NCBI GenBank assembly: GCA_964465995.1
Contig: CAYXLV010000001.1
Coordinates: forward strand, 1-31,589
Direction: 5' to 3'
DNA from: an uncultured Coxiellaceae bacterium
GTDB lineage: Bacteria; Pseudomonadota; Gammaproteobacteria; Coxiellales; Coxiellaceae
Length of the DNA: 31,589 bases
Shown here one piece after another: positions 1 through 31,589 of the stretch; positions within the stretch are counted from its first letter, which is position 1; every line of letters begins with the position of its first letter. Below the pieces are notes generated by a model. That model was given only the letters and a program-made list of their open reading frames with translations, ran no database searches and was not told the DNA's origin. The position numbers and the translations under genes were made by a program.

Positions 1-76
1 GATTTTTTATGTTTGAAATAAAATAAAGTCAGTGGTGAAAACATTGCTATCGCAATAAATACAATCGCAAATAATT

Positions 77-101
77 TCCCCCGCGATGGCGGGGGATTTT
101 T
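77..101 (+). terminator. Rho-independent terminator-like hairpin, possibly bidirectional
   Basis: Stem TCCCCCGC (77-84), loop GATG, stem GCGGGGGA (89-96), then TTTTT (97-101). On the minus strand it is followed by AATTATTT and lies about 90 bp past the stop of 189..2192. Confidence 0.65.
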
Positions 102-188
102 CGGTGATTTTTGATGTGCGTAGTCTTTAACCATGGCGGCTATTATCACCTTTTCCTTTTTGAAAATCCATGATTGTTACGGCTTTAA

Positions 189-2192
189 TTAGGGAAAAAT
201 CACCATTGGTGGGTTGTCTGGTTTTGTTTGATTTGGCGTTTGATGCTGAGGCTTTGGTTTGGGTGGTGGTGTTTGGTGTTGTGTTTTTGTTTTAGGTGCG
301 TGTTTCGATTGTTTGTGATGAGTGTCTGATTGTGGTTGTGTGGGTGTTTGATGCTGGCCGCTGGTTGGTGATGGTTGCGCCGGTGCCGGTTGAGTGTTGA
401 GTTCAGGAGGCGGCGGTGGTGTTTGATTATGCGTGTCAGGTGCGGGCGCTTGATCTGGTGTGTCAGGCGCTGGTGGTGTTTGATCTGGTGCGCTAGGTGC
501 TGGCGGTGGTGTTGGCGCTTGATCTGGTGCATTAGGTGCCGGCGGTGGTGTTGGCGCTTGGTCTTGTGCATTAGGTGCCGGCGGTGGTGTTGGTGCTTGA
601 TCTGGTGCATTAGGTGCCGGTGGTGGTGTTGGTGCTTGATCTGGTGCATTAGATGTTGGCGGTGATGCTGGTGCTTGGTCTGGTGCATTAGATGCTGGCG
701 GTGATGTTGGCGCTTGGTCTTGCGTATTAGGTGCCGGTGGAGGAGGTGTTGCTTGGTCCTGCGCGTTGGGTTCCGTTACCGCGGGAGTCTGCTGCTGCGG
801 TGCTTGTCCATTCGGTGCAGTGGGTGTGGTTTCTGGTGTTGGGTTGGGTAAAAGTGTTTGTTTTGGATAGGGCTCAAAAGACGGCGGTTTATCGTTAATT
901 AACATTTGCCCATTTTTAAAAGTCATTTTCATAACCAGGTTATCGCCGTCTGGTACTAACTTCTCATTCTTTAACCAAAACTTAATTTGTAATTCAGCCA
1001 TTTGCTCAGGCGTTAAATTGTCGGTGCCAGGCACATGACCGTTATTTTTACGCTTCTCATAAAAGTCGGTCAGCTGTTGCAACAACCATTGATGCGGCAC
1101 GGTTAAATTAGCTTTAGCCGTAGTATTTTTGGTTAGCAAGCTCATGCTGGGTTTGCCATTCTGGTTCGGTATATTGATAAACGCATCAAAAACAACTCGG
1201 CCATCATCCGTGCGAATCGTGAATTGATTAACGTCAATGCGTAACACTTTGCTGACTAATTGAAGTAGCGGGCTGTAAAGCTTGGCGATTTGTTGAGGGT
1301 TAGTCGACTGGTCGGCTGAGGTCTTGGCGGCATCACCGGTGAGTTGTTTTAATGCAACCGTGTCTAAGCCTTTAATAGACACATCAAGTACAATCGGTCC
1401 GATATTCATCGAATCGCTTTTAATGGTTTTCGTGTTGTAAGTAAAAAAGAGATTGGTTTTTTGCGCCTGTTGATTTTGCTTTGCATTAATTGCTACATCG
1501 TTAATGCTAATCGTGTCGTTTTTCAGCTGCGCCGTAATATTATTAATAGTTAAAGTGCGTTGACCAAACCAAACAGTATCATCTTGAACGTAATTGGCAT
1601 CACTTTTTAGCTGATTCAGCGACACTGTAAAACTCGGTGTTTGTAAAGAAGCCGATTCAAGCAGCACATTAAAAACCACTTTATGTGAGTCCACGCCATA
1701 GCTCATGTTGCCACTTAATCCTTTCAGGGTGAACGTCATGTTGCCATTTTTAAAGTGGATATCTTCTGACTGAAAGTGGTTCTTTAACACATTATCCATC
1801 GTCCAAACGGTTTTAGAATGAAAGCGTATCCCATTGTCATCAATTTTGTTTTGGATAAGAGCGCGCGCAAATAACAGCGAGGTTTTACCATTTTTGCTTT
1901 TAGCGATAATAAAAGGACCGTGTTGAATATGCTCTGTGACCACAAAGCTCATCCCTTTGGTTTTGTCTTGTTCAACTTGGGAGCCCAGATGAATCCGAAC
2001 TTTGGCGGTTGAGTCAAACCAGCCGCGATGAAAACTAATCAGCTTAGCTTTAATATCATTGGTTTGAGAAAGGTCTTTTAGAACACCTTGGTATTGGTCT
2101 TTGATCATAAAACCCATACCAAAGGGTAATCCGAATACGACTAGTAAGCCGAGAACGATCACAATCGATAATGTAATGGTTAGTTTGCGCAT
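189..2192 (-). CDS. YdgA/DUF945-family membrane-anchored protein with a Pro/Gln-rich C-terminal extension
   Basis: N-terminal TM anchor followed by PFGMG; motifs 'FHRGWFDSTA', 'EHIQHGPF' and 'FKNGQMLIND' resemble YdgA/DUF945. The last ~220 aa are low-complexity P/Q/T/A. Confidence 0.75.
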   Translation of the reverse strand: MRKLTITLSIVIVLGLLVVFGLPFGMGFMIKDQYQGVLKDLSQTNDIKAKLISFHRGWFDSTAKVRIHLGSQVEQDKTKGMSFVVTEHIQHGPFIIAKSKNGKTSLLFARALIQNKIDDNGIRFHSKTVWTMDNVLKNHFQSEDIHFKNGNMTFTLKGLSGNMSYGVDSHKVVFNVLLESASLQTPSFTVSLNQLKSDANYVQDDTVWFGQRTLTINNITAQLKNDTISINDVAINAKQNQQAQKTNLFFTYNTKTIKSDSMNIGPIVLDVSIKGLDTVALKQLTGDAAKTSADQSTNPQQIAKLYSPLLQLVSKVLRIDVNQFTIRTDDGRVVFDAFINIPNQNGKPSMSLLTKNTTAKANLTVPHQWLLQQLTDFYEKRKNNGHVPGTDNLTPEQMAELQIKFWLKNEKLVPDGDNLVMKMTFKNGQMLINDKPPSFEPYPKQTLLPNPTPETTPTAPNGQAPQQQTPAVTEPNAQDQATPPPPAPNTQDQAPTSPPASNAPDQAPASPPTSNAPDQAPTPPPAPNAPDQAPTPPPAPNAQDQAPTPPPAPNAPDQAPTPPPAPSAPDQTPPAPDTPDQAPAPDTHNQTPPPPPELNTQPAPAQPSPTSGQHQTPTQPQSDTHHKQSKHAPKTKTQHQTPPPKPKPQHQTPNQTKPDNPPMVIFP
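411..767 (-). repeat. Intragenic 39-bp (13-aa) tandem repeat, consensus NAPDQAPTPPPAP
   Basis: Unit-initial codons at 767, 728, 689, 650, 611, 572, 533 and 494 (exact 39-bp period): seven full units, then three shortened or degenerate units. Confidence 0.95.
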
Positions 2193-2225
2193 AACCTGCT
2201 CCTATTTATCAATAGAGGCAGAGGG

Positions 2226-3986
2226 CTACATTGATTGCGGTGCAGAGAGTCCGAGTAGCTTAAGTCCTTTTGCAATGACAATTTGCACGGCTTTAATTAA
2301 GCACAATCTCGCGTTGCGTAGATTGGATTCCTCCACCAAGAATTTACTAGCATTATAGTAGCTATGAAAATGGTTGGCGCAGTCCTGTAAATAGTGGCAA
2401 ATCAGGTGAGGTTCGTAATTTTTAGCCGCATTGGTAACGATTTCTGGTAATTTTGCGATATGAGACATTAGGTTTTTTTCATAGTCTGAGCGCAATTGCT
2501 CAAGATTGGTCAGGCCTTCGGCTTGGTCCAATGACCAGTCGCTTTGTTCGAGTTGGCGCCACACACTGCAGATACGGGCATGTGCATACTGTATGTAGTA
2601 AACCGGGTTTTCATTAGACTGAGAGGTGGCAAGATCCAAATCGAAGTCAAGATGTTGTTCTGGGCGGCGCATCACATAAAAGAAGCGCGTTGCATCGTTA
2701 CCCACTTCATCACGCAGACTGCGCAAAGAAACAAACTCACCCGACCGTGTCGACATCGCTACCTTCTCGCCCCCGCGATAAAGGGCAGCAAACTGCACCA
2801 TTAAGACACGCAACTTTGCAGGATCTTTACCTAACCCTTTGAGATAAGAACGAATTCTTGGAATATAACCATGGTGATCAGAACCAAATATATCGATCAC
2901 ATGATCATAGCCATCATTATATTTGTGCAAGTGGTAAGCCACATCGGAAGCAAAGTAGGTGGTTTGGCCATTGGAGCGAACCAGGACGCGGTCTTTCTCA
3001 TCGCCAAGCTCCATGGCACGAAACCAAATGGCGCCTTGTTGCTCATAGGTATAGCCGTGGCTTTTCAGCAGATTAATACCTTCTTCAAGCAACCCGGTAT
3101 CGACCAGTTGGCTCTCATAAAACCAGTTATCAAACACAACGCCAAACTCGGATAAGTCATCTTTAATATCAGCCAAGATACTGTCCAATCCAAACCGAAG
3201 TATGGTTTTGACCTGGTCAGGGCCAATAAAGTCAGACATGGCGCTAATCAGTTTATCAAGATTGCGATCGGCTTCTTCCTTAGCGTTGAGGTCTTTGGGA
3301 TAAGCATTAGTCAGTTGGGTTTGGTCAGCGACAAATTTTTCCCCATTCTGCTCAATAAGCGCTTTAGCGATATCGATCACATAGTCACCTTGATAGGCTT
3401 TTTCGGGGAAGATGATATCCATTCCGAGCTGTTGGCAATAGCGCAGCCAAATACTGAGCGCTAGGATATGCATTTGGCGGCCTGCATCGTTCACATAATA
3501 TTCAGAGTGCACTTGGTAGCCAACGCTTTTTAAGATCGTCGCCAAGCAAGCCCCATAAGCGGCGCCACGTCCATGGCCAATATGCAGCGGTCCTGTTGGA
3601 TTCGCAGAAACAAATTCGAGGTGGATACGCTCACCTTGCCCAATATTCGTAAAACCAAAGTTAGCCTCATCGTTCAGGATCTTGCTGACAACTTCTTGGA
3701 AAGCATCATCATTTAACCAGAAGTTAATAAAGCCTGGGCCGGCGATTTCGGTCTTTTTAATTGCATTGGTTGCCGGTAGGGCATCGACAATTTTTTGGGC
3801 TAATTCACGGGGATTGGTTTTGGCAGGTTTGGCTAGTGTTAAGGCAATATTGGTTGCAAGGTCACCAAATTTCTTATCTTTGGTGTGATCTATTTGAATA
3901 GACAGTGAATCAATCGCGGGCAACACGCCGTCTTGTTGAAGTTGATCGACTGCGCTTTGCAGCGCATCTTGCAAGATGGTTTTCAT
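2226..3986 (-). CDS. argS: Arginine--tRNA ligase
   Basis: 'EFVSANPTGPLHIGHGR' HIGH motif, 'GPGFINF', 'MSTRSGEFV', 'YYIQYAHARI' anticodon domain; 586 aa. Confidence 0.98.
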   Translation of the reverse strand: MKTILQDALQSAVDQLQQDGVLPAIDSLSIQIDHTKDKKFGDLATNIALTLAKPAKTNPRELAQKIVDALPATNAIKKTEIAGPGFINFWLNDDAFQEVVSKILNDEANFGFTNIGQGERIHLEFVSANPTGPLHIGHGRGAAYGACLATILKSVGYQVHSEYYVNDAGRQMHILALSIWLRYCQQLGMDIIFPEKAYQGDYVIDIAKALIEQNGEKFVADQTQLTNAYPKDLNAKEEADRNLDKLISAMSDFIGPDQVKTILRFGLDSILADIKDDLSEFGVVFDNWFYESQLVDTGLLEEGINLLKSHGYTYEQQGAIWFRAMELGDEKDRVLVRSNGQTTYFASDVAYHLHKYNDGYDHVIDIFGSDHHGYIPRIRSYLKGLGKDPAKLRVLMVQFAALYRGGEKVAMSTRSGEFVSLRSLRDEVGNDATRFFYVMRRPEQHLDFDLDLATSQSNENPVYYIQYAHARICSVWRQLEQSDWSLDQAEGLTNLEQLRSDYEKNLMSHIAKLPEIVTNAAKNYEPHLICHYLQDCANHFHSYYNASKFLVEESNLRNARLCLIKAVQIVIAKGLKLLGLSAPQSM

Positions 3987-4033
3987 AAAGACTTTATCCT
4001 ATTGGCCACAGCCACTTTGCTAAAAGGGCTCAC

Positions 4034-4063
4034 AGTATAGGTCAACTCGATCAGCATTCTCAA
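4034..4063 (-). promoter_or_regulatory. Putative sigma70 promoter for argS
   Basis: Minus strand TTGAGA (4063-4058), 18 bp, TATACT (4039-4034), about 48 bp upstream of the argS ATG. Motif match only. Confidence 0.4.
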
Positions 4064-4094
4064 GCACGCTAGCTCAGCACCGAGTATCGGTAGG

Positions 4095-4181
4095 GTTTCA
4101 ATTACCAATGGAAGCTTTTGCTAATAACTTTCCATTGCTAATGGAAACATGCTAGCATAAGTTTCCATTGACAATAGAAAC
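4095..4181. repeat. Three 21-bp imperfect palindromes at exact 33-bp period, consensus GTTTCCATTGNCAATGGAAAC
   Basis: 4095 GTTTCAATTACCAATGGAAGC; 4128 CTTTCCATTGCTAATGGAAAC; 4161 GTTTCCATTGACAATAGAAAC; 12-bp spacers. Confidence 0.9.
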
Positions 4182-4189
4182 CTTAGGTA

Positions 4190-5476
4190 ATGGATAAGCA
4201 GGTCATAAAAGCAGTCATCTTAGATCAACGTAAGCTAGGCGCACTCGCTAAGGTGGTGCCACGTAAAATATTTGCTGATTTAAATCGGTTAAAAAAATCA
4301 AAGCAGGTCATCATTGTTTCTGGCATTAGGCGCTGTGGTAAGTCGGTAGTGCTGTGGTTATTAAGGAAGGATGCTAAAGAGCAAGATTATTATATTAATT
4401 TTGATGATGACCGCTTAGTCAATTTCAAAGTTGAAGACTTTCAAGTGCTTTATGAGCTACTGGTAGAAATGTATGGCCCACAAGATACCTTTTATTTTGA
4501 TGAAATTCAGAACATTGAAAATTGGGAGCGCTTTATCCGACGTTTGCATGAACAGGGGAAAAAAGTATATATCACAGGATCAAATGCTTCGATGTTAAGT
4601 GTGGAGTTAGGGACTCATTTAACAGGGCGCAATATTGAAATTAATTTATACCCATATTCTTTTCGTGAATACCTAGCGACGAAGGGAAAAATAGATGTAG
4701 AAATAACCTCATTAAATACAGTCGAGAGAGGAGTTTTAAAATCCATATTTAATGAATTTCTGGAAGAAGGTGGGTTGCCAGAATATATTGATACGAAGCA
4801 ATCTGAGTATCTGCACAGCCTTTATCAAAACATCTTATACCGCGATATTATTGTCCGTCACAATATTACTAATCATCATGCCATTAGAGAGCTGGTATAC
4901 TACCTTGCGAGTAATATTGGCAAAGAGTGTTCCTTTAATTCATTAAAAAATATGCTGGGTTTAGCCAGTGCAACCACGGTTTCTGAATACTGCCGCTATC
5001 TGGAAGATAGCTTTTTATGTTTCTTTATTAATCGCTATGATTATTCTTTAAAAAAACAAATTCAAAGCCCTAAAAAAGTTTATTTTATTGATCAGGCGTT
5101 AGCAGTTGCTGTAGGTTTTCGCTTTGATTCAGACCTAGGCCGGTTGCTGGAAAACGTCGTATTTCTAGAATTAAAGCGCCGTGGCCATTCGATTTATTAC
5201 CACCAGGGTGAGAAAGAGTGTGATTTTGTTTTAAGGGAAGGAACAAAGGTCTTCGCGGCAATTCAAGTGACGGCTTCATTAACGGATCCAAATACCCGAG
5301 AACGAGAAATAGCTGGTTTAATGGATGCAATGCAAGCATATCAATTGAGTTCAGGGACAATATTAACGAGTGATACCTTTGCTGAAGAAGAGGTGATTAA
5401 GGATAATATCACTTACAAAGTTCATATTCTTCCCATCTGGTTTTGGCTGCTGCAAGCATCGCACAATAATATTTAA
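4190..5476 (+). CDS. AAA_14 ATPase with C-terminal DUF4143 (PD-(D/E)xK-like) domain
   Basis: Walker A GIRRCGKS, Walker B FYFDE, 'ITGSNAS', 'GGLPE', 'KKVYFIDQAL', 'GRLLENVVFLEL', 'ECDFV...AIQV'; visibly more AT-rich than its flanks. Confidence 0.88.
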   Translation: MDKQVIKAVILDQRKLGALAKVVPRKIFADLNRLKKSKQVIIVSGIRRCGKSVVLWLLRKDAKEQDYYINFDDDRLVNFKVEDFQVLYELLVEMYGPQDTFYFDEIQNIENWERFIRRLHEQGKKVYITGSNASMLSVELGTHLTGRNIEINLYPYSFREYLATKGKIDVEITSLNTVERGVLKSIFNEFLEEGGLPEYIDTKQSEYLHSLYQNILYRDIIVRHNITNHHAIRELVYYLASNIGKECSFNSLKNMLGLASATTVSEYCRYLEDSFLCFFINRYDYSLKKQIQSPKKVYFIDQALAVAVGFRFDSDLGRLLENVVFLELKRRGHSIYYHQGEKECDFVLREGTKVFAAIQVTASLTDPNTREREIAGLMDAMQAYQLSSGTILTSDTFAEEEVIKDNITYKVHILPIWFWLLQASHNNI

Positions 5477-5524
5477 TACTGCCTTAAGCTACTTTTATGC
5501 CATCTTTTGATATACTGGCGCCCC

Positions 5525-6241
5525 ATGAGTACTCAAAATATTTTAATCGTTGATGATGATAAAGGCATCCGTGACCTGCTAGGTAAGTTTTTACAGCAGC
5601 ACGGCTATCAAACCACCTTAGCCCAAGATGGCGCTGCGATGAAACTATTGCTGCTTGAACAGCAATTCGACTTAATTATTTTAGATATCATGATGCCAGG
5701 TGATGATGGCATGTCACTTTGCCGGCAATTACGTGCCTCCTCATCCGTGCCAATTATTATGCTCACAGCGATCAGTGAAGATGTAGAGCGTATCTTAGGG
5801 TTAGAAATGGGGGCGGATGACTACTTGAGCAAACCGTTTAATCCTCGAGAACTTTTAGCCCGCATCAAAGCCATCCTCCGCCGCAGTCAAGCCCAAGTCC
5901 CCAATGAAACGCCAGAAGATTATCAAACCTATCAATTTGCCAATTGGACCTTAGATAAAATTTCACGCCGCTTGGTGTCACCTGAGCAACTTGAAATCAG
6001 TTTAAGCAGCGGTGAATACAATTTGCTATTAGCATTTGTTGAACGCCCGCAACAAGTATTGAGTCGCGATCAATTATTAGACCTCACCAAAAACCGCACC
6101 GCTGGACCGTTTGATCGCAGTATTGATATTCAAATTAGCCGCCTGCGTCACAAGCTCGAAGAAGACCCTAAAAATCCAACCATTATTAAAACCGTTCGCG
6201 GTGGTGGTTATGTATTAGCAACGGCAGTAGAAAAAAGTTAA
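5525..6241 (+). CDS. OmpR-family response regulator
   Basis: Receiver 'ILIVDDD', 'LIILDIMMPG', 'DDYLSKPF'; winged helix 'DRSIDIQISRLRHKLE...TVRGGGY'. Start moved from 5507 to the ATG at 5525. Confidence 0.93.
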   Translation: MSTQNILIVDDDKGIRDLLGKFLQQHGYQTTLAQDGAAMKLLLLEQQFDLIILDIMMPGDDGMSLCRQLRASSSVPIIMLTAISEDVERILGLEMGADDYLSKPFNPRELLARIKAILRRSQAQVPNETPEDYQTYQFANWTLDKISRRLVSPEQLEISLSSGEYNLLLAFVERPQQVLSRDQLLDLTKNRTAGPFDRSIDIQISRLRHKLEEDPKNPTIIKTVRGGGYVLATAVEKS

Positions 6242-6260
6242 TAACCCTGTGGGGCGAACT

Positions 6261-7538
6261 ATGATTAAAATTAAGCGTTTTTTTCGAACCTTTTTCCAAG
6301 AGATTAATAGTAAGCTCGTACTCACAGTGCTATCACTAATGGTGGTGGTGCATGCAGGGATTATGCTGTACTTCGTGCAAGATAATCGAATCATCCGCCA
6401 GGCCGCGTTGCGCGATGAAGTGATTCAAAAAATTATTAACACTATCTACTTGGTTGAAGCAACGCCGATCGGTAATCGCAAACACGCCGTTTCTGCTATT
6501 GAAGATCCAGTCATCCATGTCTCTTTCACCAAAACTCCAAAATGGGATTTACGCTTTAGCAAAATTTCGTTTTGGGATATCAGTAAGGCACTGCGCGATA
6601 AACTGTATTCCTTCGCCGTTTCCATTCAGCTTGATAAAGAACAATGGCTCAATTTAAATGCCACAATTTACACGCGCGTCCTTTCAAAGCAATTGATTTT
6701 TATTGGGTTCGAGCTATTAGTTTTCCTCACTATTTTAATTTCTGCCTGGTCAATTAACCGTTTTCGCTCGCCGTTGGAAAACTTTAAGCAAGCAGCGGAA
6801 CGTTTGGGTATCGATTTGCATACCAAGCCGCTGGATATCTACGGCCCCAAAGTCGTGCGTGAAGCTGCAGGCGCCATTAACCAAATGCAAAAACGCATCC
6901 AAGATTTAATTCGCGATCGCACCCAAATGCTAGCGGCCATTTCTCATGATTTACGTACCCCGATCACGCGGATGAAAATACGCAGCCAGTTTCTAGATGA
7001 TCAATCCACACGCGATAGTTTTATTCACGATATCGATGAGATGGAACAAATGATCGCGGAGACAATGTCATTTGCACGCGATGATTCGTCCACCGAAAAT
7101 AAATCTAAAATTGATCTAGTGTCTTTACTGCAAGCGATTTGTGAAGATATGCAAGACATGGGACACAACGTGGTATTTATTTCTTCAAACCTGCACCGCG
7201 CACCTTTTTTTGGTAAACGCTTAGCATTAAAACGAGCATTCACTAATTTAATCGGCAATGCAGTACGCTATGCAAAAACGGTAGAAGTAAAAATCTCACA
7301 GCGCGCCAAATACTTTGTTATTAAAGTTGAAGATGATGGTCCCGGTATTCCCGAAGGTGAATTAGAACAAGTATTTGCGCCGTTTTATCGCAGTGAACAG
7401 TCACGCTCGCGTGATACCGGTGGTGTTGGTTTAGGCTTGGCGGTCACGCTAGGCATTATCAAAGCACACCAAGGCAAAATCACGTTAAAAAACCGCAAGC
7501 ATCGTGGCCTACAAGTCACCGTTGAATTACATCAATGA
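6261..7538 (+). CDS. EnvZ-like sensor histidine kinase (2 TM, HAMP, HisKA, HATPase)
   Basis: H-box 'AISHDLRTPITR', N-box 'NLIGNAVRY', 'EDDGPGI', 'GGVGLGL'; two hydrophobic segments. ATG 6261 preferred over 6249. Confidence 0.93.
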   Translation: MIKIKRFFRTFFQEINSKLVLTVLSLMVVVHAGIMLYFVQDNRIIRQAALRDEVIQKIINTIYLVEATPIGNRKHAVSAIEDPVIHVSFTKTPKWDLRFSKISFWDISKALRDKLYSFAVSIQLDKEQWLNLNATIYTRVLSKQLIFIGFELLVFLTILISAWSINRFRSPLENFKQAAERLGIDLHTKPLDIYGPKVVREAAGAINQMQKRIQDLIRDRTQMLAAISHDLRTPITRMKIRSQFLDDQSTRDSFIHDIDEMEQMIAETMSFARDDSSTENKSKIDLVSLLQAICEDMQDMGHNVVFISSNLHRAPFFGKRLALKRAFTNLIGNAVRYAKTVEVKISQRAKYFVIKVEDDGPGIPEGELEQVFAPFYRSEQSRSRDTGGVGLGLAVTLGIIKAHQGKITLKNRKHRGLQVTVELHQ

Positions 7539-7545
7539 CACACAT

Positions 7546-7572
7546 AAAAAAGCCGGCATAAACGCCGGCTTT
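7546..7572 (-). terminator. Rho-independent terminator between convergent genes
   Basis: AAAGCCGGC (7549-7557), loop, GCCGGCTTT (7564-7572); the A-run at 7546-7551 gives a U6 tail on the minus strand. Confidence 0.8.
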
Positions 7573-7591
7573 GTCAGTAAAAAATAATCAA

Positions 7592-8350
7592 TTACATTTT
7601 CGGTAAATTCCATTTGGCGCGATAGGCTTGGTATTGCGCTTTAGGCATTTGCACCAGCACAGGATTAGCACGCGGCTGTAACCAACGCATTAATCCGGCC
7701 ATTTGTTCTTTTGACATCGCTGTGCAACCCATGGTGCCTTCGTTAGGCTTTTTCCAAATATGCATAAAGATACAAGAACCAATGCCAGGCATGCGCTCAC
7801 CCATGTTGTAACCAATCACGACACCTAATTGGTATTCATGATGATCACGCATGGTTTCAGCCCGGGTCCAATCTTTATTTTTAACTTTGCTCATTTCGAC
7901 GATGCGGCCGTAGTATCTGGAATTATCATCATCCACGCAAACCGTAGAAGCTTTAATCGGTAAATAATACAGTTTCGTTGTTTTTGATTTTTTATCAGCA
8001 AAGCCAAAAGCAGGTCCTAATTCAAATACGCCAGCGGGTGCTTTTTCATCACCTTCTTTTTTGTAAGGCCCCGTGAGTTGATATTCTTTCCAGTCGCCGG
8101 CCCAGCCCATACCTTTTTTGCCCACAACAACCGTGGTCGGTTTGCCAGCTGCTTTCCAAGGTGCTGAGATATTTTGACGTGTATAGCGTTGCATCTTACC
8201 GGTTGAGGCATCCCAATTAGCAGTGGTAATAATAACGATTTGTTTGCTGTCTTTTAAAATGTAGGGTTCAGGAAGTTTGGTGGTGGCAAAGGTGGTGCAA
8301 GTGAGAAGGGTTAAAAGGGCGGTTAAGCCAGAGAGAGCGGTCCTTTTCAT
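7592..8350 (-). CDS. L,D-transpeptidase (YkuD-like) family protein, secreted
   Basis: Signal peptide MKRTALSGLTALL...; 'EGDEKAPAGVF'; catalytic 'IFMHIW...GTMGCTAM'. ATG 8350 has an AAGGA Shine-Dalgarno (ORF track start 8401). Confidence 0.85.
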   Translation of the reverse strand: MKRTALSGLTALLTLLTCTTFATTKLPEPYILKDSKQIVIITTANWDASTGKMQRYTRQNISAPWKAAGKPTTVVVGKKGMGWAGDWKEYQLTGPYKKEGDEKAPAGVFELGPAFGFADKKSKTTKLYYLPIKASTVCVDDDNSRYYGRIVEMSKVKNKDWTRAETMRDHHEYQLGVVIGYNMGERMPGIGSCIFMHIWKKPNEGTMGCTAMSKEQMAGLMRWLQPRANPVLVQMPKAQYQAYRAKWNLPKM

Positions 8351-8413
8351 AAGTGTGTCCTTTTGGTGTTTAAAGCAGGGATTATTGTACCACACCTGCA
8401 AAGCAACACCGCT

Positions 8414-8977
8414 TTAGGGACGATACACCTCACCGGTTATCGCATCACGGATCGTGGTTGGGCGTTTCAGTTTGCCAACATGACCTGGAACAATAAAATC
8501 GATGTCATTTAAAAAATTCATTTTTACCGTTTGATAATCGCTAGCCGGCGGCATGCCTTCTTTATTGGCACTAGTTGAAATAATAGGACCACCGTATTGC
8601 TGACACAGCTCACGTACAATCGGGTGATCACTCACGCGAATCGCAATGGTGTCATGATCGCCATATAGCCAAGCTGGTATATCAGGGTTAACTGGCAGCG
8701 CCCAGGTATTTGGGCCAGGCCAAGAGTCTTGAATTAACGTTAAGATCTGTGGATTGAGTGGGCGCACAAATGCTTGCGCTTGTTCCCAAGTTGCCGCGAC
8801 TAAAATAAACCCTTTGGTGATCGAGCGGCTTTTAATTTCTAAGATTTTATTCAATTCATCGAAATTATACGGATCACAACCAAAACCAAACACGGCCTCA
8901 GTGGGATAAGCAATCACATGCCCCGCTTGGAGATGGGCAACAGCTTTTGCAATATCGCGTTGGTCATAGTCTCTCAT
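8414..8977 (-). CDS. tsaC: Threonylcarbamoyl-AMP synthase (YrdC/Sua5)
   Basis: 'IAYPTEAVFGFGCDP', 'WPGPNTW', 'IAIRVS', 'ISTSAN'; located downstream of topA. Confidence 0.93.
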   Translation of the reverse strand: MRDYDQRDIAKAVAHLQAGHVIAYPTEAVFGFGCDPYNFDELNKILEIKSRSITKGFILVAATWEQAQAFVRPLNPQILTLIQDSWPGPNTWALPVNPDIPAWLYGDHDTIAIRVSDHPIVRELCQQYGGPIISTSANKEGMPPASDYQTVKMNFLNDIDFIVPGHVGKLKRPTTIRDAITGEVYRP

Positions 8978-8994
8978 TGGGCAAGCATCCTTGG

Positions 8995-11295
8995 TTATTC
9001 AGTCTCTGCATCGTTATCTTCTTCTTCAGCTGCTTCGACAAATTTACAGTCTTTTTGCGGACAAATTTTTTCACGGCCGCGTTTTTTAGTCACTTTGATG
9101 GACAAAATTGGCCACTGACATTCTGGACAAGCTTCTGCGATGGGTTCATTCCAAATCGCATAATCACAGTCAGGATAGCGTGAGCAGGAGAAGAAAATTT
9201 TTCCGCGGCGGGATTTGCGTTGTAAGATGCTGCCTTCTTTGCACTTTGGACATTTCACTTCAGTGTCTTTTGGCTTTTCAAGCGGCTCGATAAATTTGCA
9301 ATCAGGATAGCTACTGCAACCAATAAATTTACCGTATGGACCACTGCGAATAATTAAATCGGATTTGCAGTCAGGGCATTTACGGTCAGTAACAACTTCT
9401 GGTTCACTGCTGGCATCTTCATCAACATTACGTGTGTAATCACAATCAGGATATGCGGTACAACCAATAAAGCGTCCACGACGACCAAGACGAATCGCTA
9501 AATCTGCTTCGCATTTCGGACATTTTTCATCGATTTTTTCTTGGGTAACATCACTGCGTTTGACGTTTTCTTGCGTATGATCAACCAGTGTTTTAAATGG
9601 CTGCCAAAATTCTTTTAACACCGGCACCCACTCGCGATCACCACGGGAGATTTCATCGAGCGTGTCTTCCATCTTTGCGGTGAAATCGTAGTCGACGTAT
9701 TGGGTAAAATAATTGGTTAGGAAGCGTGCCACCACTCGCGCAACATCAGTTGGACGAAAACGCTTGGCATCCATTTCTACATAGTGACGATTTTTTAAGG
9801 TGGCAATAATGGAAGCGTAAGTGGAAGGTCGACCAATATCGTGTTCTTCCAATGCTTTAACAAGACTTGCTTCGGTATAACGCGGCGGTGGTTCGGTAAA
9901 GTGTTGTTCGCCCAGAATATCATTCACTTTAATTTGTTCGCCTTCTTCAAGCGGCGGTAAAATTTTACCCAGGTCTTCGTCTTTTTGTTTTTCATCGACG
10001 TCTTCTTGATAAACAGCAATAAAGCCTGGATGAGCAATAGTGGAACCTGTGGCACGAAAAATGCTGTCATCAATCGCTAAATCAATTGAAACCGTGTTCA
10101 TGGTCGCTTCAATCATTTGACAGGCGACGGTTCGTTTCCAAATTAAACTGTAAAGTTTGTATTGTTCAGGGGTTAAGTGTTTTTTGATGGTTTCTGGTTT
10201 GCGCATAATCGATGTTGGGCGAATCGCTTCGTGAGCTTCTTGCGCATTTTTAGATTTGGTTTTAAAGACTCGCGGCTCTTTGGGTAAATTGTCTTTGCCA
10301 TACTTGCTTTCGATATATTCACGAATTTCCGCAATCGCTTCATTTGCCAAGCTAACCGAGTCGGTACGCATATAAGTGATTAAACCAACAGAACCTTCAT
10401 CACCAATATCAATACCTTCATAAAGCTGCTGGGCAGTGCGCATGGTGCGTTGTGCTGTAAACCCCAGTTTGCGTGCCGCTTCTTGTTGAACGGTGGAGGT
10501 AATAAAAGGTGCTGCTGGGTTACGTTTACGTTCTTTCTTGGTGACTTTAGCAACGGTTAACTTGCCGTTGGCACGTTTATTTAAATCATTGCAAATCTTG
10601 GTGGATTGTTCTTCATTGGTGACGGTAAATTGTTCGACTTTTTCGCCTTTGTATTGGATCAGCTTGGCATCGAACTCTTGCTTATCAGATTCTGGTTTAG
10701 CGTGAATGCTCCAATATTCTTGAGATTCAAATTTCTCGATATCTAATTCACGTTCAACAATCATGCGTAATGCAGGGCTTTGTACGCGACCTGCCGATAA
10801 ACCAGGTCGAATTTTTTTCCAGAGTAATGGCGAGAGATTAAACCCCACCAAATAATCCAAAGCGCGTCGTGCTTGTTGCGCGTTGACCAATTCCATGGAA
10901 ATTTTTCGAGGATGCTCAATGGCGTCGAGAATGGCGCCTTTGGTAATTTGGTGAAAGACCACGCGATCAATTGGCTTGTCTTTGACAACACCGCGTTCAC
11001 TTAATAAATGACTAACGTGCCATGCAATGGCTTCACCTTCACGATCCGGGTCAGGCGCGAGGTAGATATGATCACAATAACGCGCGGCTTTGGCCAACGA
11101 ATCAACGTGTCTCGAGTTTTTTTCAATTTCTTGGTATTGCATTGAAAAATCATGGTCTGGGTCAACTGCACCTTCTTTGGGAATTAAATCACGCACGTGG
11201 CCATAAGAAGCCATGACTTTAAAATTTTTACCTAAGTATTTTTCAATGGTGCGTGCTTTGGCAGGCGATTCTACGATGACAAGTGATTTGGCCAT
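8995..11295 (-). CDS. topA: DNA topoisomerase I
   Basis: TOPRIM 'LVIVESPAKA', 'PDPDREGEAI', 'SAGRVQS', active site 'LITYMRTDS', C-terminal C4 zinc ribbons. Confidence 0.98.
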   Translation of the reverse strand: MAKSLVIVESPAKARTIEKYLGKNFKVMASYGHVRDLIPKEGAVDPDHDFSMQYQEIEKNSRHVDSLAKAARYCDHIYLAPDPDREGEAIAWHVSHLLSERGVVKDKPIDRVVFHQITKGAILDAIEHPRKISMELVNAQQARRALDYLVGFNLSPLLWKKIRPGLSAGRVQSPALRMIVERELDIEKFESQEYWSIHAKPESDKQEFDAKLIQYKGEKVEQFTVTNEEQSTKICNDLNKRANGKLTVAKVTKKERKRNPAAPFITSTVQQEAARKLGFTAQRTMRTAQQLYEGIDIGDEGSVGLITYMRTDSVSLANEAIAEIREYIESKYGKDNLPKEPRVFKTKSKNAQEAHEAIRPTSIMRKPETIKKHLTPEQYKLYSLIWKRTVACQMIEATMNTVSIDLAIDDSIFRATGSTIAHPGFIAVYQEDVDEKQKDEDLGKILPPLEEGEQIKVNDILGEQHFTEPPPRYTEASLVKALEEHDIGRPSTYASIIATLKNRHYVEMDAKRFRPTDVARVVARFLTNYFTQYVDYDFTAKMEDTLDEISRGDREWVPVLKEFWQPFKTLVDHTQENVKRSDVTQEKIDEKCPKCEADLAIRLGRRGRFIGCTAYPDCDYTRNVDEDASSEPEVVTDRKCPDCKSDLIIRSGPYGKFIGCSSYPDCKFIEPLEKPKDTEVKCPKCKEGSILQRKSRRGKIFFSCSRYPDCDYAIWNEPIAEACPECQWPILSIKVTKKRGREKICPQKDCKFVEAAEEEDNDAETE

Positions 11296-11296
11296 A

Positions 11297-11773
11297 TTAA
11301 TGCATTCCTCCTACCGCTTCGTCTAAGACCAATAATTCCATTTTGGTGAGCGCGCTGTTGTTTTTATTTTGATTAAATAACACCATTAAGGTGACCCATT
11401 TGATAAGGTGCAAATCGATTTCTTCTTCTTCTAAATCAATCACCCGATTAATGACCATTTCACGAGTGACTGCGTTTAAGATGCCTTCGTGTTCTAAATG
11501 CATTAAGAAGCTGCGGCAAAGTGGACTAAATACTTCACATTCAAAACTAGAAAATACGCGAAAGGAGTGTTGGCTTGGGGTGTTGAGGCGGTTGTCTTCT
11601 TCGTAAGAGAGGCTGGTTAACCAGCAAAGTGCTTGCATGATAGTAGTGGATTGAAAACCGGCTTTTTTGAGAATATCGAGTAAGCGGTCTTGTTCGTCGC
11701 TAAAGTCGCAATCTTCTTCCATATGGTAATTGAATAAATACATCAGTACGGTTAGTACGCTTTGTTCTTTCAT
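11297..11773 (-). CDS. smg: Smg (DUF494) protein
   Basis: 'VLMYLF', 'LKKAGF', 'FRVFS..E', 'TREMVI', 'LKWV'-like motif; canonical position between dprA and topA. Confidence 0.88.
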   Translation of the reverse strand: MKEQSVLTVLMYLFNYHMEEDCDFSDEQDRLLDILKKAGFQSTTIMQALCWLTSLSYEEDNRLNTPSQHSFRVFSSFECEVFSPLCRSFLMHLEHEGILNAVTREMVINRVIDLEEEEIDLHLIKWVTLMVLFNQNKNNSALTKMELLVLDEAVGGMH

Positions 11774-12879
11774 AATTTTACTCGACTGTATCCACCTGTT
11801 GTGGCAGTGATGTGTCCGCTAAGCTCTAATTCCAGCAACCTGGCGGTCACTGTTTTTGCATCCAAGCCGCAGCGTTTTATCACTTGATCAACCGCTGTCA
11901 TTTCGTAATCGACGCAGTTTAAGATCTGCAAATCAACGGTCGACAGCGCTTGAAAATTGTTTTCATCTTGAGCTGGTTTAGAACGGTCGTCAACTAAATC
12001 CTTGTAAATAAATGCAAACTGCTGCACTTCTGTCAAAATATCGTCAACCGACTCTACCAACTTGGCCCCACTTTGTATCAAATAATGGCAACCCCTTGCA
12101 AGTGGGTTATGGATATTGCCGGGTATGGCAAATACTTCACGGCCTTGGGCGGTGGCTTTACGAGCGGTGATTAATGAGCCGCTTTGCACGGTGGCTTCGA
12201 TCACCAGGGTGCCAATACTTAGTCCACTAATAATCCGATTGCGCAGAGGAAAATTATGTTTGAGGGGTTGGGTGGAGAGTGGAAACTCAGAAATGAGCGC
12301 GCCGTTATTGATAATAGCATCCGCTAACAAGCGATGGCGTTTTGGATAGAGATGGTGCAAACCATTGCCAAGCGCGGCAATGGTTTGGCCTGGTGCACTT
12401 AATGCGCCGCGATGACTCGCAGCATCCACCCCAAGTGCTAAACCGCTGGTAATGGTGATGCCAAGTTTGGCGAGAGCGGTGGCAAAATGATGAGCATTTT
12501 CAATGCCACTTGGGGTGGGGTTGCGACTACCGACAATGGCGATTTGCGGTGTCTTTAGAACGGCAGGGTTGCCATCTATATATATAAGTGTTGGCGGATC
12601 GCTGATTTCTTTAAGCAGGGGTGGATAGTCTGGATGATCCAGCGTTAGCAAATGGTGGCGAGGCTGCTCAAGCCAACGCAGCACCTCATCCATTTTCGAC
12701 CCCGTTGGCTGGCGGAGTTGTCGCAATGCTGCTGTAGTGACACCCAGCTTTTGCAGAGAAGCATCACTTGCATGAATGATTTGGTCGATCGATTGAAAGT
12801 GATCATATAGCGTTTTCACTATATGTGGCTTAAATGCTAACGCTTCTGCTAAGGCTAACCAATGTTGAATGGCGGTCAT
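11770..12879 (-). CDS. dprA: DNA-processing protein DprA (Smf)
   Basis: 'IAIVGSRNPT', 'SGLALGVDA', 'FPLRNRIISGLS', 'SGSLITA', 'EVFAIPG'. Confidence 0.96.
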   Translation of the reverse strand: MTAIQHWLALAEALAFKPHIVKTLYDHFQSIDQIIHASDASLQKLGVTTAALRQLRQPTGSKMDEVLRWLEQPRHHLLTLDHPDYPPLLKEISDPPTLIYIDGNPAVLKTPQIAIVGSRNPTPSGIENAHHFATALAKLGITITSGLALGVDAASHRGALSAPGQTIAALGNGLHHLYPKRHRLLADAIINNGALISEFPLSTQPLKHNFPLRNRIISGLSIGTLVIEATVQSGSLITARKATAQGREVFAIPGNIHNPLARGCHYLIQSGAKLVESVDDILTEVQQFAFIYKDLVDDRSKPAQDENNFQALSTVDLQILNCVDYEMTAVDQVIKRCGLDAKTVTARLLELELSGHITATTGGYSRVKL

Positions 12880-12966
12880 AAAAACACTCAGTTATAAAAC
12901 AGCGGCCATTGTGCCAACGATCAAACGCGCGTTTCAATACGGGGTGTGTGGTTAATGATTAAACAT

Positions 12967-13174
12967 GAAAGCGAATTTGAAATTATTTTTTTTGTGAGTT
13001 TAGCTTGTTAAGTCTTGCGTATTAATTTAAAACCGAAGCTTGTATTATTGGGCAACCTCTCACTAGCGTTCGTGGCTGTGTTTTCCAAATCATTTGCCAA
13101 CGCCTGACATCACAGCCACGAACGCTAGTGAGAGGTTGCCTAACGATATTAGCTGCGGTGTGAGTGTAATGTGA
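12967..13174. repeat. 208-bp dispersed structured element, copy 1 (long hairpin)
   Basis: Perfect 30-bp inverted repeat 13051-13080 / 13111-13140 around a 30-nt loop; second copy at 26109-26316. Confidence 0.93.
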
Positions 13175-13188
13175 AAGAGGAGAAATCA

Positions 13189-14142
13189 TTGCCATTAACG
13201 ATAGTATTTGCCGGAACACCTTCATTTGCCGTCCCCGTGCTAGAAAAGCTACTAACCTCAGAACATCAAATCATCGCCGTTTACACCCAACCTGACCGTC
13301 CCGCCGGACGCGGGCGACAACTGAGTGCCAGTCCTGTGAAACAAGTAGCCCAGCAACACGCACTACCCATTTACCAACCAGAATCTTTACGCGATACCAC
13401 CGCACAGCAACAACTTGCCGCACTACATCCTGATGTGATGGTCGTGGTGGGTTACGGGATGATCCTACCAGAAGTAGTATTAAATATTCCCAAATACGGC
13501 TGCTTGAACGTGCACCCATCATTGCTACCAAAGTGGCGTGGCGCCACACCGGTGCAAAGTGCAATTCTAGCAGGCGATACCGAAACCGGCGTTGCGGTTA
13601 TGCAGCTCGATAAAGGCATGGACAGCGGCGATATTTTGCAGTGCGAAACCACTACAATCGGCGCTGAGGAAACCAGCGGCGAACTGTATGACCGACTGTT
13701 TACCCAAGGCGCTGATTTACTGCTACGCACTTTAGCTGACGTCGAGACCCAACAAGTAAAAGCGCGACCGCAACAACATGACCAAGCCACATTCGCAAAA
13801 AAAATCACCAAAGCCCAAGCAGAAATCGATTGGCAGTTACCCGCCAGCAAAATTCACCAACAAATCCGGGCCTTTAACCCATGGCCCGTCGCTTACACAT
13901 ATTTTAAACAACAGCCTTTAAAGATTTGGCAAGCAAGCCCGGTCGCTGGTGATACGGATGACGCACCAGGGACGATTGTTGAAGTCAGTAAAACCGCCTT
14001 GGATATTGCAACTGGTCAAGGAATATTGCGTTTGCAAAAAGTCCAACAACCTGGCAAAAAAGCAATGGCGATAAAAGATTTTATCAACGCCAATCAAACA
14101 TCACTTAAAGTCGGGGAGCTCATTCACCATCATGCTAAGTAG
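13189..14142 (+). CDS. fmt: Methionyl-tRNA formyltransferase
   Basis: 'IVFAGTPSFA', 'TQPDRPAGRG', 'NVHPSLLPKWRGATP', 'MQLDKGMDSG', 'RAFNPWP'. TTG 13189 with GAGGAG SD at 13177-13182 (ORF track start 13171). Confidence 0.96.
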   Translation: MPLTIVFAGTPSFAVPVLEKLLTSEHQIIAVYTQPDRPAGRGRQLSASPVKQVAQQHALPIYQPESLRDTTAQQQLAALHPDVMVVVGYGMILPEVVLNIPKYGCLNVHPSLLPKWRGATPVQSAILAGDTETGVAVMQLDKGMDSGDILQCETTTIGAEETSGELYDRLFTQGADLLLRTLADVETQQVKARPQQHDQATFAKKITKAQAEIDWQLPASKIHQQIRAFNPWPVAYTYFKQQPLKIWQASPVAGDTDDAPGTIVEVSKTALDIATGQGILRLQKVQQPGKKAMAIKDFINANQTSLKVGELIHHHAK

Positions 14143-15325
14143 AATTATTGGCGGCGTCTTATTAATTATTGGGACGTCGATTGGCGCCGGAATGCTGGGT
14201 TTGCCAGTGGTCACTGCAGGCGGCGGTTTTTACCATTCTTTGTGGTTATTTTTTGGCGCTTGGATTTTTACCGTTTTAGGTGCGTTTTTTATTTTAGAAG
14301 TTAATTTATGGCTGCCTGAAAAAACCAACTTAGTGTCGATGGCAAAGATCACACTAGGCCCAATCGGCCAAGCCATCACCTGGATCAGTTATTTATGTTT
14401 ACTGTATTCATTAATATCAGCCTATACCGCCGGTGGTGCTGATTTATTGCAAAACCTATTGCAAATGCTGCATCTCAATCCGCCGCAATGGGTGAGTACT
14501 TTACTTTTTTTAGTCATTTTTGGTTCGGTCGTGTTTTGGGGAATTCGAGTGGTTGATTGGACCAATCGTGGTTTGATGGTCCTGAAAATGACGGCTTATG
14601 TTTTTTTAATTTCATTGGTTATGCCGCATATCAAAATGTCATTACTGCAAGGTGGCCATGCGCATTTGCTACTAGGGGCGGTGATGGTGGTGATTACGTC
14701 TTTTGGTTACGGCACCATCATTCCAAGTTTGCGGTATTACTTTAAGAGTAATGTGGTGGCATTGCGGATTACGATTTTGGCCGGCAGCTTGGTCTCGTTG
14801 GCGTGTTATTTTTTATGGGATTTAGTGGTGCAAGGAACCGTGCAAAGCGCGGGTGCAAAAGGTTTGGTGGCCATTGCAACGCACGGCAATGTCGCTAGCC
14901 AATTAACAATGGCGTTGGCGCGGCAAGTGCAAAATATGTCCGTACAAAGTTTGGCGCATATTTTTACATCAGTGTGTGTGACAACGTCATTTTTAGGTGT
15001 GTCTTTGTGCTTGTCAGATTTTTTATACGATGGCTTTCGTATTCAGAAAACGCACAAAGGTCGTTGCTTAAATATGTTGGTGACGTTTGGGCCACCGCTG
15101 TTGCTCGTATTATTGTTTCCTTCAATTTTTATTTTGGGCTTGAGTTTAGCAGGCATATTTTGCGTTATTTTATTGCTCTTGCTGCCCGCGTTGATGGTCT
15201 TCAGTGGGCGTTATCTCAAAAAATCAGCCACGGGCTATCGAGTGTGGGGTGGTGTGAGTTTGGTGGTCTTAGAAGTTATCGTAGCACTCGGTTTGTTAGC
15301 CGTAGGGGTATGGTCTCTTTTATAG
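14132..15325 (+). CDS. Aromatic amino-acid permease (TyrP/Mtr/TnaB family)
   Basis: 'IIGTSIGAGMLGLP', 'TSFG...IIPSL', 'TTSFLGVSL'; about 11 hydrophobic segments; overlaps the fmt stop by 11 bp. Substrate not determinable. Confidence 0.9.
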   Translation: MLSRIIGGVLLIIGTSIGAGMLGLPVVTAGGGFYHSLWLFFGAWIFTVLGAFFILEVNLWLPEKTNLVSMAKITLGPIGQAITWISYLCLLYSLISAYTAGGADLLQNLLQMLHLNPPQWVSTLLFLVIFGSVVFWGIRVVDWTNRGLMVLKMTAYVFLISLVMPHIKMSLLQGGHAHLLLGAVMVVITSFGYGTIIPSLRYYFKSNVVALRITILAGSLVSLACYFLWDLVVQGTVQSAGAKGLVAIATHGNVASQLTMALARQVQNMSVQSLAHIFTSVCVTTSFLGVSLCLSDFLYDGFRIQKTHKGRCLNMLVTFGPPLLLVLLFPSIFILGLSLAGIFCVILLLLLPALMVFSGRYLKKSATGYRVWGGVSLVVLEVIVALGLLAVGVWSLL

Positions 15326-15385
15326 CGATTTTTTAGCTGATATGATGGCCTATATTTTATGGATTTGCTGAGCTAGGGAATATGG

Positions 15386-16732
15386 ATGCGTAATTGGCTA
15401 ATCACTTTATTGTTTGCAATGTTGTTGTTTTCTTTGGGTGCAACAGCAGCGCGAGCCGTTTCTATCAAAGATATTCGAATCGTTGATTGTCAGCCTGCAA
15501 AAAATTGCACCATCGTTTTCTTCTTAAGCCAACAAACACCTTATCGATTATTCACTCTTACTAAACCCAATCGCGTTATTATTGATTTAAACAATACACA
15601 GCTCCATTCAAATTTTTCACCCGCACTTTTAAAGCAAACACCGATCAAAGCAGTGCGTCATGCTGCACGTGCGCAGCAACGATTGCGAATTGTATTTGAT
15701 ATGCGCGGACATTATCAGTTGGGTCCTGTGCAAGCGATGGCGACAGCCAATCATCGTTATAAAATTGTTATGCACCTTGTGCTGCCAGCGCGAGCATTGC
15801 AGACAGCGGCTGCCCCTAAAAAAGTGGCTGCAATACCCGTTCATCTAAAACGTTTACCGCCACCACAAGCGCTAATGCATCAAGAAACAAAAGAGCTGCC
15901 GCAACCAATGGCAACAATGCATTCAGCGAAAACAACCGAAGTCACACGTTGGTATCGAGCTGCCATCGCCACTGAAACGCCAGCGCGATCAGCCGCTATT
16001 GCCACCGCCGGCACTAGCACAGTAAAACGCCAACCCAACGCCACTCCTGCACCAACACCTGCCACTATCGATACAGCCGGTAATGTCACTTCACAAGCAT
16101 TGTTGCATGGCGTTAATCACTTCAATGGATTTTTTATCGCGCCTTATGTTGGCTTACGCCTTGGCACTAATGGCTTTATGCAAGATTTTAATCCCGCACT
16201 GACGTTAAACTTAGGCGGCGATTCCAAAGAAACCGTCGCTGCCGGTGGCTACTTAGGCTATGGCAAAGTTTTAAACCATTCAATTTACTTAGGCGCTGCT
16301 TTCGGTGCTCAATACCGCGGCGCCGAACAACGCACTACGTTTAATGTCCCCGGCGGCACTGTCACTAACCAAGTTGCCATTCGCTCCAGCTATGGTTTAA
16401 GCATCGACTTTTTACCCGGCGCACTCATCCTGCGTCGCACCTTGCTCTTTATGCGCTTAGGTACCGAATACAGCAATTATCGCCTCCGAGTTTTTACTAA
16501 CAGCGCGTCTGGTCAAGGTGACTTTACCTCTACTGGTGTCGACGATCGCGAAGGTAGATTTGCCTTCCGCGTCGGTGCCGGTGTGCAACAATTGTTGGCC
16601 CAACATATCGCTCTGATGATTAACTATGTTTTCTCATGGTATCCCACCATCCGCTTTACCAACCATCCCACCACCTACACCATCAGACCCAACCGTCATG
16701 AACTCGACGCCGGTTTAGTCTTTATCTTCTAG
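15386..16732 (+). CDS. Secreted protein: AMIN domain, low-complexity linker, outer-membrane beta-barrel
   Basis: Signal peptide ending AARA; AMIN-like 'YRLFTLTKPNRVIIDL...VRHA...LRIVFDM'; barrel-like 'FNGFFIAPYVG', 'GGYLGYG', 'IYLGAAFG', 'FRVGAGVQ'; terminal 'AGLVFIF'. Confidence 0.75.
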   Translation: MRNWLITLLFAMLLFSLGATAARAVSIKDIRIVDCQPAKNCTIVFFLSQQTPYRLFTLTKPNRVIIDLNNTQLHSNFSPALLKQTPIKAVRHAARAQQRLRIVFDMRGHYQLGPVQAMATANHRYKIVMHLVLPARALQTAAAPKKVAAIPVHLKRLPPPQALMHQETKELPQPMATMHSAKTTEVTRWYRAAIATETPARSAAIATAGTSTVKRQPNATPAPTPATIDTAGNVTSQALLHGVNHFNGFFIAPYVGLRLGTNGFMQDFNPALTLNLGGDSKETVAAGGYLGYGKVLNHSIYLGAAFGAQYRGAEQRTTFNVPGGTVTNQVAIRSSYGLSIDFLPGALILRRTLLFMRLGTEYSNYRLRVFTNSASGQGDFTSTGVDDREGRFAFRVGAGVQQLLAQHIALMINYVFSWYPTIRFTNHPTTYTIRPNRHELDAGLVFIF

Positions 16733-16745
16733 CGTGATAAACGTC

Positions 16746-18086
16746 TTAGTGTTTATTCCAAGCGCTTTGCCAGGCGAGCAGCTCAGCCTCGCTCACTTGA
16801 TAGCGGACGAAGTTTCCAATGTGTAGATTCATGAGCTCTTGCTCAATAATCGCTTGAAACTGCGCTTGATGATCGGCGGGAATTTCATGCTCCATCCATT
16901 GACGGATAAATGAAATCACCTGCTGTTGATTCACTTTGTCTAAAATAATTTTTTGCACAATGGCTTTAATTGCTGCTCGGTATTGCATTTTGAATGGGTC
17001 AGGGAGGTTGGCGTTGTCTTTGATCACTTTGTAACGTCTGACAGAATGTTCATAGCCTGAAATAAATAACGACATCAGCAGGCGAATATCATTCAATTCA
17101 TAAACTGCTAACACCGCATCAATATAATCATCTGTTTGTATATTGGTAAATGACAGCGGCGCTAGATTTTTTTTAATAAAAGGAATGTTGGCAGCAAGTC
17201 TTGAGACTCGTTTATTAAAATCCTCAAAAGCCTGTAAATATGGAATATGCACCAATAGAAAAAAAGCCGCCTCAAACGGGTCATGTATGGCAGCCGCTTT
17301 ATCAACAATTTCATGAAAGTAAGTTTCAAGCCGCGCTGGAATCTCTAATGGTTGATAGGAAGTTCTGCTCACCCCAGCCGGGATTTTCCTAAGATTGCCA
17401 ATGCTTTCTGGATTGCTGATTAAGTTATCTGACAGCAGAGCATGCAGATTAAGAATGCTTTGTTTATTAATGGTGATATGTTCTATTGACTCAATCAGAA
17501 ACTCGATTGCTGCTTTATGATTTAAAATCATTTGCGTTTCTTCCACTTTTTTATCAGCGTTTTGTTGATGATGAAGCAGCAGTTGCTCAGTTTCCAGGAG
17601 TGAATAGGTATTACCTTCCAGGCGGCTAGAGTTCCAGGAAAGGTCTAACAGAAAGCGATGAAAAATAATTTTTGCATAAGTGCCTTCTGGCTGATCACCA
17701 TCGGGTTGCTGTCCAATAGTTTTTAAATGTTCCCTGACTGCTGTTGGCAGGTAATAAGTGGTGTTTGGGATATAGGCGCGCAAAAAGTCTTCTCGGTATT
17801 CGGTTTTTTCTCGTTGTGATAGTGGTTGATTTAAATAAGCTTTGATGGCTTTGAGTTCTGCATCGGTGGCAAGTGGCAGCGCAGGGTTTGGTTGGTGGGC
17901 AAAATAGCGAGTGCTGCGTGCTTTCCCCTCGCGCGTAATTTTATTTTCCTGGACCAGTTGATGTAATTCGCGTTGGATGCTACGTTTTGATCGATCAGCC
18001 GCCAACCGTTCAGTGATCTCCTGAAGTTGGAGGCCTTCTGGGTGGTGATGCAGGAGTTCTATGATTTGTTGTGTATAGCTTGTCAT
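16746..18086 (-). CDS. Fic-family protein with N-terminal winged HTH and a non-canonical Fic motif
   Basis: HTH 'EGLQLQEI...RSIQRELHQL...GKARSTRY'; 'SWNSSRLEGN'; Fic-like core 'YLQAFEDFNKRVSR'. Confidence 0.88.
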   Translation of the reverse strand: MTSYTQQIIELLHHHPEGLQLQEITERLAADRSKRSIQRELHQLVQENKITREGKARSTRYFAHQPNPALPLATDAELKAIKAYLNQPLSQREKTEYREDFLRAYIPNTTYYLPTAVREHLKTIGQQPDGDQPEGTYAKIIFHRFLLDLSWNSSRLEGNTYSLLETEQLLLHHQQNADKKVEETQMILNHKAAIEFLIESIEHITINKQSILNLHALLSDNLISNPESIGNLRKIPAGVSRTSYQPLEIPARLETYFHEIVDKAAAIHDPFEAAFFLLVHIPYLQAFEDFNKRVSRLAANIPFIKKNLAPLSFTNIQTDDYIDAVLAVYELNDIRLLMSLFISGYEHSVRRYKVIKDNANLPDPFKMQYRAAIKAIVQKIILDKVNQQQVISFIRQWMEHEIPADHQAQFQAIIEQELMNLHIGNFVRYQVSEAELLAWQSAWNKH

Positions 18087-18134
18087 TGCAAACTATTGTG
18101 CCAGGCTTGAGTCTAACAGGCCATGATTTTCTTA

Positions 18135-18242
18135 GAATCGCGCCAAGAATCGTGCCAAAAGGGGGTAAAACTGGCCGAATCGTGCCAAGAATCGCGCCAA
18201 AATGGGATTAAGCTGCCCTAATCGCGCCAAAAATCGCGCCAA
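18135..18242. repeat. 42-bp tandem repeat (~2.6 copies) built from 12-mer doublets GAATCGYGCCAA
   Basis: 12-mers at 18135, 18147, 18177, 18189, 18219 and 18231; 18-bp linkers at 18159-18176 and 18201-18218 are 13/18 identical. Confidence 0.93.
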
Positions 18243-18263
18243 CCTTAAAATGCGGGATACGTC

Positions 18264-18542
18264 TTATTTTTTTATCGCAAATGTTTCAAATTTCTCAGGC
18301 GGGATTTCTTCCCAATGAACATTGCTGACCTCGGCTTGGGGTGGGCCTTGCCAGAGCCAATCGGTGAGTTCCATAACGTGATCACGGTCGCCAAGCGCGA
18401 TAAGCTCGACATTGCCATCGTCGGTATTTTGAACCCAACCAGTGAGTTGCAGACGTTCGGCTTCTTTTTGCGTGCTGTCGCGAAAGAAGACGCCTTGGAC
18501 TTTGCCGGAGATAACCGCTTTGATACAGATAGTTTGATTCAT
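18264..18542 (-). CDS. acyP: Acylphosphatase
   Basis: 'ISGKVQGVFFR', 'LTGWVQN..DGNVE', 'WLWQGPPQAEV'. Confidence 0.93.
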   Translation of the reverse strand: MNQTICIKAVISGKVQGVFFRDSTQKEAERLQLTGWVQNTDDGNVELIALGDRDHVMELTDWLWQGPPQAEVSNVHWEEIPPEKFETFAIKK

Positions 18543-18994
18543 GGCTGAGTAGATATCCTTGTGGCTGCTGTGAGTTCAGCTTTGTTAAGTGGACCTTTTA
18601 AAATGGTTGCGAGCTGACCTTGTGGGTTAATCACTAAAGTCATTGGTAAAACAGCAACAGTTTGAATACCAAATTTTTGTAGCGGAAACGTAGATAGCAT
18701 GGGATATCGTACCGCAAAGCGCTGAATGACTTTTTTAAGCTCTGCATTGGAGAGCTGGTCAAAACTAACACCCAGCACCACTACCTGTTGCCGATGTTGC
18801 TGATAAAACTGATTGAGTAACGGTATTTCAGTCACACAAGGTTGGCACCAAGTTGCCCAATAATTAACAAGCACCCATTTACCATGATATTGACTCAGTC
18901 GAATTGGATTGCCGCTGCTGTCATGTGCATCTGGCGCCTTAGAGCATGCCAACAAACAGCAACACAACGCCACCAGCAAAAGTCCCTTTCTCAT
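18539..18994 (-). CDS. TlpA/ResA-like thioredoxin lipoprotein
   Basis: Lipobox LLAC; 'NYWATWCQPCVTEIP' CxxC; 'LPMTLVINPQG'. Confidence 0.88.
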   Translation of the reverse strand: MRKGLLLVALCCCLLACSKAPDAHDSSGNPIRLSQYHGKWVLVNYWATWCQPCVTEIPLLNQFYQQHRQQVVVLGVSFDQLSNAELKKVIQRFAVRYPMLSTFPLQKFGIQTVAVLPMTLVINPQGQLATILKGPLNKAELTAATRISTQP

Positions 18995-19024
18995 CGTCCA
19001 ATCCTTTTTGGCGTCATGCCATAT

Positions 19025-19666
19025 TTAATTTTTTTGTAATCGCATTAAATCTCGCGCAATCGTATTCGATGATTTTGGCGATGATAAAACGGCTACCCAC
19101 TCACCCTGTGGGTTAATGACTAAAATGGAACCAGTATGTTGAATATCGTAATTGGGATCATCCGACTTAAGCGCTTTCATATAAGCCACACCTAATTGTT
19201 TAGCCAATGCATCTAGCTGCGCCTTTGACGCGGTAGCGCCTAAAAAGTTTGGATTAAAATTTGCTAAATAGCGTCGAATTACCGTTGGTGTATCACGCTC
19301 TGGATCAACGGAGATAAACAATACTTGAGGGGCGTGTGCTTGAGCTGTGGTATTGATTTGCTGATAGGCCTGGTTAATAGCGGCTAATGTGGTTGGGCAA
19401 ATCATCGGGCAATGAGTAAAGCCAAAAAAGATTAAGGTCCAATGACCGCGCAAACTATCATTGGTGATGGCGTTGCCGTTACTGCCGGTTAGCTTAAATG
19501 GATCTAGCGCAAGTGGAGTTGGTAAAATCGTGCCATTTTCAAGCGCCATTTTTTGTTCGGGGTGTTGTGATTTAAGATGTAAAACAAAGCCAATAATAAT
19601 CGCCACGATTGCGGCAACGATCACAGTTATCCAAAGCTGTCGTTGCATCATTTTACTCGGTGACAT
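19025..19666 (-). CDS. SCO1/SenC copper chaperone
   Basis: 'FFGFTHCPMICPT' CxxxC, 'SVDPERD', 'IQHTGS' His; N-terminal TM helix. Confidence 0.92.
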   Translation of the reverse strand: MSPSKMMQRQLWITVIVAAIVAIIIGFVLHLKSQHPEQKMALENGTILPTPLALDPFKLTGSNGNAITNDSLRGHWTLIFFGFTHCPMICPTTLAAINQAYQQINTTAQAHAPQVLFISVDPERDTPTVIRRYLANFNPNFLGATASKAQLDALAKQLGVAYMKALKSDDPNYDIQHTGSILVINPQGEWVAVLSSPKSSNTIARDLMRLQKN

Positions 19667-19678
19667 ACGTCTTCTCCT

Positions 19679-20719
19679 TTAAGTGAACTTCGCACCACGT
19701 CTGGTAAATAAACGGTAAGCAATGGTCACCATTGTGAGTAATAAAACTGCAGCAACGCCATTATGCGCAACCGCCACCCACATTGGTAAGGTCAACTTCA
19801 CATTCATAATGCCAAGCCCGATTTGACAGCTCAGCACGAATAAAATTAACCAACCTAAATGCCGTAATGTGCTCAATGTTTTGATTGAGACTAATGCAAT
19901 TGCTAAGGGCGCAAGATATGCAGCGACTAAAAAAGCGCCATAACGATGTGCCATATGAATCGCGATGCGCGCATCCATGGCCAAATGTCCGCCTTCATAA
20001 TTTGGACCAATTGGGCTGGATAAATTAAATGCGCTGCGCCAATCCATTGGCGGAAATAGTTTGCCGCCACAAAAAGGAAAATCAATACAAGCCAAGGCAG
20101 CATAGTTAGTGCTCGTCCAAGCGCCTAAAGTGATTTGGATTAACACCATCAGCACACCCAATAACACCCAAGGCTTTAACACTTTTAAGCGCTGCGACGG
20201 CGGTTGAATAGATTGGTTGGTTGCTAAGGTAAGCCACCACAGTAATGCTGTGATAATCATGCCGCCAAGCAAATGTGCCATCACAATTAGGGGTAATAAT
20301 TTTAAAGTGACTGTCCACATCCCAAGTGCTGCTTGTAAAATCACTAATCCCACCAGCAACCATGGCACTAATAGCGGTTGTTGTTGGATATATTTTTTAC
20401 GCAGAGGTCCCCATAACGCTAATAACAAAATCAACAAGCCCAAACCGCCGGCGATATAACGATGCGCCATCTCAGTCCAAGCTTTTTTAACGACAATCGG
20501 AATATTCGGATAAGTGGCTTGCACCTTGGCTAAGCCGCTCGCTGTTTTTGGTAAAATTAGCTTCCCATAGCAGCCAGGCCAATCGGGACAACCTAAGCCG
20601 GCATCACTTAATCGTGTATACGCACCCAACATAATCACCGCAAATGCTAGTAACACGGCAATCCAAGCCGTGCGACGATAAGCTTTGCGTGGATTTTGTC
20701 TGAATACGTATTTATCCAA
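19679..20719 (-). CDS. ctaA: Heme A synthase (Cox15/CtaA)
   Basis: 'LGAYTRLSDAGLGCPDWPGCYG', 'EMAHRY', 'HLLGG', 'HMAHR', 'HNG'. TTG 20719, overlapping the upstream stop, is preferred over 20776. Confidence 0.9.
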   Translation of the reverse strand: MDKYVFRQNPRKAYRRTAWIAVLLAFAVIMLGAYTRLSDAGLGCPDWPGCYGKLILPKTASGLAKVQATYPNIPIVVKKAWTEMAHRYIAGGLGLLILLLALWGPLRKKYIQQQPLLVPWLLVGLVILQAALGMWTVTLKLLPLIVMAHLLGGMIITALLWWLTLATNQSIQPPSQRLKVLKPWVLLGVLMVLIQITLGAWTSTNYAALACIDFPFCGGKLFPPMDWRSAFNLSSPIGPNYEGGHLAMDARIAIHMAHRYGAFLVAAYLAPLAIALVSIKTLSTLRHLGWLILFVLSCQIGLGIMNVKLTLPMWVAVAHNGVAAVLLLTMVTIAYRLFTRRGAKFT

Positions 20720-21302
20720 TTTGTGAAACCTTGAGCAGTCGCTCCATATCTTTATAAATATCGGTAGGACTTGCATCGGGTCGATAGGTCATCATGACGT
20801 TACCATGTGGATCGACAACATAAATTGTGCCTTGCTTTAATGCATAATCTGCATGGACATTGCGTTTAATGATTTTGGTAAATAGAGATTGTTGAGTGCT
20901 TAAATGTTGGGTGCCGGTGTATTCATGTTGAAGAAGAGAGTGCAGTTTTGGATCTTTGCGCTCGCTATTAAACGTTAGAATAATACGCTCAACGCGGCCG
21001 CGGTGTTTGCCAGTCGCGCGACGCACTTGGCGAATGTTATATAACCAAGTTTCACAGTTCTTATCACATTGGCCTGGATTTAAAAGCATTAAACGCCATT
21101 TGCCGTTTGCCGTTGCATTAGGAATAATTTGCGTAATTAAGAAGGGCTTTTTAATAAGGCTACCGTGATTGGTGGTTGCGCCAAACGTGTCGTGGGCTTT
21201 AAAGAAAAACCAAGCTAAAAAAATAGGTGTAAGAAAAACTAAAGTGAGTGTAGTAAGAATAGTGACTGGGTGGTTAGAGATCTTTTTTCCTTGATACTGC
21301 AT
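20712..21302 (-). CDS. Cox-cluster single-TM hypothetical protein with degenerate thioredoxin/SCO-like fold
   Basis: TM, 'TTNHGSLI', 'GKWRL...CDKNC...IRQVRRATGK', 'VVDPHGNVMMTY'; usual position between surf1 and cox15. ATG 21302 has a GAGGA SD. Confidence 0.7.
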   Translation of the reverse strand: MQYQGKKISNHPVTILTTLTLVFLTPIFLAWFFFKAHDTFGATTNHGSLIKKPFLITQIIPNATANGKWRLMLLNPGQCDKNCETWLYNIRQVRRATGKHRGRVERIILTFNSERKDPKLHSLLQHEYTGTQHLSTQQSLFTKIIKRNVHADYALKQGTIYVVDPHGNVMMTYRPDASPTDIYKDMERLLKVSQIG

Positions 21303-22047
21303 TGCGTCCTCTGCTTGTGTTGACAACGATATATATGATAACCAAAGTCAAAGCGAGAGAAAACCACTGTATCGCGTAAGCAAAATGCTTATGTGATTTC
21401 ATTGTCGTGGGGCGCCATTCTCGCACAAAGCCATGTGAGGCTTGCGGTGATAGTAGCACCATAAACCCCAGCACGGGTTGCCCTAACCATTCGCTGATTA
21501 GTTTTAAGTCAATGGCTTGAATTCTTTGTGGCCATTGCGTTTGTACGATGGGTTGATCTAACAGAAAGATTTTTTGCGGTGCTTGCTTGGTTCGGCCAAC
21601 AATCGTTTGCACACCTGGCACGGCAGCAAGCCTGGGCAAGACACGACGATTAGGTCCGCGTGGGATCCAGCCGCGATTCACCATAATGATTTTATGATCA
21701 CGCGTCACCAAGGGCGTTAAGACAAAATATCCAACTTTACCTTTCAGCATACGATTATCCACAAGAAATTGATGCTGATTGTCATAATGCCCAGTGATTT
21801 TAATCGGAATAAATTGGTGGTGTTTGGGTTGTTTCAGAACACTTGCTAATGATTGCGGGGTTTGTGAAAGCTGTTGCTGAAAGGTTTTTTCGAGTTGTTG
21901 TTTGGCTTCACCCCGATCAAGTTGCCAAAAGCCTAAGCCGATTAAGAGAGGTAGGATTAATAGGAAAAAAAGGGTCGGGATTAATTGGGGGGTGAAAATA
22001 AAGCCACAGACGTGTAATCTAAATAGCGATTTATTCATTCTTGGCAT
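21274..22047 (-). CDS. SURF1/Shy1 cytochrome oxidase assembly protein
   Basis: 'LGFWQLDR', 'GYFVLTPL', 'VNRGWIP', 'HFAYAIQWF'. Confidence 0.92.
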   Translation of the reverse strand: MPRMNKSLFRLHVCGFIFTPQLIPTLFFLLILPLLIGLGFWQLDRGEAKQQLEKTFQQQLSQTPQSLASVLKQPKHHQFIPIKITGHYDNQHQFLVDNRMLKGKVGYFVLTPLVTRDHKIIMVNRGWIPRGPNRRVLPRLAAVPGVQTIVGRTKQAPQKIFLLDQPIVQTQWPQRIQAIDLKLISEWLGQPVLGFMVLLSPQASHGFVREWRPTTMKSHKHFAYAIQWFSLALTLVIIYIVVNTSRGRNAVSRKKDL

Positions 22048-22082
22048 GGTCTTGGTCCGTGTCGCGTCAAAAGGATCCGTGT

Positions 22083-22298
22083 ATGGTACTAAAAATTATT
22101 GTGGTATTGCTACTGGCCATTATTTTATATTGTTTAGGTAGCGGTGTTTATTATTTAGTACGTGATCCCAATGATTCAAAAAATGTTGTTAAAGCCCTCA
22201 CTTGGCGCATCGCCTTATCGTTTAGTTTATTTATTTTATTATTGATTGCTTATGCAATGGGTTGGATTAATCCACATCCACAATTGGTTATACCATAA
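22083..22298 (+). CDS. DUF2909 twin-TM small protein
   Basis: 'LGSGVYYLVRD...VVKALTWRIALS..LF'; divergent from surf1 as in other cox clusters. Start moved from 22041 to ATG 22083. Confidence 0.8.
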   Translation: MVLKIIVVLLLAIILYCLGSGVYYLVRDPNDSKNVVKALTWRIALSFSLFILLLIAYAMGWINPHPQLVIP

Positions 22299-22310
22299 AG
22301 GAGTTTGCAA

Positions 22311-22490
22311 ATGGGTTTGCAGGGAATTAGTATCGGTTCAATTTTAATTGTGCTTGCAATTGTTGTAGTTATTTTTGGCACGAAAAAACTACGCAATACG
22401 GGTGAAGATTTGGGTGCGGCATTAAAAGGCTTTAAAAAAGGTCTAAAAGAGGATCCCGCCGATTCTGATACCAAAGACAAAACTTCCTAA
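22311..22490 (+). CDS. tatA: Twin-arginine translocase TatA
   Basis: '[28 protein letters not shown]'; AGGAG SD at 22299-22303 supports ATG 22311. Confidence 0.93.
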
Positions 22491-22501
22491 AGCGCCAACA
22501 C

Positions 22502-22678
22502 ATGTTTGATATTAGTTTTTGGGAAATTGCTTTAGTCGTTATCGTCGCGTTACTGGTGATTGGCCCAGAGCGTTTGCCACAGGTTGCACAGAAAGTTGGA
22601 CAGACGATTGCCAGAATTCGGCGCCTTTGGATTAAGCTTAAAAAAGACAGTTTACAAAAACTGGATGACGAAACCTAA
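22502..22678 (+). CDS. tatB: Twin-arginine translocase TatB, 58 aa (absent from the ORF track)
   Basis: Hand translation MFDISFWEIALVVIVALLVIGPERLPQVAQKVGQTIARIRRLWIKLKKDSLQKLDDET; TatB signatures MFDI..E and GPERLP; TAATG overlap with tatC. Confidence 0.92.
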   Translation: MFDISFWEIALVVIVALLVIGPERLPQVAQKVGQTIARIRRLWIKLKKDSLQKLDDET

Positions 22679-23382
22679 TGCAAGAAAATTTTCATTATTT
22701 AATTGAGCTACGCCAGCGCTTAATCCGCAGTGTTTTAGTACTGGGAATTGTGTTTATTATTTTTGCTTTATTTGCCAATAAGATTTATGAACTGTTAGCG
22801 CTGCCATTATTACAACACTTCACAACTCATCAAGGTTTAATTGCCATATCTGTGCCAGCACCTTTTTTAATTCCATTTAAAAGTGCGTTTATGGCAAGTA
22901 TTTTTGTAGTGATTCCTTATTTACTTTATCAGTTGTGGATGTTTATAGCGCCTGCATTGTATCAGCATGAGCGCCATTTAACTTGGTTATTATTGGTCAG
23001 TAGCACGTTGTTGTTTTATATCGGCGTATTATTTGCTTATTTTATTGTGCTGCCATTGGTGTTTAAATTTTTTATTTTTATTGCGCCAAAAGGTGTCGAA
23101 GTAAAGCCGGATATCAGTCAGTATTTTAGTTTTATTTTAAAAATGTTTTTAGCATTTGGTTTTGCGTTTGAGTTACCGGTTGCGATTGTGTTGTTGGTTT
23201 GGTCGCGTGTTTGTAGCATTAAAAGTTTACAGCAAAAAAGACCGTATATTATTGTTGGTGTTTTTATTGTAGGCATGTTATTAACACCGCCTGATGTTGT
23301 GTCGCAAATATTATTAGCAGTACCGTTATGGTTGTTATTTGAGTTAGGTTTATTGCTGGCGAAGACATTGCAGCGCCCTTGA
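22678..23382 (+). CDS. tatC: Twin-arginine translocase TatC
   Basis: 'HYLIELRQRL', 'FIAPALYQHE', 'FGFAFELPV', 'LTPPDVVSQ'. Confidence 0.95.
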   Translation: MQENFHYLIELRQRLIRSVLVLGIVFIIFALFANKIYELLALPLLQHFTTHQGLIAISVPAPFLIPFKSAFMASIFVVIPYLLYQLWMFIAPALYQHERHLTWLLLVSSTLLFYIGVLFAYFIVLPLVFKFFIFIAPKGVEVKPDISQYFSFILKMFLAFGFAFELPVAIVLLVWSRVCSIKSLQQKRPYIIVGVFIVGMLLTPPDVVSQILLAVPLWLLFELGLLLAKTLQRP

Positions 23383-23406
23383 ACCCAATGCAAAACTGTT
23401 TATACT
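23379..23406 (+). promoter_or_regulatory. Putative sigma70 promoter for petABC
   Basis: TTGAAC (23379-23384), 16 bp, TATACT (23401-23406), 30 bp before petA. Motif match only. Confidence 0.35.
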
Positions 23407-23436
23407 AATTGCCAGGATCTTGGAGAGTAATGGATT

Positions 23437-24030
23437 ATGGGCGCTGATTCCATCGATGAAAAAAAACGTAAATTTTTATTAGCGACCACCGCCACCGTTG
23501 CTGCCGCCGGCGCTGTCGCCGCTGCTGCTCCCTTTGTTATTTCAATGTTGCCCAGTGCCAGAGCAGAAGCCGCTGGCCGACCGATTACTGTAAAAATTGG
23601 TGCGATGAAACCAGGTGATCAATTGACAGTGATGTGGCGCGGTCGACCCGTTTGGATTATTCGCCGCAGCCCAGAAGCCTTAGCCAGCTTGCCAAAAGTT
23701 GATCCCTTATTAAGAGATCCCAATTCTAAAGAACCGCAACAACCACCTTACGCACAAAATGAATATCGCTCACGTAAACCAGAATTTTTAGTATTAGTCG
23801 GCATTTGCACCCACTTAGGTTGCTCACCAACCTACCGTCCAGATCCAAAAAGTATCAGTCCAAATTGGTTGGGCGGATTTTTTTGCTCGTGTCATGGTTC
23901 TAAATTTGATTTAGCTGGTCGTGTTTTTAAGGGTGTGCCCGCGCCAATTAATATGGAAGTGCCACCGTATGTTTATCTCAATGATGATGAGATTTTAATT
24001 GGTGCAAATAAAGTCCCAGAAAAAGCATAA
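23437..24030 (+). CDS. petA: Rieske iron-sulfur subunit of cytochrome bc1
   Basis: Box 1 CTHLGC, box 2 CSCHGS, 'WRGRPVWI', 'GVPAPINM'. Confidence 0.95.
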   Translation: MGADSIDEKKRKFLLATTATVAAAGAVAAAAPFVISMLPSARAEAAGRPITVKIGAMKPGDQLTVMWRGRPVWIIRRSPEALASLPKVDPLLRDPNSKEPQQPPYAQNEYRSRKPEFLVLVGICTHLGCSPTYRPDPKSISPNWLGGFFCSCHGSKFDLAGRVFKGVPAPINMEVPPYVYLNDDEILIGANKVPEKA

Positions 24031-24039
24031 GGATGATTT

Positions 24040-25263
24040 ATGGAAAAAACATCGGGTTTGATGGCTTGGATTGACGCACGGTTTCCGCTATCAGACATTT
24101 GGAATAAACATGCTGCAAAATATTATGTACCAAAGAATTTAAATTTTTGGTATTTATTTGGAATTTTCTCCGGTGTTGTTTTTATTAATCAAATTTTGAC
24201 GGGTATTTGGCTGTCGATGTATTACACGCCAACAGCACTGTCTGCTTTTGCTTCTGTTGAACATATAATGCGTGATGTTAAATTTGGCTGGCTAATTCGT
24301 TATATGCACAGCACTGGCGCATCGGCTTTTTTTATCGTGGTTTATTTGCATATGTATAAAAGCATTATGTATGGCTCGTTTAAAAAGCCACGAGAATTAC
24401 TGTGGATTATCGGCGTCATTATTTTTATTTTTTTAATGATGGAATCAGCCTCCGGTTATGTATTGCCCTGGGGGCAAATGTCGTATTGGGCGATTAAAGT
24501 TTTAATTTCAGTTTTTACAGTGATTCCTGTTGTTGGTAAAGCCATCGCCGTTTGGTTGCAAGGTGATTACAATGTGTCGGGTGTGACCTTGCATCGTTTT
24601 TTTGCTTTTCATGTGATTGCCTTTCCGATGATTTTGTCCTTATTAATTTGGTTGCATTTAATTGCTTTGCATAAGGTCGGTTCGAATAATCCCGATGGGA
24701 TTGATATTAAACAGCATAAAGACGCAGATGGTATTCCACTGGATAGCATTACTTTTCACCCGTATTACACCGTGAAAGATTTTGCGGGTGTGGTTTTATT
24801 TTTATTAATTTTCGCGGCGGTTATCTTTTTTGCGCCTACTATGGGTGGGTATTTCTTAGAGTATGCCAATTTCCAACCGGCTAATGCATTAGTAACGCCT
24901 TTACATATCGCCCCACCTTGGTATTTTGCTCCATTTTATTCAATCTTACGTGCGATCCCTGACAAGCTGACTGGAGTAATTTTTGCAGCCGCATCGATTG
25001 CAATTTTATTTGTGATGCCATGGTTAGACCGCAGTCGCGTGCGTTCGATTCGTTATCGTGGTGTTTGGACCAAGACGATGTTAACGCTGTTTATTATCAG
25101 TTTTATGGGATTAGGTTTGCTTGGCACGATGCCGTTGACGGATTTTAATATTTGGGTCTCACGTTTTTTGACGGTAATTTATTTTGTGTTTTTTGTCACT
25201 ATGCCACTTTATACACGATATGAAAAAACCAAGCCGGTACCAGAGCGAGTAAGCATGTCATGA
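24040..25263 (+). CDS. petB: Cytochrome b of the bc1 complex
   Basis: Heme ligands H90/H104 and H191/H206; 'GYVLPWGQMSYW'; 'TLHRFFAFH'; 'FHPYYTVKD'. Confidence 0.96.
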   Translation: MEKTSGLMAWIDARFPLSDIWNKHAAKYYVPKNLNFWYLFGIFSGVVFINQILTGIWLSMYYTPTALSAFASVEHIMRDVKFGWLIRYMHSTGASAFFIVVYLHMYKSIMYGSFKKPRELLWIIGVIIFIFLMMESASGYVLPWGQMSYWAIKVLISVFTVIPVVGKAIAVWLQGDYNVSGVTLHRFFAFHVIAFPMILSLLIWLHLIALHKVGSNNPDGIDIKQHKDADGIPLDSITFHPYYTVKDFAGVVLFLLIFAAVIFFAPTMGGYFLEYANFQPANALVTPLHIAPPWYFAPFYSILRAIPDKLTGVIFAAASIAILFVMPWLDRSRVRSIRYRGVWTKTMLTLFIISFMGLGLLGTMPLTDFNIWVSRFLTVIYFVFFVTMPLYTRYEKTKPVPERVSMS

Positions 25264-25946
25264 AGCGATCGATCATAGTTTTATTATTATTGTGCTCACC
25301 AGTCATGTTGCTGGCTGCCAGTAGTGATGGTGCCGATATTACCTTAGAAAAAGTCACTATCAATACAAATGATCGCGCATCCGTTTTACGCGGCGCGAAA
25401 TTTTACGCACAAAATTGCATGGTTTGTCATACGATGCGTTATTTGCAACACAATGCATTGGCCAAAGAGGCGGGAGTGACGTTGGATAAAATGCCACTCA
25501 ATAATAAAAACTGGTGGCTAGGCATTGTCCCACCTGATTTAACCTTAATTGCAAAAGTTCGTACCCCTGATTGGCTTTACACTTATTTACACGCCTTTTA
25601 TAAAGACCCATCACGCCCAACAGGCTCCAATAACTTATTAATGCCAAATGTGAATATGACCAATGTGCTGCGCGCCTTTCAAGGTGAGCAAGTTAGAATT
25701 AACCCGGTCAATTCCGATTTTAGTAAGCCGCGTTATTATACATTACTGAAATTAGAAAACTCAGGCAGCATGACTCCAGAACAATTCAATCAAGCCATGA
25801 CTGATTTAGTCAATTTCCTAGTTTACGCCAGTGACCCGGGACAGGTGCAACGCCACCATATTGGGTTTTGGGTTTTACTATTCCTCGCGATACTGTTTGT
25901 GTTGGCGTATTTTTTGCAGAAGATTTATTGGAGGAAACAAAAATAA
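25260..25946 (+). CDS. petC: Cytochrome c1
   Basis: Signal peptide, CMVCH heme-binding motif, 'PPDLTL', 'DWLYTYL', C-terminal TM; ATGA overlap with petB. Confidence 0.93.
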   Translation: MKRSIIVLLLLCSPVMLLAASSDGADITLEKVTINTNDRASVLRGAKFYAQNCMVCHTMRYLQHNALAKEAGVTLDKMPLNNKNWWLGIVPPDLTLIAKVRTPDWLYTYLHAFYKDPSRPTGSNNLLMPNVNMTNVLRAFQGEQVRINPVNSDFSKPRYYTLLKLENSGSMTPEQFNQAMTDLVNFLVYASDPGQVQRHHIGFWVLLFLAILFVLAYFLQKIYWRKQK

Positions 25947-25997
25947 TTCATTCAAATTTGGTGGTTTTCCCCGTTGTCCAGCAATGCTCCCTTCCAA

Positions 25998-26069
25998 CGT
26001 CATCCCGCGGCCACGACCGCGGGACCCAAGAACATCTCCTAGATTGCGCGATCGAGTCGCGCAATGACG
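25998..26069. repeat. REP/RPE-like double-hairpin palindromic element
   Basis: Terminal CGTCAT/ATGACG; hairpin TCCCGCGG-6-CCGCGGGA (26003-26024); hairpin ATTGCGCGA-5-TCGCGCAAT (26043-26065). Confidence 0.75.
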
Positions 26070-26108
26070 ATGCGTCCCGTCGCGTACTAATCATTACCCA
26101 CAAGTCAG

Positions 26109-26316
26109 GAAAGCAAATTTGAAATTATTTTTTGTGGGTTTAGCTTCTTTAAGTGTTGCATATTAATTTAAAACCGAAGCTTTTATTATTAGGCATCCTC
26201 TCACTAGCGTTCGTGGCTCAGTTTTCATGCATTGGCAGAAGGCTGTGACAACTGAGCCACGAACGCTAGTGAGAGGTTGCCTAACAATATCAGCTTGTGG
26301 TGCGAGTTTAATGTGA
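26109..26316. repeat. 208-bp dispersed structured element, copy 2 (long hairpin)
   Basis: 33-bp inverted repeat with one mismatch, 26191-26223 / 26250-26282; same orientation as copy 1; about 88% identical outside the loop core by hand alignment. Confidence 0.93.
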
Positions 26317-26503
26317 GGGGTGTGGCCATTTTTTTATGCGAGACACGGTTTTTGGCAGTAAAAATAAGACTTGTGAGTAAAGATTAGGTCGCGCAACGAC
26401 GGTTGCTTAAGAGTCACGCAATGACGTTACGCTAATAATTGTCAAATCAACAATGAAATCGTTACAATGACATGACTTTTCACGATGACTCAAGGAAACA
26501 TTG

Positions 26504-27085
26504 ATGCGACGACTCAGTTTAACCGGCTTAATGCTGATACTTTTAATCGCCTTAAATATCCTTAGCTACGCTTCCAACAACAAACAACACCAACAAATAC
26601 TCCAACTATCCAAACAAGTCCTAACCGCCCTAAAAACCCAAAACATACAAAAGCTAGCCAGCTACGTGCACCCAACAAAAGGTGTGCGTTTTACTTTTAA
26701 GACTACGATTAGCCACCAAGACCAACAATTCCAACGCGCACAACTGATTAAAGCCTATAAAAGTCAAAAAAAACTCCTATGGGGTTATCAAGACGGCACC
26801 GGCAAGCCGATAAAATATACTTTCAAACAATACTTATCTAAGGTTGTTTATCATCACGACTATTTGCACGCACCAAAAATTGGCTACAACCAAATCCTGC
26901 ATCGCTCAAACAACATCGATAACAGCAAACAATACTATCCACGCGCCATTATGGTGCAATATTATTTCCCGGGATTTAAAAAACAATATGGTGGATTAGA
27001 TTGGTCAGGGCTACGTTTATTCTTCACGCAATATAAAAATCACTGGTACCTAGTGGGCGTGGTCAACGATCGGTGGGCTATTTAA
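26504..27085 (+). CDS. Secreted conserved hypothetical protein
   Basis: Signal peptide; 'VHPTKGVRF', 'WGYQDGTG', 'YYFPG...GLDWSGLRLFF...WYLVGVVNDRW' looks like a conserved uncharacterised family. ATG 26504 with AAGGA SD. Confidence 0.75.
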   Translation: MRRLSLTGLMLILLIALNILSYASNNKQHQQILQLSKQVLTALKTQNIQKLASYVHPTKGVRFTFKTTISHQDQQFQRAQLIKAYKSQKKLLWGYQDGTGKPIKYTFKQYLSKVVYHHDYLHAPKIGYNQILHRSNNIDNSKQYYPRAIMVQYYFPGFKKQYGGLDWSGLRLFFTQYKNHWYLVGVVNDRWAI

Positions 27086-28077
27086 TGACAATGATTTGGA
27101 TCTTTGCCATTGGCAAAATACTACTAGGCGTTGCGCTACTAGCTTGGGGCGCAGATCGATTTATCACCGCTTGCGTATCGCTGGCGAAAAATTTTGGGAT
27201 GCCGCCATTATTAATTGGCATGTTAATGGTCGGTTTTGCAACCTCATTTCCAGAAATTGTGGTCGCCGCCATTGCCGCATGGCATGGCACGCCAGGGCTT
27301 GCCATTGGTAATGCTATTGGTTCCAATATTGCGAATGTTGGTTTGGTGGTTGGTGCAACCGCTTTAGTTAGCCCGCTGGTTTTGCATTCCAGTTTAGTCA
27401 AACGTGAATTTCCAATCCAAATTATCATAGCGATACTAGTCGGCTTATTACTGTTAAACGGCTACTTAACCCGAATCGATGGCTTATTATTAATCGCCAT
27501 TTTAATTTTGCACATGGCTTATTGGGTTTTGTTTATCATGCCCAATAAAAAAGCCATAGCTGATGATGATATCGTTAAAGAAATTGAAGCAGAAATGCCT
27601 AAAAAAACCATGCCGACAGGTGTCGCATTGACCTGGTGGTTAATCGGTTTAGTGCTTTTGTTTGTAAGCTCAGAATTATTGGTTGGTGGTGCGTCCTCAA
27701 TTGCAAAGTTAATGGGAGTCAGTGATTTAGTGATTGGCTTAACCATTGTCGCTGTTGGTACGTCCTTACCAGAGCTGGCCGCATCAGTGGTGAGTGCATT
27801 ACGCAATGAGCCGGATATCGCGCTGGGGAATATTGTCGGTTCTAATATTTTTAATTTATTAGCGGTCTTAGCGATGCCAGCACTGATTGCACCTTCACGC
27901 TTAGCACCAATTTTTTTACAGCGCGATTATCCCATTATGATTGGTTTTATGTTGCTGTTATGGTTATTTGCTTTTATTCGACCAGGAAAAGGCAAAATAG
28001 GACGTGGCAAAAGCGCGATATTTTTAGGTTGTTATATGGGTTATATTTTATTGTTAGTATTCACTGCCAAACTTTAA
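27085..28077 (+). CDS. yrbG: Ca2+/cation antiporter (YrbG, CaCA family)
   Basis: Alpha-repeats 'FATSFPE' and 'GTSLPELAAS'; 'GNAIGSNIAN' and 'GNIVGSNIFN'. ATG 27085 via TAATG coupling (ORF track start 27073). Confidence 0.9.
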   Translation: MTMIWIFAIGKILLGVALLAWGADRFITACVSLAKNFGMPPLLIGMLMVGFATSFPEIVVAAIAAWHGTPGLAIGNAIGSNIANVGLVVGATALVSPLVLHSSLVKREFPIQIIIAILVGLLLLNGYLTRIDGLLLIAILILHMAYWVLFIMPNKKAIADDDIVKEIEAEMPKKTMPTGVALTWWLIGLVLLFVSSELLVGGASSIAKLMGVSDLVIGLTIVAVGTSLPELAASVVSALRNEPDIALGNIVGSNIFNLLAVLAMPALIAPSRLAPIFLQRDYPIMIGFMLLLWLFAFIRPGKGKIGRGKSAIFLGCYMGYILLLVFTAKL

Positions 28078-28089
28078 AAGTCGAACGAG

Positions 28090-29298
28090 TTAAATCCAAT
28101 ATTTAAGATACAAAACCAATCGCCCGAGCATACGTTGGTACTTGGGTCGACTGTTTTGCCAGCTTTCTAAAGAGACTTCTTTTGACTGCTTTAAATCATC
28201 GAGAAATAAATCAGCTAAATACTGCTTTGAAGAATTGTTACTTAGATTAATATCCGCTTCTAAATCGTGCAGCAAACTTCGGTGGTTTAAATTACTAGAC
28301 CCAATCAAAGACCAATTGTCTAAAATTAAGGTTTTTGCATGTAGCATGCTCGGTAAGTATTCGTAAATTCTAACTCCAGCTTTTAAAAGGCGCTGATAAA
28401 ACGTCGATGACGCCCAAGGCATCATCATCACATCGGCTTTTTTAGGCAATAAAATTCGCACATCAACCCCATTTTGAGCAGCCTCTTTTAAACGCCGTAA
28501 TAAAAAATTATCGGGTACAAAATACGCATTAGTAATCCAAATGCGATGCCGACACTTTGAAATACGTCTTAATAAATTCTTATGCAAAATACGCCGTCGA
28601 TGCCGAATATGATTGAGACGGATAATCGGATCGCGACGCACATGTCGAAACGCATCACGCAAGCGTTCTTTAATCGTGCGATGAGTCCAGGCGCAATCAA
28701 ACGCATCGCTTAAATCATTCAGCTCAATGTCCGATAAACGCACTGACACATCCCGCCAATTTGCGCCGCCATCTGAACTGGGTAGATGGTAATTACTAAT
28801 ATTAAAGCTGCCTACATAAGCGATCTTTTCATCGATAATGCAAACTTTACGATGATTGCGAAAATTAATTTTAAGCAGCAAATAAATCCACTTTAATAAA
28901 CTGGGTAATTTAACGACGGAGCGACTCCAGTTCCATAATTGCCAGGGAAAAGGATGAAACACTTTCGTTTTTGCACCGGCTTTTTCTAATGCTCTTGCCA
29001 GCGTAGTGCTCCACATCGGGCTACCAGCACCGTCCACTAACACGCGTACACTAACACCACGGCTTGCCGCTGCAGCCAACGCATCGGCGACGCGTTTACC
29101 TAAATTATCACGTCGAAAAATATAGGTTTCGATATCAATGCTGTATTTAGCCTGGTTGATATCATTGATTAATGCAGCAAAGTGTTCTTCACCGCTGGCT
29201 AGAATTAATTCGTGCGGACGTTTGCGAAACGGAATAACTACATCCGGTTCAACTAGGTTGGGTGGTGTGGTACCGCAATAACTGGGTTCGTCGGGCAT
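28090..29298 (-). CDS. Cardiolipin synthase, ClsB-like phospholipase D (no N-terminal TM)
   Basis: Two HKD motifs, 'NHRKVCIIDEKIAYVGSFNI' and 'LHAKTLILDNWSLIGSSNL'; 'NAYFVP'. Confidence 0.88.
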   Translation of the reverse strand: MPDEPSYCGTTPPNLVEPDVVIPFRKRPHELILASGEEHFAALINDINQAKYSIDIETYIFRRDNLGKRVADALAAAASRGVSVRVLVDGAGSPMWSTTLARALEKAGAKTKVFHPFPWQLWNWSRSVVKLPSLLKWIYLLLKINFRNHRKVCIIDEKIAYVGSFNISNYHLPSSDGGANWRDVSVRLSDIELNDLSDAFDCAWTHRTIKERLRDAFRHVRRDPIIRLNHIRHRRRILHKNLLRRISKCRHRIWITNAYFVPDNFLLRRLKEAAQNGVDVRILLPKKADVMMMPWASSTFYQRLLKAGVRIYEYLPSMLHAKTLILDNWSLIGSSNLNHRSLLHDLEADINLSNNSSKQYLADLFLDDLKQSKEVSLESWQNSRPKYQRMLGRLVLYLKYWI

Positions 29299-29300
29299 CC

Positions 29301-29600
29301 TTAGCTCTCATCATCGTTATCATTGTCTTCATCACAAATTTTTAATTTATTATTTTTGGCAAATTCAAGAATCGAGTTGTAAAGCGCTGGATTGGATTGT
29401 TTGAGTTTTTGATCAAGAATAACGCATTTATTGCCATCATGCGTTGAAGGTTGCAGCAGGGGTGAATAATGAATACGACGTTTACGAAAGGTAGATAATT
29501 GACCGCTCATTCGTTCTGCCCAGTCACTGGGGCGAAACTTTTCGCCGGTTTCCGTGACGCCCTCAATAATGATTTTTTTCGAGTGCTTTTTGTCATTCAT
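29301..29600 (-). CDS. DUF3579 family protein
   Basis: 'IIEGVTETGEKFRPSDWAERM...YSP...FAKNNKL'. Confidence 0.82.
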   Translation of the reverse strand: MNDKKHSKKIIIEGVTETGEKFRPSDWAERMSGQLSTFRKRRIHYSPLLQPSTHDGNKCVILDQKLKQSNPALYNSILEFAKNNKLKICDEDNDNDDES

Positions 29601-29701
29601 AACGGTATTAGTTTAGCCTTTTTGGGTTCAAAGCGGTAGAATAGCCCCACTTGAGGATCAGGACTATACCAAAAGTATAAAGATTAGACAAAGGTATTGA
29701 T

Positions 29702-30472
29702 ATGACGATTTCACCAAAGCAGCCACTCAACCGTGGTATCTATTTATTACCCAATCTCTTCACAGTCGGCGGTCTCTTTGCCGGCTTTTACGCCATCGTT
29801 TCTGCCACCCATCAACGTTTCGAAACCGCCGCCATTGCCATTTTTGTTGCCATGATTTTAGATAGCCTGGATGGTCGCATTGCCCGCCTTACCCACTCCG
29901 AGAGTGAATTTGGTGCGCAGATGGACAGCTTGTCAGACATGGTGTGCTTTGGTATCACGCCGGCCTTTGTCTTATATATGTGGTCGCTAAACGCCCTGGG
30001 GAAGCCGGGTTGGTTAGTGGCCTTTTTATATACGGTGTGTACTGCTCTCCGTTTGGCTCGTTTTAACTCTCAAGCGCAACAAACCAATAAGCGTTATTTT
30101 CAAGGCCTGCCAACGCCGGCGGCTGCTGGGTTGGTTGCTGGACTGGTTTGGGTTGCTAGCAAGTATGCCGTTCTTGGTCAGGTGATTGTCTTGCCAGTGG
30201 CGGTAGTGAGTGTGTTAGTCAGTTTATTAAAAGTCAGTACAATTCGTTATCGCAGTTTCAAAGATTTGGACTTAAAAGGAAAGGTGTCTTTTTTTACAGT
30301 GCTACTGATTGTATTAATCTTTGTACTGATTGCGATTGATCCTTCTGATGCGTTATTGGTGATCTTTGCTTTATATGTTGCTTCAGGTCCGGTGACTACT
30401 TTATTACACCTACGTCGTTGGCGTTCCAAAAAACGCATTCGTAAAACGAAGTCACATCGCGATGCTAAATAA
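29702..30472 (+). CDS. pssA: CDP-diacylglycerol--serine O-phosphatidyltransferase (CDP-alcohol type)
   Basis: 'YLLPNLFT', 'DSLDGRIARL...SEFGAQMDSLSD', 'LRLARFN', 'FQGLPTP'. Confidence 0.92.
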   Translation: MTISPKQPLNRGIYLLPNLFTVGGLFAGFYAIVSATHQRFETAAIAIFVAMILDSLDGRIARLTHSESEFGAQMDSLSDMVCFGITPAFVLYMWSLNALGKPGWLVAFLYTVCTALRLARFNSQAQQTNKRYFQGLPTPAAAGLVAGLVWVASKYAVLGQVIVLPVAVVSVLVSLLKVSTIRYRSFKDLDLKGKVSFFTVLLIVLIFVLIAIDPSDALLVIFALYVASGPVTTLLHLRRWRSKKRIRKTKSHRDAK

Positions 30473-31295
30473 CGATCTTATCCAACGCGCGGTCGCTAAT
30501 GCTCTAGCCGACGATGTGGGTTCAGGTGATATCACCGCAGCGCTAATACCCGATACAACGATGGCCAACGCTTTTATTCGTACCAATGAAAATTGTGTGC
30601 TAGCCGGTCGGCCGTGGGTCGATGCGGTCTATGCGCAACTGGATGGTGAGGTAACCATTAATTGGAAACATGCAGATGGTGAAGCACTGCAAGCTGGCAC
30701 TATTATTGCTGAGCTAACGGGGTTGGCGAGAAGTTTATTCACTGGTGAGCGTTGTGCACTAAATTGGCTGCAAACCTTATCAGGCACTGCAACTACAGTG
30801 GCGTCCTATTGCCAGCATTTACAAAACACCAACACCCAACTTTTAGATACCCGCAAAACTATCCCCGGTTTGCGTTACGCACAAAAATACGCTGTTCGTT
30901 GTGGTGGTGGCACTAATCATCGCATGGGTTTATACGATGCTTATTTAATTAAAGAAAACCACATCGCCAGTTGTGGCTCCATCACTCAAGCAGTAACAAA
31001 AGCTAGAGTATTGCAGCCAAGTTTAAAAATCGAAGTTGAAGTTGAAAACATAGCCGAGCTAGAAGAGGCTATTGCTGCAAAAGTTGATATCATCATGCTA
31101 GACAATTTCAGCCTCCCAGAAATCCAAGCAGCCGTTACGATCACCCAAAAACAAGCCAAACTTGAAGTCTCCGGTAATGTATCACTAGAACAACTAGAAA
31201 CACTTGCAGCAACAGGCGTCGATTATATTTCTGTAGGCGCGCTCACTAAACATATCAGAGCGATTGATTTGTCGATGCGAGTATGCAAATCCTAG
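30462..31295 (+). CDS. nadC: Quinolinate phosphoribosyltransferase
   Basis: 'GSGDITA', 'TGERCALN', 'LDTRKTIPGLR', 'NHRMGLYDAYLIKENH', 'IMLDNF', 'EVSGNV', 'ISVGALT'. Confidence 0.96.
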   Translation: MLNNDLIQRAVANALADDVGSGDITAALIPDTTMANAFIRTNENCVLAGRPWVDAVYAQLDGEVTINWKHADGEALQAGTIIAELTGLARSLFTGERCALNWLQTLSGTATTVASYCQHLQNTNTQLLDTRKTIPGLRYAQKYAVRCGGGTNHRMGLYDAYLIKENHIASCGSITQAVTKARVLQPSLKIEVEVENIAELEEAIAAKVDIIMLDNFSLPEIQAAVTITQKQAKLEVSGNVSLEQLETLAATGVDYISVGALTKHIRAIDLSMRVCKS

Positions 31296-31343
31296 CCCTG
31301 CGCCAGGGTAGCAGCAAGGCTAGAATATTGCAGTTATTAAAGT

Positions 31344-31589
31344 TTATTTGAATTTGTTTTTGGCTAATTTGAATGCAGACTCAAGTTGTGCCCAGGATTT
31401 TTCAACACCGGCCTTAATTTCTGCCCAAGCTTCTTCAGAGGCGTTTTCGAGCGATTGATACTCTTTTTGTAAATTGGCCTTTTTTTCTTCAAGATCTTCA
31501 ACCACTTTAGCTACTTCAAGTTTTTGGTCTGCATATTCCTTACTTAAATCATTTTTGAGTTGGTTTATTTGTAGTTGCATGTCTTCAAT
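31344..31589 (-). CDS. Coiled-coil hypothetical protein, probably 5'-truncated by the window edge
   Basis: Frame stays open from 31580 to the window end; 'SEEAWAEIKAGVEKSWAQLESAF' resembles sll1863-type small coiled-coil proteins. Confidence 0.6.
   Translation of the reverse strand: MEDMQLQINQLKNDLSKEYADQKLEVAKVVEDLEEKKANLQKEYQSLENASEEAWAEIKAGVEKSWAQLESAFKLAKNKFK

Follow-up and report, generated by a model that had tools for sequence, protein, structure and literature searches.

Dyads phased at 33 bp in front of a PDC-S01 ATPase-nuclease-like gene in a marine Legionellales-like genome are probably its own cooperative operator

Three 21-bp palindromes, phased at 33 bp, end shortly before the start codon of a lone ATPase gene in the window, the whole stretch of 31,589 nucleotides of an uncultured Coxiellaceae bacterium that was analysed here, which raises the question of which protein reads these sites and to what effect. 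For the PDC-S01 / DUF4143 ATPases, to which the gene product belongs, we know of no established biochemical activity, ligand or regulatory logic. The array is composed of the following elements.

4095 to 4115, no strand: distal dyad O1, GTTTCAATTACCAATGGAAGC, with 3 mismatches to GTTTCCATTGNCAATGGAAAC and 7 of 10 symmetric arm pairs
4116 to 4127, no strand: spacer 1, TTTTGCTAATAA, which fits the family pattern TTTT-N5-TAA
4128 to 4148, no strand: middle dyad O2, CTTTCCATTGCTAATGGAAAC, with 2 mismatches to GTTTCCATTGNCAATGGAAAC
4149 to 4160, no strand: spacer 2, ATGCTAGCATAA, which holds the 10-bp palindrome ATGCTAGCAT at 4149-4158
4161 to 4181, no strand: proximal dyad O3, GTTTCCATTGACAATAGAAAC, with 1 mismatch and 9 of 10 symmetric arm pairs

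The start-to-start distances between the dyads are 33 and 33 bp, and the array ends at 4181, followed by the 8 bp CTTAGGTA and the ATG of the ATPase gene at 4190. The initial annotation had described precisely this phasing, and its dyad starts at 4095, 4128 and 4161 with 3, 2 and 1 mismatches proved exact on re-reading; the palindrome it had noticed within the second spacer is equally in place, and ATGCTAGCAT is not conserved in relatives. That all sites lie on one face of the DNA holds roughly, as 33 bp correspond to 3.14 turns of B-DNA and the alignment is thus approximate only. The 12-bp spacers are similar to one another, that is, non-unique, and in the related loci L059, L050, L072 and L082 the spacers begin with TTT and close with TAA or TAT. 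A random sequence would be expected to yield 0.01 matches in the window, and none of 100 dinucleotide-preserving shuffles of the window gave at least three matches, which excludes chance. When the assembly (2,377,336 bp, 97.6% complete) was scanned with the 19-bp core and a tolerance of 3 mismatches, matches with 1-2 mismatches were confined to this array, the six further matches were all isolated and all had 3 mismatches, and half-sites were nowhere clustered outside the array. A genome-wide regulator as the cognate protein was rejected on these grounds.

A marine metagenome strain contig (run X2), 98.4% identical, differs by three substitutions in the array, at positions 4096, 4100 and 4139, and all three restore dyad symmetry: 4096 T>C together with 4100 A>C renders O1 symmetric at 9 of 10 arm pairs, and 4139 T>C re-establishes G:C symmetry in O2. 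The two coding differences in the ORF of this strain are both synonymous.

Downstream of the array, the first gene is the following.

4190 to 5476, forward strand: AAA_14 + DUF4143 ATPase-nuclease-like gene of 428 aa, PADLOC PDC-S01, as assigned by Pfam, the PADLOC profile and AlphaFold2

Both domains of the solitary AAA-DUF4143 gene recognized in the initial annotation are present, with argS and an RR-HK operon as neighbours. AAA_14 (Pfam PF13173) matches the N-terminal residues 38-162 (E 1.2e-33), DUF4143 (Pfam PF13635) matches residues 218-362 C-terminal to the ATPase domain (E 6.3e-25), and the PADLOC profile PDLC04787 of the single-gene system PDC-S01 extends over residues 21-422 (E 5.7e-120). 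Walker A reads G45-x-RR-x-GKS52 and Walker B D104-E105; in 25 homologues, G45, R47, G50 and K51 of GxRRxGKS as well as D104 are invariant, and R48 and E105 are conserved in 90% or more. In the confident AlphaFold2 model (pLDDT 90.3, pTM 0.90), an AAA+ ATPase is followed by a canonical winged helix (wHTH) in the centre and by a restriction-endonuclease (REase)-like domain at the C-terminus, with the DUF4143 region comprising the wHTH and the beginning of the REase-like alpha/beta domain. Within the winged helix at residues 229-299 of the model, which is built of the helices H229-241, H249-256 and H261-273 and a beta wing, residues 261-273 (nt 4970-5008) are the predicted recognition helix. The REase-like domain at residues 316-415 contains E321, D345 and Q359; in the homologue alignment E321 and D345 are invariant, while the third motif is Q359-V-T/C, without the lysine of (D/E)xK, and close to it R372 is conserved in 90% or more of the sequences and E373 is invariant. 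The closest folds to the model are wHTH-bearing AAA+ proteins, namely ORC subunits and RuvB, at low TM-scores of 0.2-0.35, and among PDB profiles nothing beyond weak P-loop similarity was found, best with 2fna (E 6.5e-4, residues 22-65).

PDC-S01, described as an ATPase fused to a PD-(D/E)XK domain, is reported to rank fourth in abundance among the defence (candidate) systems of prokaryotes, with approximately 39,500 copies in one survey and repeated inter-domain transfer (PMC12988326). One PDC-S01 gene introduced into E. coli B did not block T7, T5 or T4 (bioRxiv 10.1101/2024.09.26.614923), the one phage test of PDC-S01 found in the literature searched. In the same literature, neither DNA-binding specificity nor a winged helix nor upstream phased arrays are described for PDC-S01, and no published account of phased self-operator arrays at PDC-S01 genes was found.

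The dyads end in GTTTC...GAAAC like some CRISPR repeats, and phased repeats beside an AAA+/wHTH gene recall the ORB elements next to orc1/cdc6. It is nevertheless extremely improbable that the array is a degenerate mini-array akin to CRISPR, a set of plasmid-type iterons or of origin repeats, or a repeat arisen by chance. CRISPR arrays combine repeats of ~23-50 bp with unique spacers of similar or greater length, for which three 21-bp repeats with non-unique 12-bp spacers are, as had been pointed out initially, too short a geometry. In addition, the Pfam search of the ATPase returned AAA_14 and DUF4143 only and no Rep, Cas or Cdc6 domain, the array is part of a chromosomal insertion amid housekeeping genes, relatives possess up to 8 paralogues per 2-Mb genome with an array of its own for each, and the chance expectation given above disposes of a fortuitous repeat.

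Comparison of the upstream regions of homologues, which the initial annotation had proposed, uncovered phased dyads in front of most of these genes, with a sequence that varies by clade. Related loci were gathered with 7 close sequences, and the period of the most pronounced self-repeat ahead of the gene was determined at 106 homologue loci. In 79 of them it is 33 bp exactly, and in 94 it falls within 32-34 bp, compared with a 32-34 bp period in 9/106 shuffles and in 11/99 control regions 560-700 nt upstream; dyad pairs at a spacing of 33.0 bp occur in 54/106 loci versus 14/106 in shuffles. Distant paralogues with 28-38% identity and unrelated site sequences display the 32-34 bp period in 16 of 20 cases, and approximately 10% of the homologue loci are without a clear 33-bp repeat. 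The layout is common to Proteobacteria, Bacteroidota (L100 and L108, with TAnnTTTG after the array), Chlamydiota (L118, with TTGACA at a dyad centre, then 16 nt, then TATAAT), Verrucomicrobiota (L059) and archaea (L083, L089 and L094, with a TATA box after the array), and is present in Alphaproteobacteria (L092) and Francisellaceae (L082). A second paralogue of the same genome (contig C367) is preceded by a different 33-bp-repeated site, TGTCTTTT. As the array recurs beside the ATPase gene among unrelated neighbours in many phyla, it tracks the gene rather than the neighbours or the host. Cognate dyads, assessed at 42 loci, number 82 within 200 nt upstream, with none in the gene bodies and none within 300 nt downstream, so that no 'caging' of the gene by dyads was seen. 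At an Acinetobacter plasmid homologue (30% identity), the repeat pattern looks different from the 33-bp arrays.

The site sequences are lineage-specific, and site families follow the protein clades. Among the 428 protein columns, the one that ranks top in normalised mutual information with half-site position 5 is residue 262, which belongs to the first turn of the predicted recognition helix. Threonine or serine at 262 is paired with C at position 5 in 32 of 38 loci, any other residue in 0 of 17, and H262 is paired with G in all six loci that have it; L090 (S262, C5) is nested within the chlamydial H/G clade. Phylogenetic contrasts between residue 262 and position 5, four of them well supported and seven in total, are all concordant, in numbers too small to reach significance (sign test p = 0.125). 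In the five archaeal-type sites (TTTGGTYTA), T262 is present and C at position 5 absent, so that the one-residue code breaks down there or the register differs. As far as sequences can tell, the site co-varies with the DNA-binding domain of the neighbouring product, over few independent events (4-7 contrasts).

Where the dyads lie with respect to the promoter of the ATPase gene can be argued from relatives, whose elements correspond to the following positions in the window.

4135 to 4140, forward strand: putative ATPase -35, TTGCTA, in the O2 centre, by homology to relatives
4158 to 4163, forward strand: putative ATPase -10, TAAGTT, formed by spacer 2 and the first O3 bases, 17 bp after TTGCTA
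about 4170, forward strand: putative transcription start of the ATPase gene, inside O3

With 7/12 to consensus, TTGCTA-17-TAAGTT is weak and was missed by a strict sigma-70 scan. L072 holds TTGACA-17-TAAGTT in the register of the window array, and in the same-layout relatives L072, L092, L082, L050 and L059 the centre of the middle dyad is TTGACA or TTGCCA. Among relatives the overlap of dyads and promoter is clear, as TATAAT comes after a TTGACA dyad centre, or else the last dyad is abutted by a TATA box or TAnnTTTG. By this homology, the array in the window would overlap the promoter, and O3 would span the end of the -10, the transcription start and the early leader.

A transcribed dyad could also act as RNA, and a processed structured leader had been offered initially as an alternative. 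That the dyads give the ATPase mRNA a 5' leader which is structured or processed, or provide it with an attenuator, would agree with the hairpin that each dyad can form and with the proximal dyad, which is probably transcribed in many relatives, where its right arm AATGGAGG includes the Shine-Dalgarno sequence. Such a role found no support and is very improbable, as the copies within a locus share their arm sequence beyond mere self-complementarity, arm mismatches (three in O1) are uncompensated, the distal copies precede the -35, TATA or -7 boxes and are therefore not part of the transcript, and a constant spacing of 33 bp is meaningless for hairpins. The Rfam search produced only sub-threshold chance matches of miRNA-like type and no family.

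The genes on either side of the ATPase gene provide further context.

2226 to 3986, reverse strand: argS (arginyl-tRNA synthetase), divergent neighbour
4034 to 4063, reverse strand: predicted argS promoter TTGAGA-18-TATACT, 10/12 in the promoter scan, 32 bp from O1
4095 to 5476, forward strand: putative inserted cassette of array and ORF, 1,382 bp, from the argS/RR intergenic comparison
5508 to 6241, forward strand: OmpR-type response regulator (RR), likely start ATG at 5525, with an extended -10 of its own, TGATATACT, at 5508-5516

In this marine Legionellales-like MAG a single gene was probably inserted recently between argS and an ompR/envZ-like operon, and the array marks this event. In the relatives G006, G005 and G014, argS is divergent from the RR-HK operon with a gap of 99-150 bp, and the same pairing is seen in G002 at the edge of its locus; the flanks of the cassette in the window amount to 108 + 48 = 156 bp. 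As argS stands directly beside the RR operon in relatives, array and gene can be regarded as a 1.4-kb cassette that was probably inserted into the ancestral argS / response-regulator intergenic region, with approximate boundaries. Contigs from other marine metagenomes, too short for the purpose, yielded no empty site.

The same neighbourhood bears on the possibility that the dyads serve an unrelated host factor acting on argS or the two-component operon, with the position of the ATPase gene incidental. The array does share a divergent intergenic region with argS, and the RR-HK operon begins 48 bp past the ATPase gene on the same strand. Against this highly improbable assignment stand the uniqueness of the motif in the genome, the location of the argS promoter outside the array and the extended -10 that the RR possesses itself, and where relatives are without the ATPase, argS and the RR adjoin so closely that an array would not fit; upstream of argS/ompR orthologues in these ATPase-less genomes the motif was not seen. 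Moreover, the layout goes with the ATPase even where the adjoining genes are unrelated, in many phyla, archaea included. Control of argS by ArgR was rejected, since the argS promoter lies outside the array and no ARG box (TNTGAATWWWWATTCANW) with up to 3 mismatches is found in 3987-4189; the whole window has 7 matches versus 16 expected. The OmpR-type RR was rejected as the binder, because arrays occur at loci without an RR neighbour and argS-RR relatives are without an array. The initial annotation had considered that arrays might be missing at homologues or that the motif might belong to an unrelated genome-wide regulator of argS, and the findings at homologues, in the assembly and at the argS promoter turned out the other way.

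The dyads are thus likely to be the cognate operator array of the AAA+/wHTH/REase-like gene (COG1373 / PDC-S01) that follows them, an assignment in which we have good confidence. The original proposal, in which the downstream ATPase would recognize a cooperative operator array through its HTH, is thereby supported by the arrays at homologues, the tracking of protein clades and the pairing of residue 262 with the site. One dimer may bind each 21-bp dyad via two winged helices, and the invariant 33-bp centre-to-centre spacing would reflect contacts of adjacent dimers, probably through the ATPase domains, from which cooperative occupancy is proposed to result. With O2 over the -35 and O3 over the -10 end and the transcription start, bound protein would silence its own promoter, a self-shutoff by which a potentially harmful ATPase-nuclease might be kept at a low and steady level. 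The array is then probably a cooperative self-operator of repressive sign, while regulation by activation instead is possible. Array and ORF would move as a self-contained 1.4-kb cassette, which here came to lie between argS and the ompR/envZ-like operon.

An overlapping reading with the same binder, which we judge unlikely, takes the array mainly for a platform on which the protein assembles or is anchored, with the role of operator in second place. The protein would form an ORC-like ATP-dependent oligomer, starting from its own sites with their 33-bp phasing, and would regulate itself only incidentally; its real task would be to sense or cut foreign DNA, to license the nuclease, or to maintain or mobilise the cassette. 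In favour of this, three promoter types and two domains of life share a spacing of exactly 33 bp, which argues that protein geometry rather than the promoter sets it; there are up to 4 sites per locus (L028, L112), more than repression alone would require; fold similarity exists to ORC and RuvB; array and ORF behave as a minimal inserted cassette; and the family occurs across phyla at ~50% identity and on 223 plasmids. On the other hand, the location of the sites, invariably the core promoter and in no case the gene body or the region after it, is what an operator predicts, an AT-rich unwinding element, terminal repeats and a target-site duplication are all absent, the nuclease motif is atypical with Q359-V-T for (D/E)xK, and T7, T5 and T4 are unaffected by one PDC-S01 gene (bioRxiv 10.1101/2024.09.26.614923). 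Likewise unlikely is the broader notion that the cassette is autonomous, with an ORC-like ATPase-nuclease which builds an ATP-dependent higher-order complex on its own sites and uses the array as anchor or substrate. If so, the array may set self apart from non-self in defence or serve maintenance or spread of the cassette, specificity may be re-programmable via few recognition-helix residues such as 262, and PDC-S01 would be a hitherto unnoticed and very large class of ATPase-nucleases with programmable DNA binding, common to bacteria and archaea.

With respect to the favoured self-operator, a candidate cognate site before each gene offers a first concrete experimental handle on PDC-S01 in the form of a substrate, a specificity residue and a reporter, and the strict 33-bp spacing, which sigma-70, Bacteroidota and archaeal promoters have in common, suggests that the protein oligomerises on DNA with a fixed geometry. 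A clone under the native promoter probably carries its own self-control, so that the protein level in heterologous phage tests is uncertain, which could bear on the one negative phage test of PDC-S01.

By PDLC04787 and both Pfam domains, the window protein is a member of PDC-S01 (COG1373), and the array can be set beside several better known arrangements. Autogenous repressor-operator modules such as the C-boxes of the C proteins of restriction-modification systems or lambda CI at OR1-OR3 equally comprise several dyad-symmetric sites, which overlap the gene's own promoter, as the present ones probably do, with cooperative occupancy, here implied by the fixed spacing, an operator that transfers horizontally with its gene, and the logic of tight control of a potentially harmful enzyme. 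The presumed regulator here is, however, the 428-aa AAA+ effector itself and not a small dedicated HTH protein, and the spacing is a strict 33 bp in bacteria and archaea with up to 4 sites. Plasmid iterons (RepA, RepE, pi) are direct repeats, usually ~22 bp apart, beside a Rep-family gene at the origin; they share phased lineage-specific repeats before the gene of the binder, a presumed one in our case, and the combination of function with autorepression, whereas the present sites are chromosomal dyads 33 bp apart without a Rep domain. Archaeal Orc1/Cdc6 initiators, whose origin recognition boxes adjoin the orc1/cdc6 gene, have in common with the present locus an AAA+ module with a winged helix and repeated dyad-like boxes beside the own gene. 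The window protein differs from them in that it is no member by sequence and reaches only low fold TM-scores (0.2-0.35), its wHTH is internal and followed by the REase-like domain, its sites have 12-bp spacers and no AT-rich unwinding element, and there are many paralogues per genome.

The three 21-bp palindromes that the initial annotation had read ahead of the AAA_14 + DUF4143 gene were confirmed by sequence and search, including their 33-bp phase (exact in both intervals, with agreement of the repeat finder, 33/33) and the gap of eight bases (CTTAGGTA) between the last copy and the ATG at 4190. The features of the locus are:

2226-3986, argS, divergent, upstream of the ATPase gene
4063-4034, minus strand, predicted argS promoter TTGAGA-18-TATACT (10/12), outside the array
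4095-4115, distal dyad O1, GTTTCAATTACCAATGGAAGC, three mismatches to GTTTCCATTGNCAATGGAAAC
4128-4148, middle dyad O2, CTTTCCATTGCTAATGGAAAC, two mismatches to GTTTCCATTGNCAATGGAAAC
4161-4181, proximal dyad O3, GTTTCCATTGACAATAGAAAC, one mismatch to GTTTCCATTGNCAATGGAAAC
4190-5476, ORF of 428 aa, AAA_14 + DUF4143 (Pfam)

At up to three mismatches, GTTTCCATTGNCAATGGAAAC is matched in the window by these dyads only, while shuffled windows hold a mean of 0.01 matches and none of 100 holds three. Throughout the assembly, of 476 contigs and 2.38 Mb (97.6% complete), matches to the 19-bp core with one or two mismatches are confined to this locus, the six further matches all being isolated three-mismatch sites; therefore, the motif is private to the locus. 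The genome-wide motif acting on argS that the initial annotation had weighed against its own reading was thus not seen, nor was an ARG box found, and a host regulator for argS or the downstream response regulator operon is rejected on the uniqueness of the motif and because the array accompanies the ATPase across unrelated neighbourhoods and is missing where the ATPase is missing. The additional palindrome noticed in the second spacer (ATGCTAGCAT, 4149-4158) is real; neither spacer 1 nor the spacers of relatives, with their TTTT-N5-TAA pattern, contain its equivalent. It is probably a chance feature or a piece of the -10 region.

Downstream of the ATPase gene follow an OmpR-type response regulator (RR) and an EnvZ-like histidine kinase (HK). 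In three genomes of the same family (G006, G005 and G014; argS up to 61% identical) argS adjoins the RR-HK operon, and the pairing is also present in G002, at the locus edge. As the spacers in the former measure 99-150 bp and the window flanks around array and ORF total 108 + 48 = 156 bp, array and ORF together (4095-5476, 1,382 bp) look like a single-gene cassette inserted into the ancestral argS-RR spacer; other marine metagenomes yielded no contig with an empty argS-RR site. The response regulator retains its own extended -10 (TGATATACT, 5508-5516). The ORF finder began it at the TTG at 5507, whereas the ATG at 5525 is the probable start, and the extended -10, ending 8 nt ahead of that ATG, points to an mRNA with little or no leader. 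Downstream of argS lies a DUF945 gene, and the two form a pair (window 189-3986; loci L121-L132) that is syntenic in about nine related genomes.

A near-identical strain from another marine metagenome (run X2) shares the cassette at the identical place, on a contig of 320 nt which spans 4062-4381 with five differences (98.4% identity). Three substitutions lie within the array (4096 T>C, 4100 A>C, 4139 T>C), all at positions asymmetric in the window and all restoring the complementary partner, so that symmetric pairs rise from 7/10 to 9/10 in O1 and from 8/10 to 9/10 in O2; with some 5% of possible single array substitutions being symmetry-restoring, three of three would arise by chance at about 1e-4, an estimate of our own and not a computed value. 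The two ORF differences (4231, 4243) are third-position and synonymous. This combination of symmetry-restoring and synonymous changes would mean either that dyad symmetry and protein are both under selection in the population or that the window copy is decaying at O1 and O2.

Homologues were drawn from 13 of 41 related genomes (as many as eight AAA_14/DUF4143 copies per 2-Mb genome, two in the window's own) and from GTDB species representatives (80 loci, 48-55% identical). Bacterial hosts belong to Gammaproteobacteria, Alphaproteobacteria, Chlamydiota, Verrucomicrobiota, Bacteroidota, Elusimicrobiota and Omnitrophota, archaeal hosts to Methanolobus, Methanomethylovorans, Thermoplasmata, Woesearchaeota and Aenigmatarchaeota. 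Phased palindromes, which the initial annotation had proposed to seek upstream of homologues, were found: in the 140 nt upstream, the top 21-nt self-repeat shift is 32-34 in 94 of 106 loci and exactly 33 in 79, compared with 9/106 shuffles and 11/99 stretches 560-700 nt upstream at shift 32-34, and a distance of 33.0 bp separates the best dyad pair at 54/106 loci versus 14/106 shuffles. Cognate dyads are located at the promoter (82 within 200 nt upstream), with none inside gene bodies or within 300 nt downstream. Layouts read from 130-220 nt upstream of each homologue start include:

L059: GCCTCCATTATGAATGGAGGC, 12 bp, GCTTCCATTGCCAATGGAGGC, 12 bp, GCTTCCATTATGAATGGAGAC, then 7 bp to the ATG
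L092, L082, L050: again three sites each
L100, L108 (Bacteroidota): GTTTCTTTTNNNAATAGAAAC three times, then a TAnnTTTG box
L083, L089, L094 (archaea): ATTTGGTYTAYTAAACCAAAT two or three times, then ATATATAAAC (TATA box)
L118, L099, L087 (Chlamydiota): CCGTGYRTTGACAATRCACGG with TTGACA at the dyad centre, separated by 16 nt from a downstream TATAAT

Of 20 distant paralogues (28-38% identity), whose sites are unrelated in sequence (among them TTACTAA..TTAGTAA, TGTCCCT..AGGGACA and, at L028, four TTTCCYT..AGGAAA), 16 keep a 32-34 bp period. The second paralogue of the window's own genome (L030, contig C367, gene 412-1674, minus strand; 33% identical) is preceded by TGTCTTTT...AAAGACA repeated at 33 bp, and since this site differs from that of the window array, paralogues within one cell appear to have private operators.

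Several loci stand apart. Ahead of the remnant start of a homologue broken by several stop codons (L015/L037, G002, contig C27), dyads (TTCCATTATCAATGG) can still be recognised. Methanolobus bombayensis (L089) carries an extra cognate dyad with one mismatch, 1,814 bp ahead of the ATPase gene, which may belong to a neighbouring paralogue. In a Candidatus Nomurabacteria MAG (CPR; L074) protein and site, TTTGGTTT.., with a TATA-like box next, group with the archaeal clade; either inter-domain transfer or mis-binning of the contig could account for this. Upstream of a distant, 30% identical homologue on Acinetobacter sp. plasmid pACI-b25a (L143, 1340-1430), one that is present on 169 Acinetobacter plasmids, GAATTTAAA-type repeats lie about 21 bp apart with no clear 33-bp dyad array, and its subfamily may have a different layout.

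An RNA leader, raised initially as a processed structured leader, is rejected, as copies within a locus share their sequence, arm mismatches are uncompensated and distal copies lie upstream of promoter elements; an Rfam search of the array found nothing. The initial dismissal of CRISPR holds on geometry and the absence of a Cas domain, and iteron and origin readings likewise fail on geometry and the absence of Rep and Cdc6 domains.

An AlphaFold2 model of the ATPase built on 25 homologues (pLDDT 90.3, pTM 0.90) comprises:

To about residue 222: AAA+ core and lid
229-299: winged helix (H229-241, H249-256, recognition helix H261-273, beta wing 277-299)
316-415: alpha/beta domain holding invariant E321, D345 and Q359

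Foldseek returned AAA+ proteins with a winged helix (ORC subunits, RuvB, RFC, Avs4, TnsC) at low TM-scores, and no close solved structural relative was found. A further reading, to which we give a low probability, takes the array as more than an operator: a site of ORC-like assembly or anchoring, linked to what the ATPase-nuclease does.

The proposed covariation of sites with protein clade was observed, site families tracking protein clades. Among 55 loci with confident site calls (53 at exactly 33 bp), residue 262, in the first turn of the recognition helix, ranks first of 428 columns in normalised mutual information with half-site position 5 (0.92 bit, MI/H 0.51). Position 5 is C in 32/38 loci with T or S at this residue and in 0/17 with any other, H262 goes with G (6/6), and N or R with A, T or G; archaeal-type sites depart from this simple rule. 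Since L090 (S262, TCC site) is nested in the H262/TGC chlamydial clade, it is read as a co-reversal of residue and site. Only four independent contrasts are well supported (seven in all); all are concordant, but they are too few for significance (sign test p = 0.125).

In sigma-70 lineages the dyad core ATTGNCAAT itself resembles a -35 hexamer; at two- and three-site loci a TTGACA dyad is followed after 15-17 nt by a -10-like hexamer in the spacer, and the next dyad spans the start site, its right arm AATGGAGG often supplying the Shine-Dalgarno. From the register of L072 (TTGACA-17-TAAGTT-proximal dyad), we infer the window promoter to be TTGCTA (4135-4140), 17 bp, TAAGTT (4158-4163), not called by a strict promoter scan, with transcription starting near 4170 and a leader of about 20 nt. 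O1 would then lie at about -75 to -55, O2 at -42 to -22 and O3 at -9 to +12, and RNA polymerase would be shut out once O2 and O3 are occupied, giving negative autoregulation of the ATPase gene. The same logic fits Bacteroidota and archaea, where the -33/-7 region or BRE/TATA directly adjoins the last dyad. As 33 bp is held under three unrelated promoter architectures, the spacing is arguably set by the protein and not the promoter, most simply through adjacent-dimer contacts via the ATPase domains. We regard binding of the dyads by the product of the adjacent gene as likely, and repression as its somewhat less certain effect. The comparative test supports the initial interpretation of a cooperative operator array, possibly read by the downstream ATPase.

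The 428-aa product matches the PADLOC profile PDC-S01 (E 5.7e-120), a phage-defence candidate, while NCBIfam has no model for it. Full-text searches found DUF4143 only as an uncharacterised PD-(D/E)XK family or domain label, and the searched literature held no mention of upstream arrays, a winged helix or DNA specificity for PDC-S01. Searches also located homologues on 223 plasmids, 169 of them from Acinetobacter, and in 17 records of phage collections, named, where annotated, only 'ATP-binding protein' or 'Uncharacterised protein'. One representative gave no protection against T7, T5 and T4 in E. coli B (bioRxiv 10.1101/2024.09.26.614923). PDC-S01, described as an ATPase fused to a PD-(D/E)XK domain, is reported to rank fourth in abundance among defence (candidate) systems (9,986 archaeal and 29,494 bacterial copies) and to have passed repeatedly between domains (PMC12988326). 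The array is best classed as a cooperative operator array under autogenous control, with a large AAA+ ATPase-nuclease-like protein as its presumed reader and a strict 33-bp phase that is kept across domains; for this very abundant uncharacterised family it is a first testable handle.

Follow-up and report, generated by a model that had tools for sequence, protein, structure and literature searches.

Two copies of a long-hairpin intergenic repeat, one directly upstream of fmt, in an uncultured gammaproteobacterium: a candidate MITE/REPIN/Correia-like element

An intergenic direct repeat of about 210 nt was found twice (n=2, repeat search) in the window, i.e., the whole stretch of 31,589 nt that was analyzed (Table 1). 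On balance, the two copies probably represent a new palindromic intergenic repeat of the MITE/REPIN/Correia type, non-autonomous and co-transcribed with its neighbors as mRNA hairpins. The evidence falls short of establishing a new structured RNA family, which is less likely than a mobile or repetitive element. The sequence family is absent from existing repeat and RNA libraries, and the general kind to which it belongs is already known. The sequence-only reading of this DNA had spoken of a candidate undescribed family; a family was not established, no third copy having been found in any collection searched, and all conclusions draw on just two copies plus a single SNP variant.

The copies are spaced by 13141-13142 nt (repeat families D3, D5, and D17). 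Positions 12967-13174 are paired with 26109-26316 by blastn-short (E 1e-31), and nhmmer recovers both copies at E ~1e-73, with no further match in the window. Each copy is composed of a 45-nt AT-rich 5' module followed by a very long hairpin. The equal orientation and the identity of about 88% reported earlier were borne out, 158 of 179 positions (88%) being identical when the apical 30 nt are left aside. By region, identity is 87% in the 5' module, 94% in the outer left arm, 87% in the inner left arm, 94% in the inner right arm, 82% in the outer right arm, and 37% in the apical region, which is far more diverged than the remainder (Fisher p = 7e-8). Conservation of the inner stem does not differ significantly from that of the rest of the element (Fisher p = 0.63), and the idea that it is the more conserved part was rejected. 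The edges of homology are abrupt in both copies and the flanks are unrelated (alignments A1 and A3). An independent ENA contig, L001, carries a strain variant of copy 1 with a single-base difference (SNP at 13046). Another independent ENA contig from the same population, L004, stops 36 nt into copy 2, as contigs do at repeats, which is a hint, and no more, of further dispersed copies.

Table 1. Coordinates of the repeat copies and of associated features in the window.
Feature	Coordinates	Strand	Details
Copy 1, shared repeat core	12964-13174	+	right edge sharp, ...AATGTGA/AAGAGG
Copy 2, shared repeat core	26106-26316	+	right edge ...AATGTGA/GGGGTG
Copy 1, AT-rich 5' module	12967-13012	+	weak small hairpin and promoter-like hexamers
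Copy 1, long hairpin	13013-13178	+	67 pairs; inverted repeat I2
Copy 2, long hairpin	26157-26315	+	65 pairs, fold of 26154-26320; inverted repeat I3
Copy 1, apical region	13081-13110	+	TTTTC-CAAATCATTTGCCAACGCC-TGACAT
Copy 2, apical region	26222-26251	+	TTTTC-ATGCATTGGCAGAAGGCTG-TGACAA
TAATGATTA palindrome	12953-12961	.	5 nt upstream of copy 1 core
TAATCATTA palindrome	26088-26096	.	12 nt upstream of copy 2 core; within left arm of outer inverted repeat
Outer inverted repeat, left arm	26081-26106	+	CGCGTACTAATCATTACCCACAAGTC; encloses copy 2
Outer inverted repeat, right arm	26368-26393	-	encloses copy 2
51-nt segment from copy 2 core to right outer arm	26317-26367	+	starts GGGGTGTG; absent from copy 1
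GTCGCG, possible target-site duplication	26079-26084	+	partner at 26388-26393, start of REP-like unit GTCGCGCAACGACG
Outer-arm look-alike	12943-12962	-	15/20, just upstream of copy 1; overlaps GGGGTGTG at 12941-12948
fmt Shine-Dalgarno and TTG start	13176-13191	+	AAGAGGAG; SD at 13176, TTG at 13189

The perfect 30-bp inverted repeat noticed earlier is present in copy 1 (13051-13080/13111-13140), and the pairing of this copy, put at some 70 nt per arm, extends over arms of 73 nt each that are 78% complementary (I2). In copy 2 the arms (26177-26227/26246-26296) measure 51 nt and are 90% complementary (I3). Stretches of 221 nt containing copy 1 and copy 2 have fold energies of -94.1 and -97.1 kcal/mol, respectively, corresponding to z values of -10.2 and -9.4, and none of 200 shuffles folded equally well. 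Pairing is strongest centrally and not at the termini of the element. In both copies the plus strand folds 7-8 kcal/mol better than the minus strand, and six G.U sites occur on the plus strand among the 52 counted pairs, which together give a mild hint that the plus strand matters as a single strand.

Pairing was counted for these 52 pairs in three sequences, i.e., copy 1, copy 2, and the L001 variant. Standard pairs fill 98.7% of the cells, vs. 28-46% when the partner column is slid, and two of the 52 pairs are broken in copy 2. Three pairs are altered on both sides, three further pairs switch between G.U and Watson-Crick pairing, and one-sided switches of this type number five. The stem-top pairs that had been said to change together comprise two adjacent pairs swapped on both sides, G-C (13078/13113) becoming C-G (26219/26254) and T-A (13079/13112) becoming A-T (26220/26253). 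The copy 1 wobbles described as A-T/T-A in copy 2 were likewise recovered, as changes from G.U to A-U at columns 78/232 and 109/200 of alignment A3. One pair is U.G, C-G, and U-A across the three sequences, and the L001 SNP at 13046 converts a wobble to C-G. Independent substitution at 12% divergence would give ~0.25 double complementary changes among 52 pairs; since the observed double changes exceed this expectation, either selection or templating is acting on the pairing. The alignments thus support the view that pairing is maintained by something other than independent neutral drift. Covariation between the copies may be called suggestive: the observed score is reached by 33 of 500 shuffles, and three sequences are too few for significance. 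The earlier proposal of selection or arm-to-arm conversion consequently stands as far as the non-neutral pairing is concerned (98.7% vs. 28-46%), but the covariation on which it leaned is weak (33/500). Quasipalindrome template-switch mutagenesis is an established mechanism. Arm-to-arm templated conversion and selection on an RNA explain the "compensatory" changes equally well, and the stem-top swaps together with the scrambled apical bases can arise from template switching, with one event per copy.

The fixed frame TTTTC-N19-TGACA described by the sequence-only reading was found in both copies, and TTTTCA and TGACAA form an imperfect prolongation of the stem. Between copies, the N19 cores match at 1 of 19 positions in register, at 10 of 17 with a 2-nt shift, and at 11 of 18 when one is reverse complemented; gapped alignment compared with shuffles gave p = 0.055 for the direct and p = 0.025 for the reverse complement orientation. 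Strong divergence of N19 is therefore retained from the earlier account (1/19 in register) but not unrelatedness (10/17 shifted, 11/18 reverse complement): judged from these alignments, the loops are strongly diverged, with indels or a flip, yet they are not unrelated cassettes. Loop inversion was considered as the cause of the divergence and set aside, as the reverse complement match (11/18) is no better than the shifted direct one (10/17), the two being alike because the loop itself is partly palindromic. Inversion is also incapable of making the stem-top swaps, and it is neither proven nor needed. Neither loop has an above-chance match elsewhere in the window, the best being 10-11 nt with E > 1.

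Homology between the copies reaches upstream to a TAATSATTA palindrome. This motif has two matches in the 31.6 kb, against 0.47 expected, and each is located just upstream of a copy. The palindrome is the real left terminus of the element, its insertion target, or a site bound by a protein. Within the 5' module of copy 1, plus strand hexamers can be discerned by eye (TTGAAA at 12977-12982, 18 nt, TAGCTT at 13001-13006), and the corresponding hexamers of copy 2 have a 16-nt spacer (26119-26146); in both copies they fall under the scanner threshold, and the sigma-70 consensus scan of the plus strand gave no site in either copy. As only a lead, TTGAAA...TAGCTT would start transcription at about 13013, the base of the long hairpin. 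Two sites were found on the minus strand of copy 1, TTAACA-18-AATAAT (13011 to 12982), which lies in the 5' module and is directed at dprA, and TTCACA-18-TAATAT (13175 to 13146) at the right end of the element. No intrinsic terminator was detected by scanning after either hairpin, and by these consensus scans neither copy has a plus strand promoter and a terminator of its own, as a structured RNA gene would.

The def-fmt operon is near-universal. Three relatives, whose DprA is 50-52% identical, have the arrangement rsmB<-fmt<-def, LysM->dprA->smg->topA. The window retains an intact dprA-smg-topA-yrdC but contains no def, LysM gene, or rsmB, and fmt, recognized by family match and also called independently in L001 (317 aa), is followed by a gene for a tyrosine/aromatic amino-acid permease (tyrP-like). 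Copy 1 fills the gap between dprA and fmt, where the relatives have def and the LysM gene, and, by this comparison of gene orders, lies at a rearrangement junction. It ends 1 nt before the Shine-Dalgarno sequence of fmt, and TCTT (13014-13017) of its outermost helix is able to pair with AAGA of this sequence. As the def-operon promoter has been lost, fmt would be transcribed through or from the element. Both copies are in the sense orientation of their flanking transcription units. Both copies were earlier said to precede a plus strand gene; only copy 1 abuts a gene start, at the fmt Shine-Dalgarno sequence, the next ORF being 185 nt away from copy 2. The separation of the essential fmt from def, and its present position directly behind a repeat, is the most interesting concrete point of the analysis. 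Should the element be a mobile palindromic repeat, it would mark a rearrangement that split def-fmt in a deep-branching uncultured gammaproteobacterium and left fmt expression dependent on repeat-derived sequence, i.e., a MITE-like element would have rewired an essential gene.

Copy 2 is located downstream of petABC, in a spacer of 554 nt that is crowded with small REP-like palindromes. The motif GTCRCGCAAYGACG, the reverse complement of which is a CGTC-tagged unit, occurs three times in this spacer vs. 0.53 expected, and two GC-rich hairpins are also present. The ORF 185 nt downstream encodes 194 aa without assigned function, is served by a promoter-like site of its own (sigma-70-like, 26439-26468, 10/12), and is followed by a Ca/Na antiporter gene. 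Copy 2 is enclosed by an outer inverted repeat, the arms of which match at 22 of 26 positions after reverse complementing (0/500 shuffles as good) and pair with each other in the DNA fold. Arms of 20 nt are bracketed by direct GTCGCG; this duplication is ambiguous, since the palindrome CGCG could just as well lengthen the inverted repeat. From its layout, copy 2 with the outer repeat looks like a unit of about 300 nt, bounded by terminal inverted repeats (TIRs) and having a 6-bp duplication. Because the outer inverted repeat occurs around copy 2 only, it could also be a separate small palindromic or host element, interrupted by insertion of the core. The look-alike of the outer arm upstream of copy 1 has the opposite orientation, and without TAATSATTA only 6 of 11 positions match, which is marginal. 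The shared GGGGTGTG flank and this 15/20 look-alike near copy 1 are post-hoc, marginal observations and were not relied on.

Searches for relatives of the element covered RNA families, genomes, metagenomes, plasmids, and viruses. The family had not been recognized by the sequence-only reading, and Rfam likewise gave no match in the whole window at gathering thresholds. A permissive scan returned MIR399, mir-955, mir-4650, and mir-H2, with best scores of 35-38 bits vs. thresholds of 57-92; these matches are 20-45 bits under the gathering scores, concern eukaryotic or viral families, and fall in some cases on both strands. Precursors of miRNA resemble the element in having a long near-perfect stem and a variable loop, and the matches reflect generic hairpin shape, not homology. 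An exact 20-mer of the stem had no match in GTDB genomes, JGI metagenomes, or IMG/VR, a 31-mer from the right arm, put in R/Y code to tolerate transitions, had none in JGI metagenomes or IMG/VR, and a 22-mer of the 5' module had none in IMG/VR. Plasmids and phages, searched by blastn in distant mode, gave no match, and profiles of two open frames spanning the hairpin, aimed at spuriously called ORFs, found nothing in ENA, Logan, and NCBI assemblies. The covariance model R1, run with filters off, detected the two copies in the window and none in the loci of the relatives; a marginal match with 18 bits and E 0.02, at 4091-4186, belongs to an unrelated hairpin. The copies known from all collections, by covariance model and sequence searches, accordingly number two, both in the window. 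One 31.6-kb contig of this organism was available, and the other assemblies from the same sample (L001, L004-L007) re-cover the same window. The closest DprA among 5.8 billion proteins is 52-53% identical, and DprA of GTDB loci 35-36%; at this best identity there is no sister genome in which empty sites could be sought. A cognate HUH/RAYT or IS transposase, which the sequence-only reading had proposed to look for, was not found in the window: its 31.6 kb have no gene for a transposase, RAYT (Y1/HUH), reverse transcriptase, or integrase. The element adds a new repeat sequence family, of a kind that causes breaks in metagenome assembly.

The mobile-repeat interpretation draws on the sharp homology edges in unrelated flanks, the 26-nt inverted repeat around copy 2 with its GTCGCG direct repeat, TAATSATTA at only the left edge of each copy, the other repeat families in the copy 2 spacer, the position of copy 1 at a synteny break, and the break of an independent assembly inside copy 2. 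It is also favored by the lack of an Rfam family, of a terminator, and of above-chance loop complementarity in the window, and by the precedents of REPINs, MITEs, and Correia elements. Three candidates had been offered earlier, and the ERIC/RPE-like mobile hairpin is the best supported of them (outer repeat, synteny break, repeat-rich spacer, L004 break), while a cis-regulatory leader fits copy 1 only. Several features weaken the interpretation. The known copies are two plus one SNP variant. The core has no terminal inverted repeats (first 45 vs. last 45 nt, shuffle p ~0.5) and no consistent target-site duplication when its boundaries are shifted by up to 6 nt either way. The pairing is strongest in the center, the opposite of a classical IS-derived MITE, and no transposase, RAYT, reverse transcriptase, or integrase accompanies the copies in 31.6 kb. 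The outer inverted repeat is confined to copy 2 and GTCGCG is ambiguous, and the fold advantage and G.U sites of the plus strand are such as an RNA under selection would show.

Under the mobile-repeat interpretation, copy 2 would be the more complete member, with terminal inverted repeats of 20-26 nt (26081/26087-26106 and 26368-26393) and a possible 6-bp GTCGCG duplication, and would have settled in a spacer where small REP-like palindromes were already plentiful; the putative ends of the element would have the sequence CTAATCWTTACYCACAAGTC. Copy 1 would lack the right-hand 70 nt and be placed at the rearrangement junction, hence its fusion to the fmt ribosome-binding site. The hairpin may be kept paired because the folded single strand is what gets mobilized or tolerated; alternatively, template switching may copy one arm from the other and scramble the apical bases as well. 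Being in the obligatory leader of fmt and downstream of petABC, respectively, copies 1 and 2 are probably transcribed as hairpins embedded in mRNA, which could alter mRNA stability or supply promoter hexamers. Mobility, transcription, and template switching of the element are all inferred.

A different origin is proposed by the view that the copies are neutral relics, i.e., that a single event of recombination or rearrangement doubled an old palindromic segment, which is functionless, the hairpin correcting itself by template switching and the single-stranded apex mutating fastest. This is rather unlikely. It agrees with the finding of only two copies, with an inner stem no more conserved than the rest (p = 0.63), and with the residual similarity of the loops, which fits a common origin and fast change, and the adjacent double swap by the loop can be one templated event per copy. 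It is at odds with sharp boundaries in unrelated contexts 13 kb apart, with TAATSATTA at both copies, and with the inverted repeat around copy 2; moreover, 88% identity over 180 nt vs. a near-saturated apical 19 nt implies constraint or a very loop-specific mutation process. An integrated island with the copies as attL/attR was rejected, as the 13 kb between them hold respiratory-chain and housekeeping genes and the repeats are just 88% identical. Likewise, 6S RNA, retron msd, attC, bridge RNA, and IS200/605 ends were rejected for want of an Rfam match and of an adjacent reverse transcriptase, integrase, or transposase, and for misfit of architecture.

The copies may be paralogous genes of a hairpin sRNA, transcribed from their own promoter (TTGAAA-16-18 nt-TAGCTT), with a dimeric regulator that may bind TAATSATTA some 55-60 nt upstream of the predicted start, a conserved stem that is processed or recognized, and a diverged loop that sets the specificity of each paralogue. 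In accord with such genes, which are unlikely, the 5' module is conserved like the stems (87% vs. 82-94%), TAATSATTA is confined to the region upstream of both copies, the predicted start at about 13013 coincides with the hairpin base, the plus strand is favored by 7-8 kcal/mol and by G.U pairs, the stem-top pairs are swapped on both sides, and the apical divergence is pronounced (Fisher p = 7e-8). Yet the plus strand hexamers stay below the scanner threshold, both copies lack a terminator, and copy 1 leads straight into the fmt Shine-Dalgarno sequence. Perfect RNA duplexes of 30-33 bp are unusual for bacterial trans-acting sRNAs and would be substrates of RNase III. The loops have no above-chance match in the window, Rfam contains no relative, the covariation is not significant (33/500), and sRNA genes would explain neither the flanking inverted repeat nor the synteny break. 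A still bolder and quite improbable version would be a new class of bacterial hairpin RNA genes, with a TAATSATTA-regulated promoter of their own, a sequence-conserved 30-bp stem recognized or processed, e.g., by RNase III or a dsRNA-binding partner, and an exchangeable loop of ~19 nt in the fixed TTTTC...TGACA frame that programs each paralogue for a different target; a real RNA with such a programmable loop would be a new RNA class, which is a minority reading on present evidence. Least probable is a cis-regulatory 5' leader (attenuator, thermosensor, or protein-binding) of the downstream plus strand genes. Such a leader is suggested by the end of copy 1, 1 nt before the fmt Shine-Dalgarno sequence, the AAGA of which can pair with TCTT, and by the lack of the usual def-operon promoter, so that fmt must be transcribed through or from the element. 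Against it, copy 2 is 185 nt from its ORF and the interval contains further repeats as well as a better promoter-like site (26439-26468), the downstream genes are unrelated (fmt vs. a 194-aa ORF and then the Ca/Na antiporter), the pairing with the Shine-Dalgarno sequence relies on flank sequence not shared by copy 2, and the relatives, in which fmt follows def, have no such leader.

Among known systems, REPINs are doublets of REP sequences that form hairpins and are mobilized by RAYT transposases. Their inverted arms are conserved and their spacer less so, compensatory changes are frequent, and the 5' tail is asymmetric (PMC3116915). The element is similar in being intergenic, in having arms of 82-94% vs. 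an apical region of 37% identity, in the three pairs altered on both sides, and in a 5' tail outside the hairpin. However, the arms of REPINs are REP units of ~25 nt, small palindromes tagged GTAG/CGTC, whereas the arms of the element are 50-73 nt long and, as in GGGCAACCTCTCACTAGCGTTCGTGGCTGTG, have neither a GTAG/CGTC tag nor an internal REP-like palindrome. Units with a CGTC tag are confined to the flanks of copy 2 and differ from the element in sequence. REPINs number tens to hundreds per genome near one RAYT gene, in contrast to the two copies found here and the absence of RAYT from the window.

Correia elements are found in Neisseria, and ERIC in Enterobacteria and Yersinia. Both are palindromic intergenic repeats of 100-160 nt located beside genes, co-transcribed and forming hairpins in mRNA; this element is of a similar type, but has no sequence similarity to them. 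Correia elements carry promoters at their ends, bind IHF, and are substrates of RNase III (PMC2649163). Copy 1 has an equivalent placement, right before a gene in need of a promoter, promoter activity here being only inferred. Correia elements differ in their 26-nt terminal inverted repeats, TA duplication, and hundreds of copies, since the core has neither such repeats nor a duplication.

QMITE1 and QMITE2 of Coxiella burnetii, examples of classical IS-derived MITEs, are 150-400 nt long and have TIRs of 17-28 nt, short direct repeats, and very stable predicted folds (PMC5896051). Their insertions lie in intergenic regions and 3' UTRs and are associated with REP palindromes, which act as targets; the QMITEs also carry sigma-70 promoters and are a source of sRNAs (PMC5896051). 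Each QMITE is present in ~45-80 copies, while in the present case just one copy has a TIR, its direct repeat is ambiguous, and the element has no known parent IS. The composite unit formed by copy 2 and its outer repeat (26087-26387) nevertheless fits the QMITE outline.

Gene order around copy 1 of the hairpin repeat differs from that of related organisms. When the window was compared with the loci of three relatives, in which DprA is 50-52% identical (L008, L010 and L011), synteny was found to be broken at 12880-13188. The order in the relatives is rsmB<-fmt<-def | LysM->dprA. The window lacks three of these genes, rsmB, def and the one for the LysM protein, and its next gene after fmt encodes a tyrosine/aromatic amino-acid permease (tyrP-like). 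The def-fmt operon, near-universal elsewhere, is split in this organism.

Two scaffolds assembled from the same sample and deposited in ENA reach into the repeat copies. Scaffold_5899 of ERZ23499406 matches 4715 nt of the window with a single difference, a T-to-C change at 13046; this position is in the left arm of copy 1, and the change turns a T.G wobble there into a C-G pair. Scaffold_7683 terminates at window position 26141, 36 nt inside copy 2 and within the T-run of its 5' module (the AT-rich stretch preceding the long hairpin), which is consistent with an assembly-graph break either at the repeat or at a T-run of variable length.

The covariance model built from the long hairpin of the repeat copies had one marginal match only (18 bits, E 0.02), to a 96-nt long hairpin (Table), which is unrelated to copies 1 and 2. 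This hairpin is composed of repeated CAATGGAAA/TTTCCATTG motifs and ends 4 nt before an AAA_14/DUF4143 ATPase gene (start at 4190).

The motif GGGGTGTG has just two sites in the whole window, one adjoining the left side of TAATGATTA of copy 1 and the other directly right of the copy 2 core. These two sites may be a hint that the unit is longer or permuted, but they are a post hoc find with a probability by chance of about 0.06-0.1. Copy 2 is also flanked by sites of GTCRCGCAAYGACG (0.53 expected), the reverse complement of which reads CGTC followed by RTTGCGYGAC and one of which folds as a hairpin; these look like a small REP-like family with a CGTC tag. The GC-rich hairpin located 58 nt past the cytochrome c1 stop lacks a T-run; it may stabilise the 3' end of the petABC transcript, or it may be one more of the small palindromic repeats. 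The ORF downstream of copy 2 overlaps the start of the Ca/Na antiporter gene, and its product had no match in Pfam or NCBIfam.

Two tandem repeats were observed, one located between the Fic-domain and acylphosphatase genes, and the other within the DUF945 protein gene, where it encodes an in-frame tract of 13-residue repeats in the C-terminal part.

Table. Repeats, hairpins and genes in the window
Feature	Position	Strand	Details
GTCRCGCAAYGACG sites	26043-26069, 26388-26401, 26413-26426	+	3 occurrences
GTCRCGCAAYGACG hairpin	26043-26065		9-bp stem, ATTGCGCGA tcgag TCGCGCAAT
GGGGTGTG	12941-12948, 26317-26324		
Long hairpin	4091-4186		-45 kcal/mol, z = -6.6
GC-rich hairpin	26004-26023		CCCGCGG ccacga CCGCGGG
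Tandem repeat	474-758		39-nt unit, 7.3 copies, 86% matches, no indels
Tandem repeat	18135-18242		42-nt unit, 2.6 copies, 84% matches; includes AATCGCGCCAAGAATCGYGCCAA
DUF945 protein ORF	189-2192	-	
Fic/DOC-domain protein gene	16746-18086		446 aa
Acylphosphatase gene	18264-18542		
ORF downstream of copy 2	26501-27085		194 aa
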